Shown: one piece after another, positions 1 to 64,000 of the stretch
How the letters are laid out: each line of letters starts with the position of its first letter
How positions within the stretch are numbered: the stretch's first letter is position 1
IMG/VR virus record: IMGVR_UViG_3300043331_000441
Coordinates: 1 to 64,000 of that record
From: a virus
Direction: 5' to 3' (one strand)
DNA length: 64,000 bases
Program-made: the position numbers and the translations under genes
The notes under the pieces: model-generated
What the model saw: only the letters and a program-made list of their open reading frames with translations
Told to the model about the DNA's origin: nothing
Database searches by the model: none

Positions 1-56
1 CCTTAGGCGGCGGCTGCACGGAACCGTATCCCGCGGTTCCAGAAAGGAGATAGGCG

Positions 57-407
57 ATGCGGTACGGGTATTTCACCCATCATCCGCAGGAAGGGATCGG
101 CGTCGCGAAGCGCCACGATCGTGTGCACGCGTCGCAGGGTCTCGACATGGAAGCCCTTTGCGGCTGGGAGTTTGTCGGCCAGGCCGACCCCAAGCTGACA
201 AAGACCCCCAAGAAGCTCGGGGAGCTGCTCGCGGAGGTCACGTGCGTGCGCTGCGTCCGCGAGATCCTCGGCTTCGAAACCGGGCCGTCCCCGTTTGGCG
301 GCAGCGGCTGTCGCAACTGCGGGGCGCCCGAGGGAGAGCCGTGTCGTCACGACGCTGGCTGCGTCGACTCCGACCGCTCGTCAGGAGGCGTGTCATGGGC
401 TACGTGA
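57..407 (+). CDS. hypothetical phage protein, Cys-rich
   Basis: ORF with GAAAGGAG RBS; CxxC motifs. Confidence 0.7.
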   Translation: MRYGYFTHHPQEGIGVAKRHDRVHASQGLDMEALCGWEFVGQADPKLTKTPKKLGELLAEVTCVRCVREILGFETGPSPFGGSGCRNCGAPEGEPCRHDAGCVDSDRSSGGVSWAT

Positions 408-748
408 CGCTCCTCCTACACGAAGCAGAGCTGATCGAGGGTGGCATGTACGTCGATCAGGGAACCGAGCAATGCCGTGACATGACGGCTGCGATGCCGG
501 TCACGTTGCACCAGGAAGACCTCAAGCGCGGCACGTTCGTGGTCGCGCTGCACACGCTACAAGGGCACATGGTGCCGTTCACGTGGACGTATGACGGCGG
601 CGACCATCGCGCCGTCATCACCAGCGGCTGTCAGGCCGGAGGCACGCTGGAGCAGTTCCTCTACAAGCGTGCCGAGCACGCAGCGAAGGCCATCCACAAC
701 GGCTGGGCGCCCGAGGTCGTCGAACACACGCCCCGCCAAGACGACTGA
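395..748 (+). CDS. hypothetical protein
   Basis: ATG 395 after AGGAGG; start trimmed from track ORF 158..748. Confidence 0.7.
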   Translation: MGYVTLLLHEAELIEGGMYVDQGTEQCRDMTAAMPVTLHQEDLKRGTFVVALHTLQGHMVPFTWTYDGGDHRAVITSGCQAGGTLEQFLYKRAEHAAKAIHNGWAPEVVEHTPRQDD

Positions 749-756
749 GAACTGCC

Positions 757-1002
757 ATGTTTCGGACACAAGCCGAACGTGAACAGTTCTGGGCACGAAT
801 CGACCGCAAGGACTGTGTTGCGCATCCCGGTTTCATTCCGGAGCAACACGGGCCGATGCGCCACTTCGATCGTGAAATGCGCTGCGCAAGCCCAGGCTGC
901 GGCTCGCCCACGCATTTCAAGCTGGAGGGAATCCCGCGCTGCATGGTGCATTGCCTGCGCGAGATGAACGAAATGCTGATCGGCATGGGAATCAACGTCT
1001 AG
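757..1002 (+). CDS. small Zn-finger-like protein
   Basis: CASPGC...CMVHC. Confidence 0.65.
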   Translation: MFRTQAEREQFWARIDRKDCVAHPGFIPEQHGPMRHFDREMRCASPGCGSPTHFKLEGIPRCMVHCLREMNEMLIGMGINV

Positions 1003-1026
1003 GCCGGGCACCCCGGCAGGAGGAAC

Positions 1027-1266
1027 ATGGACAAACAGGACAACCCGGTAACACTCGCCCGCAACAGCTTCGGATCCGCGATGGCGAGAAGGCAGATCGG
1101 ACACGAACTGAGAGACGCGGCCTCGCACCTGTATGGGGCTGTGGACAGGCTCAGGAAGGTCGGCCTGCTAGCAGACGCCGAGCAGATCGAGAACATCGCT
1201 GACTCGGTGCGCAACAGGTTCGAAATCGACGAGGACGGCGACGCGCTCGCCTACCTCGACGTCTAG
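1027..1266 (+). CDS. hypothetical protein
   Basis: AGGAGG RBS, acidic helical ORF. Confidence 0.7.
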   Translation: MDKQDNPVTLARNSFGSAMARRQIGHELRDAASHLYGAVDRLRKVGLLADAEQIENIADSVRNRFEIDEDGDALAYLDV

Positions 1267-1520
1267 AACGCTGCCTGAAGCCGCCGTGATCTAGAGACGG
1301 CGGCTTCGCGGAGCGTCCGGACGCTCCCGTCCGCACAAAGAGAAGGGCCGCACAGCAGCACCCTGGTTGGCGCGTGGTGAGTGGCACACGCGCCGGGTGG
1401 CTCCAGGATCAGGTGGCAACAGGCGGCTCTTCTCTGCGGGCGCCCGGCACCAACAAGGAGGCAGCCCATGAGGCTGATCCAACATCTGCCCCTCGTCGCA
1501 GCACTTGCGGAGGGCAGCTG

Positions 1521-1721
1521 ATGATCGCGTACTGGGTAATCGAAGCCACAAAGGACGGCGTCGAAATCGACGAGCACCCGCTCACGCTCGCGCAAGGCTC
1601 GCGCCGCACGGCAGAGGACCTGGCCAACTGGGTCAGAGAGCACACGCCGTATGGCTGGTACGCGGACATCACGCCGCGACCCCTCGCGCGTGGTGACCTC
1701 GCCGAACTGATTCTCGCCTGA
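1521..1721 (+). CDS. hypothetical protein
   Basis: ATG 1521, TGATG coupling. Confidence 0.6.
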   Translation: MIAYWVIEATKDGVEIDEHPLTLAQGSRRTAEDLANWVREHTPYGWYADITPRPLARGDLAELILA

Positions 1722-1940
1722 GGTTGTTCGCGGGCGACCCCGACCAAGCGCGGGGCGCCCCGGGAACAACGGAAGGAGGTAGGCGTATGACGTGGCCGAC
1801 GAAGGCTCGCTGATTTTTTGCCAACGATCTCGGCGTCGCTGCTGAGCGTTCCCCAGAGTCCCTACGGGGCCTGGGGGGAACGAAAGGAGCAAACCATGAG
1901 GCGCTAGCCAAACAACCCCACATAGGACGTGGGCGTGGTC

Positions 1941-1967
1941 AAGGCCCCGGCTTCGAGCCGGGGCCTT
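1941..1967. terminator. intergenic hairpin
   Basis: AAGGCCCCGG-CTTCGAG-CCGGGGCCTT perfect 10-bp stem; no clear U tract. Confidence 0.45.
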
Positions 1968-2019
1968 GGGGCGCCCGCCCCAACCGGCCGAGCGGTTTCT
2001 CGGCAAGCAAGGAGGCGAC

Positions 2020-2238
2020 ATGATCCGCAGGATCATCAACCGCCTGCGGCGGACAGAGCCGTCGCAGAAGCACGGGAAGGACTTCACGCCCGACCCGTGG
2101 GAGTCCGTCAGGGCACCCCTCGTCGCGTGCGGCGAGTCCCGGCGACGGGGCATGACCAGGCTGCCGATGCCGCACGCGAAGGCGCGGAGGCGGGCAGCCA
2201 ACAAGCGGGCACGCGCTGCGCGGCGCGTGAACCGCTGA
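2020..2238 (+). CDS. basic hypothetical protein
   Basis: AAGGAGG RBS. Confidence 0.6.
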   Translation: MIRRIINRLRRTEPSQKHGKDFTPDPWESVRAPLVACGESRRRGMTRLPMPHAKARRRAANKRARAARRVNR

Positions 2239-2435
2239 TGGACGAGTCGACACGCTTCTACAGCGTGCGACTCGACGGCGACCCGAACACCTTTCTCATC
2301 CACGCGACTTCGATGATGGAAGCGATGGACAAGGTGTTCGCGCACTCACATCCGAGGCGCGTCGAGATCTTCGAAATGATCGATGCCAGCGAACCGTCGA
2401 TCATCGATCTCGTCAACGACACCGGGCGACACTGA
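2238..2435 (+). CDS. hypothetical protein
   Basis: TGATG coupling. Confidence 0.6.
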   Translation: MDESTRFYSVRLDGDPNTFLIHATSMMEAMDKVFAHSHPRRVEIFEMIDASEPSIIDLVNDTGRH

Positions 2436-2499
2436 GCGCTGAACGGGGCGCCCCTCACGGGGCGTCCTACTTGAGCGTTCAACGAGAGGAGTGGGGAAA

Positions 2500-2727
2500 A
2501 TGGTCGATGAGCGTATTACGCAGGCCGAAGATCTTGCGCGTACCTCGCATGATTACGCGAAGGCGTTTCGTATCTCGGCTCACATCTGCCGCAGCCGGTT
2601 CCCGGAAGCAGCGGCAGGACAGACGCTTGCGCGGATCTTCGAGGAGAAGGCGCACCTCGAAGACGATTTGTGCAAGCGCCTCTCAGACGATCCGATCGGC
2701 ACGTTGCGCGCCGAAGGACTCGCCTGA
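2500..2727 (+). CDS. hypothetical protein
   Basis: ORF with GAGGAG upstream. Confidence 0.6.
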   Translation: MVDERITQAEDLARTSHDYAKAFRISAHICRSRFPEAAAGQTLARIFEEKAHLEDDLCKRLSDDPIGTLRAEGLA

Positions 2728-2792
2728 ACGTGTGACGGCGCGGGGCGCCCGACGCCCCGACGCCGTGTGCGTTCAAGCGAAAAGGAGGAAAT

Positions 2793-3074
2793 ATGGACAG
2801 CACAGATACCACCCGTACGCCATACACGAAGCCGCTCACTAGCTTCGAGATGCGCGAAATCCAGCGTCGGATCAGCGAAGTCGTGCGCGCACGAACCAAC
2901 CCCCCCGCAGGCAAGCGCATCGGCTCCTTCGTCCCACTCTCCACGCACGAGGAGCGCGTCAAGGAAGTCGAGGACGCAATCGCGTTCGCGGCTCGCGGGA
3001 AGCTGAGGCGAGACGCGTGGCCGCCCGTGTGTCACGTGCGCCCAGCGGCGCTGAGTGCGCTCGTCACACCATGA
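2793..3074 (+). CDS. hypothetical protein
   Basis: AAAGGAGG RBS. Confidence 0.65.
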   Translation: MDSTDTTRTPYTKPLTSFEMREIQRRISEVVRARTNPPAGKRIGSFVPLSTHEERVKEVEDAIAFAARGKLRRDAWPPVCHVRPAALSALVTP

Positions 3075-3316
3075 CGCCGCGCACGGTTAGGCAGCACCGG
3101 GCGCCCAGCAAAAGGGCGCCCGGTGCGTCTATTCTGGCGGAAAGGAACTTGCATGATTGCTGGTATCGCATCAACCATTTTCACGATCTGCGTTGCGCTT
3201 CTTTCTTTGGCTGCGCTGGTCATGGCGGGCCTCATCCACGTTCGTTTTCGTAACGGCAGCCCGCTCGCACGCCTGAACGACAAACGCTAGGCAGCACTGA
3301 GCGCAACGTGCGTTGA

Positions 3317-3700
3317 GTGGTGCCTATCCCGGGCACCGCGGCTAACCACCGCACATACGACACGAAGGAGGGCCCACACGTGGTCTCTTTCACTGTCATC
3401 GGCGGCCCGCACAACGGGGCGCCCTTCGAGCCGGTCGCAGCGGCGGCTGCGCGCATCAAGCAGGTGCGCAAGGAGTTCGTCGAGGCCGCTGCGCAACGCA
3501 AGGAGCAGCACGAGCAGGAGCTGCGTGCGCTCGACAGGAAGCGCAAGGACGAGGAGCGCGAGGCGCGTCGTGCTGCGCGGCAGCAGTACCGCGAAGAGGT
3601 CGCGGACGCATACCGCGAGCGCTACGAGATCGCGCGGCGTGAACGCGAGGAGTTCATGCAGCGCATCGGCAAGCGCAGCCGCGTCCGCGTCTACGCGTAG
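3317..3700 (+). CDS. coiled-coil hypothetical protein
   Basis: E/R-rich helical ORF, high GC3. Confidence 0.65.
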   Translation: MVPIPGTAANHRTYDTKEGPHVVSFTVIGGPHNGAPFEPVAAAAARIKQVRKEFVEAAAQRKEQHEQELRALDRKRKDEEREARRAARQQYREEVADAYRERYEIARREREEFMQRIGKRSRVRVYA

Positions 3701-3767
3701 CACACACCCCCAGCTCAGGGCCTCCAGCGGAGGCCCTGGGCGTCAGCATGTCCGGAGGGAGTCCGAA

Positions 3768-4013
3768 ATGCTTCGCTTGCAGTGGGATGGTTCCTTCTTC
3801 AAGATCAGGCGCGACGCTCGCCGCTATGGGGGCGCCCGACGCTGGGATGGCAAGCGCATTCCCTGGATCATCCGTTTGCGTGTGTTCGGGCCTGGTATCG
3901 CGGTTGGCCCGATCGTTGTGCGCCGGATGATGATTCACAGTTTCATCCCGCACGTTCCTCACGGTCTTTACTGTCGCAAGTGCGATCATATTCGCGACCT
4001 GCATTACAGGTAA
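3768..4013 (+). CDS. hypothetical protein
   Basis: GGAGGGAG RBS, C-terminal CxxC. Confidence 0.55.
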   Translation: MLRLQWDGSFFKIRRDARRYGGARRWDGKRIPWIIRLRVFGPGIAVGPIVVRRMMIHSFIPHVPHGLYCRKCDHIRDLHYR

Positions 4014-4094
4014 GCGCGTTTCGCACAGCCACAGCGTCCTGATCCCCACCACGGGAGTCGGGCGCCCTTTTTACCTTAGAAAGGAGAACGCCCC

Positions 4095-4442
4095 ATGCGG
4101 CGTGGTCCACGCATAACCGAACTAGACATCACGCGCTTCACAGAAGGTGACTGCCATATCCTCGCCAAAGTGCTGCATTTGCGCACGCTGTGGCCTCTGT
4201 GCACGTTCCACAGAGGCGACTGCGAGCCGGACCTGCACGCATTCGTCTGTGATGGTGACACCGCAATCGACGTGCGGGGCGCCCGGCCGATCGACGACCT
4301 GCTCTGCGAGTGGGAAGATGCCGCAGGGTTCATAGAAATTTCTGAACTAAACTGGGGGAAGGAAATATTCCCCGGCTCGCGACGGAGAGCGCACACGATC
4401 GCACCCTTGCTGATCCCCGCCGGTGCTATGCGCGTTCCGTAG
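4095..4442 (+). CDS. hypothetical phage protein
   Basis: GAAAGGAGAAC start motif; FTEGDCHILA..HAFV. Confidence 0.7.
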   Translation: MRRGPRITELDITRFTEGDCHILAKVLHLRTLWPLCTFHRGDCEPDLHAFVCDGDTAIDVRGARPIDDLLCEWEDAAGFIEISELNWGKEIFPGSRRRAHTIAPLLIPAGAMRVP

Positions 4443-4479
4443 AGCCACAGCGCGTCCTGCAGAGCCACAGCGTTTTGTC

Positions 4480-4550
4480 GAGGGAGTAGCTCGAAGGTCG
4501 AGCCTCGGGTTGTGATCCCGACGGTGTGGGTTCGATTCCCACCTCCCTCT
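4480..4550 (+). tRNA. tRNA-His(GUG), no encoded CCA
   Basis: Acceptor GAGGGAG/CTCCCTC, D GCTC/GAGC, anticodon arm TCGGG-TTGTGAT-CCCGA, T arm GTGGG-TTCGATT-CCCAC. Confidence 0.85.
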
Positions 4551-4646
4551 TGGCGTCAGAGAGAATCCGACATGGCGGCTAGTGACCCGTTCGAGCCGGG
4601 CGCGGGCTGCGGGAGTGTTCACCGCAGGGACACCTCTCTGACGCCA
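4551..4646 (+). ncRNA. structured RNA candidate abutting the tRNA-His 3' end
   Basis: Perfect 13-bp closing helix TGGCGTCAGAGAG/CTCTCTGACGCCA with internal hairpins CCCG/CGGG and CTGCGG/CCGCAG. Confidence 0.5.
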
Positions 4647-4693
4647 CAAGAATCCCCCGCATTTGTACGGGAGCGCCCCGGAAAGGGGGCAAC

Positions 4694-5206
4694 ATGAAGG
4701 GTCTCTACGGAGCAATCATTGCTCTTGGACGGTCGATCAGCGAGATCGATCTGCACGGCTGGACGCTCGGCACATTCGGTAACGAGCACCACAAGAAGTG
4801 CGCGGTCGGGCTGCTCTCGTACTCGTTCGTGCAGACTCCCGACCATCTCTCGCTCTGCGGCCTGACAGACGACGAGACAGAGGCAGCGATCCTCGCTGCC
4901 TACGCGCTCTACGACGTACTCAGCCCTGAACAGGTGGAGCGATTGGAAGCTGCTCTTCGCCGCCTCGACGAGGACAACAACGACTCGCACTTCGACCGTG
5001 TGTACGCGTCGTTCCGCGACCGAAACAACGCGTCGCTTACGGAAATCGAGGACATCACCATCATCACGAACGACCAGGTGATGACCGAGCAGGCTGAGGC
5101 GCGCAGGTGGTTCTCGGATGCGCTCGACCTGCTCGCAGAGCAGCTGCCGATCCCGGCAGAGGCGGTCGTCCCCGAGCACGAGGGGCGCCCAGTCACATTC
5201 GTCTAG
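4694..5206 (+). CDS. DUF6197-like actinophage protein
   Basis: GWTLG...CAVGLL; paralog of next gene. Confidence 0.6.
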   Translation: MKGLYGAIIALGRSISEIDLHGWTLGTFGNEHHKKCAVGLLSYSFVQTPDHLSLCGLTDDETEAAILAAYALYDVLSPEQVERLEAALRRLDEDNNDSHFDRVYASFRDRNNASLTEIEDITIITNDQVMTEQAEARRWFSDALDLLAEQLPIPAEAVVPEHEGRPVTFV

Positions 5207-5221
5207 GAAAGGAGAACGTCC

Positions 5222-5767
5222 ATGAACAACCTCTACGAGGCCGTCATGATCGTCGGCCGCTCGATCGAGGAGATCGACCGCACGGGCTGGACGTGCGGCG
5301 CACTCGGCGTGAAGAACACTCCCAGGTGCGCCAACGCGCTGCTCAGCGTGTCAAGCGAGCGGCGGATGCCGGAGTACATCTACGACGCTGCTCGGCGTGC
5401 ACCCGAAACCGCGATGCCGCTGCGTCTCGCCGCGAAGGCGCTGTTCGAAACAGCGCCCGAGGAGGCGATGAAGGTCGTACGCAAGGCGTGGGACGAGGAT
5501 CCCGACGGGTACTGGGAGTTCGAGAAGGCGTTCAATGATCCACTGAACGGCGACCTCGGATACATCGGCGATGGGCTCGCGCAAATCAACGACGCCGACC
5601 ACATCGACAGCGGCTCGGAGGTTCCCATCCTCACGACCAAGACCGCCCGCGCGTGGTTCCAGCGGGCGTTCGACAAGCTCGCCGAGGAGTTGCCGGAGCC
5701 GATCCCGGCCGATCCGCCGCTCTACGTGAGCGACATCGCCTCGTCGCGCACGCCGGAGCACGTCTAG
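5222..5767 (+). CDS. DUF6197-like actinophage protein
   Basis: GRSIEEIDRTGWTCG...CANALL; GAAAGGAGAAC. Confidence 0.6.
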   Translation: MNNLYEAVMIVGRSIEEIDRTGWTCGALGVKNTPRCANALLSVSSERRMPEYIYDAARRAPETAMPLRLAAKALFETAPEEAMKVVRKAWDEDPDGYWEFEKAFNDPLNGDLGYIGDGLAQINDADHIDSGSEVPILTTKTARAWFQRAFDKLAEELPEPIPADPPLYVSDIASSRTPEHV

Positions 5768-5779
5768 AAGGAGGCGACC

Positions 5780-5881
5780 ATGTCCAGCCCCTGGAACATC
5801 GAGGTGCAGGTGGCGATTGTCACCTTCGCCGTGGTTGCGCTCGTCGTCTTGCTCATTTTCTGGGCGCTTGGGTGGACGTAG
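5780..5881 (+). CDS. 33-aa single-TM peptide
   Basis: AAGGAGG RBS; MSSPWNIEVQVAIVTFAVVALVVLLIFWALGWT, below track cutoff. Confidence 0.55.
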   Translation: MSSPWNIEVQVAIVTFAVVALVVLLIFWALGWT

Positions 5882-6087
5882 CGCGCTTCCCTCCTGGATG
5901 GACGCCTACGGGCGTCCGTCCTGGGGGATGACCGCCGTCGTTTTGGAGTCCCGCATACGCGGCGAAGGGAAGGTGACCACGATGTAACGCCAGCGTGAGA
6001 CAACACACATCTCTTGTTGCGCGACGTTGCCTGAGGGGCGCCCTCCGGACGCCCCTCGCGAAACGCCGACAAAGGAGGTGAAAAATC

Positions 6088-6390
6088 ATGCGTTTCTGTG
6101 ACAAGTGTGGGAAGCCAGTCGATCCCACCAACGACGCCGTGGAGCTTGACATTGAGCTGCACCGAGCAGAGGGCGATTTGTTCCCGATCGGACTCGTCAT
6201 TGCACAGGCACGGCATCTGCTGCCGGTTGCCGGGTGCCCCGGCTCGCCAAGCCGGGCGCAGTACCTCGAAGGACAACCGCGTGACCCACGGGGCATCTAC
6301 GGCTACGACCCGGAGCACGAGGAGCCGATCCGGAAGGCGTACGCCTCGATGCGGGACGCGGCTCGGGAAGGAGTGGCATATGAAGCGTGA
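6088..6390 (+). CDS. Zn-ribbon hypothetical protein
   Basis: AAAGGAGGT RBS; FCDKCGK. Confidence 0.7.
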   Translation: MRFCDKCGKPVDPTNDAVELDIELHRAEGDLFPIGLVIAQARHLLPVAGCPGSPSRAQYLEGQPRDPRGIYGYDPEHEEPIRKAYASMRDAAREGVAYEA

Positions 6391-6670
6391 CCTTTACATG
6401 ACGCTGCACTACATTCCGCATTACCGCACGCGCATGGCGGTCGTCGACTTCTACAGCCGCTGGAGCAGGTTCTTTTCTGTCATGGCGGATGAGTGGTGGG
6501 AGCTGCGCTTCGCAAAACGCCACAGGCCTTCGCGCGGGAAATCCACAAACGAGGATCGCTTCTGCAGTTGCGGCGTGCAGTACGGGCATGGGGAGTACTA
6601 CGACGAGGACGCCTGGTATCACCACAAGCAGGCGGCACGCGACGAGGAGTACGGGAGGAGGTGGAAGTGA
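6380..6670 (+). CDS. hypothetical protein
   Basis: AAGGAG RBS, overlap coupling. Confidence 0.6.
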   Translation: MKRDLYMTLHYIPHYRTRMAVVDFYSRWSRFFSVMADEWWELRFAKRHRPSRGKSTNEDRFCSCGVQYGHGEYYDEDAWYHHKQAARDEEYGRRWK

Positions 6671-6837
6671 GCGGCCATCACAAGTGGAGCGAGATCAAGC
6701 ACAAGACAACACCGGAGCAGCGCGAACAGGCGCGCCAGAAACTTCAACGTCAGCTTCGGTTTGCAAAGCTCAAGCCGTGGAACTGGGCGTGGGTTGTGCG
6801 CCTGGAGGCGCGGTTCTACCGCTGGCGTTACCGGTAA
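6667..6837 (+). CDS. small basic protein
   Basis: GTGA coupling; MSGHHKWSEIKHK. Confidence 0.55.
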   Translation: MSGHHKWSEIKHKTTPEQREQARQKLQRQLRFAKLKPWNWAWVVRLEARFYRWRYR

Positions 6838-6864
6838 CGGGGGCGCCCCCGAAAGGAGAACAAA

Positions 6865-7191
6865 GTGGGCATTACCGTGGCCTTCGAGTCGAAGGTTCCA
6901 CATACGACGCCATGGCTCTCGATTGAGTGGGAGATCGACAAGGACGACCCCCAGGAGCTAATCGAGGCGCTCGCCGAGATCGGATGGGCAGAAGACCCGC
7001 GTTACCGACGCGTCCCACCGATCCACAACATGCAAGAACTCAACCTCAACCCACCGAGCGGCTCGGGCCTGTTTGGTGAATGGACAGACGAAGAACGCAG
7101 ACAGCGGATGCCCGTTGTTCGCCGCGTTCTTCGCGACAAGGGTTTCAAAGACGTGCCCTGGAACCAGCTCACCCTGGCTGACCTGCTCTAG
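6865..7191 (+). CDS. hypothetical protein
   Basis: GAAAGGAGAAC start motif. Confidence 0.7.
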   Translation: MGITVAFESKVPHTTPWLSIEWEIDKDDPQELIEALAEIGWAEDPRYRRVPPIHNMQELNLNPPSGSGLFGEWTDEERRQRMPVVRRVLRDKGFKDVPWNQLTLADLL

Positions 7192-7216
7192 GGGTGCCCC
7201 CAGAAAGGAGAACACC

Positions 7217-7672
7217 ATGAGCAACATGTACGGCACGCCACGCCGCACCATCGTCCAGGAAACATGGTTCTGGGTGGCGATGGCAGGCGTGCTGCTGATC
7301 GCGATTCTCGCCGTGATCTTCGTCATCCGTTGGACGTCAGCGGACGCACGCGGACAGCTGCAGGCGCGTGAGCAGATCCTGTCGGGGAAGGCACGGATAG
7401 CTGCGTACAACCACTTCTTCGACCTCTGCGCCGCTGTCCAATCGGATGAGGCCTCGATCGTTTCGCTCAACCAGGAGCTGACGACAGGCCCGTCCGAGTC
7501 ACGACGAGAGCAGATCCAAGCGTCACTGACGGCGCTGCGCGCAGCCCGCGTCGAAAAGATCAACTCCTACAACGCGGATGCGCGCAAGGACTACACGATC
7601 GGGCAGTTCCGCGACCTGCAACTCCCATACACCATCAACAAGGCAGAAAGGGAAACGTCATGTATCGGGTAA
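7217..7672 (+). CDS. membrane-anchored coiled-coil protein
   Basis: N-terminal TM helix; start motif. Confidence 0.75.
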   Translation: MSNMYGTPRRTIVQETWFWVAMAGVLLIAILAVIFVIRWTSADARGQLQAREQILSGKARIAAYNHFFDLCAAVQSDEASIVSLNQELTTGPSESRREQIQASLTALRAARVEKINSYNADARKDYTIGQFRDLQLPYTINKAERETSCIG

Positions 7673-8235
7673 CACGTGTACTAAAGGACTGGTCGCTCAT
7701 CCTCGGTTGGCTCGCGATCATGGGGCTGCTCGTGCTGCTCGGCACGGCCTGCACCAGTGAGAACGACACCGCCAAGACCGAACGCAACGTGCGCGCCAGC
7801 GGCTACGCAAGGCTCGCCGCGCAACAGCCCGCGCACACGATGGACTACTCGCCCTCGCGTGACACGATCAACTTCTGGATCGATACCTGGGGCAAGCCGA
7901 ACAAGCTTTCGTACGTCTATCTGCTCGCCTCGAACGGCCAGATGATCGGCTACTACGTGTTCAAGGGGCTGCCCGTGTCGTACTGCGCAGCGCTGACACC
8001 CACTTACGACATCTATCGGCGCAACGATGCGCTGCTTTCGCTGCCCGCACCGGGCGTCGATGGCGTCTACTACTCGGGCGGCCAGTGCACGGCCTACTAC
8101 GGCAAGGACGCAACAACGAATAGCTACATCGAATATACGACCGGCCAGGGGATCAGCGCGCTCGTCTATGAGCGACCGTTGCCTCGCCAGGACGTCGAGC
8201 CGCTCGGTTTCACCGTGATCAAGGGGAAGAAGTGA
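7660..8235 (+). CDS. putative lipoprotein, conserved phage family
   Basis: Hydrophobic leader + LGTAC lipobox-like; LSYVYLL...GYYV...DGVYYS. Confidence 0.7.
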   Translation: MYRVTRVLKDWSLILGWLAIMGLLVLLGTACTSENDTAKTERNVRASGYARLAAQQPAHTMDYSPSRDTINFWIDTWGKPNKLSYVYLLASNGQMIGYYVFKGLPVSYCAALTPTYDIYRRNDALLSLPAPGVDGVYYSGGQCTAYYGKDATTNSYIEYTTGQGISALVYERPLPRQDVEPLGFTVIKGKK

Positions 8236-8351
8236 TGTGGACCGTTGTTCCCCTCATCATCGGATTCTTGGTCGGCGCTCTGCTCTGGGCGATCTTCGTC
8301 AAACCGCGGCAGGACCGTGGGTTCGCCGAACGTCGGCGACGCAGCCGATGA
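8235..8351 (+). CDS. 38-aa single-TM peptide
   Basis: TGATG coupling; MWTVVPLIIGFLVGALLWAIFVKPR. Confidence 0.55.
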   Translation: MWTVVPLIIGFLVGALLWAIFVKPRQDRGFAERRRRSR

Positions 8352-8539
8352 AAATCGAAGCCAACAAGACCTATCTCGTATGGGAGCTACCGCTGCTTGC
8401 GGTTGTTCTCTTCGCGCTGCTGCTGACAGGCAACGAAATCTTGCTGATCTGGGCGCTCGTTTTGGCGTGGTTCACGGGCGGTGACATTCGCTTTGTGCCA
8501 CGGGGCGCCCCGGAAGAACCGAGAGAGGAGGAGGAGTGA
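8348..8539 (+). CDS. small membrane protein
   Basis: ATGA coupling; two hydrophobic segments. Confidence 0.6.
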   Translation: MKIEANKTYLVWELPLLAVVLFALLLTGNEILLIWALVLAWFTGGDIRFVPRGAPEEPREEEE

Positions 8540-9120
8540 TGTATCGGGATAGAGCACTCCCGAAGCTCAGCACGGAAAAATTCAAGAAAGAAGTCACAAC
8601 GCTTGTTGAACAGGAACTCGCTAAGACGCTGGTGAGCATCGAGGACATCGTTCACGCAGAAGTGACGCGGCTAGTTCCAAAGATGATCCCAGCCATGCTG
8701 GGACTCAAGACAAGCAGCTGGCACGACGGAGGGTTCGAAATCGCCTCTGGACGTGACGCGCATCCCGTTGGCCTGGAACTTGCCAACGCAATGCGTGACA
8801 AGGCGCAAGAAGTCGTTTCGGAGGCGCTGAAAGACTGGACGCCACCGAAGGGCGTAATCGCCGCCGCCCGCACGGAGTACAACCGGCGCATGGACTACGC
8901 GGTTGGCGAGGCCGCGTCAGTACAGGCTGCCAGGGATGCGGAGGAGTGGGCTGTGACCTTCGTCAACGACGTGCTGGATGGCAAGTTCGACACGCCTGGG
9001 CGCCCCACATCTTCAAGCGAGAAGGCGCAGAATGTCCTGCGCGATATCGCAGAGGGAAGGCTTAAGGGCGCGAAGGCGGTCAAGGCAGCCGCCGAAGTGC
9101 TTGGGGAGGAGGCGTCATGA
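8536..9120 (+). CDS. hypothetical helical protein
   Basis: GAGGAG RBS, 194-aa ORF. Confidence 0.7.
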   Translation: MMYRDRALPKLSTEKFKKEVTTLVEQELAKTLVSIEDIVHAEVTRLVPKMIPAMLGLKTSSWHDGGFEIASGRDAHPVGLELANAMRDKAQEVVSEALKDWTPPKGVIAAARTEYNRRMDYAVGEAASVQAARDAEEWAVTFVNDVLDGKFDTPGRPTSSSEKAQNVLRDIAEGRLKGAKAVKAAAEVLGEEAS

Positions 9121-9518
9121 GTAAGCACGCTCTGCCATGCATAAAATGCGGAAAGCCGCTCGTCAACGTGGACGCCGAGACGGACGAAAACCAGCCCTAT
9201 TGCGGCACCGAGTTCGTCGCCTATGGGCACTACGGGTCAACGATCCACGATCCGATCGGTGAGCCAGAACGATTGGTCCTCGTCGCCAACATCTGCGACA
9301 CGTGCATCATGCGCGCGATCGAGAAGGACGTAATCCAGTCACGCGGCGCAGAAGGGGCGCCCCGCTTGGCGCATCACCATCTCGAACCGAAAGAGCGCGC
9401 CTGGGTGCTTGCGCAGAACGAGAAACAGTATGGCTGCGCTTGGGGCGACGACCAGCCGGTCGATTACCGCGAGCAAATGCTCAAGGCGGGATGGCCGGAA
9501 GAGATGCTGGACAGGTGA
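9117..9518 (+). CDS. Zn-ribbon hypothetical protein
   Basis: CIKCGK...ICDTC; ATGA coupling. Confidence 0.7.
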   Translation: MSKHALPCIKCGKPLVNVDAETDENQPYCGTEFVAYGHYGSTIHDPIGEPERLVLVANICDTCIMRAIEKDVIQSRGAEGAPRLAHHHLEPKERAWVLAQNEKQYGCAWGDDQPVDYREQMLKAGWPEEMLDR

Positions 9519-9521
9519 TCC

Positions 9522-9935
9522 ATGTCCACCATCTCAACTTTCTTCCACGTCCTCGACGGGGTAATCACCTATACATGGCCGATCATCTTCTCTCTCAGTC
9601 TGTACCTACACCATGTCGAGCGGCACAGACGACGCTTGGAAAGAGGCAAGTTCAGTAAGTGGAAGTACCGCACGTTCGGTGGCCCATACGCGGACTGGCA
9701 CTTCTTCCTCTACTGCGAATTTCCCGCGCTTGTCGTCCTGCTTGGCTCGGCCCTGACGATCAACAGTCGGTGGCCAGCGCATCTGTGGTGGATCTACATC
9801 GGTGTGCGCGACGCGGTGGACTGGATCACCGGCTCGGACGATCCGCCGTACCGGCGTTGGCTGGCCAGCCTTTCTGATGCGGTCAAGAAGCTCAAGATCG
9901 AGCCGCCGCCAAGGCCGGTGATCGAGCGAGCATGA
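9522..9935 (+). CDS. membrane protein
   Basis: Three hydrophobic segments. Confidence 0.65.
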   Translation: MSTISTFFHVLDGVITYTWPIIFSLSLYLHHVERHRRRLERGKFSKWKYRTFGGPYADWHFFLYCEFPALVVLLGSALTINSRWPAHLWWIYIGVRDAVDWITGSDDPPYRRWLASLSDAVKKLKIEPPPRPVIERA

Positions 9936-10330
9936 ACGCTGAACAGATCCAAAAAGCAGGTGAGATCGCCAACCGGGCGCCCGATCTACACCCATGGCAT
10001 GTTGCCCTGCAGGCGTGCAACGCCAGCGATGACTTCGACGGATATGTCGTCGGCCTCTTGCACGACTCGCTCGAAGACGCCTACGCGATGGTGGATGACC
10101 TCAGATCATTTCCCGAACACGTTCTTGCCGCCGTATTAACCCTCACTCGCAGAGAAGGAGAGACGTACTGGGACTACATCGAGCGCGTCCGGCAAAGCTC
10201 TGCGCTTGCGCGCAGGGTGAAGCTCGCGGACGCACGCATCAACCTCTCGCGCTGCGTCGCATCCGGTGATACATCGCGGGGCAAGCGATACCTACGCGTC
10301 ATCGACATCCTCACAAAGGAGGAAGCATGA
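9932..10330 (+). CDS. HD-domain hydrolase (RelA/SpoT-hydrolase-like small phage family)
   Basis: VGLLHDSLED...LTRREGETYWDYI...VKLADARINL. Confidence 0.75.
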   Translation: MNAEQIQKAGEIANRAPDLHPWHVALQACNASDDFDGYVVGLLHDSLEDAYAMVDDLRSFPEHVLAAVLTLTRREGETYWDYIERVRQSSALARRVKLADARINLSRCVASGDTSRGKRYLRVIDILTKEEA

Positions 10331-10551
10331 GCAGGATCGAAACACCAGAAGATCTGCAGGAGTTTTTCGAGACATGCGCCAAAGAGATCGACGTTGGCGA
10401 GTACTGGGATGCGCTAGGCATGTCGAGAGAGGCCCTGTACTGCATCGTGATGAACCTCTCCCATAACGTGGCCGAAGGGTTTCCACTTCCGGCTGCGCTG
10501 GAGATGGCGATGACATTCGGTGCGCAGCTCGCGCTGAGGCTCGCGCCATGA
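10327..10551 (+). CDS. hypothetical protein
   Basis: ATGA coupling. Confidence 0.65.
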   Translation: MSRIETPEDLQEFFETCAKEIDVGEYWDALGMSREALYCIVMNLSHNVAEGFPLPAALEMAMTFGAQLALRLAP

Positions 10552-10811
10552 GGGACATACGCATCACCTTCTCGCTTGACGCCTACGAATGGTGGGAGCG
10601 CACGATCGACTTGATCGCCGACGTAGGCGTTTTCTTCGTACGCATCTCGCCACCAGCAGGGGGCGCCCCGTTCGATGCGATGCTCTACGGCCGCGACCCG
10701 AACGGAGAGGTCGCCAACACCGTGATCGTGAGGCGCACAGACGCCGATGGGCTGGCATTGCCTGGCGCAGAGCGTGAGAGCATCGTCGCCGACAAGATCC
10801 ACATCTACTGA
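10548..10811 (+). CDS. hypothetical protein
   Basis: ATGA coupling. Confidence 0.65.
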   Translation: MRDIRITFSLDAYEWWERTIDLIADVGVFFVRISPPAGGAPFDAMLYGRDPNGEVANTVIVRRTDADGLALPGAERESIVADKIHIY

Positions 10812-10821
10812 GGGAGCTGCC

Positions 10822-11079
10822 ATGGGGGTCAATTTGGTCTGGGTGTGCCAACGACATCGGCGCTATCACCACTCCATGCGAGGAGAGGAGGGGATCGATT
10901 TCCAAGCGTTGATCAGCACTCCATCGGAGAACAGCAATGAATGTCCGGCGTACTGCTTCAGGACAGGGAATATCAGCGTTCATCGTGACGCTGATTTCGA
11001 CACAGCAGGGCTAACTGAATGGTGGCCTGTCTGGGAACAGCGGCCCGCAGAACTAAGGAGGCGACATGGCGCGCAATGA
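10822..11079 (+). CDS. hypothetical protein
   Basis: GAGGGAG RBS. Confidence 0.55.
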   Translation: MGVNLVWVCQRHRRYHHSMRGEEGIDFQALISTPSENSNECPAYCFRTGNISVHRDADFDTAGLTEWWPVWEQRPAELRRRHGAQ

Positions 11080-11356
11080 GACCCACGAGTACGTGCGGCG
11101 ACCAATCAGCAGCTACCGGTCCGTCGCCGATCACATCACCGACGTACAAAAGGCGGCAGAAGACCTGGAAAACGCCACAGTCGATTGCGAAATCGACTAC
11201 GACAGCGTCGTCATGTACGTCGAGGGCTACAGGTTACTGAGCGACGAAGAGCAGGCAGCGAAACGCGCTGCGCTGAACGAGGAGCTGGCCGCCGCGGACG
11301 AGCGCGACCGCGCGGAGTACGAACGGCTCAAGGCGAAGTTCGGAGGTGAGTCATGA
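11066..11356 (+). CDS. hypothetical protein
   Basis: AAGGAGG RBS. Confidence 0.7.
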   Translation: MARNETHEYVRRPISSYRSVADHITDVQKAAEDLENATVDCEIDYDSVVMYVEGYRLLSDEEQAAKRAALNEELAAADERDRAEYERLKAKFGGES

Positions 11357-11610
11357 CCGATATACGCGACGCCGAAGGGATGGCTCTCGCAGTGGGAACG
11401 AGGGTGCGCACCGGCACCGAAGAAGGGACCGTGGTTCGGATCACTGAGCCGGACGCCGACGTCAACGAGCACGGGGCGCCCGAATCGCTCGGCCCGCAGG
11501 TGATCGTCGAGTACGACAACGGCGACACGGAACATTGGGTCGCGCAGAATTGGGATGCTGGAGGTGAACTCGGATTCTTTCGTTGCGACGACGTCGATGT
11601 AGTCACATAG
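11353..11610 (+). CDS. hypothetical protein (SH3-like beta pattern)
   Basis: GGAGGT RBS; LAVGTRVRTG. Confidence 0.65.
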   Translation: MTDIRDAEGMALAVGTRVRTGTEEGTVVRITEPDADVNEHGAPESLGPQVIVEYDNGDTEHWVAQNWDAGGELGFFRCDDVDVVT

Positions 11611-11702
11611 GACCTCTGCGCGCCCGGGCGACCCACATCTGGGCGCTCACCTCGCGTGGGCGCCCGGAAAACATCCGAGTCAGGGGTGTTTTTCAAAAAG
11701 TA

Positions 11703-11711
11703 TGATATAAT
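11703..11711 (+). promoter_or_regulatory. extended -10 promoter
   Basis: TG-A-TATAAT in the most AT-rich intergenic stretch seen in the window. Confidence 0.65.
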
Positions 11712-11812
11712 GTAATTGGGAATACCCGTCCCTTTGCTCCTTCGTGGAGACCCGTGTGTGTGGGGGACAAGAGGTAACCCAATTCCTTAACCGGATGAAG
11801 GAGAGTGTGCCG

Positions 11813-12268
11813 ATGGCAACGCTGTCCGTCATTCGAGCACGCGCTGACGAGCTGCGGCATTTGCCGCATCTCACGCCTCTGCGTCTATTCAGGATTCTCT
11901 CTAGAGAGTTTCCTCATGCGGAGCGTGACTTTCTCGTCAGGGCGGCTCGGCTCGAAGGACACCCGCGCGGGGTGACGCCCGGTTGGGGGCGGCTTCACCC
12001 AGTGGTGGCCCGTTGGCAACCCAAGGGGCGCCCGGAAGAACCCGTGATCAAGACAGAAAGGAAGGTGGTTGCTGTGAACTACCCGGAGATAACCATCGAG
12101 GCGCGGGAGTTGCGCGCCACAGACTGGCTCGTAGGGCATGGCCTGATGAAGAAGCTCGGTAACTACGGCACGATGATCATGATCTGGCTCTACGACGGCA
12201 CAGTGATTCACTTCAGCCCACGCGAGCATGTGCGTGTACGACTCGAAGATCGCGGCGAAACCAGCTAA
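11813..12268 (+). CDS. hypothetical protein
   Basis: GAAGGAG RBS before ATG 11813. Confidence 0.6.
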   Translation: MATLSVIRARADELRHLPHLTPLRLFRILSREFPHAERDFLVRAARLEGHPRGVTPGWGRLHPVVARWQPKGRPEEPVIKTERKVVAVNYPEITIEARELRATDWLVGHGLMKKLGNYGTMIMIWLYDGTVIHFSPREHVRVRLEDRGETS

Positions 12269-12280
12269 GGAAGGAGACAA

Positions 12281-12496
12281 ATGGCAGAACCTGTTGCGCA
12301 GACCAGCATTTACCTGAACACCGAAGATCGGCAGATCCTGGAACAGCTCCAGGCGAGCACGGGTCTAGGTCGCTCGGCGGTAGTCAGGCTTGCGCTGCAC
12401 CGCGTGGCACAAGAGGACGCGGGCATGGAGCAGATGAATCGGCTGGCCAAGATAAAGGCGGCGGCCGAAGAGATCATTTCTCTTACTCAGGCATAG
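12281..12496 (+). CDS. ribbon-helix-helix (CopG-like) DNA-binding protein
   Basis: TSIYLNTEDRQILEQLQASTGLGRSAVVRLAL. Confidence 0.75.
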   Translation: MAEPVAQTSIYLNTEDRQILEQLQASTGLGRSAVVRLALHRVAQEDAGMEQMNRLAKIKAAAEEIISLTQA

Positions 12497-12505
12497 GATA
12501 GATCT

Positions 12506-12700
12506 ATGCCTGAGTCTCCATGTCAGGGCTGTGGACAACTAACACTGCACACAGACGATGACAGTACTCCCACATGCGAATTGTGTGCGGAGAAGCTGAT
12601 GTGGTGGAAGATCATCATCGATATCGCTGAGGGCCGCATCAAAGTCAAATACGACGATGACGGGCGCCCCATCGTTCCCGGTGTTCCACCATCAGGGTGA
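12506..12700 (+). CDS. small Zn-finger protein
   Basis: CQGC...CELC. Confidence 0.55.
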   Translation: MPESPCQGCGQLTLHTDDDSTPTCELCAEKLMWWKIIIDIAEGRIKVKYDDDGRPIVPGVPPSG

Positions 12701-12775
12701 TCATGTGGGGCGGCATGTCCGCCCCACATGATATTGAAAACGTCGATCCATATGGGAGCGAGGTGAAATGGAATC

Positions 12776-12973
12776 GTGTTTTCCCGCAACGACATTATCC
12801 GGGAATATTTTCGTCTCTGTGATCTCGTGAATGAGGTGGAGGAGACGACCGATCTGCTCGACGCAGAAGAAGCACAAGCGATGCGTGAACGCTATAGCGC
12901 CCGTGCTGAAGCGGTACTCGACTTCTACAGAGAGGAGAGGCGCCGGGCAGAACGCGTGGGCACCCGGCAGTAG
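12776..12973 (+). CDS. hypothetical protein
   Basis: Helical ORF, start uncertain. Confidence 0.5.
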   Translation: MFSRNDIIREYFRLCDLVNEVEETTDLLDAEEAQAMRERYSARAEAVLDFYREERRRAERVGTRQ

Positions 12974-12998
12974 CCTCAAGAACTGAAAGGAGAACATT

Positions 12999-13961
12999 TT
13001 GGATAGGGACAAGCTGAACGCTTGCATCGAACAGCTCGATGAGGTGGTCGATTGGAAGCGCGGTAGTGTCGTCGAACTGGCGGTAAAGCTCGAAGACGAC
13101 GAGTACTACGTCGATCTTGGCGCGTTCGGCGAGCAGACGATGTACGTCTGCCAGGAGAGCGACTACTACCCGATCGACGTCGATCAGGTGATGGATCATG
13201 CGCCGCGGGACGTCGAGGAGATCAGAGACACGCTACGCGAAATCCTCGAAGCAGAGGATGAGAAGGAACCATCCTCGCTCGATGATGTACTCGCGCAGAT
13301 GGCGGCAACTGGAACATCAGACGAGAAAAAGCTCGCGCTCGTGCTCATGGCCGTCGCCGACGCCGTCCGTCACTTCCCAACGACCGGTGCCGTGGGGGCG
13401 CCCCCAGCGCTGCCTGCGACACCGGCCCCGTGGCCCGGAGCGCTACGGGACAACATCGACTACACGGCGGATGACTTCCCTCTGCGCTACCAGCCGCCGC
13501 CCGGCTATGTGTGGACGAAGGCAAAAGGAACTACGCCGGTCCCGTATACCGAGGCAGAAAAGCTCGACTGCGAAGCGTTGCGCAGCGGCTCCGGCGTGGG
13601 CGAGATGATCCTGGACGCCAATGGGTGCATCTCATGGATCAAGCGCGACGGGGACGAGCTTGCTGACGACAACGGCCGCTGGGCACTCTGGTTGCACGAG
13701 CGGGACGGCATTCCCGCGGGCAACGGCAATCACAACCACAACACGCTGCCCCTGCCAATCGCCGAGCGTGGTGCACGGATGAACGGCTGGGTCGATAGCA
13801 GCGGGCGTTCGTCGGCGTGGCGGACCACAAGCGACTGGGATACGGCCAGGAGACGGATCGAGCAGATGCGGGCGGAGTACACGAACACGTCTGTGGTCGA
13901 GACGCCCGCAGAAGAGAAGCCGAAGGAAGAGTTCGCGCCGCCTGAGCCAGTCACGCTCTAA
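12999..13961 (+). CDS. acidic hypothetical protein upstream of MoxR-vWA pair
   Basis: GAAAGGAGAAC + TTG; 320 aa. Confidence 0.75.
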   Translation: MDRDKLNACIEQLDEVVDWKRGSVVELAVKLEDDEYYVDLGAFGEQTMYVCQESDYYPIDVDQVMDHAPRDVEEIRDTLREILEAEDEKEPSSLDDVLAQMAATGTSDEKKLALVLMAVADAVRHFPTTGAVGAPPALPATPAPWPGALRDNIDYTADDFPLRYQPPPGYVWTKAKGTTPVPYTEAEKLDCEALRSGSGVGEMILDANGCISWIKRDGDELADDNGRWALWLHERDGIPAGNGNHNHNTLPLPIAERGARMNGWVDSSGRSSAWRTTSDWDTARRRIEQMRAEYTNTSVVETPAEEKPKEEFAPPEPVTL

Positions 13962-13988
13962 GCCTCTCGCAAAGAAAAGGAGAACGAA

Positions 13989-14738
13989 TTGGCAAGCATT
14001 GCTGTGCCGGATGACGGCGGCTGGACCATCGCCAAAGCAGTGATTGGGCACGTCCCCAACCTTCTTCTCTGGGGTGTGCCCGGAACAGGCAAGAGCACGT
14101 TCGCGTGCGTCGAAGGCGCGTATGAGTGGTATCGCATCTACTGCCACGAAGAGATGTCCGACATGGACATCGTGGGCGGTGCGTCGCTCCGTAACGAGGG
14201 CGGCGCAACCGTTAGCGGCCACTCAGATGGAGTCGGTTTGCGTGCGTGGCGGGAAGGCAAGCGCCTGGTGATTGACGAGATTGACAAAGCGGGCGGCTCC
14301 GCGCTGACCGCCCTCCTCGCGATCACCGAAGATCACTCGACGGCCGCATACACGATCCCGCTCACGGGCGAGACCGTGCGGCCGAACGAGAAATTCCACT
14401 GCATCGCAACGATGAACGGATCTCCCGACGAGCTGCCCGAAGCGTTGCGCGACCGGTTCACGGTCAAGATCGAGATCAGCCAGCCGCATGAGAAGGCGAT
14501 TTCGGCCCTGACCGAGGACCTGAAGCTGGCAGCGAAGGCGTCCGCCAGTCTCGAAGATGACCGGCGCGTCTCGATTCGTGGCTGGCGTGCGTTCGCGACG
14601 TTGCGTCACGCGATTGGGGACGAGCAAATGGCCGCGCTGGCTGTGTTCGGAATGCCGCGCGCGCAGGAGATCTGCGACGCATTGCAGATCGTGCGCAACG
14701 GTGCCGACCCGGAGGCGCTCGCGGCCCTTTACCAGTAA
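13989..14738 (+). CDS. MoxR/CbbQ-family AAA+ ATPase
   Basis: Walker A GVPGTGKS, Walker B LVIDEIDK, IATMN, ALRDRF. Confidence 0.9.
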   Translation: MASIAVPDDGGWTIAKAVIGHVPNLLLWGVPGTGKSTFACVEGAYEWYRIYCHEEMSDMDIVGGASLRNEGGATVSGHSDGVGLRAWREGKRLVIDEIDKAGGSALTALLAITEDHSTAAYTIPLTGETVRPNEKFHCIATMNGSPDELPEALRDRFTVKIEISQPHEKAISALTEDLKLAAKASASLEDDRRVSIRGWRAFATLRHAIGDEQMAALAVFGMPRAQEICDALQIVRNGADPEALAALYQ

Positions 14739-14747
14739 GGAGCGGAC

Positions 14748-16046
14748 ATGGCGCGCAAGAAGAAGCAGGTGAAGGCGAAGCCGTTCCCGGAAGCGATCGA
14801 CGGGCGCCCTTGGACGATCAGAGAGTCCCCCACCCCCCGCAATGCGGGGGTGGGGGAAAGCATGATGCTCGTACCGCTCGGTACGGATACAAGGGAACGA
14901 GCCGTGCGTCTGCACGAAATGATGCACGTGAAGATCACGCCAACGTGGGCATTGCCGCAGGCTGCGCAAGAGCACAATCTCCCAGAGGACATCTTGCAGA
15001 ACTGCGAGGACGCACGCGTGCATGGGCACCTGAGGCGACTCGGGTTCGCGGAAGAGATGAAGGAGATGTCTGGTGTGATCTCCGATTTCGAGATCAATCA
15101 GATTGCCAAGCACGGCTCGCTGACGCAGGTGGCTGCGATGAGTGCGGCCATGAGCGGAACAGGCGAATGGCCTCGTCTGCGAGCCGCGATCAACAACCAT
15201 GCCAGGGAAGGTTCGCCGAAATATTGGGCGTTCCACACCGGAAGCAAGCTCGCGATAAAGGCGATGCGGGACCCGGTTGAGCTTCCAGAGCTGGAGCGTT
15301 CGATCGAGCTGTGCCAGCAGATCGTCGAGTTGTTCGGCGACCCAGGACGCCCCGAGGACCCGCCTGCGGTCGAGGTGATGCCTGCCGAACACATCTACGA
15401 GATGGCCAACACGGGACAGCTAAACAACAAACAGGGCGGCGCGCCACAAACGTTCAAGAATCGAACGTTCGAAGAGCATGAGGACATGGAGGGCTGGCAC
15501 GAGATGGAGATCGTGGAGCCGCCGCTCACGGTGCGACTGCCGAAAGAGATGCGGGTAAAGCCGCGCAAGATTCCGGAGGCGTACGGCAGACGGCTCCGGC
15601 GTGTGGGGCGACTCCACCACGACGGGCGTGTGTTTGCACGCAAGCTACGCAAGCCCGGTGGCGGGGCGGTGCTGATCGACGTGTCCGGCAGCATGCAGCT
15701 CACGAGCGAGGACGTGCTCCGACTCGTCGAAAAATATCCCGGCGGCGTGATCGCCACCTACTGCGGCGAAGGCGACGGCCGTCATGGGAAGGGCTGGCTG
15801 ACGGTGATCGCGCGCAACGGGATGCGTTGCGAGGATGCGGAGATGGCACCACGCGCAGGATGGAACGCAATCGATGGCCCCGCGCTTGACTGGATCGCAA
15901 AGCATCCTGGCCCTCGCTTCTGGATCTCTGACGCAAAGGTGCACGGAGGTGCGATCGGGCGTACCTACTGCCTCGGTGTCTGTTTGCGCCACAACATCAA
16001 GCGCGTGGACAACGCCAATGAGATCCTGGGGCGCCCTAGCGAGTAG
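14748..16046 (+). CDS. vWA (MIDAS) domain protein, MoxR partner
   Basis: VLIDVSGSM; N-terminal LHE metallopeptidase-like motif; adjacent to MoxR. Confidence 0.8.
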   Translation: MARKKKQVKAKPFPEAIDGRPWTIRESPTPRNAGVGESMMLVPLGTDTRERAVRLHEMMHVKITPTWALPQAAQEHNLPEDILQNCEDARVHGHLRRLGFAEEMKEMSGVISDFEINQIAKHGSLTQVAAMSAAMSGTGEWPRLRAAINNHAREGSPKYWAFHTGSKLAIKAMRDPVELPELERSIELCQQIVELFGDPGRPEDPPAVEVMPAEHIYEMANTGQLNNKQGGAPQTFKNRTFEEHEDMEGWHEMEIVEPPLTVRLPKEMRVKPRKIPEAYGRRLRRVGRLHHDGRVFARKLRKPGGGAVLIDVSGSMQLTSEDVLRLVEKYPGGVIATYCGEGDGRHGKGWLTVIARNGMRCEDAEMAPRAGWNAIDGPALDWIAKHPGPRFWISDAKVHGGAIGRTYCLGVCLRHNIKRVDNANEILGRPSE

Positions 16047-16179
16047 AGTGCGCATCAGAGAAAGGGCGAGGGAGAGGCTGGACACCCCTCCCTCGCAGAC
16101 CCGGAGAAAGGAGAACGCAAACGCCGGGTCGTTGCGAGTCTAACCAGAAAGGAGGACAAGTGACGGACGGTGTGTTGGG

Positions 16180-16953
16180 ATGCAGTTGAAGGAACCGCAT
16201 CCCCTGACCAAGCTGATTCCGGAAACGGCCGATCAGGACGCACTCGCAATAGAGATTGCGCAGGACGGCCTACGCGACCCAGTGATCTTGTATGAGGGCA
16301 AGATCATCGAAGGTCGGGTGCGCTATCGCGCATGGTTCCAGATAGCGCCAATCGTCAACCTCGGACGAGGTCGATCAGGCCAACATGGGCCACCTACGCG
16401 TGATTGGGTGCTCGATCACGACGGAGACGTCCTCGATTGGATGGTGCGACGTTATGTCGAGCAATACGCACCAACTGGCCTCGACGCAATCAAACTCGCG
16501 GCCGCCGTGTTGCCTCACTACCGCGCTATGCGCGGCCAGACCGAAAAGCGTCTCTACGAGGCGCTAGGTGGCGTGATTTCTTGGAACAAAATCCGCGCTC
16601 TCAATGGGCTAGAAGAGGCGGGTGCCCTCGATCGTGTGCTCAGTGGGGAACAGGATATTTACGAAGCTGCTCGCACGATCGGTCTCGCCTCAGATAAGCG
16701 CGGCATCGCGCTTGGCAAAAGCTACGGGGCAGGTGACAAGTTTGATCAAGCCATCTTGCCGCTGAAGCGATATCTCGCTGCCTGGAAACGAAAGAACTAC
16801 GAGTTTCGCCACGTCCCACCCAAGGAGGCATCACGAAGACTCTTATTGATCGACTCGGCAATCGAAGAACTCCAGGCAATGCGCCTGGACATCGCAAGGC
16901 GAGCGGTGGAGGCACGTCTGTCGGCCCCGCCAGAAAGGAAGGTGAGAGAGTGA
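16180..16953 (+). CDS. ParB/Srx-like N-domain protein
   Basis: HPLTKLIP...GLRDPVILYEGKIIEGRVRYRA. Confidence 0.65.
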   Translation: MQLKEPHPLTKLIPETADQDALAIEIAQDGLRDPVILYEGKIIEGRVRYRAWFQIAPIVNLGRGRSGQHGPPTRDWVLDHDGDVLDWMVRRYVEQYAPTGLDAIKLAAAVLPHYRAMRGQTEKRLYEALGGVISWNKIRALNGLEEAGALDRVLSGEQDIYEAARTIGLASDKRGIALGKSYGAGDKFDQAILPLKRYLAAWKRKNYEFRHVPPKEASRRLLLIDSAIEELQAMRLDIARRAVEARLSAPPERKVRE

Positions 16954-17609
16954 GCGGACTGCCGCCGCAGGCTCTACGACGCCCTGACGACGGTAGTTTC
17001 GTGGTCTCCAACGTTGATCTCACACAACTCAGTCAACTGCAGCGACTTGCTGTTGGCGTCCAGATCTGGGATCAGGTGCGAGCGTTGAAAACGGCGAACG
17101 GCGAATACCGTCCGCGTGATCCACATCAGAGTCGCGTCAAATCAGGCATCGGTTCAATGGAGGACATTGACCGTGCCGTTGCCGTCGCGGTGAACGTCCC
17201 ACATACCGCGCTCAGCCGAGTGCGCCCGTGCTTGCTGCAGCGGCCTGATCTTCTCAGGCGGTTGCAGGCAGGCGAGTTCGAAACGCTGAACGCGTTTCTC
17301 CGTGAGGCGGGCTTCTTGGTGAAAGGCACTCTCGCTGAGGGGCGCCCCTCCATGGCCAAACACAAAAGAGCATTCTTTGGCCATGGGGATAAGTTCGAGG
17401 GTGCCATCGAACCACTCAATCGCTATTTCCATACGTGGGAAAAGCGTGACTACAAATTCACGCATGTCCCGCCGCGATTGGCGAAGAAAAGAGTTGCGAA
17501 GATTGATAGGCTGATCGAGCAACTTGAACGTGCAAAAGCGGATCTCGAACAGCGGTCGCACGTTGCGACTCTGAGCGCTCCGCGAGAAGAAAGGAGAACA
17601 CGTAAGTGA
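16950..17609 (+). CDS. hypothetical protein, C-terminal domain paralogous to upstream gene
   Basis: GDKF...PLNRY...W..RDYKFTHVPP shared with 16180..16953. Confidence 0.7.
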   Translation: MSGLPPQALRRPDDGSFVVSNVDLTQLSQLQRLAVGVQIWDQVRALKTANGEYRPRDPHQSRVKSGIGSMEDIDRAVAVAVNVPHTALSRVRPCLLQRPDLLRRLQAGEFETLNAFLREAGFLVKGTLAEGRPSMAKHKRAFFGHGDKFEGAIEPLNRYFHTWEKRDYKFTHVPPRLAKKRVAKIDRLIEQLERAKADLEQRSHVATLSAPREERRTRK

Positions 17610-18394
17610 ATGGCTACAACGGCCACTTCGAGTTGGTCAACCCGAAGGAAATCGTGGTCGACCACCGGTATCAGCGTCCGCTCAAGAGCACGCTGGTGTC
17701 TCTGATCGCGCAGAACCCGTCTTGGGAACTGTTCGGCGTGCCGACGTGCTTCAAGCGCAAGAACGGCATGACCTACGTGGCAGACGGCCAGCAGCGGATC
17801 GCCGGAATCTTGCAGTCGGAGAAGCCTCCGGCGAAGATCCCGATCGTCTGGTTCGAGCTGGAAGACCTCGAAGACGAGGCGGCGGTGTTCGTGGCGATCA
17901 ATGAGTACCGCAAGGCATTGCAGCCGATCGAGAAGCACAAGGGCAAGATCATTGCCCGTGACGAGTCGACGTTGGCGATCGAACGGGCCGTTGCGAAGGC
18001 CGGATTCACGATCGACAACTATGTCGGCACCGGTGCGGCCGGTGCGCGCACGATCCAGGCGGTCGCAGCCGTCAACTGGATCTACAACCGGATCGGCGAG
18101 GAGGGCGTCTTGCAGGCGCTGACCTGCATCCGGGAGGCGTGGCCGGACGATCGTGATGGGATCACGGCTCACATGCTGCGCGCAGTGGGCGGGCTGATCG
18201 AAGAGCAGGGTGACAACTACAACCGCACTCGGATGATCACGGCGTTGAAGAAGACGCAGCCGCATCTCGTGATGCGCGAAGCGTCGCGGCTGGAGCTGGT
18301 GACCGGCGGCTCGAAGGGAACGCGTGTGCGCTTCGCATTCGCGAACCTGGCTGGCCTGAAGATGCCGAAGGACGCGGTAGCGCGCAAGCGCTAG
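17606..18394 (+). CDS. DUF6551/ParB-like protein
   Basis: IVVDHRYQRPL...YVADGQQR. Confidence 0.75.
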   Translation: MNGYNGHFELVNPKEIVVDHRYQRPLKSTLVSLIAQNPSWELFGVPTCFKRKNGMTYVADGQQRIAGILQSEKPPAKIPIVWFELEDLEDEAAVFVAINEYRKALQPIEKHKGKIIARDESTLAIERAVAKAGFTIDNYVGTGAAGARTIQAVAAVNWIYNRIGEEGVLQALTCIREAWPDDRDGITAHMLRAVGGLIEEQGDNYNRTRMITALKKTQPHLVMREASRLELVTGGSKGTRVRFAFANLAGLKMPKDAVARKR

Positions 18395-18562
18395 AGAGGC
18401 ACGACCCCGGAGAACGGCGGGGCGCCCCTCGCTTCGGCCTTCGAGCAGTCCCGAAGCGATTTCCTTTCCAAGCTTGGCAGCGCAGAACGCTCCACGCGTT
18501 GTGCGGTGCCTAGCACCCTGCGTGCGCATAACGCGCCGCAGCAGAGGAAAGGAGAAGCCCAA

Positions 18563-20035
18563 ATGGCTTCACCGAAGGAGGCTGCCCTCAAGCGGGCAGA
18601 CAAGAAGGCGGAGAAGGAGCTTCTGCGCACACTCGCCGAACTCGGCGGGCGCAAGAACGACGACGACGACATCGTCTTCGCCGGAACGAAGCTCACGATC
18701 CCGACGTCGATGGGGACGATCCGCCGTGCGATCGACTTCCTGGAGCGGAAGGAAGAGGAGATGGAGACCGAGACGGACTTCGTCAAGGTCTTCAACTACC
18801 GCCCCTGGGACGGCGCGTACTGCATGTGGAACGCCTTCAAGCGCGTGTTCGGTGCAGTCGCGCACAAGGGGACGCCGGGGTTCTTCTTCTTCCCTGGTGA
18901 CCCGCCGCGGATGATCACCGTCCCGGTCGACGTGAACAAGACCGCGCAGGTCCCGTGGGGCAACTTCGAGCTGCCCGCGCTGCCCGGCGTCTCGTTCTCG
19001 ACGTTCCAGAGCGACCACGTCGAACTCGGGCCGCTGTTCGGGATCACCGCCACGGGGCCGAAGAAGTTCGCGGCCGAGATCGAGGGCGTCTGGAAGCTGA
19101 TCGACGACGAGCTGAAGACGAACTCGATGTATCGCGGCAAGGCCTTCGACGGCCAGCCGATGCCGGAGTTCGTCGACCTGAGCGGCGTCGATCCCTCCAA
19201 GGTCGTCTACTCGGAAGAGACGATGACCGAGCTGGAGGCCCACATCTGGGCGCAGCTGCGTCACACGGGCGCGTTCGAGAAGGCGGGCTTCTCGCTCAAG
19301 CGGGCGGTCCTGCTGCACGGCACGTACGGCACCGGCAAGACGCTCGCGGCGATGCTGACCGCGAAGGAGGCGGTCGCCAACGGCTGGACGTTCATCAAGG
19401 GGCGCCCCGCCAGGGACGACCTCGGCTTCGTGATGCAGACGGCCAAGCTGTACCAGCCCGCCGTCGTCTTCTACGAGGACGTCGATCAGCTCGCCGACGC
19501 CGAGACCACGTCGGAGGAGTCGCTCGCACGTCTGCTCGACGACTTCGATGGGATCGATGCGAAGGGCACGCGGATGCTGGTCGTGCTGACCACGAACCAT
19601 CCGGAGCGGATCCAGCAGGGCATGGCCCGGCCGGGACGGCTCGACGCGTTGATCCCGATCGGCAAGCTCGACCTGCCTGGTCTGCGCAAGCTGGTCGAGG
19701 CGCACGTCGGCGATCAGCTCGCCGACGACATCGACTGGGAGCAGGTGATGGAGGCTGCCGACGGTTACACCCCCGCGTTCGTGACCGAGTTCGCCGGGCG
19801 CGTGTGGCGCTACGCGGCGGTCCGCACGGAGGGTGACACCGAGCACGTCACCTTCGTCACCGACGACCTCGTCAAGGCGGCGCTCGGGCTGCGTCCGCAG
19901 TACGAGCTGATGACCGGAGCGAAGGCACGGCACGAGAAGCCGCGGCTGGAGCAGGCGCTCGGCCGGGTCGTCAAGGACGTCGTGCAGGACACGCTCGACC
20001 CGCGCGTGCTGGTCGAGGCCAACGGCGACAACTAG
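18563..20035 (+). CDS. AAA ATPase (FtsH/Cdc48-type AAA domain, no protease domain)
   Basis: LLHGTYGTGKT, VFYEDVD, TTNHPERI, RPGRLD. Confidence 0.9.
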   Translation: MASPKEAALKRADKKAEKELLRTLAELGGRKNDDDDIVFAGTKLTIPTSMGTIRRAIDFLERKEEEMETETDFVKVFNYRPWDGAYCMWNAFKRVFGAVAHKGTPGFFFFPGDPPRMITVPVDVNKTAQVPWGNFELPALPGVSFSTFQSDHVELGPLFGITATGPKKFAAEIEGVWKLIDDELKTNSMYRGKAFDGQPMPEFVDLSGVDPSKVVYSEETMTELEAHIWAQLRHTGAFEKAGFSLKRAVLLHGTYGTGKTLAAMLTAKEAVANGWTFIKGRPARDDLGFVMQTAKLYQPAVVFYEDVDQLADAETTSEESLARLLDDFDGIDAKGTRMLVVLTTNHPERIQQGMARPGRLDALIPIGKLDLPGLRKLVEAHVGDQLADDIDWEQVMEAADGYTPAFVTEFAGRVWRYAAVRTEGDTEHVTFVTDDLVKAALGLRPQYELMTGAKARHEKPRLEQALGRVVKDVVQDTLDPRVLVEANGDN

Positions 20036-20047
20036 AAAGGAGGAACC

Positions 20048-20380
20048 GTGCTGAACGAGAGAGAGAACGAGGAGCAGGTCGACCGCGTCGATGACGTGAT
20101 GTCCGGCGTGCGCATGTACTCGCAGATGATCGCGACCTTCTTCCACCTGTCAGAGGGAAACCCGGTCGTCCCTCTGATCGGTGCGAACTTCATGGCGCAG
20201 TTCATCTCGAAGCTCGTCGAGTGGGGGGTGCTCACCGACGCGCAGCACGCGCAGGTGATGTTCCGCATGGCCGAGGAGGCGGCCGAACGCCGCGCGGCGC
20301 TGGAGGAGGCCGCGGGCGGCGACAACAAGAGCGGCCTGACCGATCCGACCAAGGATCTGATCAAGCAGCTCGGTATCTGA
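20048..20380 (+). CDS. hypothetical protein
   Basis: GAAAGGAGG RBS. Confidence 0.7.
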   Translation: MLNERENEEQVDRVDDVMSGVRMYSQMIATFFHLSEGNPVVPLIGANFMAQFISKLVEWGVLTDAQHAQVMFRMAEEAAERRAALEEAAGGDNKSGLTDPTKDLIKQLGI

Positions 20381-20388
20381 GAGGCTTG

Positions 20389-20418
20389 CAGCCCGGCCCC
20401 CGTATGGGGGCCGGGCTG
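20389..20418 (+). terminator. GC-rich hairpin after AAA operon
   Basis: CAGCCCGGCCCCC-GTAT-GGGGGCCGGGCTG 13-bp stem. Confidence 0.55.
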
Positions 20419-20440
20419 GCCTCGTTGAAGGGAGAATGTC

Positions 20441-20686
20441 ATGGCAGACGGGCTGTTCGTTGTTCGCTTCTATGACGGCTTCGATAACGAATGGATCGAT
20501 GTCAGCGACCCAGTCGGCCGCGTTGAAGCTGATCGCATCTGGAACGAAAAAACCGAAGACGGCACGAAGAACACAAGCTTCAATGACATTGACTACTACC
20601 GCGTCTTCCCCGCTGACACGACGATGGTCTTTTCTGAGAAAGGGAAGCGTGAAGTGTTCGGCATCGAGGCTGAGGGACGCCCTTGA
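20441..20686 (+). CDS. hypothetical protein
   Basis: GAAGGGAGAA RBS. Confidence 0.7.
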   Translation: MADGLFVVRFYDGFDNEWIDVSDPVGRVEADRIWNEKTEDGTKNTSFNDIDYYRVFPADTTMVFSEKGKREVFGIEAEGRP

Positions 20687-20895
20687 ACATCGAACATCTC
20701 CTAAGGCTCTATCCCGAGGAGGCAGACTTCACACGTTCGCTAGCCGCTCACGCTGACAGAGAACGAGATGGCGCGCAGTACCTGTTGGGATACGCGGTCT
20801 TGCAATATCGAGAGAACAAGCGCCTCTATCGCATGTGGCGAGATGCCACGCAAGGAAAGGAGAAAGAGTGCCCGTCTGCAACAAGTGCGGAGTGA
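20683..20895 (+). CDS. hypothetical protein
   Basis: TTGA coupling. Confidence 0.55.
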   Translation: MNIEHLLRLYPEEADFTRSLAAHADRERDGAQYLLGYAVLQYRENKRLYRMWRDATQGKEKECPSATSAE

Positions 20896-21011
20896 CGCAA
20901 GCCTCGGCAGAGATGCGGCGTTCTACCAAGGCGGGCCAGTGGCTATGCAAGGATTCCACGAAGTGCAAGACGCGTCGTCTTGCGCTCAAGAAAGGGTCAA
21001 GGCAGAGATGA
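20868..21011 (+). CDS. 47-aa Zn-finger peptide
   Basis: GAAAGGAGAA + GTG; CNKC...LCKDSTKC. Confidence 0.55.
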   Translation: MPVCNKCGVTQASAEMRRSTKAGQWLCKDSTKCKTRRLALKKGSRQR

Positions 21012-21685
21012 GCGACGAGCTTTCTCTCGATGCACGGGCTGTTCTGCGTGATCTGACGAGCCTGCTCAAGTCGCAGGAACGTGCGATGACAGCCCTCTCT
21101 GCTCAAAAGAAGTCGTTGCGAGACGACATCCAGACGATGGAGCGTCGTGCTGTCTTGGCGGAGGCGAACGCGGCTTCGCTTGAAACTGAACGGCAGCGTC
21201 TTGTCGAACGCGAGTCTGCGCTACGAGGTGAGGTTGAGAGACTCACACAAGAACTGGCCGTCAAGATCGACAGGCTTGAAGCGGAGCTGTCTGCCAGCAC
21301 AGAGCGGTTGACGCAGCAAGCCAACGTGGCGGAAGAACGCGCGCGCGCTCTCAAGCAACGCTGTGACGAGCTGCGGGAAAAGGCTGAGTACGGCGAGCGG
21401 ATGAAGCTCGTAGACGAGAAGCGTGAAGCCGCTGAAGAGCGCGCAGCGATGTTCGAGGAACGTTGTGACGCATTGCAGGCAAAGGCCGACCGTCACGATC
21501 GCCTCGACACGGCTGCGACCAAGCTGCTGGAGGAACTCGATCGGTTGCCACAGTCGATGAACGACGCTGCGATCGTTCCTGGCGTTTCTCGGCCAGAAAT
21601 TCCGCTGTACGGCACCTATGACTGGCAGAACGTCGTGAAGGCACGGCTCGCGTTGGTGAAAGAGATGCGAAAGGAGAGATCGTGA
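21008..21685 (+). CDS. long coiled-coil protein
   Basis: ATGA coupling; heptad E/R/L pattern. Confidence 0.7.
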   Translation: MSDELSLDARAVLRDLTSLLKSQERAMTALSAQKKSLRDDIQTMERRAVLAEANAASLETERQRLVERESALRGEVERLTQELAVKIDRLEAELSASTERLTQQANVAEERARALKQRCDELREKAEYGERMKLVDEKREAAEERAAMFEERCDALQAKADRHDRLDTAATKLLEELDRLPQSMNDAAIVPGVSRPEIPLYGTYDWQNVVKARLALVKEMRKERS

Positions 21686-21999
21686 GCACCCAGGAACACG
21701 AGTTCACACTCGATGGCGAGCAGGTCTGGCCACGCTCGATCAAGGAGCGCTACGGGATCTTCCGCGTCAAAGATGGGGGGCGCCCCGAGTTGCTGGCAAC
21801 GTGCCGCAACAAGAGTGCGGTTGGTACTGCGATCTGCAAGCTCGGTGAGGAGGGCGAATTCCTCGACTATTGCGTCGGTGTGATGGACGGAAGAGACCAC
21901 AAGAACCAGAAAGGAGAATGGGTTGGCACATGGTTGGTGCTGCCGTGGTTTTCGAAGGCAGCCGCCAGGAAGCTGAGGGGTAAGGGACGTACGTCCTAA
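21682..21999 (+). CDS. hypothetical protein
   Basis: GAAAGGAG + GTGA coupling. Confidence 0.65.
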   Translation: MSTQEHEFTLDGEQVWPRSIKERYGIFRVKDGGRPELLATCRNKSAVGTAICKLGEEGEFLDYCVGVMDGRDHKNQKGEWVGTWLVLPWFSKAAARKLRGKGRTS

Positions 22000-22012
22000 G
22001 AAAGGAGAACAG

Positions 22013-22468
22013 ATGGATACGACAATCCAGAGGCCGCTGGAAACTCCAGCGCCTGAGATCAGCGTTGCGACGGAGGAACAGGAGTACCGCCGTGACGTGT
22101 TCCTGAGCGCGGCCGAAATCATGGAGCGTGACGGCTACGCGACCGGCACGAAGGCGATGGCAACGAGCGGCCCGGTCTGCCTGCTCGGCGCAGTCGGACG
22201 TGCGATCGGCGCACGCGCAGTCATAAATCAGCCGATCTACGACTTCGACCAAGGCGGATGCGAGATCATCGTCAGTCCAACGAGCTACGACTACCTGACC
22301 ACGGGAGCGTTCGTGTGCGAACGTCCTGCGATCGCGGATGAACTCGACCCGTTCATTATCCAGATCTGGCGATTCAGCGACGGCCGTGGCAAGGAGGCCG
22401 TGGTGCGCGCGCTGCGCGCTATGGCGAACGGCAAGACGTTCGAAGAGGCAACCAGTGGCAACGCCTAG
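22013..22468 (+). CDS. DUF6197-like protein
   Basis: AAEIMERDGY...GPVCLLGAV. Confidence 0.65.
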   Translation: MDTTIQRPLETPAPEISVATEEQEYRRDVFLSAAEIMERDGYATGTKAMATSGPVCLLGAVGRAIGARAVINQPIYDFDQGGCEIIVSPTSYDYLTTGAFVCERPAIADELDPFIIQIWRFSDGRGKEAVVRALRAMANGKTFEEATSGNA

Positions 22469-23630
22469 ATACCACCACGTCTTCGCGTGGTGGTGCGAAA
22501 AGGAACTCTCCCCAGACAAACGTCACTTCGGCACACTGCATCACTGGGGATACATCCAGCACGAAAAGATCGACGTCAAACCGGGGATGCTGCAGAGCAG
22601 ATCCGGGAGTCGAATGATCCTCGTGCAGACCCTGCGACACAGGGACGGCAGACTGCGCTGTTTCCTGATCAACGGCGACGAGGGAGACACCACGACCGAG
22701 CGTGGGCAACAGCAACAGGCGCGTCATTGGCTGCAGGAATCGGGCGCCCCGTGTCTCGTCGTTCCATTTCGGGCGCTACACACGGCTGGCATCGATCCAC
22801 TCACAATCGTTCCCATCGAAATCACTGCAGACAGAAACGAAGAGATCATTCATACCGCGCCCGGCTTTGACAAAGAAGACATCATCTGGAAGCCAGTCGG
22901 GCGTAGCTCGTATTTCTCGGTCGGTCGTCTTCCCGGTCGTACTGATCTCACGTTTCATCGGGCAGACAGACGTGCTGAGTGGATGGACGTCAATGGTCGT
23001 AGTAAATATGTGGCGGTAGATATTCCGCTCCACGAACGTGGAATGACCATCAGGCTGCGACGCTGGAGCGCAAGCATCCAGCCGGACGGCACGGTCTCAG
23101 CCACGGAGTTCCGACATCGGCTTGGGGACGCTGTGTTCAGCGCACAACTACGCGGAGAGAAAACTCGCCGCAAGTTCGTTTCCTCGTTCGACTACCAGGA
23201 GCGCTGGCCGCTGTATTTCCTTGCCGAACTGCCATCGAAGGCACGCGTCAAGACGGTGGACGATGCGATTCTTGCGCTTGCGCCACCGATCGTGCATGCC
23301 GCGCATGCACAGCAACGTGATGTGAAGCGACAGGGAGATATGTTCGCGATCCCGACCGAGCTGACAACGAAGGAAGTCAAGCTGTTGACGGGCGGAACGA
23401 TCCGCAGGATGCAGGGCATCTTCGGCACCGACCACATCGTCACGGAAAGCTTTGTCGGCCAGAACCGCGTGACATACGGACGGGGGGTCATCCACCATCG
23501 CCCCGAGGGGCGCCCCCCGGATCATCGCAACGTTCATCTCGATAAGGTCTGGCACCTGATGGTGCCGAACACCGTGCCGAGAAGGCGCGGAGCCACCGCG
23601 CAGGCGAATACGCAGACTCCTGCGTTCTAA
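22455..23630 (+). CDS. protein with C-terminal RQGD module (DUF6745-associated)
   Basis: KRQGDMFAIP...H...PDH motif resembles 24119..24451. Confidence 0.65.
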   Translation: MATPRYHHVFAWWCEKELSPDKRHFGTLHHWGYIQHEKIDVKPGMLQSRSGSRMILVQTLRHRDGRLRCFLINGDEGDTTTERGQQQQARHWLQESGAPCLVVPFRALHTAGIDPLTIVPIEITADRNEEIIHTAPGFDKEDIIWKPVGRSSYFSVGRLPGRTDLTFHRADRRAEWMDVNGRSKYVAVDIPLHERGMTIRLRRWSASIQPDGTVSATEFRHRLGDAVFSAQLRGEKTRRKFVSSFDYQERWPLYFLAELPSKARVKTVDDAILALAPPIVHAAHAQQRDVKRQGDMFAIPTELTTKEVKLLTGGTIRRMQGIFGTDHIVTESFVGQNRVTYGRGVIHHRPEGRPPDHRNVHLDKVWHLMVPNTVPRRRGATAQANTQTPAF

Positions 23631-23653
23631 GCTGCGCCAACGAAAGGAGAACA

Positions 23654-23857
23654 ATGCAGACGGAGACGTCTGTCCCGACGAGCGCACCCGCGCTCGAACA
23701 GATCGAGTGCATCGGCTGCGGCACCGTGACGCTCGACGGCAAGTGCACCACGCCCGAGTGCCCGGAAGCTGCGGCGCAGTCGGTGCCGAAGGGATCGCTG
23801 ACGCCGAACGGGATCGCGATGCCTTCGGCGTTCACGATTCGCGGTCGGGTCGACTGA
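23654..23857 (+). CDS. small Zn-finger protein
   Basis: Start motif; CIGC...CTTPEC. Confidence 0.6.
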   Translation: MQTETSVPTSAPALEQIECIGCGTVTLDGKCTTPECPEAAAQSVPKGSLTPNGIAMPSAFTIRGRVD

Positions 23858-23865
23858 CAACTAGC

Positions 23866-23900
23866 TTTTGGCTGGGAGGGGCCGCCCCTCCCAGCCAAAA
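23866..23900. repeat. perfect 16-bp inverted repeat
   Basis: TTTTGGCTGGGAGGGG-CCG-CCCCTCCCAGCCAAAA, intergenic. Confidence 0.7.
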
Positions 23901-23921
23901 GTGAAAGGGAGAGAGGAGGCG

Positions 23922-24107
23922 ATGTTCAGGAAGAAGAAGCGGTGTCGTAACTTGTCACCCTCGCCGCATCCGTCGTATCACGGCAGACAGTGCGCGCGTG
24001 ACGCGGGTCATGACGGAATGTGCCTGATCAAAATCGGGCCATACCGCCATTATTGGCGGCAAGAGTTCTATGAGCGTCTTGGACAGGCGCTCACCAAAGA
24101 CAACTGA
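23922..24107 (+). CDS. small Cys/His protein
   Basis: GAGGAGG RBS. Confidence 0.6.
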   Translation: MFRKKKRCRNLSPSPHPSYHGRQCARDAGHDGMCLIKIGPYRHYWRQEFYERLGQALTKDN

Positions 24108-24118
24108 AGGGAGAACAG

Positions 24119-24451
24119 ATGTATCGTCAGGGCGATGTTCTTCTCGTCCCGGTGGACGCGCTTCCCAAGGAGCGCACCTACGTAAAGCGCAAGAGGGGCG
24201 AGGGTGTGATCCTCGCCGCAGGTGAGGCCACTGGCCATCACCACCGTGTGCGTGAGCGGGGCGCCCGCGAGTACCGAGTGGATCGCGAGCGGTATCTGAC
24301 CGTCGGTAAGGCGGGCGGCACGGTCACGCACGAGGAGCACGATCCGATCACGCTGCCGCAGGGTGTGTTCAAGATCGTGCAGCAGCGTGAGTACGAGCCG
24401 GTGATCGTCGACAACACGGTTCGCGCGTCGAGCCGAGCGGTGTACGACTGA
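24119..24451 (+). CDS. RQGD-family conserved phage protein
   Basis: MYRQGDVLL...GEATGHHH...HEEH...QQREY. Confidence 0.8.
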   Translation: MYRQGDVLLVPVDALPKERTYVKRKRGEGVILAAGEATGHHHRVRERGAREYRVDRERYLTVGKAGGTVTHEEHDPITLPQGVFKIVQQREYEPVIVDNTVRASSRAVYD

Positions 24452-24453
24452 TC

Positions 24454-25242
24454 ATGGCAAAGACAGTCGCTGCACGAGCGGCTGAGTTGGGCGTGGACCA
24501 GCAGGAGCTGGTCCGCGCCCTCAAAGCCCTCGCCTGGTACAAGACGCGCTACAAGAGAGGCCGCCTAATCAGATACGCCTACGGTCACTACTGGGCGCAA
24601 GAGAAGCAACCGCAGATGTCCAAAGAACAGGCATGTCTGCTGCTTGGCGTCGATCTCAAGGACGCGGAAAGGGCCGTCGATGCGACCTACCCGCCGTGGC
24701 GGGTTTGGTCGGCGCAGGAGATGCTCGATGCGATGTTCGCGTTCCACAAGGAACACGGACGCTTCCCGCGGCGGGCGGAGTACAAGCTCGCAAACAACCT
24801 GCCTCCGCGTGATCAGTGGCTGTGGCGGGGCCCCTCCACGCTTGGTGATTCGAGAATCCGTGCTTGGGATGCGTGGGAGCGATTGATCGCTCGCGACCGC
24901 CGTTGCACGCCACAGATCGCGATCACGCTTCGCAACGTGTTGGCGCGTAAGGAGGCGATCGATCGGATCGGTTTCCAGACATTCATCAAGCGCGGGCTGG
25001 CAACCGTGCGCGACGAGCATCCCGAGTACGGCACACTCTATGAGCTGCCGGGCGAAACCGAGTCGGAGCCGATGGTGCTGCTCAAGGTGGTCAACTCGAC
25101 GCCAGAGCCGGACGGAACGTTTGCGGACTACTACTTGCGGGTGCCCCCCGATCAGACAAACGTGCGGGAGGCGCTGACGTGGACGTTCAACGGCAACGAG
25201 GCATTGGGTAGTCAGCCGTACGAGCCGCTGGTGCAGACATGA
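24454..25242 (+). CDS. DUF6745-domain protein
   Basis: VVNSTPEPDGT...YLRVPP...EALTWTF. Confidence 0.75.
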   Translation: MAKTVAARAAELGVDQQELVRALKALAWYKTRYKRGRLIRYAYGHYWAQEKQPQMSKEQACLLLGVDLKDAERAVDATYPPWRVWSAQEMLDAMFAFHKEHGRFPRRAEYKLANNLPPRDQWLWRGPSTLGDSRIRAWDAWERLIARDRRCTPQIAITLRNVLARKEAIDRIGFQTFIKRGLATVRDEHPEYGTLYELPGETESEPMVLLKVVNSTPEPDGTFADYYLRVPPDQTNVREALTWTFNGNEALGSQPYEPLVQT

Positions 25243-25439
25243 TCTGCGATCGCTGCGGCAAGCAGTCCATCTCAAGCACGATGTCGTACTTCAACACGGA
25301 CACGATATGCCCCGAGTGCGATGACCGCGAGCGGGCGCATCCACGCTTTCAGGAAGCGCGGGATGCCGAGTTGGAGGCCTGCAAGCGCGGCGACTACAAC
25401 TTCCACGGGATTGGCCTGCCTGCGGAACTCGCGAGATAG
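25239..25439 (+). CDS. conserved small Zn-binding phage protein
   Basis: CDRCGK...MSYFNTDTICPEC...DYNFHGIG. Confidence 0.75.
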   Translation: MICDRCGKQSISSTMSYFNTDTICPECDDRERAHPRFQEARDAELEACKRGDYNFHGIGLPAELAR

Positions 25440-25441
25440 TC

Positions 25442-26026
25442 GTGACGTATCCACCTGAGCTTCGTCAGCGCGCGAAAGAGCTTCGCAAACACGGTCTGCT
25501 CATCAGGGTGATCGCGGCCGAATTGGGTGTTCCCAAGCCGACGGTCACGCGATGGCTGAATCCGAAGCTGGAAGCACGTGGGCGGACAAGGGCTCGCAGG
25601 CTGAAGTACGCGAAGAAGCGACGCTGTCCTGCTTGTGGTGGCAAGAGGGCGGACACGGCGTCGCTCTGCAAGTCGTGTTCCCGTGCTGGTCAGCGCTATT
25701 GGACACGCGAGCGCATTGTCGAAGCGTTACGTACCTGGGCCGCAGAGCATGGACGTGTGCCTGTACACGAGGACTGGGAACGGTCAGGAAAGGGGCATCC
25801 TGCAATCAGCTCGATCCTGGCCGGTCCCAACCCACCGTTTGCCTCCTGGTCTGAGATGTTGCTTGCGGCGGGGTTTACGCCACGCAAGAAGCGTGGGCCA
25901 AAATGGACAACCGAGAAGCTGAATCGCAAAGAACGAGCCGCGTTGAGACGGGCGAACAGAGAGGACGTGCTCAAGCGTGCGATTGCAAAGGAGAACACTG
26001 ATGAACAACCGCAGGGGCGCCCTTGA
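25442..26026 (+). CDS. HTH + Zn finger + homing-endonuclease-associated repeat protein
   Basis: IAAELGVPKPTVTRWL; CPAC..LCKSC; WTRERIVEAL...FASWSEMLLAAG. Confidence 0.7.
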   Translation: MTYPPELRQRAKELRKHGLLIRVIAAELGVPKPTVTRWLNPKLEARGRTRARRLKYAKKRRCPACGGKRADTASLCKSCSRAGQRYWTRERIVEALRTWAAEHGRVPVHEDWERSGKGHPAISSILAGPNPPFASWSEMLLAAGFTPRKKRGPKWTTEKLNRKERAALRRANREDVLKRAIAKENTDEQPQGRP

Positions 26027-26038
26027 GAGGAGGGTCGT

Positions 26039-26326
26039 ATGAACGACCCTCCTATGCAGTATCTACACGACCGGCTGGAGGAAAACGCCAACTCTCAGCC
26101 GATGACTGTCTACTGCGTTCTCTGTCCGAAGTTCGAGTTCGAGGGGACCGCAGCCGAAGCCCGCGCCGCCTCTGAGGCGCATCGCGAACGAGAGCACCCG
26201 GAACTTCTCACGAGACGCAAGATCGTGCGGAAGAAGCGGATGTTCTCGCAGGCGATGACCGAGGAGCGGGAAGCGGAGATCGAGGAAGAGAGGAGGAAGC
26301 GCATGCGGGCGTTCGGGATTTCATGA
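26039..26326 (+). CDS. hypothetical protein (C2H2-like)
   Basis: GAGGAGG RBS; CVLC...H...H. Confidence 0.65.
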   Translation: MNDPPMQYLHDRLEENANSQPMTVYCVLCPKFEFEGTAAEARAASEAHREREHPELLTRRKIVRKKRMFSQAMTEEREAEIEEERRKRMRAFGIS

Positions 26327-26532
26327 ACACCGAGCAGGAGCTTGTTCGCCTGATCGCCGACGGGCGCACGCGCAAACAGATCGCCACAGAACTCGGTCTC
26401 GGTGTAAGCACCGTGCGACGTCTGATCCGCCGTTTGTGCGAGCATTACGACTGCACGCAGAGGGAACTACCCGACGTGGCAGGAAAGGAGAACAATGGCG
26501 GACGAGGAAGTCATCGAATCGATCGAGGGTGA
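26323..26532 (+). CDS. LuxR-type HTH protein
   Basis: LIADGRTRKQIATELGLGVSTVRR. Confidence 0.75.
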   Translation: MNTEQELVRLIADGRTRKQIATELGLGVSTVRRLIRRLCEHYDCTQRELPDVAGKENNGGRGSHRIDRG

Positions 26533-27457
26533 GGCATGGGAAGAGGCAGAAGTTCTGCCTGCTGTCCGCCCACGCCAAGGGATGCTGTTGCGAGGCAGCG
26601 AGCCGACGGAGCAGCTGGCACATGCAATGGGAGTCGCCAAGGCGCTAGCTGATGTGATCGATCAGCAGGAGCTGTACAAGAACATCTCCGGCAAGAAGCA
26701 TGTGCTGGTCGAGGGCTGGGAGCTGCTCGGCTCACTTCTTGGTGTGTTCCCGGTTGTCGAGTGGACTCGACAGGTTGAGAATGGCTGGGAAGCGCGCGTT
26801 GTTGCAAAGACGCTCGATGGCTCTGAAGTCGGTTCCGCAGAGATGATGTGTACGCGGGCCGAGAACCGTTGGCGGACAGCCGATGACTACGCGATCCGTT
26901 CAATGGCACAGACACGCGCGATCTCGAAAGCACTGCGGGGGCCGCTCGGCTTCGTGATGAAGCTCGCTGGCTACGAGCCGACACCAGAAGGCGAGCTTCC
27001 CACCGAGAGCGGTAGCGGGGCGCCCCAGAGGCCATTCGATCCAGAGAGGGATCTGATGCAGGGAGCGATCACAGACCCGCATGAGATTCCGAAGGCGCTC
27101 GACGGATTTGATCCAACGGTTGACTGGCAGGAAACGCTCTCGGCGCTGACGATCGCTGTCTATCAGGAAACCTCGTGGCGAACGTTGGACGAGACACGTC
27201 GCAACGACTTCTGGCGACGACTTGCGAATGCGGTGCAATGGATCAGAGAGCACACGCCAGCGGGAGATTTTCCTCCGGTCGAAGAGAAGCAGATCACCCA
27301 GGGCCTGGCCTACGCGTTCAGCGGCACGATCGTGAAGCCTGTCTATAAGGAGATCCCGGTCCCGGAGGCTGTGTTGAGCGCCGAGGATCAGGCGCGTATC
27401 GAGGAGGCGCTTGCTGCGCCTGATGATATTCCGTTCGGTTACGAACGGGAGGAGTGA
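26495..27457 (+). CDS. putative single-strand annealing recombinase
   Basis: GKKHVLVEGW...SMAQTRAISKALR...GYEPTP; family recalled, not searched. Confidence 0.5.
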   Translation: MADEEVIESIEGEAWEEAEVLPAVRPRQGMLLRGSEPTEQLAHAMGVAKALADVIDQQELYKNISGKKHVLVEGWELLGSLLGVFPVVEWTRQVENGWEARVVAKTLDGSEVGSAEMMCTRAENRWRTADDYAIRSMAQTRAISKALRGPLGFVMKLAGYEPTPEGELPTESGSGAPQRPFDPERDLMQGAITDPHEIPKALDGFDPTVDWQETLSALTIAVYQETSWRTLDETRRNDFWRRLANAVQWIREHTPAGDFPPVEEKQITQGLAYAFSGTIVKPVYKEIPVPEAVLSAEDQARIEEALAAPDDIPFGYEREE

Positions 27458-27693
27458 TGTCGGAGCTTGATCCGGAAGCGTTGGATCGCTGGATTACGGG
27501 CGGACGCTACAACAGCACGACGATCGAAGTGTGGTGCCAGAACCCCGAGTGCGAGACCTATGACGAAGAGCCGATCGAGGTGTTCGCACAATCTGAATAT
27601 GGCACGACGTGGTGGACGCCCGACGAATGTGTCTTTTGTGGGGGTGAATTGAGCGAACATCGTCCCCAACGGGAGGACGATGATGGCGTATGA
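27454..27693 (+). CDS. small Zn-ribbon protein
   Basis: CQNPEC...CVFC. Confidence 0.65.
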   Translation: MMSELDPEALDRWITGGRYNSTTIEVWCQNPECETYDEEPIEVFAQSEYGTTWWTPDECVFCGGELSEHRPQREDDDGV

Positions 27694-28126
27694 CGCTGAG
27701 GCAGCCGTAGAGGCCAAGGCGTTTGTCGCCAAGATCCGCAGCGAAACAGTTTGCGCACGTTGTGGACGTCAGCCAATCGAATGGCATAGCGAGAAACACC
27801 ACACAACACCACATCACCGCGTCAGCAATCTGGCTATGAGGGGCTATCCAATTGACGTGATCGCTGCCGAAATCGCTCGTTGCGAACCACTCTGTCGCAG
27901 TTGCCATATGAAGATTGATGGGAGAGCTGCCGCGCGAAATGCAGCGCTTGCTGCTGCGGCGCGTCGCAGCATCGTTCCACAGCTTCCTTGTGTGGAATGC
28001 GGGAAGCTGTATAAGCCTCTTAGGCGCGGGTTATGCGGCACATGCTACGAACGCAAGCGGTGGCAGACACGCAAAACTCAACCTCACTGTGGAGGCGAGC
28101 TAGAGGAGCAGCGTCCCGAGGAATAA
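27680..28126 (+). CDS. HNH-like endonuclease
   Basis: CARC..EWH...AEIARCEPLCRSCH. Confidence 0.7.
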   Translation: MMAYDAEAAVEAKAFVAKIRSETVCARCGRQPIEWHSEKHHTTPHHRVSNLAMRGYPIDVIAAEIARCEPLCRSCHMKIDGRAAARNAALAAAARRSIVPQLPCVECGKLYKPLRRGLCGTCYERKRWQTRKTQPHCGGELEEQRPEE

Positions 28127-28140
28127 CGAAAGGAGAACCC

Positions 28141-28542
28141 ATGCGAAGGATGTGGTCGCAAGACGACATCCTCTACGCGATCATCGAGTGGGAGGAAGAG
28201 CGCGGAAAACCTCCCGTAGCTAACGACTGGCTGACCGCTGGCGAGAAAAATCCATCGGCGGTGACGGTCTACAAGAAATTCGGATCGTGGAACGAGGCAA
28301 TCAGGGCGGCTGGCTTTACTCCGTATGCATATCCACGCAAAGAGTTCGACGAGAAGCTGGCACGCCGTCTGCGCAAAGAAGGACTGTCTGAGAAGTCCAT
28401 TGCTAGCCGTCTAGAAATCAGCACCGATGTGCTCCGCAAGCGATTGGGCCCGCGGCCAAAGCTAGTCCCGGTTGGTAAGAAGCGCACACGCGAGCAGCGG
28501 ATCGCCGATTTGCAGAAGGCGATTGCGGATGAGCAGTCTTGA
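28141..28542 (+). CDS. homing-endonuclease-associated repeat + HTH protein
   Basis: WSQDDIL...GKPP...FGSWNEAIRAAG. Confidence 0.7.
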   Translation: MRRMWSQDDILYAIIEWEEERGKPPVANDWLTAGEKNPSAVTVYKKFGSWNEAIRAAGFTPYAYPRKEFDEKLARRLRKEGLSEKSIASRLEISTDVLRKRLGPRPKLVPVGKKRTREQRIADLQKAIADEQS

Positions 28543-28558
28543 AACGAAGAGGTGAAGC

Positions 28559-28942
28559 ATGAGGCTCTGGCACGACGATGTTCGACCGCCGCCAGATACG
28601 ACGTGGACGTGGGTGCGTACCAACGATCAAGCAATCGAGATCCTGCAACGGTGGGAGCCGGTGGTTGAGGAAATCTCGATGGACCACGACCTTGGTGTCC
28701 ATGTGCTCGATCCAGCTGACTTAGAGGACATGGAGTGGGACGAGTTCATGGACAAGGTTGACTCCGGGGAAATCGAAACCACATCAGAGACAGGCCTTGA
28801 TCTTGTCGAATGGATGGTGGCGAACGATCGGGTGCCCACGAAGATCACGATCCACAGCCATAACCCGGACGGGGCACATCGGATGGCAATGCGGTTCGTG
28901 GACGCAGGCCACGAGTGCGTGCTAGCACCGTTCAGGCCCTGA
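28559..28942 (+). CDS. cyclic-phosphate processing receiver (cREC) domain protein
   Basis: LWHDDVRPPP...ISMDHDLG...TGLD...TIHSHNPDG. Confidence 0.8.
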   Translation: MRLWHDDVRPPPDTTWTWVRTNDQAIEILQRWEPVVEEISMDHDLGVHVLDPADLEDMEWDEFMDKVDSGEIETTSETGLDLVEWMVANDRVPTKITIHSHNPDGAHRMAMRFVDAGHECVLAPFRP

Positions 28943-28952
28943 AAGGAGAGCA

Positions 28953-29288
28953 ATGGCAAAGCGCGCGTTTTGGCCGGGCTTCGCCTGGCGTATCCTCGCG
29001 CATGAACGCGAGGAGATTAAGAAAGACTCGCCACACACTGGCAAATCCATCGACATCGACTCCGGCATAAGTCGTACGTCGAGCGGTTATCCAGGAATCC
29101 GAGCACAGTTCGCTGGTAACTGGGAGTTCGACGAACTCGTGATCGACCACTGGTTCCATCTGGAACAGATGAACGACCGCCACTGGTGGATCGGGATTGG
29201 CGACCCCGGTAACGGCGACTACTACCACGTTCACGTCACGATCGACGGCAACAAGAAGGTCACTGTCTCCGTCGAAAACGAGTCATGA
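28953..29288 (+). CDS. hypothetical protein
   Basis: GAAAGGAG RBS; FDELVIDHWFHLEQM. Confidence 0.7.
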   Translation: MAKRAFWPGFAWRILAHEREEIKKDSPHTGKSIDIDSGISRTSSGYPGIRAQFAGNWEFDELVIDHWFHLEQMNDRHWWIGIGDPGNGDYYHVHVTIDGNKKVTVSVENES

Positions 29289-29440
29289 ACAACCTGCGCT
29301 ATCAGTTGCGGCTGATCGCGCGTCATCGCCGCTACGGAGGCGGGCAACAGGCGCTGAGCTTCGCGCTTCGGCATTGGCGCTTCTGGCTTTGGGGTGCCCC
29401 TCCGCCGGATGAGCGGTACACACACATTGGGAAGGAGTGA
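29285..29440 (+). CDS. 51-aa hypothetical protein
   Basis: ATGA coupling; fills the gap. Confidence 0.5.
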   Translation: MNNLRYQLRLIARHRRYGGGQQALSFALRHWRFWLWGAPPPDERYTHIGKE

Positions 29441-29441
29441 G

Positions 29442-29711
29442 ATGGAACGTATTGGGATTGGGATGCTTGCGGGCGAGGCGTCCGGGGCAATCAGGAATGG
29501 CCGAACAGTGATCAAACAGAACTCAGAGCCGGGGGATGCGCACCCGGACGGGACGTTGGGGACAGTGATGTCATCGATCCCGGTACCAATCGAAATTCGT
29601 GCCGGTGCAATCGCGGAAGGTTACGGCGACTGTGAGTACTTCTACTTCATCGACTGGGGTGGTGGTATTCCGGTTGGCACGATCGACTCGAAAGTAAAGG
29701 AGAACGTGTGA
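29442..29711 (+). CDS. hypothetical protein
   Basis: GAAGGAG RBS. Confidence 0.6.
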   Translation: MERIGIGMLAGEASGAIRNGRTVIKQNSEPGDAHPDGTLGTVMSSIPVPIEIRAGAIAEGYGDCEYFYFIDWGGGIPVGTIDSKVKENV

Positions 29712-30205
29712 CAGCAGCAGAAAAACTCGCATCGTTTATCGCCGAGTCGCAGGCAAAGATCCGTCGTGTTGGCGAGGAATTCGAGGACCCGGACGACGAC
29801 TGGATGTCCGTCGCATTCCTTGAGGGTCAGAACGACGTCTACGTCGTTGGGATGGCGGCCGATATGTTCGCCAACGACGACACCAAGGACGTGCTCGCCC
29901 AGTGGCTCAAGTTCGCGATGCAGTCCCTCAAGGCCGAGCGGTATGCCGTGCTCTTCAACGTGCATGGGTTGGAAAACCCATCCGAGGAGGACTGGGAAGC
30001 GCATCGCAACGGCAAGCGAATCTCCGAGTTCCCCAACGCGTACGAGATGCTGATGCTGATCGCGGGCGATGCAGAGCAAGAGCTGTGTTGCCAGGCAAGG
30101 ATCAACCGCGATGGCAAGACTCCGCCGACACTCGCTGAGTGGGAGATCGTGTCACAGTTTGGGGGGCGGTTCGCCAACCTCAACGAACGGATGCGTGCCG
30201 CATGA
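29708..30205 (+). CDS. hypothetical protein
   Basis: AAAGGAGAAC, GTGA coupling. Confidence 0.75.
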   Translation: MTAAEKLASFIAESQAKIRRVGEEFEDPDDDWMSVAFLEGQNDVYVVGMAADMFANDDTKDVLAQWLKFAMQSLKAERYAVLFNVHGLENPSEEDWEAHRNGKRISEFPNAYEMLMLIAGDAEQELCCQARINRDGKTPPTLAEWEIVSQFGGRFANLNERMRAA

Positions 30206-30381
30206 ATACCGACCCAAGTTTCTGGCATAAAGCTGGACTAGCCGACCGTGAAGCTGGCAACGACCAACCAGGGGTGACGTCCGAGGATTTCCATCGGGAG
30301 ATCACGGACTATGACCTCGCGCGTCGTTGCGCAGAGGCGTACAACGCGGGGTTCGAGGGGCGCCCCCGACCCCGACGCTGA
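30202..30381 (+). CDS. small hypothetical protein
   Basis: ATGA coupling. Confidence 0.55.
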   Translation: MNTDPSFWHKAGLADREAGNDQPGVTSEDFHREITDYDLARRCAEAYNAGFEGRPRPRR

Positions 30382-30833
30382 TGGAACGCTGGACGCAACG
30401 CTGTCAAGACGGACGTGCCTGCGCATGGTCAGGGGAACCCGCGTTCGTGCCAGACGGCATCACGATCTGCGACTCATGCCTCAAGTCGGCGCTTGATCTC
30501 AAATCAGCTTACGCGGTCGGATGCAATTGCTGCGAGCTGGAGGAGGATGCCGTCACAGAAGCGAGTGCGCTGGCAGCAATCCGTGGAGCGCTCGACGGGA
30601 CGCTTCGCTTCGAGCGCTACTACGTCACAGCCCGTACTCAGTACTACGACAAAGAAGGGAAACCGACCGACGACGTCTTGAAAGCATCAGTCACCAGGAC
30701 GAAATCGTTCTACTGCGTGATGGATGCGAGCGTCCCGTTCGCAGAACGGGAACCGATCGAAGAATTCGAGGGGCACCCCGGATGGGACAAAGCGAGGAAA
30801 CTCGTCAACAGACTGAACAAGGAGGTGACATGA
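30381..30833 (+). CDS. hypothetical protein with Cys motifs
   Basis: TGATG coupling. Confidence 0.65.
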   Translation: MERWTQRCQDGRACAWSGEPAFVPDGITICDSCLKSALDLKSAYAVGCNCCELEEDAVTEASALAAIRGALDGTLRFERYYVTARTQYYDKEGKPTDDVLKASVTRTKSFYCVMDASVPFAEREPIEEFEGHPGWDKARKLVNRLNKEVT

Positions 30834-31045
30834 CAAAGAAGGCAGCATTCGTTGATCTGCCAGCAGCAGATTTCCCGTTCCGCATCCGAATCGTCGATGA
30901 CGAGCGTGGTGTGGTCTGGGAGGAAACAGTGGACGGTCCGGGCGCGCTAGCGGTGCCCGGATTTGGGCCAGAACGAGCCGATCACCGGCACGTCGAGGTT
31001 GTGTACCCAGACGGTTCGGTGGTTAGCACGAAGGAAGGAGACTGA
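30830..31045 (+). CDS. hypothetical protein
   Basis: AAGGAGGT RBS. Confidence 0.6.
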   Translation: MTKKAAFVDLPAADFPFRIRIVDDERGVVWEETVDGPGALAVPGFGPERADHRHVEVVYPDGSVVSTKEGD

Positions 31046-31046
31046 A

Positions 31047-31658
31047 ATGCCTACCGGATATACCTCGGATCTGTACGAAGGCAAGAACATCACATTCACG
31101 GAGTTCGCGCTCAAGTGTGCGCGGGGCATGGGGGCAGCGGTCATGCTGCGCGACCACGACTTCGCTGTGTTGCCGACGCCCGAGAACGTGCAGAGCACGA
31201 ACTACGCAGAGCAGCGTCTGCCTGAGGCGCAGGCAGCGCTCGCGCGTTGCGAGGCGCTCTCTCTCAATGATTGGAGGGTGGAAACAGAGCAATACAACAA
31301 AGACACGCGCAAGGCGCGCGACGAGGTGATCGAGAAGAACGAGCGGATGCGCACCGCCTATACGGAGATGATCGCGCAGGTCGAGGCGTGGGAACCGCCA
31401 AGCGAGGATCACGTCCCCTTCAAAGAGTTCATGCTGCAGCAACTCAACGACTCGTTGAAGCATGACGTCGACGACAACGTCGAACAGTGGTACAAGACCC
31501 GCACTGTCGAAGAGCACCGTGAAGCAACGCTTGCGCGCTTGCGGCGCGAGGTTGAGTACTACGCCGAAGAGGCGGAGAAGGATCGTAAGCGCAACGAGGG
31601 TCGCGCGAAGTGGGTGCAGCAGCTGTACGAGTCACTCGACGTAGGGGTGCCCTTGTGA
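31047..31658 (+). CDS. conserved phage hypothetical protein (MPTGYT family)
   Basis: MPTGYT...FALKCARGMGA...W.PP...H..FKEFM..Q. Confidence 0.75.
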   Translation: MPTGYTSDLYEGKNITFTEFALKCARGMGAAVMLRDHDFAVLPTPENVQSTNYAEQRLPEAQAALARCEALSLNDWRVETEQYNKDTRKARDEVIEKNERMRTAYTEMIAQVEAWEPPSEDHVPFKEFMLQQLNDSLKHDVDDNVEQWYKTRTVEEHREATLARLRREVEYYAEEAEKDRKRNEGRAKWVQQLYESLDVGVPL

Positions 31659-32005
31659 TCGAATACCGCGCCATCGTCCGCAAGAAGATGAAATTCGAAA
31701 GCGGCTTCGAACTCGACGGCGGCGCTCATATCTACGTGCGCGAGACGCCGGAGGGTTGGATCGGCTCGTACTACACGTCCAAAGCAAGCTGTTATAGCTT
31801 TGCGATCGAAGAGGATGCGTTCTCGATCCTCCGTCGTGGCGATATCGCTGAGATGTTCATTGTCGTGATGCCCGATGGAGAGCCAACCGTCGATGTGGAG
31901 AAGGAGAATGACCTCGCACGACGTCGTCTGAAAGCCAAGATCGCTGCACACGAGATACAAGCGCAGGAGCTGAAGAAACTACTCGATAAGGAGGTGGGGT
32001 CGTGA
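31655..32005 (+). CDS. hypothetical protein
   Basis: GTGA coupling. Confidence 0.6.
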   Translation: MIEYRAIVRKKMKFESGFELDGGAHIYVRETPEGWIGSYYTSKASCYSFAIEEDAFSILRRGDIAEMFIVVMPDGEPTVDVEKENDLARRRLKAKIAAHEIQAQELKKLLDKEVGS

Positions 32006-32110
32006 TCGTTCGGTACAACCTTCGCGTAGACTTCGCGTTGTAAGGAGGCGTTTCTGATCGGCCTCCAGCCCTAGGCGGGCGAATCAAAACAACAAGAGGA
32101 AGGACACATC

Positions 32111-33061
32111 ATGAGCGGTATCTGGGAGTCCGTGGACATCATTCAGTCCACCGACGAGAACGTGGCCAAGTACGTCTTCAAGAAAGACGACGCGGTCGCG
32201 GAAGCTGTGCTGTACAAGTACCCAACTTACGACCAGCGCACGGTGATCTGTTGTTCCACGCAGTCGGGGTGCCCCGTGGGCTGCCGTTTCTGCGGTGCCG
32301 GGGACTACTTCGTCCGCAGCCTCACATCAAGTGAGATCGTCGCGCAGCCCGTGCGGCTACTCGACGACACAAACGTCGATCCGGCACGAATCGAGCGGCT
32401 GCAGATCATGTTCATGAGCATGGGCGAGCCGCTGCTCAACATGAAGGCGCTCATTCCCGCGCTCGCCGATCTGTACGACCGCTATCCCAACGCGGCGTTA
32501 CTGATCTCTACCTCTGCGCCAAAGATCAACTACGACGAAGTGATCGGCATCTCGCGGGTGATCCCAACGATCGGGCTGCAGTTCTCGATCCACGAATCAA
32601 CCGACGAGGCACGCGACAAGTTGATTCCCTTTAAGCAGAAGCTGTCGTTGGCATCGATCGCACTCGTTGGCCAACAGTGGTATCTCGCCACCGGACGCAG
32701 GCCGTTCTTCAACTACTGCGCTCACGAGGGGAACTCGTCCGACCTCGACGCCGATCGCTTGCTCGGTCTCTTCGATCCTGCGGTGTGGGAATGCACGATC
32801 TCGGTGATCTGTGAACGCGACGAGTCAGTCGCAGCGGCGAATGCGCGCCAGCGTGAGCTTGCGTTGGGTTTCGCCGGGAAGATGCTTGCGCGCGACTTCT
32901 CGACGAGAACGTTTGACCCTGCCGGTCAAGACGACATCGGCGGCGGCTGCGGGCAACTGTGGTTTGTGCAGGACTGGATGCGGGAGCATCCGGAGCAGGC
33001 GCGTCCGTCAATCGGCCATAGCCTGCCGATGATTCATACACCAGCGCTCACGCCAGCGTGA
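32111..33061 (+). CDS. RlmN/Cfr-family radical SAM RNA methyltransferase-like protein
   Basis: STQSGCPVGCRFC, MSMGEP, LQFSIH, DIGGGCGQL. Confidence 0.85.
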   Translation: MSGIWESVDIIQSTDENVAKYVFKKDDAVAEAVLYKYPTYDQRTVICCSTQSGCPVGCRFCGAGDYFVRSLTSSEIVAQPVRLLDDTNVDPARIERLQIMFMSMGEPLLNMKALIPALADLYDRYPNAALLISTSAPKINYDEVIGISRVIPTIGLQFSIHESTDEARDKLIPFKQKLSLASIALVGQQWYLATGRRPFFNYCAHEGNSSDLDADRLLGLFDPAVWECTISVICERDESVAAANARQRELALGFAGKMLARDFSTRTFDPAGQDDIGGGCGQLWFVQDWMREHPEQARPSIGHSLPMIHTPALTPA

Positions 33062-33075
33062 GAAAGGAGAACACG

Positions 33076-33303
33076 ATGAGTGAACCTGTGTGGCAAAGCA
33101 GGTTGGACGACAAGTACGACGTCAGCGTCACGCAAAACGACGAGGACGCATATAAGGGCACGCTCCGCGTCGTGGAAAACGGTGACGTGCTTCTCGAAGA
33201 GCCGGTCGGCATCTCCTATGGGGCACCCTTTGGGCCAGACGTTGCTGACGTGGCGGAATGGCAGCAGCGCGCCGCCGAATTCATCGATGGAAGGGAGACG
33301 TAA
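33076..33303 (+). CDS. hypothetical protein
   Basis: Start motif. Confidence 0.7.
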   Translation: MSEPVWQSRLDDKYDVSVTQNDEDAYKGTLRVVENGDVLLEEPVGISYGAPFGPDVADVAEWQQRAAEFIDGRET

Positions 33304-33524
33304 TGGTTGTCCAGGTAGAACTGAGCGAAGAGGACTTCGCGCAGATCAAGACCGGCCTCAACCTGGCCGAGATGATGGCCGACGCGATCGCCGACGCAAC
33401 CGTGCCAGTCGCCGGGTTCAAGGCTGAGATTCTCGCAGGGATCGGCGTCGAGACAGGCAAGCAGCTGGTCAAACAGGCGTTGGAAGCGGCCGATCGCGCC
33501 AAGCTCGCGGTGCGCGGCAGATGA
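33303..33524 (+). CDS. hypothetical protein
   Basis: TAATG coupling. Confidence 0.65.
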   Translation: MVVQVELSEEDFAQIKTGLNLAEMMADAIADATVPVAGFKAEILAGIGVETGKQLVKQALEAADRAKLAVRGR

Positions 33525-33838
33525 TGCGCGAACTAACTCAGCCAGAGCTAGACAAGCTGCTCGGCGACTTCTTCGTCTGTCCGTTCTGCGAATCGGAGGA
33601 GTGGTACGAAGGCCCATCGGGTGGGATGTCGCAGAACGTGTACTGCGCTAATGAGGAGTGCGGCGCAGGCTTCAACGTGATGGGGCCCAAGCCCGTCAAC
33701 GTCGGCGGACAGTTGATCCTTCCGCCGAAGGGAGGCGACCCAGGCCCGGTTCTTACCCTGGTACAGCCAACGGTGGACGAGCCGGAGGTTCGGCTGCCAT
33801 GGTGGAAGCGACTCTTTGCACACCGGCATGAGCCATGA
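33521..33838 (+). CDS. Zn-ribbon protein, paralog of 62014..62310
   Basis: CPFC...GGMSQNVYCANEECGAGFNV. Confidence 0.7.
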   Translation: MMRELTQPELDKLLGDFFVCPFCESEEWYEGPSGGMSQNVYCANEECGAGFNVMGPKPVNVGGQLILPPKGGDPGPVLTLVQPTVDEPEVRLPWWKRLFAHRHEP

Positions 33839-34086
33839 GTGGTTGTTCGATCACCATTCGCCACCGAAGAGACGGCCCACGCTATGTCGTGCGCTACCGC
33901 ATAGGCGGACGCGATACGCCGCTCACACACGCGGGATCGTTCAAAACACTCGGCGAAGCAACCCTTCGTCGCGGGCTGATCCTCGACGAGCTGGCAATGG
34001 GGCGCAATCCGGCGTTGATCCTGCGCTCGTTGCAGGACGCAATCGAGGGCAAGACGGTGCCAATGCCTTCTTTGGATCAGAAGTGA
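33835..34086 (+). CDS. stand-alone integrase Arm-like DNA-binding domain protein
   Basis: RYVVRYRIGGR...GSFKT..EA; no catalytic domain. Confidence 0.5.
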   Translation: MSGCSITIRHRRDGPRYVVRYRIGGRDTPLTHAGSFKTLGEATLRRGLILDELAMGRNPALILRSLQDAIEGKTVPMPSLDQK

Positions 34087-34202
34087 GGGGCGCCCTCGCA
34101 GAACTGTGGCGGGGCAACTGCACGTATCGGGAGCCGCAGGACGAGACGTGTCCGCGCTGTCGGCTGCGTCGCCGTACGGGCTGGCTCTGGATCCGCCGCC
34201 AT

Positions 34203-34241
34203 TTGACAAACTTGGCACTTCGCCGCGAAGTGCGTTAGTCT
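34203..34241 (+). promoter_or_regulatory. promoter with overlapping palindromic operator
   Basis: TTGACA 34203; TTGGCA-18-TAGTCT; inverted repeat GCACTTCGC-C-GCGAAGTGC 34215-34233. Confidence 0.5.
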
Positions 34242-34329
34242 CGTCGCGGCGTTCAAAAGAACGCGAACGGCCCCAAGAAGCTCCCGTTTCCTGAGGCCGT
34301 CAAATCTCCACTCCAATTGGAGAGAAATC

Positions 34330-34641
34330 CTGAAAACCAGTCTACCCGATGGTACGGAAGTCAAACTGACGCGAGGCCAGTCGCGCGTCCTGATTCACAT
34401 CTTCATGTACCAACGGAGATTCATGCAATCTCCGTTTTGGCCAGAAATCGCACATGACACCGATATTCATCGGGGCGAGGTGGCCAAGATCCTCAGCAAG
34501 CTGAGGCGTCGCGGGTTTTTGACCTACGAAGAGAAGCCTCGCAGCATCCTGCTCACTGACGCAGGTATGCGCGTTGCCCTTGAGTGGTATCAGCAAAAGG
34601 GCGACACATGGCGAGCACCGCATCGCTGGAAGTACCTCTAG
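34330..34641 (+). CDS. LexA-like winged-helix DNA-binding protein (probable CTG start)
   Basis: KLTRGQSRVL...PFWPEIA...LSKLRRRGFL...PRSI; in-frame extension upstream of ATG 34405. Confidence 0.6.
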   Translation: MKTSLPDGTEVKLTRGQSRVLIHIFMYQRRFMQSPFWPEIAHDTDIHRGEVAKILSKLRRRGFLTYEEKPRSILLTDAGMRVALEWYQQKGDTWRAPHRWKYL

Positions 34642-34795
34642 CGCGCTGGACATACTCCGCCAGCGTTGCGTCGGCTGTACGTGGAGGTGCTCTCGTGCGA
34701 CGACGAGGGTATGCGGTGACGGCGAATGGTCAGGTGGAGGCGTGGAAGGGTACGGGGCGTGCTGCGCCTTCGGCTTGCACGAGAAAGGAGAACAG

Positions 34796-35020
34796 ATGAC
34801 AACGATCGAACAACCAATCACCGACGTCTGGGTTGATGACAAGGTGCCGGAGAAGTTCACGCACCTGTACAGGTCGTACTCCGATACGGCGTATTGCGGG
34901 GCGCCCCGCCGACTGAGTGTCTGCGCTGGGCATCCAGCAGTCACCTGGAAGCCAGGGATGATGAACTGCCCCATCGACGGCACGCCGATTTGCACGGAAT
35001 GCCTACTGCTTGCGGGCTGA
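34796..35020 (+). CDS. small Cys-rich protein
   Basis: Start motif; CP..ICTEC. Confidence 0.65.
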   Translation: MTTIEQPITDVWVDDKVPEKFTHLYRSYSDTAYCGAPRRLSVCAGHPAVTWKPGMMNCPIDGTPICTECLLLAG

Positions 35021-35030
35021 AAGGAGAACA

Positions 35031-35429
35031 ATGCACCGCGAAGGCAACGACGACTTCGCCTTCAGGCCTGTCCACCAAACACAGATAGTCCGCGACGGCG
35101 AGTTCCTCTACGAGGAGGCGATCACGCCAGCCTGCGACTTCTGCTTGGACAGTCGCGTGGTCTGGGAGTATCCCTGCGCAACCTTCGTGCTCGACGATGA
35201 CTTCGGCTCAGACGGTGCGTGGCTCGCGTGCGCGCGCTGCGCTGAGTTGATCGAAGAACGGTTGCTGCCTGCGCTGACATTGCGCAGCCTGAAATCGAAG
35301 GAGGCCCGCGGCGAGAAGATCACTGGCGACGCCATCGATCGCATCGGCCGCATCCAGCAGGGCTTCTTCGACCATCGCAACGGCGAGCGGTTCGTATGCA
35401 AGGAGGCCGCGAATGCGCAGCAACCTTGA
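35031..35429 (+). CDS. Zn-binding hypothetical protein
   Basis: Start motif; CDFC...W.AC..C. Confidence 0.7.
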   Translation: MHREGNDDFAFRPVHQTQIVRDGEFLYEEAITPACDFCLDSRVVWEYPCATFVLDDDFGSDGAWLACARCAELIEERLLPALTLRSLKSKEARGEKITGDAIDRIGRIQQGFFDHRNGERFVCKEAANAQQP

Positions 35430-35706
35430 CCTACTGATGGCAGAGATGGGGAAGCACACCATACGAGCGCATGCGCTTCAAGACGAAGCCCGTGCCCTCG
35501 CGCGCGACGCAGGCGAACTACAGGCGATGGCGATGGCCGTAAGTGAGGAGATTCGCCTCGATGGGACACCGAACGCCGCGTCGATCCCGGAGAAGCAATG
35601 CCCGAATCGGTACGCGCACAAGTCTCACCTTTGGCGAGACGAGGACTACGGCAAGGCCGTTTGGCCGACATGCCGCTGTTCGGGAAGGAGCACTGACGCG
35701 ACATGA
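35413..35706 (+). CDS. hypothetical protein
   Basis: AAGGAGG RBS. Confidence 0.6.
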   Translation: MRSNLDLLMAEMGKHTIRAHALQDEARALARDAGELQAMAMAVSEEIRLDGTPNAASIPEKQCPNRYAHKSHLWRDEDYGKAVWPTCRCSGRSTDAT

Positions 35707-35909
35707 CGCGCACGAAAGAAAGGGAACTCGTCGAGGAACAGCTTCTCGCTGAGCTTGCGCCCGACGTCAGAGCGCATCTCGAACAAATGATCATCGACCT
35801 AGAGACGTACGAGACGAGGGCAGCACAGGCGTTTGTAGTCGGGCGCGGCGGGCCGATCAGACGCATACGCGACTGGTGGCTACTGCGAAAAATGAAAGGA
35901 GAAACATGA
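35703..35909 (+). CDS. hypothetical protein
   Basis: ATGA coupling. Confidence 0.6.
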   Translation: MTRTKERELVEEQLLAELAPDVRAHLEQMIIDLETYETRAAQAFVVGRGGPIRRIRDWWLLRKMKGET

Positions 35910-36169
35910 AGCCAGTGACCGTCTCGCAGCAAAGAAAGAACGCTCGCGAGCGCGGGTTCGCGGTCGGATGCGGCTCAGGCCTACACATGGACATTGGGCG
36001 ATGCGACTGCCCGGAACCGATTCCTGATCCCTTCGATCCGGACTGGCGCGCATGGCCAAGCTGGCAGATGATCGTGCGCCACCCACTGCGCAGCATTTAC
36101 GTGCGGTTCTGGGGTGCGGGTACGCCGCGCTTCCAACTCCGCAAAGTCAAGGAAAGGAGAACAAAATGA
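35906..36169 (+). CDS. hypothetical protein
   Basis: GAAAGGAGAA, ATGA coupling. Confidence 0.65.
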   Translation: MKPVTVSQQRKNARERGFAVGCGSGLHMDIGRCDCPEPIPDPFDPDWRAWPSWQMIVRHPLRSIYVRFWGAGTPRFQLRKVKERRTK

Positions 36170-36531
36170 CGTACCCCATAGCATCAGTGATCTACGGCTG
36201 CCCATATCCACAAGGGCACCCGGATGGCGACACGTTCGAGGCGCTCATGGACGACCACTTCGGCGAGGACGCGATCTTCGGCTTGTCGCAGGACGAAGAG
36301 TCACTGTGGGAAAGCAATTACAGCGCCTCCCCCAGCGGGGATCCCGCCGGATACTTTGGCGAACTGCTACACGCAGCCGATGGCTACTGGGAACTGCAGC
36401 CAGAGTGGTTTCAGCAGCCGGTTCCTGCAGACGTAGTTGTCCGCGTTGATGCCGCCTGGGAGACATTGCCAGAGCCGGTGCGCGAAGCCTTAGGGCGCCC
36501 CCGGTTGGCAATCGCATGGAGCGACTCATGA
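36166..36531 (+). CDS. hypothetical protein
   Basis: Start motif. Confidence 0.7.
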   Translation: MTYPIASVIYGCPYPQGHPDGDTFEALMDDHFGEDAIFGLSQDEESLWESNYSASPSGDPAGYFGELLHAADGYWELQPEWFQQPVPADVVVRVDAAWETLPEPVREALGRPRLAIAWSDS

Positions 36532-36698
36532 ACGAACTCCAGAACCCGACAATCGACGAAACGCCTGTAAGCGAAGACGAGGCCGAACCAGAACTCGCTC
36601 ATTGGATGCATCCCACAGACGTTCAGATGGAACTGATGAACGAGGGGCGCTTCCCACGGCTGGATGGACTGAGCTGGGTCTTCCCAGGAGGGCAGTGA
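36528..36698 (+). CDS. small acidic protein
   Basis: ATGA coupling. Confidence 0.5.
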   Translation: MNELQNPTIDETPVSEDEAEPELAHWMHPTDVQMELMNEGRFPRLDGLSWVFPGGQ

Positions 36699-36702
36699 AA
36701 AA

Positions 36703-37482
36703 ATGAAGCGCGGACGACTGACCTTCCACAGCGAGACAGGCACGGAAGGTGGTTACTGGGCGTTCCAGGACGAGCAGTTCATCACGCTCGAACCGCCGAA
36801 GTGGGGTGTCTTCGCAGAGCGCGCCGTCTTCGATCCAGAGAATCCTGTACGCACGGGCGTCATGGCAAACGACGTCCACGTCCTCCACGACGGCGTATGG
36901 CTTCCGCTTCCTGATCCCATCCAGACAGACCCGGACTACTACATCTCATCTCTCTTCAACGGAGAGCACAAAGGGGACCGCGAGGCCGACGCGCGCCTGA
37001 TGGAACGCTACGGCTTCACAATGAAATACGCCGCCGACCGCATGAACGAGGCGGTCGGGGAGGGCAACTGGACGCTCGAAGAGCCAACCACTGCTGTCGC
37101 CAACGATGGCAAGCGCTACCACTATGGGGGCACCCCGCACGCCGAGCGTCCCTACGGCGTGCGACCGGGTGAGATCACACGTGGCACCGTCATCTGGGAG
37201 GACGGCGAAGAAGATGTCCGCACCTCCGCCGAGCTACTCGTCGAGCAGTGGAGCTATGAGGGGCTGCATTACCTCAAGGACGGCGACTACCTGCGCATCT
37301 TTGATCGGGAAGACCCATCCCAAGTTGTCTGGGAGGGAACGATCAGGCTCCGCCAGCACGAGCCGTTCGCAGAGTCAGCGTTCGGCTACTGGATTCACGC
37401 CGATCATGAAGGGGTGCCCCGCGAGGAATGGGCGAAGTTCTTCCTTGGGGACACGTACTCGGGAGAACTGGAGTCAGCATGA
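36703..37482 (+). CDS. hypothetical phage protein
   Basis: FHSETGTEGGYWAFQD...YEGLHYLKDGD. Confidence 0.75.
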   Translation: MKRGRLTFHSETGTEGGYWAFQDEQFITLEPPKWGVFAERAVFDPENPVRTGVMANDVHVLHDGVWLPLPDPIQTDPDYYISSLFNGEHKGDREADARLMERYGFTMKYAADRMNEAVGEGNWTLEEPTTAVANDGKRYHYGGTPHAERPYGVRPGEITRGTVIWEDGEEDVRTSAELLVEQWSYEGLHYLKDGDYLRIFDREDPSQVVWEGTIRLRQHEPFAESAFGYWIHADHEGVPREEWAKFFLGDTYSGELESA

Positions 37483-37940
37483 GCGCATTGGAATTCACCC
37501 AGGACGAAATCAAGAAGCGCGAGGCGGTGCTGACGCCGCTGGATCCATCCCAACGCTACGACGCAGAAGCGTGGCTCTGTAGTTACGAGACGGACGCATA
37601 CGAGGATCAACTAGGGATCAGGCACAACGCGTGGGTTGTCTGGGACCGCCAGATCATCCACGTCACCCACTCGTTTGAGCAATACGAGTACTACGGCAGG
37701 GAGTTTTTCAACTCTGGTCGTTTCGGACGCTCGGACGATGAGCGTGAGTGGCGTTACCACGCGAACCTCGTTGATTACACCGGTGGCGGAAGCTGGGAGG
37801 TGACGCGAGGAGACGATGGTCTAGGCAATGGCCGTATCTGGCGGAAGGCTCCCTACACCACGCCGGACCTTCCCGTGCGTGGGTACATGCTGCCGAACGG
37901 TATGCGCGCATCCAAACTGATTCCAGGCGGCAACAGGTGA
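37479..37940 (+). CDS. hypothetical protein
   Basis: ATGA coupling. Confidence 0.65.
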   Translation: MSALEFTQDEIKKREAVLTPLDPSQRYDAEAWLCSYETDAYEDQLGIRHNAWVVWDRQIIHVTHSFEQYEYYGREFFNSGRFGRSDDEREWRYHANLVDYTGGGSWEVTRGDDGLGNGRIWRKAPYTTPDLPVRGYMLPNGMRASKLIPGGNR

Positions 37941-37950
37941 AAGGAGAACA

Positions 37951-38226
37951 GTGACAACAGAGTTAGAACAAGCCCCGGTCGAAGAGATCGGCGAGACGAC
38001 CGACGAGATCGACGAGATCCCTGAGATGCACGCGCATCTCTACGACAGCATCGATTCTGGCCTGACCTTGTCTGATGTCGCTCTTTGCGGCATCCGTCGC
38101 GACAACGATCCACACGCCTGTTACCACGATTCGTTCGATGGCACAGAACCGACGCTTTGGACAGGTCAGACAGCCTGTCCGAAGTGCGGCGCAACCTGTT
38201 GCGCAACTTGCCTCGCGTTGGCGTGA
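37951..38226 (+). CDS. Zn-binding hypothetical protein
   Basis: Start motif; CPKCG..CCATC. Confidence 0.7.
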   Translation: MTTELEQAPVEEIGETTDEIDEIPEMHAHLYDSIDSGLTLSDVALCGIRRDNDPHACYHDSFDGTEPTLWTGQTACPKCGATCCATCLALA

Positions 38227-38241
38227 AAGGAGGACAACAAC

Positions 38242-38415
38242 GTGGAAGCAAGAACATGGCCCGATCACGCCAGCGTGACATTTGGTGATGTCCGCCGCGC
38301 GATCAAAGAGGCCCACCACCAAGCTTCGAAGCTCGCCGCCCAGACGGGCGCCCGCCGGGACAAGAAGCGCGAGGACAAACTGTGGCAGGTACTCAAAGAA
38401 ATGGAGTCCGGATGA
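38242..38415 (+). CDS. 57-aa hypothetical protein
   Basis: GAAAGGAGG + GTG. Confidence 0.55.
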   Translation: MEARTWPDHASVTFGDVRRAIKEAHHQASKLAAQTGARRDKKREDKLWQVLKEMESG

Positions 38416-38606
38416 TTTGGAAATCGATCGAGCATGCGATCGATGAGGCGATCGAACACGAACTGCGAATGGCATATCGAGCTGGCTATCGAGAGGCAGC
38501 GGCTATCTACGGGCGCAACGTCCACGCGATACAGCATGCGTATCAGGAATCGGACGACAAGTCGTACGTGTATGTGGCAGAGAGAAAGGAGACCATGAAT
38601 GGCTGA
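38412..38606 (+). CDS. hypothetical protein
   Basis: ATGA coupling. Confidence 0.6.
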   Translation: MIWKSIEHAIDEAIEHELRMAYRAGYREAAAIYGRNVHAIQHAYQESDDKSYVYVAERKETMNG

Positions 38607-38844
38607 TGTGAAGCGATCACTTCTCGTGCGAGTCAATTCTGTCGCGAGAGTTTGCGAAATCCTCACCGGATACGGCCGAATCATCGGGATCGATCACGAA
38701 GGAACGATCACCTACGAACTCGAAGAGAAGGATGACTACGAGCTAGGCCGCCGCTCGTACGAAATCGAACACGAACTGAACGCTGAATTCACTGGCGCGT
38801 GCATCGTCAGCGCCATCAAGAAGAAAGGAAAGGAGACTACCTAA
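38599..38844 (+). CDS. hypothetical protein
   Basis: GAAAGGAG RBS. Confidence 0.65.
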   Translation: MADVKRSLLVRVNSVARVCEILTGYGRIIGIDHEGTITYELEEKDDYELGRRSYEIEHELNAEFTGACIVSAIKKKGKETT

Positions 38845-39261
38845 ATGCTCAGAATCGGGAAGAACTCATGGCACTACTGGCTGTGGAAGCTCGGGCGTGA
38901 CGAGAATTCCAGGCCGAAGAACCTATGCAAGTACTTCTGGCATATCGCGATCGTCAAGGTGCTCTTGCCCGCGATTCTCGCGAGCTTCGTGCTACTCGGC
39001 GTCGCCACGCTCGGATGGCTGATCTGGGGGCACCCCGTTGAGTTCGGCGTCGGTCTCATGTTGCTGGTCGGCGGAACCGCAGCGGTTGTGGGCGTCATCA
39101 AGCTGACCGAAACGTATGTCGAGCACCGACGCGAGGTTGCGATGACGCGTCCGCCGAAGCCGAAGAAGCCGAAGAAGGAGAAGAAGCCGAACATCTTCTT
39201 TGAGTTCCTCAAGGCACGCAAGCGCAAGATGTGCCCGCTAATCGAAGTCGTGGACGACTAA
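38845..39261 (+). CDS. two-TM membrane protein
   Basis: NLCKYFW...two hydrophobic helices...CP. Confidence 0.7.
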   Translation: MLRIGKNSWHYWLWKLGRDENSRPKNLCKYFWHIAIVKVLLPAILASFVLLGVATLGWLIWGHPVEFGVGLMLLVGGTAAVVGVIKLTETYVEHRREVAMTRPPKPKKPKKEKKPNIFFEFLKARKRKMCPLIEVVDD

Positions 39262-39275
39262 CAAAGGAGAACGAG

Positions 39276-40190
39276 ATGGCAACAACAACACGCAAAACAG
39301 CCACGAAGAAGATGGCTGCACCCACGGCATGGCCATTCTCCGTACAAGCAGTCAAGCTGAGCGACATGTTTATCGATTTTGGCTACCAACGCGAAACGCG
39401 AGGCCAGTTTGTTGTCACCAACGCATCCGACGACACATTCCGCCCTGACCTCGTCCACGTTCTCACGCTCTCCAAGCGAGCCGACGGAAGATACGCCATT
39501 GTCGATGGCGGGCATCGCTATCTGATGTTGATGGAGCGCGGCATCGCTGAGTGGACGGCGGTCGTCTACGAAAACCTCTCCTACGACGACGAGGCCGACC
39601 TATTCGTCGAGCTGAATTTCAGACGCAACTCCGTGCGCCCATACGAACGACACCGCGCAATGATCGAGGCGAAAGTCCCGATGGCACTCGCTCTCCGTGC
39701 CTGTGCAGAAGACGAAGGTTTTGTGATTGCGGCGAGTGCAAACGGGGAGAATGCGATCGGAGCCATCTCCTCGCTGGAAGAAGTCTTCCTCGTGGCAAAA
39801 CATGAGGCCGGGACGACCTTCCAGCGCCACGTAGAGGTCAGAAAGTGGATCACTACCTCCGAAACCGAAGGCCCTGATCTGCTGAGAAAGACCCTTGCGT
39901 CTCTGCGGGAGGCATGGTCCGACCGGGACTCATGGGCGCAAGGCAAGGCTGGGAACATGATCCGTGGCGTTGCGCGTTTTCTGGCCAAGCATCCTAACGT
40001 CACTGTGGAGGAGATGGCACTCGTACTTCGCCATTCCGACCCACTGAGCGTGCAGCAGGAAGCACGGCATCTGCAAAAGCCTGGCGCCGGGAGTGGCAAG
40101 GGGCGCCCCGTCGAGACAGTGGTAGAGCGTCTCTACAAGAAGCACGGGGACGCACGTTTACTCAAGAAGTCAGCAAAGGAGAACACATGA
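39276..40190 (+). CDS. DUF6551/ParB-like protein
   Basis: IDFGYQRE...YAIVDGGHR...EADLFVELN. Confidence 0.75.
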   Translation: MATTTRKTATKKMAAPTAWPFSVQAVKLSDMFIDFGYQRETRGQFVVTNASDDTFRPDLVHVLTLSKRADGRYAIVDGGHRYLMLMERGIAEWTAVVYENLSYDDEADLFVELNFRRNSVRPYERHRAMIEAKVPMALALRACAEDEGFVIAASANGENAIGAISSLEEVFLVAKHEAGTTFQRHVEVRKWITTSETEGPDLLRKTLASLREAWSDRDSWAQGKAGNMIRGVARFLAKHPNVTVEEMALVLRHSDPLSVQQEARHLQKPGAGSGKGRPVETVVERLYKKHGDARLLKKSAKENT

Positions 40191-40423
40191 CCGTTTCGAC
40201 GATGGACATCAAAGTCGGTGATCGTGTTGGCCGTCAGATGGGCAACGACGGCCCGATCATGTGGCTGACCGTCACTGACGTGGACGAGGAAATCATCCAC
40301 TGCAACCTGTGGACGTTCGATCGTGAGACTGGCGCAGAAATCGACGACAAGCTGCAATGGGGGCCGAAGTACGGTCGCACCGGCAGCTTCATCGTGCGCG
40401 TGCAGCAGGGCGTGGCCGCGTGA
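40187..40423 (+). CDS. hypothetical protein
   Basis: Start motif; LWTFDRETGAEID. Confidence 0.7.
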   Translation: MTVSTMDIKVGDRVGRQMGNDGPIMWLTVTDVDEEIIHCNLWTFDRETGAEIDDKLQWGPKYGRTGSFIVRVQQGVAA

Positions 40424-40653
40424 AGATCGAGACCAACCGCGAGCACAACGTCGGTTATCTCTCGCTGTGTGAGATTGGGCCTGGGGAGGTCGCGTGCACG
40501 ATGACCGTGACTCCCCAGGTCGGTCCCGAACCGAGAACGCCGAGCATCAACCTCGATTTCGACTCTAAGGGCGCCCTGCTGGGGATTGAGTTTCTCGATG
40601 CAGAGACAGGGATGGCGCGTCTGCGTAGCGATCTCACTGACAAGGAGATGTAA
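40420..40653 (+). CDS. DUF2283-like protein
   Basis: YLSL...INLDFDSKGALLGIEFLDA. Confidence 0.7.
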   Translation: MKIETNREHNVGYLSLCEIGPGEVACTMTVTPQVGPEPRTPSINLDFDSKGALLGIEFLDAETGMARLRSDLTDKEM

Positions 40654-40928
40654 TGGCATACATGCGCGGCACGTTCTATGTGTGGGGAGACGGCGAGAAC
40701 ATCCACATCAACGATGTGGTGATGCCGGACGACGTATTCGACCAGCTTGTCGCAATGCGCTGGGCACAGATGACCGAGGAGGAGAAGGAGGCCGCGAAGC
40801 GGGCAGCTGTTGAGAACTACTCAGGCAACTTCGGCTGCACCAAACTGTGCGAAGAGATGGGCGTACCGTCGGCCCTCGATTGGGTCAACGATCTGGCTGA
40901 GCGGATGCGAAAGGAGAACGGTGTCTGA
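40653..40928 (+). CDS. hypothetical protein
   Basis: TAATG coupling. Confidence 0.7.
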   Translation: MAYMRGTFYVWGDGENIHINDVVMPDDVFDQLVAMRWAQMTEEEKEAAKRAAVENYSGNFGCTKLCEEMGVPSALDWVNDLAERMRKENGV

Positions 40929-41121
40929 CGTCAGATGGGAAAAGACGCTCTATATCGAAGCACGGACATCAGACCAAGATCATCAGGTCGAAACGCTTCA
41001 GTTCACCAGAGGAGAAGAGGAGGACGATCTACTCGTCATGCGCACACGCACAACCACCTACTTCTTCAGCCGCGCCGCGATTGAAGCGATCTACGATCTC
41101 CACAACGAGGTGCCGCGATGA
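40921..41121 (+). CDS. hypothetical protein
   Basis: Start motif + GTG. Confidence 0.6.
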   Translation: MSDVRWEKTLYIEARTSDQDHQVETLQFTRGEEEDDLLVMRTRTTTYFFSRAAIEAIYDLHNEVPR

Positions 41122-41393
41122 GCTGGACGATCAAAGTCGAACCCAGTGGGCTCGATGGACTCAACAAGATCATGTTTCCGTTCGAACGCTGGAAGTGGAT
41201 GGTGTTCGAAGACGACCACATGCCGCTGTTTGCACGCACGGTCAACGGCTACGCGCGCACGAAGGAACAGGCGTTCGCCAGGGGGGAGGAGTGCATCGAA
41301 GAGATCGTGCGCGACCGTGCTCTCCCGCCCCAGATGCCCAATCTCGAAATCCGCAAATACGTGCCAAGGTCAGAGCGTGACACGCAAACGTGA
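41118..41393 (+). CDS. hypothetical protein
   Basis: ATGA coupling. Confidence 0.65.
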   Translation: MSWTIKVEPSGLDGLNKIMFPFERWKWMVFEDDHMPLFARTVNGYARTKEQAFARGEECIEEIVRDRALPPQMPNLEIRKYVPRSERDTQT

Positions 41394-41694
41394 TCTGGAC
41401 TTCGAGACGCTCGTTGAGGTGACAAACACGAATATCGCGATCGGGCGCGGCAAGGTTAACGTTGCGCTCGCCGCGATCAAGGTTGCCTGGCAGTCCGAAG
41501 GGGGACGCCCCGAGGACCTGCATAAGGAGATTCGTCTGCGGGCTGCGGCGTACCGCGAAGTGTGGCCGACGCTGACGCTCACACCCACCGCGCTCGCCGT
41601 GCACTGGAAGCGCGTCGCGGCCGAGCGCACACAGAAGCGCGGATCCAAGGGGATCATCGACGAGATGCGAAGGGAGGAGAAACAAGATGAGTGA
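41377..41694 (+). CDS. hypothetical protein
   Basis: LTPTALAVHW. Confidence 0.6.
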   Translation: MTRKRDLDFETLVEVTNTNIAIGRGKVNVALAAIKVAWQSEGGRPEDLHKEIRLRAAAYREVWPTLTLTPTALAVHWKRVAAERTQKRGSKGIIDEMRREEKQDE

Positions 41695-41902
41695 CATGGG
41701 AATCATCAACGTCGTCCAGATGACGGGAGAAGTGCGGATCGAACTTGAAGACGGCTTCTACATCTCCCTAAACCGAGGGGGAATGATCGTGGGCAAAGAA
41801 AGGGCACCCCAGGACGAGCACGCACATGTCAGCGCCCTTGGTGCTGATCAGATCGCACGGACGATCATGTCCTGGGAGTTTGTCAATGAAAATTCTCGTT
41901 AG
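41687..41902 (+). CDS. hypothetical protein
   Basis: GGAGGAG RBS. Confidence 0.6.
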   Translation: MSDMGIINVVQMTGEVRIELEDGFYISLNRGGMIVGKERAPQDEHAHVSALGADQIARTIMSWEFVNENSR

Positions 41903-42473
41903 CGGCGACTGGCACGGTCATACGTCTGCCGCCAAGGCCGCCGCCAAGAAGGCCAACCAAACAGGGTGCGCGTTGATCTTCCAGGTCGGCGACTTCGGCT
42001 TCTGGCCGCACACCGACCCCGACTACGTCCGCTTCCTCGCGCTCGGCGGTGGCTACTCGATCGATAAACAGTGGCGGCTCTCGCAGGGACCGAGTGGTCA
42101 GTACTGGTGGCCGCAAGAGACGATCACGCAGCGTGAGGTCTACACAGCGATCGAGGGCGGCGAGACCGACGTGATGTTCACGCATGATGCGCCGGAGGGC
42201 ACTGACATCGGCAATCCCATGTTTACTGAGATGCTCAAGAACACGCCCGAGTGTCATCAGAACCGTATGGCCGTGCGCGCGGTCGTTGATGTCGCGAAGC
42301 CACTACGCCTTTACCATGGCCACTTCCACCATCGCGAGGACTACATGCTCATCCTCGAAGACGGCACGGAGGTCGAGGTGTTCGCGCTCGCGGACTGGCG
42401 TGGCCTGCCGTTCGACAGCACTTGGACGGTGCTTGACACGGCAGGCATCAAACTGCAACGTGCAGTGACCTGA
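41886..42473 (+). CDS. calcineurin-like metallophosphoesterase (appears to lack the GNH motif)
   Basis: GDWHG, GDFGFWP, GGGYSID, THDAP, YHGHFH. Confidence 0.75.
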   Translation: MKILVSGDWHGHTSAAKAAAKKANQTGCALIFQVGDFGFWPHTDPDYVRFLALGGGYSIDKQWRLSQGPSGQYWWPQETITQREVYTAIEGGETDVMFTHDAPEGTDIGNPMFTEMLKNTPECHQNRMAVRAVVDVAKPLRLYHGHFHHREDYMLILEDGTEVEVFALADWRGLPFDSTWTVLDTAGIKLQRAVT

Positions 42474-42483
42474 AGGAGAACGT

Positions 42484-42678
42484 ATGAGGTTTAGTTTCAA
42501 CCACCTCGTCTACGAGGTGCCCGACGACGCAGGCATCAGCATCGAGGTCGTTGTTGATGACGAGCACGCCGATTACAACTTCGTGAAGGACGGCGATCAC
42601 ATCCCCATGCTCGGGGGAATCGACGAGGAAGGAAACCCGGTCGAATCATGGGAGGACGTCGGGATTCGGCGGCTTTGA
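42484..42678 (+). CDS. small acidic protein
   Basis: GAAGGAGAAC. Confidence 0.65.
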   Translation: MRFSFNHLVYEVPDDAGISIEVVVDDEHADYNFVKDGDHIPMLGGIDEEGNPVESWEDVGIRRL

Positions 42679-42688
42679 AAGGAGAATA

Positions 42689-42985
42689 TTGGACTCAATG
42701 AGACTCGGTGCGGTGGCAGCAAGCGTTAAGCTCGGCCGCAGAGTCACCTTTCAGGCCTACGGCAATTCGATGAGGCCGCTTATCAAAAGTAACGAGATCG
42801 TGACTGTGCGTCCATTGCTCGTCCCACCGGAGCGGGGCGACGTCGTCCTCGCGCGCGTCAATGGGCACTGGTATCTCCACCTCGTCAGCGCGACGCGCCC
42901 AGGCCAGGTACAGATCTCCAACAACCATGGCCACGTGAATGGCTGGACATCGCTCAAGAATGTCGTTGGGATCCTCGAACGATGA
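42689..42985 (+). CDS. S24/S26 peptidase-like protein
   Basis: GNSMRPLI...GDVVL...YLH. Confidence 0.75.
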   Translation: MDSMRLGAVAASVKLGRRVTFQAYGNSMRPLIKSNEIVTVRPLLVPPERGDVVLARVNGHWYLHLVSATRPGQVQISNNHGHVNGWTSLKNVVGILER

Positions 42986-43446
42986 CACGCGAGGAATCAC
43001 TCACGATCGTCGAAATGATCATCTCGGGCTGGCCTGATGCGAAGCCACTCGACCGCGACGAAATCGCAATGTACGCGCGTTCGATCCAGGACCTCGACGC
43101 GGAGCTGGCGACGCACGCGGTGCTCAAGGCACACAAGGAATCTCGGTTCCGCCCCGGGCCGCCTGAACTACGCGAGCGCGTACGCGCCGAACGCCGCAGC
43201 CTTGCCGCAGAGCTGCCGCCGATCGAGCCAACCACGGGGCGCCCCCTGCCGATGTGGGTCAAGCGCTGGATCTGTGCGCGCTTGCTCTACAAACGCTTCG
43301 GCAAGGAGCAGGACTTACGACGATTTCCCGAACAGGGGGACTTCGGCGATCTCACCCAGGAGGTGATGCCAGAGGGGGTATGGACGGAAGAGGCAGAAAG
43401 CGTCGGGGAGAAAGAATTCCACGACGCGTTCCGTAGAATGTTCTGA
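42982..43446 (+). CDS. helicase loader/inhibitor (G39P-like N-domain) protein
   Basis: MTREES...I...WP...DLD...AV...SRFRP. Confidence 0.55.
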   Translation: MTREESLTIVEMIISGWPDAKPLDRDEIAMYARSIQDLDAELATHAVLKAHKESRFRPGPPELRERVRAERRSLAAELPPIEPTTGRPLPMWVKRWICARLLYKRFGKEQDLRRFPEQGDFGDLTQEVMPEGVWTEEAESVGEKEFHDAFRRMF

Positions 43447-43465
43447 AAACTCAAAGGAGAACGAC

Positions 43466-44305
43466 ATGAAGAAGTTCCTCGTACTGCTCGCGCTAGCAGC
43501 GTGCGCAGTCATCGGCGTCGTCGCCGGAGTCGCATCCGGTGGCGGCAACCCGCACGGCGACAAGGTGACGATCTGTCACGCCGCCGGTCGGGAGGGCACG
43601 ACGCACTACGAGACACTGACGATCGGCTACCAGGCCGTGTACGGGCCAGCGGGCCACTTCTACGAGAACGGCACGCCGCGCGCCGGGCACGAGCAGGATT
43701 ACCTCGGACCGTGCAAGGGAGACACGACAGACACAACGCCGACAGACACAACCCCGACCGATACCACGCCAACGGATACGACCCCGACAACGCCCACTGA
43801 AACGACGCCCACGACACCGACTACCCCGACCACGCCGTCAAGTCCGACCGGCGCGGCCACGGTGATCTGTGACAACGGCGTCTACAAGGTGAGTGGCACT
43901 GTCGATGGACAGGCAGCAGACAGCGTGCAGCCCGCGACGATCCCCGGCTCGACGAAGGGTACGGTCGAAGTGATCGTCACGCGCGGTGACACGTCAGTAC
44001 GGACAAGCGTGACAGTCAATGGCGACTGTGGGGCGCCCCCAACGACGGCGACAACGCCGACGACAGCGGCAACCACGACCGCGACGACGCCCACGACAAC
44101 CACGACGCCGCCTACGGCAACGACGCCCGCCAAGCCGTCCACGCCGAAGACGGTCAAGCCACCGAAGCAGAAGACGACCTCGGTGAAGAAGGCGGTCAAG
44201 AAGCAGCCGAAGCTGACCGGTAACCCGAAGGTCGATAAGTGCAAGGACCTCGGGAACGGGACGATGCGCTGCAAGGGCGTCGTTGTCACCCAGGGCAGCG
44301 GTTGA
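43466..44305 (+). CDS. secreted Thr/Pro-rich protein
   Basis: Signal peptide; KVTICHA.G domain; (DTTPT)n and T/P linkers; basic tail. Confidence 0.8.
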   Translation: MKKFLVLLALAACAVIGVVAGVASGGGNPHGDKVTICHAAGREGTTHYETLTIGYQAVYGPAGHFYENGTPRAGHEQDYLGPCKGDTTDTTPTDTTPTDTTPTDTTPTTPTETTPTTPTTPTTPSSPTGAATVICDNGVYKVSGTVDGQAADSVQPATIPGSTKGTVEVIVTRGDTSVRTSVTVNGDCGAPPTTATTPTTAATTTATTPTTTTTPPTATTPAKPSTPKTVKPPKQKTTSVKKAVKKQPKLTGNPKVDKCKDLGNGTMRCKGVVVTQGSG

Positions 44306-44496
44306 TGGTCGTACATGGAAAGGGGGCGGCGCAAGCCGCCCCCAACCAACGCCAACGCCTCGCCGTGTGGTGGTGGGGCCTGAGCGACGTTGAGCGCAAC
44401 CGCTACCGCAAACGATTCATGAGTGCGGTCAAGAAGAACCGACGCTTCCGCACTTCGGTGTATCGCCTACTCGCCAGAGAGGAGAACAAGCCGTGA
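44305..44496 (+). CDS. small basic protein
   Basis: TGATG coupling. Confidence 0.5.
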   Translation: MVVHGKGAAQAAPNQRQRLAVWWWGLSDVERNRYRKRFMSAVKKNRRFRTSVYRLLAREENKP

Positions 44497-45248
44497 CGAA
44501 CACGAAATCATCAGATGAGATTGACCGCATTGCGCGATCATTCCACGAGGCCTACGAACGCCTCGCGCCCGAACACGGTTACGCAACGCGCCGCGAGTCA
44601 GCCGTGCCGTGGGATCAGGTACCGGAGAACAACAAGAAGCTGATGCGCGCTGTCGTAGCCGAGATAATTCCCGCCGAAGTGGTGGCTCTCCGCGCCGAAC
44701 TCGCAGAAGCCCACGAGACGCGAGAACTGGCGATCCAGAACGGGGCGCACAACGTGGACGTGCTGCATCAGCAACTCGTTCGCGAGCGTGCTGCGCGGGA
44801 AGCAGCCGAACGGGAACGAGACGAGTACCGCGAGGCCGCACAGAACTGGGAGCAGTCTGCACTCGTGGCCGCTGAGAAGCGGTGGGCTGCCGAACGGGAA
44901 CGAGAAGCGTGGCGCGACTGGATCGACAAGCCCCACAAGGACGACCGCTGGCGGGCCATCTTGCCCCTGCTCCCGCCCGAGTACCAAGGGATCGACAACC
45001 CCGTCGAGCGCCTGATCGAGCGTGCGGAGGCTGCCGAGGCCAGGGAGAAGCATCTAGGGACGCTGTTGCAGCGTGTGGCTGACTCCAAATGTCTCTGCGG
45101 CGGGGAATGGCACTGGACTGGCGTACAAACCCGCTGCACCGGATGCGACCGGGTAAAGGGTTACGGCACCGCTCCGAGGGATGCCGAGGTCATCCGTGCT
45201 GCTCTTGGTTCCGCCGCTGCCGCCGACACCACGGAGGACACGGCATGA
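44493..45248 (+). CDS. modular mosaic coiled-coil protein 1
   Basis: VVALRAELAEA / ERAAREAAERERD / ERAEAAEA / ALGSAAAAD modules. Confidence 0.75.
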   Translation: MTNTKSSDEIDRIARSFHEAYERLAPEHGYATRRESAVPWDQVPENNKKLMRAVVAEIIPAEVVALRAELAEAHETRELAIQNGAHNVDVLHQQLVRERAAREAAERERDEYREAAQNWEQSALVAAEKRWAAEREREAWRDWIDKPHKDDRWRAILPLLPPEYQGIDNPVERLIERAEAAEAREKHLGTLLQRVADSKCLCGGEWHWTGVQTRCTGCDRVKGYGTAPRDAEVIRAALGSAAAADTTEDTA

Positions 45249-46830
45249 GCAACCCCATCGACGTGCTGCGCGAGGAGCGCGACCGCGAGCGTGCCGCCAG
45301 GGAAGCAGCCGAGGAACGCGCCAGCGTTGCCGAACGGGAACGAGACGAGGGCGTCTCCTACTGGCGAGGCAAGGCTGCCTACTTCGAGCGGCGTGAGAAG
45401 CTGGTCCGCGAGGCTGCCGAGGCCGAGGTGGTGGCTCTCCGCGCCGAACTCGCAGAGGCCAAGACAAACCAGTTCCCGGAGATAGACGAGTCCCTGTTGC
45501 CTGATTCGGTGAGTGGCGCTTCGTGGGACCCTGCGACGCTAACCGCGCTCGCGGAGGCGCATTGCCGCCATGCATGGGATCACAACATGGAAGTCAAGGC
45601 GTGGGTGGTGCTAACGCTGCTTGGCGAGCGTGCCGCCAGGGAAGCAGCCGAACGGGAACGAGAGGAGATGTTGCTCAACGAGGCTGAGGCGCGGCGGGCG
45701 GCAACTCTGGATCGCGAGCGTGCGGAAGCGGCCGAGGCCGACGCGAAACAACTACGGGAGGCGCTGGAACATATCCCCCGGTGCGGCAACTGCATGTCGG
45801 GCCGGACATGGGCCTGCGAGACGTACCAGGGCGCTCTCGGTTCCGCCGCTGCCGCCGACAAGCTCGACTCGTGCCCGCATTGCGGACTCAAAGGCAAGCC
45901 CTTCTGCTGGTGCGGCGAACACGCGCCCGTTCGTGAGGCTGCCGCCCGCGCCGAACTCGCAGAAGCCAACGCGCGAGCTGACAAGTGGCTCGCACGCTAC
46001 GAGGCAGAGCGAGATGACCGCGCGCGCGAGCGTGCCGCCAGGGAAGCAGCCGAACGGGAACGCCGCGATCTGGAGCAGCGCATGGACGACGAGATCGTCG
46101 CGCACGGCAAGACGGAGGAGCGTGCGGAAGCAGCCGAACGGGAACGGGACGAGTTGCTGGACGAGCGGTGGCGGTACGTGCAGGCGGTGGAGGCTGCCGA
46201 GGCGGACAACCAGCGGCTCCGGGACGCGCTGGTGCGCAAAGAGTCGGATGACCGCGAGTTCTGCAAGGGCGGCACGGAGACGTGTGAGCGCTGCGTCGGC
46301 TCATGCGGCATCGAGGAATCGTGGGACGACATCAAGCCGACGGCGATCGTCCAGGCGGTCGGCGGCGTGATCGAGGACGCCTATAGCCGGGTGAACCGCC
46401 CCGGCCCTGGCTCGTTCTCCGTCGATGGCGCGAAGTACGTGCTCGCAGTTGAGGCCAGAGCGGAGGCTGCCGAACGGGAACGAGACGCACTACGCGGCGA
46501 ACTAGAGCAGGCGTATGACTGCTGTGCGAGACCTTCCGGTACCTGCTTTGACCCGTCTGTTCTCACAAAGGTTGGGAGCGCGGATCCGAGTGCCGCCGAC
46601 GTGGACGGGGCCGACAAGCCCGATGTGGCCTCTGGCGGTCATCACGAGTCGGTGGGAGAGCGCCAGGGTAGGCAACCCGCGCTCCCGACACAACTGCTTG
46701 TAGACGCTGCCGGATTCGTCTGGCGCGACTTCGGCGAGGGCTACCTCTCCGGTTGCCCGTTCAATCCTGACAACGAGCCGCTGCCTGAGCCGATCACAGC
46801 CTACGTGAGAGCGGAGGCTGCCGAGGCCAG
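44679..46830 (+). repeat. dispersed in-frame DNA modules (24-35 bp)
   Basis: e.g. GAGCGTGCCGCCAGGGAAGCAGCCGAACGGGAACG identical at 45626 and 46028, variants at 44784 and 45287. Confidence 0.9.
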
Positions 46831-47002
46831 GGAGCAACAGCTACGGGTCGACCGGCACGAAGCATGGGAGGCGCTCGAAGACATCCTCATGTGCGAGGGC
46901 GACTCGTTCACCGAGGTTGCAGAGCGGGCACGCCGAGGACTTGCCCGCAAGTGGGCCGCTCTCGCTTCCGGCCAGCCCGCCGACAGCCAGGAGGGGGCAT
47001 GA
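45245..47002 (+). CDS. modular mosaic coiled-coil protein 2 (585 aa)
   Basis: ATGA coupling at 45245; same modules repeated with unique inserts, several CxxC. Confidence 0.75.
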   Translation: MSNPIDVLREERDRERAAREAAEERASVAERERDEGVSYWRGKAAYFERREKLVREAAEAEVVALRAELAEAKTNQFPEIDESLLPDSVSGASWDPATLTALAEAHCRHAWDHNMEVKAWVVLTLLGERAAREAAEREREEMLLNEAEARRAATLDRERAEAAEADAKQLREALEHIPRCGNCMSGRTWACETYQGALGSAAAADKLDSCPHCGLKGKPFCWCGEHAPVREAAARAELAEANARADKWLARYEAERDDRARERAAREAAERERRDLEQRMDDEIVAHGKTEERAEAAERERDELLDERWRYVQAVEAAEADNQRLRDALVRKESDDREFCKGGTETCERCVGSCGIEESWDDIKPTAIVQAVGGVIEDAYSRVNRPGPGSFSVDGAKYVLAVEARAEAAERERDALRGELEQAYDCCARPSGTCFDPSVLTKVGSADPSAADVDGADKPDVASGGHHESVGERQGRQPALPTQLLVDAAGFVWRDFGEGYLSGCPFNPDNEPLPEPITAYVRAEAAEAREQQLRVDRHEAWEALEDILMCEGDSFTEVAERARRGLARKWAALASGQPADSQEGA

Positions 47003-47202
47003 CGACGATCCGCGTGCGGGAACCAAGCAACGATGGGCGCCTAACCATCGAGTGGTACGCGGTCATGGGCGACGGCGCGTGGATGCTGCTCGACGGCGGA
47101 AACATCGTATCCATCCATGACTGGAAGTGGCAGGCACGACTCGCCCGACGACTGCTGCTCAGACAGCGCCAGCCCACCGACATCCAGGAGAACCCGGCAT
47201 GA
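46999..47202 (+). CDS. hypothetical protein
   Basis: GGAGG, ATGA coupling. Confidence 0.6.
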   Translation: MTTIRVREPSNDGRLTIEWYAVMGDGAWMLLDGGNIVSIHDWKWQARLARRLLLRQRQPTDIQENPA

Positions 47203-47465
47203 CCTCGCCGCGGAATCGTTCCGCTGTTTGTACGCCGAGCGATGATCCGGTGTACGAGCGCTGCGGCACTTGTCTGGTCAGTTCACCGCTTGACGGTCAG
47301 TTGTACTGCGAGCGGCCAGCGGGTCACCGTGGCCCGCATCGTCTGAGCAAGGAAGACGAACGACGCTCCTCCCAGTTCTGGGCGAGGTGGATGCGCCGTG
47401 CGCTCGCCCGCGCGGAGGCCCGTGATGATGATCCCATCGGCACGGTCGAGGAGCGCCATGCCTGA
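47199..47465 (+). CDS. Cys/His small protein
   Basis: ATGA coupling; C.R..GH.GPH. Confidence 0.6.
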   Translation: MTSPRNRSAVCTPSDDPVYERCGTCLVSSPLDGQLYCERPAGHRGPHRLSKEDERRSSQFWARWMRRALARAEARDDDPIGTVEERHA

Positions 47466-47658
47466 CCGTTCTGCTGCCGAAACACTCGGCACCGAGCAGC
47501 GCTGCTCGCACGTCGCGCTAGGTGACATAGAGAGCCGCTGCGAGCGCGAACACGGACACGGCGGGGCGCATCACTGCGCGGTCGATTCGGACCCGCATTG
47601 GAGGTACGTCATCTCGTGGTGGCCCAAGGACGCCCGCGCGGAGGCCCGTGATGCCTAG
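47458..47658 (+). CDS. Cys/His small protein
   Basis: C....H.H.G.H; alternative start 47425. Confidence 0.5.
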   Translation: MPDRSAAETLGTEQRCSHVALGDIESRCEREHGHGGAHHCAVDSDPHWRYVISWWPKDARAEARDA

Positions 47659-47890
47659 CGCGTGCCCGAAGTGCGGCACCCCCGGCGCTGAATCCTTAAC
47701 GCATGTCTGCGTCGTGCCTGACCGTCCTGCTGCCGGTGCGCCCGCCTGCCCCGATTGCGGGCTTAGTGGCCGCTTCCGCCCTTCTCGGCTCCGTCCTCCG
47801 CTCTGGCATTGCGACGGGTGTGCCCGTGACTTCCCGCCCCCTTCCGCTGCCGGTGCGCCAACCACCGAGCCGACGAGCGAGGCGCGATGA
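47651..47890 (+). CDS. Zn-ribbon protein
   Basis: CPKC, CPDC, CDGC. Confidence 0.6.
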   Translation: MPSACPKCGTPGAESLTHVCVVPDRPAAGAPACPDCGLSGRFRPSRLRPPLWHCDGCARDFPPPSAAGAPTTEPTSEAR

Positions 47891-48054
47891 CGATCGAAGT
47901 GGTCGGCAGGCGCTCGGCGCTCCAGTACGCGGTGGACGCCAATGGCAACTGGTGGTGGAAGCACGATTTCAGCAAGCGGTGGCGTCCTGCCGTTTGCGTC
48001 AGGTCGATCCCGCACGAGATCCTCGCTCTCGCCGCTGCCGGGGTGTCGTCGTGA
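47887..48054 (+). CDS. 55-aa hypothetical protein
   Basis: ATGA/GTGA coupling at both ends. Confidence 0.5.
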   Translation: MTIEVVGRRSALQYAVDANGNWWWKHDFSKRWRPAVCVRSIPHEILALAAAGVSS

Positions 48055-48419
48055 CCGGACGTCGGCTAAGAATCATCGTCTGCGGAAGTCGCAACTGGCA
48101 CGACCAACAACGAATCGCCGACCGCCTCGGCCACGTACCGGCCGACGCCACCATCGTCCACGGAGGCGCCCGCGGTGCCGACAGCATTGCTGGTGAAGAA
48201 GCGGCCAGACTCGGTCTTTTGGTCGAACCGCATTATGCCAACTGGGAGCGGTATGGACGCGCCGCGGGGCCGATTCGCAATCGCGAGATGGCCGACGCCG
48301 GTGCCGATCTTTGCATCGCCTTCCTTCAAGAAACACCTGACGCTCCGTCTCGCGGCACTCGTAATATGATCGACCAGGCGCGCGAACGAGGTATTCCAGT
48401 GGAGGTCATCGAGGCTTGA
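48051..48419 (+). CDS. SLOG-superfamily (DUF2493/YspA-related) protein
   Basis: IIVCGSR...VHGGARGAD...W..YGRAAGPIRN..M. Confidence 0.85.
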   Translation: MTGRRLRIIVCGSRNWHDQQRIADRLGHVPADATIVHGGARGADSIAGEEAARLGLLVEPHYANWERYGRAAGPIRNREMADAGADLCIAFLQETPDAPSRGTRNMIDQARERGIPVEVIEA

Positions 48420-49678
48420 GGCAATGCCCGAAGTGCGGCGATCCTATGGTCCAGTGGGGTCACGGCAGGATGGAACGCTGGCGTTGCCCGGCATGCCACC
48501 GGAAGCGGCGCAAGCAGTATCACGGCAAAGTCGAAATCATCGAGCAACCGGGATCACATCCGATGCCTGACGCGTCGGTGTTTGTGGACGATCACGATTT
48601 CAAGCTCTATATGGGCAACTGCCTCGACGTATTAGGCACGTTGCCCAGCGAGTCCGTCGATTGCGTGGTTACCAGTCCGCCGTATTGGGGGCTTCGTGAT
48701 TACCGAGCCGAAGGCCAGCTCGGCATGGAATCCACGCCAGAAGAGTTCGTCCAAAACATGACGTCTGTCTTTAGCGAAGCCCGGCGCATCCTTACTCCAC
48801 ACGGCACTTGCTGGGTTAATCTCGGTGATTCGTATACAAGTGGTGGCCGCACCTGGCGAGCACCGGATGCCAAGGACGCCTCAGGCGCACCACGAACAAT
48901 TGGTTCCCGCCCCGAAACTCCGCCAGGACTAAAGCCAAAAGATTTAGTTGGTATCCCCTGGCGCGTTGCTTTCGCGCTGCAGAACGATGGTTGGTGGCTT
49001 CGTAGCGACATTATTTGGTCGAAGGCCAACCCTATGCCAGAATCTGTTCTCGATCGTCCAACACGCTCCCACGAGTACATCTTCCTTCTTACGAAGCAAG
49101 CCCACTACTGGTGGGATATTGAGGCTGTGCGTGAACCGCACAATCCGGATAACCGCAGAATCACAACAGTGCAGGCCGGAGAAGGATCAATCCAACACCG
49201 TGACGGCGAACGCTGGCCAAACAGCGGTCGCAACATACGCTCGGTCTGGTCAATTCCCGCGCAACCGTATCCAGGCGCACACTTCGCAACCTTCCCGGAA
49301 GAACTCGCGCGACGCGCGATTGTCGCCGGATGCCCGCTCAAGGTTTGTCGTGAGTGTGGGAAACCATCCGAACGAATCGTTGAGCGCGACCGTGAAGATG
49401 TAGAGGGGTGGGCGCCCGTGCGCAAGCTAGAACACTCACAAGGCGCGGCCGAACAAGGCAACGGGCGCTTCGGCAATCCGCTTGTCACAACACTCGGCTG
49501 GACCGACTGTGGGCATAACAACTGGAGAAGCGGCATAGTCCTTGATCCGTTCATGGGCAGCGGCACGGTTGCCAAGGTTGCGCGCGACCATCAGCGCCAT
49601 GCTGTCGGCATCGAGTTGAACCCAGAGTATTGCCGCATGATCGCAGAGCGCCTGCAGCAGCTTTCTCTACTTGCCTAA
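48416..49678 (+). CDS. site-specific DNA methyltransferase (N4C/N6A, beta class) with N-terminal Zn ribbon
   Basis: VTSPPYWGLRDY, IIWSKANPMPES, HFATFP, VLDPFMGSGT. Confidence 0.9.
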   Translation: MRQCPKCGDPMVQWGHGRMERWRCPACHRKRRKQYHGKVEIIEQPGSHPMPDASVFVDDHDFKLYMGNCLDVLGTLPSESVDCVVTSPPYWGLRDYRAEGQLGMESTPEEFVQNMTSVFSEARRILTPHGTCWVNLGDSYTSGGRTWRAPDAKDASGAPRTIGSRPETPPGLKPKDLVGIPWRVAFALQNDGWWLRSDIIWSKANPMPESVLDRPTRSHEYIFLLTKQAHYWWDIEAVREPHNPDNRRITTVQAGEGSIQHRDGERWPNSGRNIRSVWSIPAQPYPGAHFATFPEELARRAIVAGCPLKVCRECGKPSERIVERDREDVEGWAPVRKLEHSQGAAEQGNGRFGNPLVTTLGWTDCGHNNWRSGIVLDPFMGSGTVAKVARDHQRHAVGIELNPEYCRMIAERLQQLSLLA

Positions 49679-49712
49679 CAACATGGCCCAATGCGGCCTA
49701 GAAAGGAGAACG

Positions 49713-50075
49713 GTGAGCAATGTTGATGTAAACGAAGATTTTGTGGTTTCAGTCCATGCACTCGAACGCTTCGAAGAACGGTTCCCAGAGGAATGGTCTA
49801 ACGATGCAGGCGTTGGCCAGTTGATCCACCGCGAGACGATGGATGCCCTGGAGGCTGGTCGTGTGTCGAGCATTCCGCCGCTTGAGTTTGCTGACAACGA
49901 CATCTCCCGTTGGAACGCACGCAAGTCCAAGATCGTCTGGGTACCCGACAAGACCCGCGGCTACGTGATCGTGGACGGCTACGAGGGGATGACCGTCGCG
50001 ACGGTGCTCACTGGGCAGCCAGCAGAACAGGCGCGTAATAAACTGTACGGTGCGACAAAAAGACCACGACGATAG
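49713..50075 (+). CDS. hypothetical protein
   Basis: Start motif; SVHALERFEERF. Confidence 0.7.
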   Translation: MSNVDVNEDFVVSVHALERFEERFPEEWSNDAGVGQLIHRETMDALEAGRVSSIPPLEFADNDISRWNARKSKIVWVPDKTRGYVIVDGYEGMTVATVLTGQPAEQARNKLYGATKRPRR

Positions 50076-50104
50076 AAAGCCAACCGGTTCAAGCCCGGTA
50101 AAGG

Positions 50105-50281
50105 ATGGTGGCCAAACATGACAGAGCCAAGCGCGAGAAGGAGATAAGGAACCAGGCGTACGCAAATCGCTACCGCCAGCGTGAGTGCAAGAAGTGCAAG
50201 CACCGCAGTTCCCGCCCAGGACGTTGTGTGATCTGTGGCGGCGATATGAAGCAAGGAAAGGAGAACAGTGGATCTTCCTAG
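50105..50281 (+). CDS. 58-aa Zn-finger peptide
   Basis: CKKC...CVICGG. Confidence 0.5.
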   Translation: MVAKHDRAKREKEIRNQAYANRYRQRECKKCKHRSSRPGRCVICGGDMKQGKENSGSS

Positions 50282-50477
50282 GACGACGGCGCTCCGTCCA
50301 CGCCCCGTGTGGATGCGCCACCTCAAGCGATCGTTGATGAACCTGGAGGATCCCGGGCCTCCAACAGAGGCAGAAAAACAGGACGCGATCAAGGTCCTGC
50401 GTGATCCAGACAACGCCGGGGTGCCCGGCCTTTGGATCGAAGCTCATCGCATTTTCGATGAAGCAGGAAGGGAGTAG
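50268..50477 (+). CDS. hypothetical protein
   Basis: Start motif. Confidence 0.6.
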   Translation: MDLPRTTALRPRPVWMRHLKRSLMNLEDPGPPTEAEKQDAIKVLRDPDNAGVPGLWIEAHRIFDEAGRE

Positions 50478-50479
50478 GA

Positions 50480-51148
50480 GTGGCAAAGAAGAAGAAGCAG
50501 CTCAAGACAGTCCTGACGTTTGTGCAGGACGAGACTGGCTCGATGATGGGGATCGCCGACCGGACGATCTCGGCCTTCAACGAATACTTCGACACGCTGA
50601 AGAAAGAGAAGGACATCGGCGACGTCGAGACGATCATCTGGCAGTTCTCCGATACGCAGACGGAGGCGCGCGTGCGCAAGCTCCACGAGGGCCCGCTCGC
50701 CGATGTACCGACACTCGACGCCCAGAGCTACCGGCCACGCGGTGTCACCCCGCTACTCGATGCCGTTGGAACAGCAATTCAGCAGGCCGAGGGCAAGAAG
50801 GCCGACCGTCATCTGTTCATCGTGCAGACAGACGGACTGGAGAACGCGAGCGTGGACTTCACGCGCGAAGAGATCGCAAAGCTCGTCGCGAAGAAAGAGA
50901 AGGCCGAGAACTGGACGCTCGTCTTCCTCGGCGCAGGTATCGCGAACTGGGTCAGCGAAGCACGCGCGATGGGGGCCACTGGCCAGTCCGTCACAAGCTA
51001 CGACCCTGGCGATCAGACAGTCGCTTACGCCAGTCTGAGTTCCACCGCCGGTGCGTTCCTGCGCACAAACAGCGTCAAGGCACACAGCCTTGGCTCAGAC
51101 ACCGAGAAGGAGATCAAGAGACGGAAGAAGACCACGCCGAAGTCGTAA
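50480..51148 (+). CDS. vWA domain protein
   Basis: VQDETGSM...TPLLDAVG...TDGLENAS...FLGA. Confidence 0.85.
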   Translation: MAKKKKQLKTVLTFVQDETGSMMGIADRTISAFNEYFDTLKKEKDIGDVETIIWQFSDTQTEARVRKLHEGPLADVPTLDAQSYRPRGVTPLLDAVGTAIQQAEGKKADRHLFIVQTDGLENASVDFTREEIAKLVAKKEKAENWTLVFLGAGIANWVSEARAMGATGQSVTSYDPGDQTVAYASLSSTAGAFLRTNSVKAHSLGSDTEKEIKRRKKTTPKS

Positions 51149-51176
51149 TTCACACACCGGAGAAAGGAGAACAGCA

Positions 51177-51557
51177 ATGAGGCAGGTCACAGTTCAGAAG
51201 GACGATCTGATGGAGATCGTCAAGGCAAACCGCGACGAGCACCGCACGATCTTCGAGAAGGCCGTCGAGGGTTACCGCAAACGAGCGATCGAGATCCTCG
51301 AAGAGCACATCGAACGAATCAAGCACGGCAAGGTCGAGCGTGTCGTGGTGCAGTTGCCGGTGCCGCAGGATCACACGGCCGACTACGACCGCGTGCTGAA
51401 GATGCTCGACATGAGCGTTGACGACGAGGTCACGCTCGACGAGCAGGCGTTCGCCGAGTACGTGATGGACGACTGGCACTGGCAGCGGCAGTTCCTGACC
51501 GACTCATCTTCGTTCACGGCGCTTGCCGCTGCAAAGCTCGACCGACTCAACAAGTAA
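51177..51557 (+). CDS. conserved phage hypothetical protein
   Basis: N...H...F..A..GY...P.DHT.DYDR...ML.MS. Confidence 0.75.
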   Translation: MRQVTVQKDDLMEIVKANRDEHRTIFEKAVEGYRKRAIEILEEHIERIKHGKVERVVVQLPVPQDHTADYDRVLKMLDMSVDDEVTLDEQAFAEYVMDDWHWQRQFLTDSSSFTALAAAKLDRLNK

Positions 51558-51567
51558 AGGAGAACAG

Positions 51568-51732
51568 ATGCACGGCAAATCGTTCGCGGCGGGTGTCGCG
51601 GCTGGCGTACTTGGGCTGCTGTTGCTCAAGTCGCTCACCCACCTTTTCCTGCCGCTCCTAGTGATCGTGGGGATCATCGTCGTCGCGTACGTCATATTCG
51701 GCGGAGGTCGCAATGAGCGTCCACCCGCTTGA
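51568..51732 (+). CDS. small two-TM protein
   Basis: Start motif; hydrophobic. Confidence 0.65.
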   Translation: MHGKSFAAGVAAGVLGLLLLKSLTHLFLPLLVIVGIIVVAYVIFGGGRNERPPA

Positions 51733-51910
51733 CGACGAAGAGGTTGTCTGCACCGTCACGCTCCTGCATACCCCGACCGGGGCAATTGCACAGCGGGCAG
51801 AGACGGCACCAGCAGACGGCCCTCCCGATGTAGATGGGGCTGTCGAGAAAGCAAAGAGGGGCGCCCTCGACAGCCTGCTCAGTCAACTCGAACAGATAGG
51901 TGGTGCATGA
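51713..51910 (+). CDS. hypothetical protein
   Basis: GGAGGT RBS. Confidence 0.55.
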   Translation: MSVHPLDDEEVVCTVTLLHTPTGAIAQRAETAPADGPPDVDGAVEKAKRGALDSLLSQLEQIGGA

Positions 51911-52983
51911 TGAGAAAGGCCCTGATCATCCTTGTGTTCTTGGCGCTGTTCGCCTTCCTGGCGACCGGTTGCAACGAGAACACGTCTGCCAAGTCCGACG
52001 AGACCGTTTGTGTGTTCGACGGCTCCGAACATGGCTCGCAAAAGTTGAAGTACCAGATCTTCCCTGGCCAGGAGCCGCGGAAGTCGGACAGCAACGACGA
52101 GGTTGTTCGCATTCCTACCTCGTTCCGTTTCTATGCCGCGTTCCGTGATCGCTCGCGCGCAGATGCGGGTGCACCAGAGTTCTATCTCGGCTACGCGAAG
52201 GACAACGTCCCTGTGCAAGTCGAGGGTCAGGACAAGTTCCGCTTCAACACCGACAACGCCTGTGAGTGGTATGCCCGCCACGGGCGGCGTAACGCCAACG
52301 ACGGAAACCTTGGCTTCAACGCTCGTTCGAACGAGTCAGCATCGGACTTCTCGCCGTGGGTGCGCTGGCTGAACGAGAACTTCGGCAGCGTGATGGCCGC
52401 AACGATCAAGGCCGAATCGAAGAACTTCACGTGGCCGGAGTTGGTGTACGGCGACGACCCGGAGGGGCCGCAGCGTTCCCAGGGCGTCGACATCGCCTAC
52501 GGCAAGTGGATCGGCTACAAGTTCACGCAGAGGCTGCAAGAGTCGATCGGTGGCTCGTTCTTCTGTGGCACCAACCCGGAAATCTGGGAGGGCTACGAGA
52601 TCGACAAGAACTGCCCGCCGATCTTCTTCGAGACCGGGCCAATCAAGACGCAAGACGACACCCTGATGACTCAGCACGCAGCCACGATTGCATTGCAGGC
52701 GAAGGCCAACAACGATGCGTTGGCGGCCAAGATCCGTGCCGATGCGCTGCGCAAGCAGCTTGCCGAAGAAGCGGTGGCGGCGAAGATCAGAGCACAGCGC
52801 GTTGGTTCTCAGCGGCGTGACGAGAAGACGAAGCAGCGCGTACTGCAGGAACAGGTGAAGACGGCGCGGTTGCAGACGCTTTCCGATCCGGACGTGCAGA
52901 AGTGCCTTGTCTACGCGAAGAGTGGGCTGGACTGCGACGGCAAGTGGCCGACCAAGGTGATTCTCGGACAGTCCGGGAGGTAA
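51907..52983 (+). CDS. lipoprotein with C-terminal coiled coil (SPFH/band-7-like architecture)
   Basis: LATGC lipobox; Ala/Glu/Lys-rich tail. Confidence 0.6.
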   Translation: MMRKALIILVFLALFAFLATGCNENTSAKSDETVCVFDGSEHGSQKLKYQIFPGQEPRKSDSNDEVVRIPTSFRFYAAFRDRSRADAGAPEFYLGYAKDNVPVQVEGQDKFRFNTDNACEWYARHGRRNANDGNLGFNARSNESASDFSPWVRWLNENFGSVMAATIKAESKNFTWPELVYGDDPEGPQRSQGVDIAYGKWIGYKFTQRLQESIGGSFFCGTNPEIWEGYEIDKNCPPIFFETGPIKTQDDTLMTQHAATIALQAKANNDALAAKIRADALRKQLAEEAVAAKIRAQRVGSQRRDEKTKQRVLQEQVKTARLQTLSDPDVQKCLVYAKSGLDCDGKWPTKVILGQSGR

Positions 52984-52987
52984 GGCG

Positions 52988-53773
52988 ATGGGACGCACCG
53001 AAACAAAGCTCACCGCCGGGTGGGTGGTCTGCGGTGCGATCTGGCTGGCATGGGCCGTGTTTGCGTTTGGTGCCAACCAAGCGAAGGACTCGAACTACCG
53101 CGACAAGCTCGACGCCGCAAAGACACAACAGGTGTTCTGGCGCGTCGTGGCAGGAAGAGAACAGGGCAACGAGAGCGGGGTGCTGAACAAGCTCGCGAAC
53201 GATTTACGAGCGACGCCCGCGTCGGAATTGGTCGACTTTCGTGGCGACTCCAACCGGTACGGCGGCATCACAGAGGCTCTCGGCTACGACCCGTTCAATG
53301 GCCCTAACTGCCAGGAATGCGGGCCGCTCGACGACGCAGTCGTAGCGGACGCAATCGAAATCAAGAAGGGTGGGTTGCAGGCGGTGGTGGCACGCCTGCA
53401 ACCTCCCAAGCCAGATCACGTCAGTGGACCACCGCTTGTCCTATGGCTCGTGTGGCTTGTATCGCTGCCGCTTGCGGTCTTCGGTTACAAGCGCTACGCA
53501 CAACACCGCCATGAAGTGAAGTACGGCGAGTACACACAGGAACTCGAACTCGCCGATTCGTTGTCAAGCGCAATGAAGGGCCTGCCCTCACCGCAGGCCG
53601 ACGAGCTGGGCGTCCTTCGCAGCAAGCTGCTGGAAGGAATCGATCAGCGCGTCAAGTACGGAGAAGATGAGGCGAAGCAGATGCGTCTGGCGGCGCTGAA
53701 GGAAGAAGCGCTCGCCACGCTCGAAGCCATTGATGAGGGCAACCGTGTCCTCGCGAAAGGAGAACACCAATGA
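52988..53773 (+). CDS. two-TM membrane protein
   Basis: Hydrophobic helices near N-terminus and middle. Confidence 0.7.
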   Translation: MGRTETKLTAGWVVCGAIWLAWAVFAFGANQAKDSNYRDKLDAAKTQQVFWRVVAGREQGNESGVLNKLANDLRATPASELVDFRGDSNRYGGITEALGYDPFNGPNCQECGPLDDAVVADAIEIKKGGLQAVVARLQPPKPDHVSGPPLVLWLVWLVSLPLAVFGYKRYAQHRHEVKYGEYTQELELADSLSSAMKGLPSPQADELGVLRSKLLEGIDQRVKYGEDEAKQMRLAALKEEALATLEAIDEGNRVLAKGEHQ

Positions 53774-54498
53774 AGCGTCTCAAGTTCATCCTCGCCTCCA
53801 TCTGGAGCGCGTTCCTTGGCAAGAAGGAAGGGCAGTACCACCGGGAGATCCTCGACCTCACCTATGAACAGATGACAGACGGTCTGGTCGAGGTGAAGCG
53901 TGACCTCGCAAACGTCGCGACTGCGAAGCATCGCATCCTGCAGTTGGTCGAGAAGGCACGTACCGAAACGCTCACGTTGGAGAGCAACGCCGTCGGCTTC
54001 CTCAACGCTGGTGACGAGCAGAGCGCACGCGAGAGCCTGGAGCGGAAGGCTGCCGTGTCTCAGCAGCTAGTGCAGCTGGAAAGCCAGGCGGCAGGCATCT
54101 CGATTCGACAGAAGGCGCTGGAAGACAACCAGCGTGAGCTGGAAACGCGCATCTCGGCGTTCAAGGCGGAGAAGGAAGTCATCAAGGCCCGCTACTCGGC
54201 AGCGCAAGCCACGGCGCGGATCGGTGAGACCGTCACCGGGATCAGCAAGGACGCGCGTGAGGCAACGAAGGCCGTGGGTCGGATTACCGAGCAGACGGAG
54301 GAGCTGGAGGCACGTGGCGACGCGCTCTCCGAGCTGATCCAGGGCGGCAGCCTGGAAGACGTGTTCAACCCTGGGCAGTCACCGCTCGACAGGCGGGCGC
54401 TCGAAATGGCGCGCAACGAAGCGGTCGAGAACGATCTCGCGCGGCTGCGTAAGCAGATCGGCCAGGGCACCCCTGCGCCCACGGGTGGTGGCAGCTGA
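53770..54498 (+). CDS. pspA: PspA/IM30 (ESCRT-III-like) family protein
   Basis: Long coiled coil; A...GDE..ARE.L.RK; K.V.KARY.AA.A. Confidence 0.8.
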   Translation: MKRLKFILASIWSAFLGKKEGQYHREILDLTYEQMTDGLVEVKRDLANVATAKHRILQLVEKARTETLTLESNAVGFLNAGDEQSARESLERKAAVSQQLVQLESQAAGISIRQKALEDNQRELETRISAFKAEKEVIKARYSAAQATARIGETVTGISKDAREATKAVGRITEQTEELEARGDALSELIQGGSLEDVFNPGQSPLDRRALEMARNEAVENDLARLRKQIGQGTPAPTGGGS

Positions 54499-54716
54499 TG
54501 ACGCTCGCGGAGCTGCTCAAGGAACTCCCGAGCTACAACGAGGTTGCGGGGCACATGCTGCCGAGTGGTGAGCTATGCCTAATGCTGAACCACCGTGTCA
54601 CTCTCGATAACGCTGTCCTCGTCCGCGTACGTGCGGACGAGGACGTGCTCGCCTTCTACACAGAAGACGAAGCAGCGATCGAGGTGATCAACACAGGAGG
54701 CGACTGGCCATCATGA
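54498..54716 (+). CDS. hypothetical protein
   Basis: TGATG coupling. Confidence 0.6.
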   Translation: MTLAELLKELPSYNEVAGHMLPSGELCLMLNHRVTLDNAVLVRVRADEDVLAFYTEDEAAIEVINTGGDWPS

Positions 54717-54825
54717 AAAGATGGAAGGAGAGATACGACCGTTACATGTTCGCGCTAGGCGAACGATGGTCGATTGCGCTCACCGACTGGCTGCGCAAGA
54801 AGTTCAACCTGCCAAGGAGAGATGC

Positions 54826-54981
54826 ATGAGTGACGTCGAAAAAACCGTCGAAGAGACGCCGGATCAGTCGATCATCGTGGTCCGCGAACGGCAGTACATG
54901 TGGGCGATCTACTTCGCCTTCATCGTCCTTGTCGCAGCGATCACGTTTGGTGTCATGGAACTCCTGTTCGGAGGACGCTGA
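54826..54981 (+). CDS. small single-TM protein
   Basis: AAGGAG RBS; hydrophobic C-terminus. Confidence 0.55.
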   Translation: MSDVEKTVEETPDQSIIVVRERQYMWAIYFAFIVLVAAITFGVMELLFGGR

Positions 54982-55223
54982 TGGTCGGCATCGTTGATCG
55001 CGTACTCCGGCGTCTAGGGCTAAGACCGCCCTACGAGACACGTGATCGAGAGGCGACGTACCGCATCAAGGGTGGCCGTGTTCTTACCGACGCCGACATC
55101 CAGGCACTAGCCGATGAGGCGGAGAGGGGATACGACGTCGACGCACTCCGCAATATCACTGCGATGCCCGATGATGGCTCGGACGATCCTGAGGCACGGA
55201 AACGTATGTTGGAAAACACGTAG
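54981..55223 (+). CDS. hypothetical protein
   Basis: TGATG coupling; GRVLTDADIQALADEAERGYD. Confidence 0.6.
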   Translation: MVGIVDRVLRRLGLRPPYETRDREATYRIKGGRVLTDADIQALADEAERGYDVDALRNITAMPDDGSDDPEARKRMLENT

Positions 55224-55236
55224 AAAGGAGAACATC

Positions 55237-55506
55237 GTGAAGCGACAGCTTCCGGAAGGCGCGAAGGTCAAGTTCCAGCACGAGCGATTGTTCACGCAAG
55301 ACAGGCCGCTGAGCGCACAGCCGCGCGGCGGGAAGACCACCGCAATCGTCACGTTCGCTGATGGTGGACAGGTTCTGGGGGAAGCAATGTGCTCCTCCAA
55401 GGACAATTACTGCAAGCGCATCGGGCGCGACATTGCGCTTGGTCGCGCTTTGGCGAGCCTCGAAGCAACCGCAGACGCACAAAGCCCAGAAAGGAGAACG
55501 GCATGA
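55237..55506 (+). CDS. conserved phage hypothetical protein
   Basis: RGG.T...CS.KDNYC...GR.IALGRA. Confidence 0.75.
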   Translation: MKRQLPEGAKVKFQHERLFTQDRPLSAQPRGGKTTAIVTFADGGQVLGEAMCSSKDNYCKRIGRDIALGRALASLEATADAQSPERRTA

Positions 55507-55895
55507 TCAAGCCCAACAGCGCCGCCGAGGCAGTCGCACAGGGAGCCCAGTTGCTCGACGAGAAAGAACCTGGCTGGTGGCGCGAAATCGACCTCGGCAC
55601 ACTCGAACTCTCAAGCTGCAAGCGTTGCATCTGCGGGCAGCTTGGCGAAAGAAAGCGGAAATCGTACGAGAGCTATGTGCACGGAACCCTCGACGTGCCC
55701 ATGTACTTCGATGACGCCTGCTACGAGCACGGCCCGTCGTATTACGGTTTCGACTGTCTCTATGAGACCGTCGAAACCGTCGAACCGCTCGCGACATGGG
55801 ATGAACTGGACGCCGAGTGGGAGAAGGTCATCCTTGCCCGACGCGAGGCCGACAAGCTTGTCCCCGCTGAGGAGAGAGAGATGGTGACTACGTGA
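55503..55895 (+). CDS. actinophage-type hypothetical protein
   Basis: GAQLLDE..PGW...ID...C.CGQL. Confidence 0.7.
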   Translation: MIKPNSAAEAVAQGAQLLDEKEPGWWREIDLGTLELSSCKRCICGQLGERKRKSYESYVHGTLDVPMYFDDACYEHGPSYYGFDCLYETVETVEPLATWDELDAEWEKVILARREADKLVPAEEREMVTT

Positions 55896-56146
55896 GCCGA
55901 ACCTACATTGTCTTCGGCTCCGACGACAAGCGGAACTGGAAGGACCTCGGCCCGTTCACCGCCGGGGGCGCCCCCCAGGCGATCAAACAGGCAATCGAGA
56001 AGACGCAACACGGACATTACTTCGCGGTTGCCGAAGGAAATATCACGGCGGTCACACCAGAGGTTCAACAGCGCGCACCGATTGTGCGGCTACGGCCGAT
56101 GGCGCGCGGGCAGCTCACAGTGGAAGACGCCCTCAAGGAGTCGTAG
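55892..56146 (+). CDS. hypothetical protein
   Basis: GTGA coupling. Confidence 0.65.
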   Translation: MSRTYIVFGSDDKRNWKDLGPFTAGGAPQAIKQAIEKTQHGHYFAVAEGNITAVTPEVQQRAPIVRLRPMARGQLTVEDALKES

Positions 56147-56172
56147 GATCGGAGAAAACCTCCGGAGGGAAG

Positions 56173-56682
56173 ATGACCGAGATCGTCCCCGTCCCATCGC
56201 AAGGCATCCAGCTACTCGCCGAGTTAGAGAAGGCGGGGGCGATCACCAACACCGCACTCATCCTCCCACCAGACATACCGTACGAGCAGTGTGAATCACT
56301 CGCGACGATGCTCGGTCAGCTGCACCGCACGTCGCAGTGGCTGATCGGTGATTTGCTCAATCACATCGAACGGGTCTACGGTGAGACGTATGCACAGGCA
56401 GCGGAGGCAACAGGTCTCTCGAAAGGGGCGCTCATGAACTACACCTCTGTCTGCGCGCACATACCGCGCTCACGGCGGCGGCACAACGTGCCGTTCTCAA
56501 CCCACATGGAAGTTGCGTATCTCGAACCGACCGAGCAGGAACGCTGGTTGAGCCAGGCTGCCGCGAATCGGTGGACAAAGGAAGAACTGCGTGCTGCGAG
56601 AAAAGCAGAGGGCAATCACTCGCCAGCGGTAGTAGAATGCGTATGTGCAGCGTGTGGACATGTCCACACGCACACCGCATAA
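56173..56682 (+). CDS. LmbU-like DNA-binding protein
   Basis: SQWLIGD...Y.QAAEATGLS...L.NY...RRR..V.FS.H.EVA...WL..A. Confidence 0.75.
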   Translation: MTEIVPVPSQGIQLLAELEKAGAITNTALILPPDIPYEQCESLATMLGQLHRTSQWLIGDLLNHIERVYGETYAQAAEATGLSKGALMNYTSVCAHIPRSRRRHNVPFSTHMEVAYLEPTEQERWLSQAAANRWTKEELRAARKAEGNHSPAVVECVCAACGHVHTHTA

Positions 56683-56705
56683 AAGGAGAGCAACAGCAAT
56701 AATAT

Positions 56706-56810
56706 GCGCCCGTAGCTCATTGGTAGAGCACCGGTCTGATTGGCCGGAGGTAAGCGCGAAAGCATAGGTGGGTTCATCGCCACCGAAAGGTTCGATTCCT
56801 GCCGGGCGCT
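56706..56810 (+). tRNA. tRNA-Ile(GAU)-like gene with 32-nt T-stem insertion (56756-56787)
   Basis: Acceptor GCGCCCG/CGGGCGC; D GCTC/GAGC; CCGGT-CTGATTG-GCCGG; T stem GC|insert|AGG-TTCGATT-CCTGC. Confidence 0.65.
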
Positions 56811-56839
56811 TACGCAAGAGAGCAGCGCACTCTCTAGGG

Positions 56840-56922
56840 CTGGGAAACGGGAAGCCGAAGCGTGGCAGCGGGGGCGCCCCGCGCAGAAGCCAATCCGTGC
56901 GATGCGGAGCACCGTTTCCCAG
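56840..56922 (+). ncRNA. four-way-junction RNA candidate between the two Ile-like tRNAs
   Basis: 11-bp helix CTGGGAAACGG/CCGTTTCCCAG enclosing three hairpins. Confidence 0.5.
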
Positions 56923-56933
56923 TACCGACTTAT

Positions 56934-57086
56934 CGGGATGTAGCTCAGTGGTAGAGCACCGGTCTGATGTACCGGAGGACGCGTCTGAAAAGACATAGGC
57001 ATTCCAGAAGGGCGACGTATTCGCGCTTTTGAGAAGCCGGAGCGAAATACTCCGTAAGCCGAAAGGTTCGAATCCTGCCATCCCGA
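56934..57086 (+). tRNA. tRNA-Ile(GAU)-like gene with 81-nt T-stem insertion (56983-57063)
   Basis: Acceptor CGGGATG/CATCCCG + A73; CCGGT-CTGATGT-ACCGG; AGGAC; GC|insert|AGG-TTCGAAT-CCTGC. Confidence 0.7.
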
Positions 57087-57088
57087 CT

Positions 57089-57550
57089 ATGAAACGACCA
57101 ACACTCATATGGGCACAAGACCTCGGAGAACCCGAGTGCCCCTACGCACGACGCTGGGTTCTCAATCTTGGCTTCGCCAGTATTCGCGTCCACCACTGGG
57201 TCCGCAGCGACGACAAGCGCGCGCCGCATGATCATCCATGGTGGTTTCTGACACTGGTGCTGTCAGGCTCCTACGAGGATTGGGGCTATCCGGAACGCAC
57301 CGCCAAGGGCGCCCCGCGCCTGGATCACAAAACAGTCGATCCGCTCAAACGTGGCAGCGTGCGTTACCGGCCAGCCCATCACATTCACTCGGTGAGCGTC
57401 CCGCCGGGCGGATGCTGGACAGTCCTCCTCACGGGAAGGGAGCGCAAACAGTGGGGATTCTGGACGCGCCGGAAGGATGGCGCTGCGCGTTTTCTGCGTT
57501 CTGCGCGATACTTCTATAAGCACGGGCACCATCCGTGCGATCAGGAATGA
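57089..57550 (+). CDS. cupin-fold phage protein
   Basis: VHHW..SD..R.PHDHPW.F.TLVL.G.Y.D...HSV. Confidence 0.8.
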   Translation: MKRPTLIWAQDLGEPECPYARRWVLNLGFASIRVHHWVRSDDKRAPHDHPWWFLTLVLSGSYEDWGYPERTAKGAPRLDHKTVDPLKRGSVRYRPAHHIHSVSVPPGGCWTVLLTGRERKQWGFWTRRKDGAARFLRSARYFYKHGHHPCDQE

Positions 57551-57647
57551 AAGGAGAACAAGTGAGCGAGAGGCGAGCATTCCCTCACTCGCGCCAGCCG
57601 GTGTGCCCCACTGAATAAAGCCATGGAAGAATGCGACCACGACTGGG

Positions 57648-57878
57648 ATGACGACTTCATGGGCGGTTCAATCTGCCGAAAGTGTCGTACGCATGTCTAA
57701 AAACGTCTTCTGGGAGGGCGTGTCTGCCAAGGATGACCCGCGTCGGTTCAGACGTCCAGTACGGGTGGATGGAAAGAATTGCCGTGACCGTCAACCCTGG
57801 GGAGGATTCACCGACCAGGAGCGATGTGAATGCGTCGGAGAATGCGAGTACGATCGCCGACAGAATGAGGCTTCGTGA
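57648..57878 (+). CDS. hypothetical protein
   Basis: Cys-containing ORF; start uncertain. Confidence 0.45.
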   Translation: MTTSWAVQSAESVVRMSKNVFWEGVSAKDDPRRFRRPVRVDGKNCRDRQPWGGFTDQERCECVGECEYDRRQNEAS

Positions 57879-58167
57879 CCCAGGACTCCTCGCGCTTCTT
57901 TCGCATACGTATGACGAATGCGCATTGTGTGGCACCACACAAAATCTGCACCTGCACCACGTGCTCTACCGCTCGCAAGGAGGTGATGATGTCCGTGGGA
58001 ATATCGTTTGCCTCTGCCGCTCGTGCCATGAAGCAGTTCACCGAGGCGATAAAGCTGCTCTCCACGCACACATCCGCCTCTTCCGGCCAGACGTCGTGGA
58101 ATATCTGCAAGGACGACTAGGTGTAGATGCAGCGAATGCACGTTTAGCGTCCGATGCCTGTGGATAA
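57865..58167 (+). CDS. HNH endonuclease
   Basis: CALC...HLHH...SQGG.D...N...LC..CH...H. Confidence 0.85.
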   Translation: MRLRDPGLLALLSHTYDECALCGTTQNLHLHHVLYRSQGGDDVRGNIVCLCRSCHEAVHRGDKAALHAHIRLFRPDVVEYLQGRLGVDAANARLASDACG

Positions 58168-58188
58168 CATATCCCCAGGTGATTGTGG

Positions 58189-58509
58189 ATGGCAACAAAG
58201 CTGTACGACAGCCAGCGCTGGCGCGACTACCGTTCGCGCGTTCTCGCAGACGACGCTGAGTGCGCCTTCGCGCGCCTGGCGGGCGACTGCAGCGGCGCGC
58301 TGCAAGTTCATCACGTTGAGCCACTCGCTGACGGTGGGCCACCGTTTCCCGCCAGAGATGGCGTGGTTGTGTTGTGTGTCGCGCACCACAGCTGGCTCCA
58401 CGGCTGGAAGCGACGTAAGAAGCAGACCTGGAAAAGGTGTCCTCATCACCATGTGACGCCCGAAGGGCGTCGCCTGTGTGAACGTAGGCTGAACCGAGTC
58501 GCCGCCTAG
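58189..58509 (+). CDS. HNH endonuclease (phage, terminase-associated type)
   Basis: LYDSQRWR..R..VL...C...VHH..P...GG...LC..HH. Confidence 0.8.
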   Translation: MATKLYDSQRWRDYRSRVLADDAECAFARLAGDCSGALQVHHVEPLADGGPPFPARDGVVVLCVAHHSWLHGWKRRKKQTWKRCPHHHVTPEGRRLCERRLNRVAA

Positions 58510-58539
58510 TACGTCCGATCGCAAAATTACTGTTTCCCC

Positions 58540-58935
58540 GTGGAAGTTTCCCCGGAGGAAAGGGCATGGGCTGCTGGTCTCTTCGAGGGCGAGGGTTGTC
58601 TTGCATACAGCAACGGACGCCCGCGTCTACAACTCAAGATGATCCATGAGGAAAGCGTTCGACGTGTTCATGCAGCGATTGGGCTTGGCAAGGTGTACGG
58701 GCCGTACGGCCCGTACACCAGCCAATTCGGTAGTAAGCCTGTGTTCATGTGGGTCGTCGACCAAGACGAGGTTGCGGAGGCAATCGAACTCTTGCGTCCC
58801 CATCTGTCAGAGTGGGCCGCCAAACGGCTTGATCGAACTGCGGACGAACGCATCAATGATGTTCCTCGTGCGGTGCGTAAGCCCAAGCGTCGCCGCCCGC
58901 CAGAGAACACAGATGCCGACGACTGGTTGTCATGA
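58540..58935 (+). CDS. single-motif LAGLIDADG homing endonuclease
   Basis: RAWAAGLFEGEGCL...L.LKM...G.G.V...WVV. Confidence 0.8.
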   Translation: MEVSPEERAWAAGLFEGEGCLAYSNGRPRLQLKMIHEESVRRVHAAIGLGKVYGPYGPYTSQFGSKPVFMWVVDQDEVAEAIELLRPHLSEWAAKRLDRTADERINDVPRAVRKPKRRRPPENTDADDWLS

Positions 58936-59246
58936 CACGTGGATTAGTAGACTGTCATGACGCATGGGCGGAGCATGGTGCGCAGCGAGAGGCTGTGACG
59001 AGGGTCGGCACACCCTGGTTGAAACACTCCGCCCTTGCACTAAGTAGTCTGTTCAGATCTGCGGCCCCAACCCGTCGAGCACGAAGGGCATCTTCACAGG
59101 CGGGAGGGCCGCAGAAAATCAGTGGGCCTCAGGTCTGTAGTAGCGAGTTGATCGCCGTGAACTGGCCTCGTGCAGCCTTTGTGAGCCGTAGTTGACGACA
59201 CGCTGCGGTGAGCAGGGGAAAGACCCGGCTAAGCGGGCGCCCACAA

Positions 59247-59314
59247 ATCCCGGCACGCCTGACAGGGAAGTGTTCTCAGTGGATAGGGTCAGTACATCCG
59301 AGAACCGCCGGGAT
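59247..59314 (+). ncRNA. structured RNA candidate with possible pseudoknot
   Basis: ATCCCGGC/GCCGGGAT, GTTCTC/GAGAAC, GGAT/ATCC; CTGAC (59259) complementary to loop GTCAG (59288). Confidence 0.45.
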
Positions 59315-59320
59315 CATGAT

Positions 59321-59405
59321 CTGCGCAGAGGGAGACGGGCGCGCGGCCATGCGTCGGAATCAGGGGCGGCGACCTTCCCCCCGACGTATTCGTACGGACT
59401 CCCTC
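59321..59405 (+). ncRNA. pseudoknot element E1
   Basis: CTGCGC/GCGCGG crossing GAGGGAG/CTCCCTC; inner ATGCGTCGG/CCGACGTAT. Confidence 0.6.
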
Positions 59406-59409
59406 ATTT

Positions 59410-59481
59410 GCCCCGGTCGTTCAGCGGCCAGGATGCCGCCCTGTCGAGGCGGAGACACGGGTTCGATTCCCGTCCGGGGCG
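59410..59481 (+). tRNA. tRNA-Asp(GUC), no encoded CCA
   Basis: GCCCCGG/CCGGGGC; CCGCC-CTGTCGA-GGCGG; ACGGG-TTCGATT-CCCGT. Confidence 0.9.
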
Positions 59482-59482
59482 T

Positions 59483-59572
59483 CTGCGCAGAGGGGAGACG
59501 GCGCGCGCAGCGCGGAGTCGATGAAGGAACAGAACCTCCTCCCTTCATCGCCTGCGGGATCGGACTCCCCTC
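59483..59572 (+). ncRNA. pseudoknot element E2
   Basis: CTGCGC/GCGCAG crossing GAGGGGAG/CTCCCCTC; inner CGATGAAGG/CCTTCATCG. Confidence 0.6.
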
Positions 59573-59590
59573 AGATGAAAGGAGAACACA

Positions 59591-59719
59591 GTGAAACTGC
59601 CGTTTCGACGTGCTGCGAAATATCGGACGCGCCGCCGGTGGGGCCGATGTCTGCTGTGCGGGCGCTTCGGGCGTCTCTACGATTGCGTGGGCGATTGGCT
59701 TTGTAGACGATGTGGATAG
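59591..59719 (+). CDS. 42-aa Zn-finger peptide
   Basis: GAAAGGAGAAC + GTG; CLLC...CRRC. Confidence 0.6.
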   Translation: MKLPFRRAAKYRTRRRWGRCLLCGRFGRLYDCVGDWLCRRCG

Positions 59720-59912
59720 AGGTGATCAAAAACGCCAGACACGAACTTCCTGAGTAAGACTCCGGGCCCGACGTCCGTAGTCGGATGGTGGATGCTCTAC
59801 CCTCGTCGGAGGCCCCATCCTGGCGGCGTCTAGTTGGGAGTGATGCCCCAACACGCACCTGCACCTGGGAACAGAACGCAGGGCGTTTCATCACAACAGA
59901 AGGGAGAACACG

Positions 59913-60392
59913 ATGGGTTTACGAGAGATCATCACTGGCAGCGACGCCGAGGATAAGAAGCTCAGCGCGTCCGTCGGTCTACGGCCTTACAAGCGCTGGT
60001 ACTTCTTTGGCTGGAAGTCCCCGCAGATTCTCTACCGGCGGCTACGCAACAAGTACTACCCACTCAAGCGTCTGCGTTGGGCTTCACAACGCGCACGACG
60101 CGGCTACGACGACCCCGCGATCTGGAACCTCAATTCCACACTTGCGGAACTCACAGTGATCGGCTGCCGCAAGCATCGCGAGTACGGAAACGGGTACCCC
60201 GCAGAGTTCACCGAGGAGTACGGCAGCGGCGGCGGGTGGGAGAAATGGGAGGACATCCTGCGCCGCATCGAAGAGGGCTTCCAGGCCTGGCTTGATGAGG
60301 ACGGCTTCTTCCACGAGAAGCCAGAGCAGGAAGCGAAGTTCAAGGACGGAATGGCCCTCTATGGCGAATGGTTCGGTTCGCTCTGGGACTAA
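59913..60392 (+). CDS. conserved phage hypothetical protein
   Basis: QRA.RGYDD..IWNL...GYP...W..IL..I..GF...F.SLWD. Confidence 0.75.
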   Translation: MGLREIITGSDAEDKKLSASVGLRPYKRWYFFGWKSPQILYRRLRNKYYPLKRLRWASQRARRGYDDPAIWNLNSTLAELTVIGCRKHREYGNGYPAEFTEEYGSGGGWEKWEDILRRIEEGFQAWLDEDGFFHEKPEQEAKFKDGMALYGEWFGSLWD

Positions 60393-60404
60393 AGGGAGAA
60401 CACA

Positions 60405-60641
60405 ATGGTTGAGTGGACAGCAGCCGAGAAAGGCTTCTCGCTCTCCGACGATGAGCAGAACGGCGTCGTGATCGCCGTCAACACGATCCTGCGCGGCGCA
60501 TGGACACCCGCAGGAGTAGAGAAGTGGTGGGACCGCCCGCGACACGAGCTGCGCGGGGCCACACCCAGAGAGGCCCTGCCGTATATCCCAACGGACGTCG
60601 TGGAACTGGCGATTGCCGGGATGATGCAGGGCGGATCATGA
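60405..60641 (+). CDS. MbcA/ParS/Xre-antitoxin C-terminal-like protein
   Basis: W.......WW.RP...L.GATP..AL. Confidence 0.55.
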   Translation: MVEWTAAEKGFSLSDDEQNGVVIAVNTILRGAWTPAGVEKWWDRPRHELRGATPREALPYIPTDVVELAIAGMMQGGS

Positions 60642-60651
60642 AAGGAGAACA

Positions 60652-60828
60652 ATGAGTGCTTCAACAACACCACAGGGGCACCCCAACAGGCGCGACGAGA
60701 TCATCCTTGCGCTCGCGATCTTCATGTGGATGGCTGTCGCGGCTGTCGCGTGGCTGGCGTACTCGTACTGGCACGGATTCGACCCAGAGCTGTGCCGCTC
60801 CTACGGGGGCTGCCAATGGACCGCGTGA
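60652..60828 (+). CDS. 58-aa single-TM peptide
   Basis: Start motif; IILALAIFMWMAVAAVAWLAY. Confidence 0.6.
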   Translation: MSASTTPQGHPNRRDEIILALAIFMWMAVAAVAWLAYSYWHGFDPELCRSYGGCQWTA

Positions 60829-60950
60829 CCCGCCGCATCGGATGGTGGCTCATGGGATGGCCGACCGGCGTTCGACGAGTAAACCAGTGGCTAATCCGCT
60901 ACGGCCCGTACCGCCTCGGTGCGTGGCTAGTCAACCGGAGGTCAGCGTGA
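60816..60950 (+). CDS. small Trp/Arg-rich peptide
   Basis: Coupled to the next gene. Confidence 0.45.
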   Translation: MDRVTRRIGWWLMGWPTGVRRVNQWLIRYGPYRLGAWLVNRRSA

Positions 60951-61408
60951 CCCGCCCGGACCCCGCCGACATCGACCACGCCCTCGCTGCGCGGAAGAAA
61001 GGGCTTGGCCTCACCAGGGCCGAGGCCTGGAGGCTTGCTGACGAGGTGGTGGCCCTCCGCGCCGAACTCGCAGAAGCCATCGAGCAGCGCAACGAATGGG
61101 CCGAGCGCGTCGAGGTCGTGCGTGCCGCCAGGGAAGCAGCCGAACGGGAACGAGACGGCTACAAGCAGACGGCCAACAGCAACCACTGGCGTGCGGAGGC
61201 TGCCGAAACCGAGCTGCGCGAGCTGCGTCTCGTAGTCGCTCGGCAGTTGACGCCACTCGATGTTGCCGTGACACACATCGACATCCTGCGCCGAAAAAGC
61301 GATGACTACACCCCACGGGAACGGGACAACGTCGCGATCATCGTCGAGTCGCACGCCGAGGAAGCACGGAAGGCGTTGTTCGATGCGCTTCGTGCGGAAG
61401 AGACGTGA
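60947..61408 (+). CDS. modular mosaic coiled-coil protein 3
   Basis: Same DNA modules as 44493-47002. Confidence 0.75.
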   Translation: MTRPDPADIDHALAARKKGLGLTRAEAWRLADEVVALRAELAEAIEQRNEWAERVEVVRAAREAAERERDGYKQTANSNHWRAEAAETELRELRLVVARQLTPLDVAVTHIDILRRKSDDYTPRERDNVAIIVESHAEEARKALFDALRAEET

Positions 61409-61845
61409 GCTGGTGGTACGTCTCGTCGCCACGGATGACCGGCGGGATCGAACTCGACGAGAACAACGTCATCGTCGGGGGCGCCCCTATCTTCCGCCGC
61501 TTCTTCGGCCAGCCCGCCAAGAACCTGGGCAACTGGCTGCGCAAGCACGGTGATGTCGAGTTTCAGAGACTGACAGAGGGGAGGGCCGGTACCAGCCCGC
61601 CACGTCAGAGAGCCTCAGGGTCGCATTCCCCTCTCCCTGAGGCCACGCACACCTACACGTGGGGCAACAACCCCAAGCGCGCGACCCTCAAGGGCCGTGC
61701 CTGTCGCATCCTGTTGAAGGGGAGGATGCGATCGGTTATGGTCGAATTCGAGAACGGGCAGCGTGAGATCGTCTCGATACGCGCGCTGCGAGAAAGGAGA
61801 ACAGATGGCCGAAGAGACGAAGATGACCAAGCTGTGGACGCGTGA
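61405..61845 (+). CDS. hypothetical protein, apparent two-domain fusion
   Basis: GGAPIFRRF.GQP..NL..WL then YTWGNN.KR..LKGR.C. Confidence 0.55.
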   Translation: MSWWYVSSPRMTGGIELDENNVIVGGAPIFRRFFGQPAKNLGNWLRKHGDVEFQRLTEGRAGTSPPRQRASGSHSPLPEATHTYTWGNNPKRATLKGRACRILLKGRMRSVMVEFENGQREIVSIRALRERRTDGRRDEDDQAVDA

Positions 61846-62017
61846 CGGCCGCGTCTGGAACGTCCTCGGCGACCCCGAAGACATCTGGAAACGGGTTATC
61901 CAGATACCGACCAACGGGTCAACGACCCACTGGGTCGAGTTGACGACGCTCGACGGCTATGTCGTCCGCATCCGCAAGGATCATGTCACTACAGTGGCGG
62001 ATGTTGGTGCGGCATGA
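61805..62017 (+). CDS. hypothetical protein
   Basis: Start motif. Confidence 0.7.
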   Translation: MAEETKMTKLWTRDGRVWNVLGDPEDIWKRVIQIPTNGSTTHWVELTTLDGYVVRIRKDHVTTVADVGAA

Positions 62018-62310
62018 GGGAACTAAGTCAGTATGAACTGGACAGCCTGCTTGGTGCCTACTTCATCTGCCCGTTCTGCAAGTCAGAGGAGTGGTATAAG
62101 GGCGGCGAAGGTGGCATGTCGCAGAACGTCTTCTGCGCTAACGAGGAGTGCGGCGCTGGCTTCAACGTGATGGGCCCCAAGCCGGTCAACCTCGGCGGCC
62201 AACTGATCCAGCCACCCAAGGGTGGCGACCCTGGCCCGCTGGAACCAGCACCTGTCAAACTGGACGCCCCGCCCACGCAGCTTCCCTGGTGGAAAAGGTT
62301 GTTCACATGA
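62014..62310 (+). CDS. Zn-ribbon protein, paralog of 33521..33838
   Basis: CPFC...GGMSQNVFCANEECGAGFNV. Confidence 0.7.
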   Translation: MRELSQYELDSLLGAYFICPFCKSEEWYKGGEGGMSQNVFCANEECGAGFNVMGPKPVNLGGQLIQPPKGGDPGPLEPAPVKLDAPPTQLPWWKRLFT

Positions 62311-62510
62311 CGTGTGCGCAATGCGGTCGCAAGATGGACGAGCGGATCGAGACGATCTGGCAGCACGTCACCGGCTGGACGAAGAAGCGCGATCAGGGCG
62401 GCACAAATCACATCGCGCTCCGCGAAGAGCTGCCGGAAGTGATGTGCAACGGCTGCATGACATTACTGCTTGATGGCCTTAACCCGGGCCAGCAGTCGCT
62501 GGGCGTCTGA
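62307..62510 (+). CDS. small Zn-finger protein
   Basis: CAQC...CNGC. Confidence 0.65.
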   Translation: MTCAQCGRKMDERIETIWQHVTGWTKKRDQGGTNHIALREELPEVMCNGCMTLLLDGLNPGQQSLGV

Positions 62511-62788
62511 TGCCGCGCGTCAAGATGGTTTACCAAGAGCACGGCGAGTGGGCGCCCGCAAGCGCGCAGCCTGGCACCTGTAAGCATCCGCGCGACAGGC
62601 TGCGCTACGACAGCAACTTCGCCATGCCGATCCACATGTACTGCCGTGATTGCGGCACGCGTTATCTCAGCCCCTACCACGGCATGACGCAGGAAGAGAT
62701 GGACGAAGTGCGTGAACGCGCCAAGCAGCGGGCGATCGAATACGGATTCATGGACGAAAACGGCAACTGGCTCGACGACGATGACTGA
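62510..62788 (+). CDS. Zn-binding hypothetical protein
   Basis: CKH...CRDC. Confidence 0.65.
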   Translation: MPRVKMVYQEHGEWAPASAQPGTCKHPRDRLRYDSNFAMPIHMYCRDCGTRYLSPYHGMTQEEMDEVRERAKQRAIEYGFMDENGNWLDDDD

Positions 62789-62954
62789 TTACGGCATTAC
62801 GTGGACGCCAGAAGAACCCGATCTCTACAAGATCGAGTTTGAGGAAGCGATCGTTATGAGCGAGTCGGGGGATCTACGTATCGAGTTGCCACTTCCGCGC
62901 GGTACATTCCGCGTGCGCGTCATCGTCGAGACCGACGAAGAACCACAGGATTGA
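62781..62954 (+). CDS. small acidic protein
   Basis: Overlap coupling. Confidence 0.55.
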   Translation: MTDYGITWTPEEPDLYKIEFEEAIVMSESGDLRIELPLPRGTFRVRVIVETDEEPQD

Positions 62955-63376
62955 GCCAAGAACTCGTCTACCCACTGACCGGCGAGGTCGTCTCCTACGA
63001 CGATCCGGCTGGCTGCGTGAGGCTGCTCGGCGAGATCCGTGAGCTGGAGCAGAAACTTAAGTCGCTCAAGTCAGAACTCACGCTCGCGTTAGAGCAGGAG
63101 TTCTCACGGCAGGGGCGAAAGACGATCGAGGTGAATGGCGTCAAGGCGGAGCTGCGTGGCGGCAGCGGCATCGTGTGGGACATCGAAGTCTTAGAAGAAC
63201 TGCGGCAGCTCGGGTTACCGGAAGAAAGGATGGACGAGCTGATGCAGGCTGAGATCACATACAAGGTCAACGGCAGCGTGGCGAAGCAGATTGCGGCAGC
63301 CAACCCTGAGTACGCTGATGTGATCGAACGCGCGAAACAGCGCGTCCCGAAAGCGACCTACGTCGCGCTTGGCTAA
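62951..63376 (+). CDS. hypothetical protein (Gp157-like helical)
   Basis: TTGA coupling; coiled coil then beta-rich segment. Confidence 0.65.
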   Translation: MSQELVYPLTGEVVSYDDPAGCVRLLGEIRELEQKLKSLKSELTLALEQEFSRQGRKTIEVNGVKAELRGGSGIVWDIEVLEELRQLGLPEERMDELMQAEITYKVNGSVAKQIAAANPEYADVIERAKQRVPKATYVALG

Positions 63377-63581
63377 GGGCTCAGAGCAGCCGAGATGGGA
63401 ATGGTCGCGGGGGGTGAGGGAGTGTGCCGGTTGTGAGCGCACGCTCCGGATCGCAGACGTCCGCTGTTGGCACGCGGGCGCGGACGGCATCCCGGTCATC
63501 TTCTGCCACGAGTGCTTCCCCGGACGTTGGCGAGAGTGGCTTACATCTGCGCGCACGTCTGCGCAGGGCGATCACGACTGA
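63369..63581 (+). CDS. small Zn-finger protein
   Basis: CAGC...CHEC. Confidence 0.55.
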   Translation: MAKGSEQPRWEWSRGVRECAGCERTLRIADVRCWHAGADGIPVIFCHECFPGRWREWLTSARTSAQGDHD

Positions 63582-63709
63582 CGGCAGCATTGATCCAGAA
63601 GAAATTGTAGAGTTGATCGCCCGACAAATAGAACGAGCGAAAGGAGCAGCGATGCGTAGGACAATCTAGCCCTGCTGCGGATCAGCGGGGCGCCCCCAAG
63701 GAGGCGCTT

Positions 63710-63985
63710 ATGAAGCGCTGGCATGAGGAGCATGCGCTCATGTTCCGCCGTTGGAAGTTCGAGATGCGGCTGCATGGTTACGACTGGCGGAACCCTCCCG
63801 ATCCGAAGTGCGACCGCAAGGCGTGTCACTGCGCTGCCGGGATCGGTTCGATGCGGAAGAAGACACCGCTTGACTGTGGTCGCGCCCGCTGTGGTGTATG
63901 CCACGGCGATAAGTTCTATTCACCGAAGGCGCGCGCGAATAAGAAGCGCGCAGCGATCCAGTTTGAGCTGGACGCCATGGCATAA
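63710..63985 (+). CDS. Cys-rich basic protein
   Basis: AAGGAGG RBS; CHC...CGRARCGVCH. Confidence 0.7.
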   Translation: MKRWHEEHALMFRRWKFEMRLHGYDWRNPPDPKCDRKACHCAAGIGSMRKKTPLDCGRARCGVCHGDKFYSPKARANKKRAAIQFELDAMA

Positions 63986-64000
63986 CCCCCAAAAAGGGTT

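What the first reader, a model, noticed from the sequence alone, without database searches (positions are those of the whole stretch)
59321..59572. Twin covarying pseudoknot elements bracket tRNA-Asp: candidate tRNA-processing ribozymes or signals
Seen: E1 (59321-59405) ends 4 nt before tRNA-Asp, and E2 (59483-59572) starts 1 nt after its discriminator. Both read CTGCGC-A-GAGGG(G)AG-ACGG..-GCGC(G/A)G-[variable long hairpin]-CGGA-CTCCC(C)TC. The second helix has a compensatory indel (7 vs 8 bp, extra G and extra C), the first swaps U-G for U-A, and the inner hairpins differ in sequence but keep pairing. Established: theta ribozymes are HDV-like ribozymes that trim phage tRNA 3' trailers; HDV helix order is P1-P2-P3-P1'-P4-J4/2(CNRA)-P2'. 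Inference: helix order and the CGGA before P2' resemble HDV, but only 6-7 nt lie where P3/L3 should be, so this is at best a novel variant or an unrelated motif. E1 also follows another structured RNA (59247-59314), consistent with a processing unit placed after each small RNA.
Basis: partly seen in the sequence, partly recalled or inferred. Interest (0 to 1): 0.8.

Follow-up and report, generated by a model that had tools for sequence, protein, structure and literature searches.

The report
New pseudoknot RNA flanking phage tRNA
Two copies of a small, previously undescribed knotted RNA fold sit directly before and after the tRNA-Asp gene of an uncultured soil phage, and a third copy in a related phage shows matching base changes that confirm the fold; whether it cuts itself like the hepatitis-delta ribozymes it resembles is still untested.

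Summary
E1 (59320-59406) and E2 (59482-59573) are the only two copies in the 130-kb phage. They bracket tRNA-Asp (59410-59481) as described.

I found a third copy, E3, at the matching position in a related metagenomic phage contig (L011:4661-4738). It supports the pseudoknot:
- P1 pair 4 switches C-G to G-C.
- P1 pair 2 is U.G in E1 and U-A in E2 and E3.
- P2 carries a compensated 1-bp insertion in E2.
- The base of the inner hairpin (P4) has two compensated double changes.
- The 39 nt outside P4 are 92% identical between E1 and E3, against 72-78% for flanking genes.

It is not a member of the HDV-like or theta family. It has no P3/L3, position +1 is C rather than a G.U wobble, and no Rfam model matches. 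No other copy was found in IMG/VR or in GTDB genomes.

E3 is not next to a tRNA. All three copies directly follow a folded RNA with paired ends.

Best reading: a new self-contained RNA module that marks boundaries in a noncoding "RNA island". Self-cleavage is possible (about 0.2) but untested. The scan had noted this same stretch before, in an overlapping window of this genome.

The parts
59320..59406 (+). E1, a complete pseudoknot module (U-1, P1, L1, P2, L2, P1', P4 hairpin, CGGA, P2', A+1)
   Evidence: Orthologue of E3 in L011.
59321..59326 (+). E1 P1 5' strand, CUGCGC
   Evidence: Pairs with 59341-46. Pair 4 is C-G here and G-C in E3.
59328..59334 (+). E1 P2 5' strand, GAGGGAG
   Evidence: Pairs with 59399-405. 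7 bp here and 8 bp in E2 through a compensated insertion.
59335..59340 (+). E1 junction L2 (ACGGGC), at the place where HDV has P3/L3
   Evidence: ACGG is invariant in the 3 copies. Too short for a P3 hairpin.
59341..59346 (+). E1 P1 3' strand, GCGCGG
59347..59394 (+). E1 variable inner hairpin (P4-like)
   Evidence: Folds as a 9-bp stem plus an inner stem. Its base covaries with E3 (G.U to U-A and U-A to G.U; read).
59395..59398 (+). E1 junction CGGA (fits the CNRA pattern of HDV J4/2)
   Evidence: Invariant in the 3 copies.
59399..59405 (+). E1 P2 3' strand, CUCCCUC
59410..59481 (+). tRNA-Asp (GTC), with no encoded CCA
   Evidence: Rfam RF00005 60.4 bits; ARAGORN.
59482..59573 (+). E2, the second complete module. 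P1 59483-88, P2 59490-97, L2 59498-504, P1' 59505-10, hairpin 59511-60, CGGA 59561-64, P2' 59565-72
   Evidence: Paralogue of E1 whose inner hairpin cannot be aligned with E1's.
59247..59314 (+). Folded RNA with paired ends that precedes E1 by 5 nt
   Evidence: MFE -25.4 kcal/mol, z -2.1. Absent from L011.
58966..59036 (+). 'Module U', a conserved three-helix RNA. In L011 it lies 2-3 nt upstream of E3
   Evidence: The closing stem has 4 compensated pairs between the window and L011.
59715..59912 (+). 'Module D', a very highly conserved noncoding leader in front of the 159-aa gene and downstream of the E region
   Evidence: By my count from the alignment, about 90% identical to L011 with long identical runs, against 72-78% in coding flanks.
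59591..59719 (+). Possible 42-aa arginine-rich CxxC..CxxC ORF behind E2, with RBS AAAGGAG
   Evidence: No homologue found, so doubtful as a gene.

Best explanation
E1, E2 and the orthologous E3 are copies of an undescribed, self-contained RNA module of about 78-92 nt, transcribed from the + strand.

The fold is an H-type pseudoknot. P1 is 6 bp, a single A joins it to P2 (7-8 bp), and an invariant ACGG-containing junction of 6-7 nt follows. A freely replaceable hairpin sits in the long loop. An invariant CGGA lies just before the closing strand.

The module sits at boundaries inside a noncoding RNA island, always directly 3' of a folded RNA with paired ends (tRNA-Asp, the 59247-59314 RNA, or module U).

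Most likely role: it acts in cis as a punctuation element of a long transcript. The upstream RNA is cut free at the module's 5' edge by the host's tRNA-end enzymes (RNase Z after the discriminator, RNase P before the tRNA). The compact knot starts only 1 nt from that cut. It then stays as a folded 5' end on the downstream RNA, insulating neighbouring folds and protecting against 5'-end-dependent decay.

Shown: the elements, their fold and their conservation. Inferred: transcription as one precursor, the position of the cut, and the protective role.
For: Fold:
- P1 pair 4 is a compensated C-G to G-C change, and pair 2 goes U.G to U-A.
- P2 has a compensated 1-bp insertion.
- The P4 base has two compensated double changes.
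- All 3 differences between E1 and E3 in the 39 nt outside P4 lie in P1/P1' and keep the pairing. In simulation, random substitutions give this outcome with p about 0.011.
- G.U pairs fit only the + strand.

Selection: the 39 nt outside P4 are 92% identical between phages whose flanking genes are 72-78% identical.

Discreteness: conservation starts at U-1 and stops at A+1, and the flanks of the three copies are unrelated.

Position:
- E2's U-1 is the base after the discriminator.
- E3 starts 2-3 nt after the covarying closing stem of module U.
- E1 starts 5 nt after a folded RNA.

Not a DNA palindrome: TCTGCGCAGA is palindromic in E1 and E2, but the E3 version TCTGGGCAGA is not, while the P1 pairing is kept.

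Energetics: the P1 duplex is worth -8.6 to -10.1 kcal/mol. Freeing its strands costs only 0.6-4.8 kcal/mol of nested structure.

Self-cleavage not required or indicated: the tRNA lacks an encoded CCA, and the HDV-defining features are missing.
Against: - A plain hairpin would be enough as an insulator or 5' cap. The invariant ACGG and CGGA junctions and the conserved U-1 suggest a specific active or binding site.
- Only three copies from two genomes are known.
- No RNA ends were mapped, and no promoter or terminator was found.
- E1 precedes a tRNA, whose RNase P cut would detach E1 from anything it might protect.
Confidence: 0.35

Rival explanations
1. E is a self-cleaving ribozyme with HDV-like topology but no P3. 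That would make it a new class or a radical variant. It would cut at U|C at the 5' edge of P1, like theta ribozymes, releasing the upstream RNA with a 2',3'-cyclic phosphate.
For: - Same helix order as HDV.
- P1 of 6 bp, a 1-nt J1/2, and a variable, replaceable P4.
- Invariant CGGA fits CNRA with a C at the catalytic position.
- U at -1 in all three copies.
- The 2 nt after P1' could pair with L2, like P1.1 (read).
- Every copy sits directly 3' of a folded RNA. That is the arrangement described for theta ribozymes (PMC10879173).
Against: - No P3/L3, which builds the HDV active site.
- Position +1 is C in a C-G pair, not the G.U wobble.
- No hit to any ribozyme model in Rfam at E<=10.
- The phage has no RtcB, CCA-adding enzyme or LigT-type phosphodiesterase.
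- The topology plus CNRA occurs 29 times by chance in this genome.
- New ribozyme classes are rare.
Confidence: 0.22
2. E is a stand-alone small RNA, or a protein-binding 'handle' that carries a variable module. This would parallel the phage's own Y-RNA array, where a constant handle is joined to diversified inner parts. It would act in trans or as an RNP.
For: - Constant 5' and 3' blocks with a swapped inner hairpin.
- Invariant single-stranded ACGG and CGGA, as expected for a binding site.
Against: - The handle sequence is unrelated to that of the Y-RNA array.
- No candidate partner gene is conserved next to it. The adjacent 42-aa ORF has no homologue and is absent from L011.
Confidence: 0.2
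3. E is one domain of a larger structured leader RNA (module U - E - hairpin or tRNA - module D) that controls the downstream 159-aa gene.
For: - In L011 the units U, E3, a strong hairpin and module D are contiguous over about 400 nt in front of the gene.
- Module D is about 90% identical between the phages (my count).
- Module U covaries.
Against: - In the window the units are separated by a 290-nt insertion, a tRNA and a second E copy, yet E is kept intact. E therefore behaves as an autonomous module.
- No covariation links E to the other units.
Confidence: 0.12
4. E is a DNA-level repeat: a recombination linker, an operator palindrome, or the ends of a mobile cassette that carries tRNA-Asp.
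For: - Direct repeats flank a cassette (tRNA-Asp, E2, 42-aa ORF) that L011 lacks.
- Two HNH genes lie just upstream.
- TCTGCGCAGA is a 10-nt palindrome.
Against: - A crossing (pseudoknot) helix with compensated changes and G.U pairs has no meaning in duplex DNA.
- The palindrome is lost in E3 while the pairing is kept.
- L011 has a single copy at the same locus.
Confidence: 0.04

Closest known systems
Theta ribozymes and other HDV-like (delta-like) self-cleaving ribozymes (Kienbeck et al. 2024, PMC10879173; Rfam RF00094, RF00622, RF02682)
   Same: - Crossing P1/P2 helices in the same order.
- A short J1/2.
- A dispensable, variable hairpin after P1'.
- CNRA-type junction (CGGA) before P2'.
- U at -1.
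- Placed immediately 3' of a phage tRNA.
   Different: - No P3 stem or L3 loop; only 6-7 nt lie there.
- Position +1 is C (a C-G pair) instead of G.U.
- Theta ribozymes lack P4 and keep P3. E does the reverse.
- No covariance-model match.
- The orthologous copy is not next to a tRNA.
- Activity is untested.
Pistol ribozyme (Rfam RF02679)
   Same: From my recollection of the published fold: a 6-bp pseudoknot, then the order PK - P2 - PK' - hairpin - junction - P2'.
   Different: - No P1 stem enclosing the first pseudoknot strand.
- No A-rich linker.
- No conserved G-U cleavage dinucleotide in the junction of all copies.
- No model match.
5'-terminal structures that stabilise bacterial and phage RNAs, and folded spacers in polycistronic tRNA/stable-RNA transcripts such as the T4 tRNA cluster with its stable RNAs (my own knowledge)
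   Same: A compact fold starting within 1-3 nt of a processing site, inside a cluster of stable RNAs with short linkers.
   Different: Those are simple hairpins without conserved junction sequences. E is a pseudoknot with invariant loops, conserved across phages.
Bacterial and phage Y RNAs (YrlA-type), including this phage's own array
   Same: A constant terminal 'handle' combined with diversified inner modules, present in several copies in the same genome.
   Different: Unrelated handle sequence, a pseudoknot rather than a bulged stem, and no tRNA-like domain.

Membership tests
HDV-like / theta ribozymes | Crossing helices P1 and P2 (nested double pseudoknot backbone) | tested here: met
   P1 of 6 bp and P2 of 7-8 bp cross. 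Both are supported by compensated changes.
HDV-like / theta ribozymes | P3 stem (about 3 bp) with L3 loop between P2 and P1' | tested here: not met
   Only ACGGGC or ACGGCGC (6-7 nt) lie there in all three copies. An alternative register giving a 3-bp P3 works for E1 only, not for E2 (reading).
HDV-like / theta ribozymes | G at +1 forming a G.U wobble at the base of P1 | tested here: not met
   Position +1 is C paired with G in all three copies.
HDV-like / theta ribozymes | P1.1 (2 bp between L3 and J1/4) | tested here: inconclusive
   The 2 nt after P1' (CC, CG, CU) can pair with GG or CG of L2. A 2-bp match carries no statistical weight.
HDV-like / theta ribozymes | Catalytic C as the first base of J4/2 (CNRA) | tested here: met
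   CGGA is invariant. This is sequence only. All the blocks outside P4 are conserved, so the match is weakly informative.
HDV-like / theta ribozymes | Match to the family covariance models | tested here: not met
   No HDV-type family at E<=10 in a 371-nt search or a 5.5-kb search.
HDV-like / theta ribozymes | Site-specific self-cleavage giving 5'-OH and 2',3'-cyclic phosphate | not testable with these tools
   Needs an in vitro cleavage assay or end-specific RNA-seq.
Pistol ribozyme | P1 hairpin whose loop forms the pseudoknot, a conserved core, and a G-U cleavage site | tested here: not met
   No stem encloses the 5' strand. The junctions UCGUACGGA, GGGAUCGGA and GCAACGGA share no G-U step. 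No RF02679 match.
tRNA (the gene between the elements) | Cloverleaf scored by the Rfam tRNA model and ARAGORN | tested here: met
   60.4 bits, anticodon GTC.
Group II intron (raised by the genome-contig hits) | Homology of E to the multi-copy Bryobacterales repeat | tested here: not met
   That repeat is an intron of about 960 nt in which I found no reverse-transcriptase ORF (D1D4-4 79 bits, Intron_gpII 43 bits). It shares only the 21 bases forced by the search pattern. Its CUCCC pairs locally in a GCGA-loop hairpin.

The most novel reading that the evidence does not exclude
E is a new self-cleaving ribozyme that keeps the HDV arrangement of P1, P2, P4 and the J4/2 cytosine but has replaced the P3/L3 active-site hairpin by a 6-7-nt ACGG junction. 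It would cut exactly one base after the tRNA discriminator. This would be a second, independent solution to ribozyme-made 3' ends of phage stable RNAs, found in soil phages.
Probability: 0.2. Interest if true: 0.85.

Novelty: new variant of a known kind. Interest (0 to 1): 0.55.

Why it matters
Structured RNAs placed at the ends of phage tRNAs have only recently been recognised (theta ribozymes). They are thought to control when phage tRNAs become usable.

This element has the same position and the same helix order, but it lacks the part of the HDV fold that builds the active site. There are two possible outcomes:
- It may be a new way of building a small self-cleaving RNA. That would be of interest for ribozyme evolution and as a compact tool for making defined RNA ends.
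- It may be a non-catalytic RNA that converged on the same layout. That would caution against calling HDV-like ribozymes from helix order and a CNRA motif alone.

The element also belongs to an unusually RNA-rich soil phage, which carries Y-RNA arrays, tRNA look-alikes and conserved leaders. That phage is a good system for studying how phages organise noncoding transcripts.

Tried and rejected
Searches for more copies:
- Three exact-pattern scans of IMG/VR used the 5' block, the 5'+3' blocks, and the 5' block plus GCGC. They returned only coding or chance hits.
- The GTDB genome scan gave 58 loci. About 50 are one group II intron of about 960 nt, present in many copies in two Bryobacterales MAGs. 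The rest are coding-region hits. None shares anything beyond the forced bases.
- A mismatch-tolerant search of five related viral records found nothing.
- BLAST against cultured phages matched only the tRNA.

Relatives reached through neighbouring genes:
- Single-protein scans failed.
- A profile of the 159-aa protein gave 21 loci, of which only L011 is syntenic.
- Closer relatives exist as Logan contigs (P0002-P0009, 61-69% identity).

Covariance model: none was built. MAFFT misplaces the P2 insertion and the 3' block, and alignments cannot be edited. I used my own descriptor scans instead.

Sequencing runs:
- Only contigs were available.
- One 151-nt metatranscriptome contig covers 59464-59614. 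It has only 19 nt left of the putative cut, so it does not count as bridging, and DNA carry-over cannot be excluded.
- No ends, joints or variants were reported. There is no verdict on cleavage either way.

Ideas rejected:
- A preQ1-type riboswitch (tRNA-Asp and tRNA-His are queuosine tRNAs): no Rfam match.
- Hammerhead or twister cores: no conserved core motifs.
- An alternative HDV register with a G.U at +1: it works in E1 only.
- Cross-pairing between E1 and E2: the compensated insertion lies within E2.
- Identity of the E1 P2 helix with the tRNA-His acceptor stem (GAGGGAG/CTCCCTC): treated as coincidence.

Other negative results: the 42-aa ORF has no homologue, and the promoter/terminator scan was uninformative.

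Full report
WHAT IS THERE

The window is the first 64 kb of a 130,556-bp, 60% G+C virus record from soil.

tRNA-Asp(GTC) lies at 59410-59481 (Rfam 60.4 bits) and has no encoded CCA. Two related elements flank it.
- E1 runs U59320, CUGCGC, A, GAGGGAG, ACGGGC, GCGCGG, a 48-nt hairpin, CGGA, CUCCCUC, A59406.
- E2 (59482-59573) has the same plan. Its P2 is 8 bp (GAGGGGAG/CUCCCCUC), its junction is ACGGCGC, its P1' is GCGCAG, and its 50-nt hairpin cannot be aligned with E1's.
- E1 ends 4 nt before the tRNA. The conserved U of E2 is the first base after the discriminator.

The 5' block occurs nowhere else in the genome. BLAST of E1 and E2 against the genome finds only each other.

IS IT MORE THAN CHANCE

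The helix order alone is not. A loose descriptor (P1 6-7 bp, P2 6-9 bp, CNRA) finds 29 sites in this genome. A 6-bp match between a 7-nt tail and a G+C-rich interior is easy to obtain by chance.

The decisive evidence came from a relative.
- The downstream 159-aa protein (59913-60392) has 44 homologues in soil metagenomes. A profile of them retrieved 21 loci.
- One locus, L011 (a 47-kb JGI contig), is syntenic with the window. Its coding flanks are 72-78% identical at the DNA level.
- It carries a single copy of the element, E3, at L011:4661-4738: U, CUGGGC, A, GAGGGAG, ACGGGC, GCCCAG, a 39-nt hairpin, CGGA, CUCCCUC, A.

Covariation (with the P4 pairs read):
- P1 pair 4 is C-G in E1 and E2 and G-C in E3. 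This is a compensated double change in the pseudoknot helix.
- P1 pair 2 is U.G in E1 and U-A in E2 and E3.
- P2 gains one G-C pair in E2 through two matching insertions.
- At the base of the inner hairpin, G.U becomes U-A and U-A becomes G.U between E1 and E3. The hairpin of E2 is a different sequence that still folds.
- Outside P4, E1 and E3 differ at 3 of 39 positions. All three lie in P1/P1' and all keep the pairing. Random placement of three substitutions gives 'all pairs intact and at least one compensated pair' with p about 0.011.

Further points:
- The 39 nt outside P4 (92% identity) are better conserved than the neighbouring genes.
- The G.U pairs make sense only on the + strand.
- TCTGCGCAGA, which opens E1 and E2, is a 10-nt palindrome. 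E3 loses the palindrome but keeps the P1 pairing, which argues against a DNA operator.
- P1 is worth -8.6 to -10.1 kcal/mol as a duplex. Keeping its strands free costs only 0.6-4.8 kcal/mol of nested structure.

I conclude that E is a real, selected, pseudoknotted RNA. The sample is small: three copies from two genomes.

WHAT IT IS NOT

No Rfam family matches E1 or E2 at the gathering threshold, or at E<=10 in a 5.5-kb or a 371-nt search. The same holds for E3.

For the HDV-like/theta family, the defining features split as follows.
- Met: crossing P1/P2, a short J1/2, a variable hairpin after P1', and a CNRA junction beginning with C.
- Not met: the P3 stem and L3 loop, which form the active site (only 6-7 nt are available), and the G.U wobble at +1 (it is C-G).
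- An alternative register that gives E1 a 3-bp P3 and a G.U at +1 fails in E2.
- Theta ribozymes are minimal forms that lack P4 and keep P3 (PMC10879173). E does the opposite.

The same helix order is also that of pistol ribozymes without their P1 stem (my recollection of the published fold). E lacks the pistol's conserved core and its G-U site. E should therefore not be filed in any known family.

HOW WIDESPREAD

Exact-pattern scans of IMG/VR (three designs) and of one genome per GTDB species found no further copy. The 58 GTDB loci are explained as follows.
- About 50 are a multi-copy group II intron of about 960 nt in two Bryobacterales MAGs, with no reverse-transcriptase ORF that I could find (Rfam D1D4-4 79 bits). 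It shares only the bases forced by the pattern and folds differently at that site.
- The remainder are coding sequences.

CONTEXT

E lies in a noncoding stretch of about 950 nt. Codon-position G+C of the overlapping ORFs is not gene-like.

Two other units of this stretch are conserved in L011.
- Module U (58966-59036) is a three-helix RNA whose 8-bp closing stem shows four compensated pairs.
- Module D (59715-59912) is a leader of the 159-aa gene. By my count from the alignment it is about 90% identical between the phages.

In L011 the order is U, E3 (2-3 nt later), a strong 46-nt hairpin (z -3.5) whose stem GCCCCGGGG/CCCCGGGGC resembles the tRNA-Asp acceptor stem, then D. That hairpin is not a tRNA.

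In the window, three changes are seen relative to L011.
- A 290-nt insertion containing hairpins and the 59247-59314 RNA separates U from E1.
- tRNA-Asp replaces the hairpin.
- A second copy, E2, and a doubtful 42-aa ORF follow. The ORF has no homologue.

So E is not tied to a tRNA.

The phage has no RtcB, CCA-adding enzyme or LigT-type enzyme. Two HNH genes lie upstream.

EXPRESSION

Public runs were available only as contigs.
- One 151-nt metatranscriptome contig matches 59464-59614 exactly. It joins E2 to the start of the downstream ORF. It has only 19 nt on the tRNA side, and DNA carry-over cannot be excluded.
- Another contig covers 59072-59259.
- No ends or variants could be read, so these data give no verdict on cleavage.

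HOW IT MOST LIKELY WORKS

The module is discrete. Conservation starts at U-1 and stops at A+1. It has invariant single-stranded ACGG and CGGA, and it tolerates replacement of its inner hairpin.

My estimates for the competing readings:
- Cis-acting punctuation element, 0.35 (my preferred reading). The upstream RNA is released at the 5' edge of E by host tRNA-end enzymes (RNase Z for a CCA-less tRNA), and the knot remains as a folded 5' end of the downstream RNA.
- Self-cleavage at U|C in the manner of HDV-like ribozymes, about 0.2. This is the most specific alternative and would explain the invariant junctions better. It lacks the HDV active-site hairpin and has no experimental support.
- A protein-binding handle with a variable module, like the phage's own Y RNAs but with an unrelated handle, 0.2.
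- A domain of a larger leader RNA, 0.12.
- DNA-level explanations, 0.04, now unlikely.

VERDICT

E is a new small RNA motif of soil phages. It is of moderate interest as it stands and of high interest if it cleaves.

Noticed in passing
window 59715-59912 and L011:4803-5000: A noncoding leader of about 200 nt in front of the 159-aa gene is about 90% identical between the two phages, with identical runs of tens of bases (my count). Flanking genes are only 72-78% identical. It has no Rfam match. It is probably a structured RNA or a DNA-level signal.
   Followed up: partly
window 58966-59036 and L011:4588-4658: A conserved three-helix RNA ('module U') lies behind an HNH gene. Its 8-bp closing stem shows four compensated pairs between the two phages.
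   Followed up: partly
window 56706-56810 and 56934-57086: Two tRNA-like sequences score 41.8 and 46.5 bits with the Rfam tRNA model. They carry inserts of about 33 and 81 nt at the variable-region/T-stem boundary and have GAU-type anticodon loops.
   Followed up: no
window 4480-4636: tRNA-His has the acceptor stem GAGGGAG/CTCCCTC, the same 7 bp as P2 of E1. Within 2 nt it is followed by a long hairpin of about 85 nt closed by GGCGUCAGAGAG/CUCUCUGACGCC. A similar AGAGAG/CUCUCU hairpin follows the first tRNA-like RNA at 56817-56835.
   Followed up: no
L050:1350-2320 and about 50 further loci (L042-L099): Two Bryobacterales MAGs carry dozens of near-identical copies of a group II intron of about 960 nt, with no reverse-transcriptase ORF that I could find (Rfam D1D4-4 79 bits, domain V 43 bits). 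Some copies lie head-to-tail exactly 960 bp apart, for example in L047 and L079.
   Followed up: partly
L012:1-560: A related phage contig has two identical tRNA-His genes 480 bp apart. Each has the same flanks (GTTCT before, TTGTTCTAGGAACCTAGAAGGGAGGTG after), and a small gene lies between them.
   Followed up: no
window 59913-60392: A 159-aa protein with no Pfam or PHROG match has 44 homologues in soil metagenomes. They share many invariant Trp, Arg and Phe positions. It has no relative among cultured phages.
   Followed up: partly
window 59072-59259: A 188-nt contig of a soil metatranscriptome matches this noncoding stretch exactly. The stretch lies inside the 290-nt insertion relative to L011, so that insertion may be transcribed.
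   Followed up: no
L011:4676-4683: The P1 covariation in E3 creates GGGCGCCC. Selection for the palindrome could have driven the first change, with P1 then compensating.
   Followed up: no
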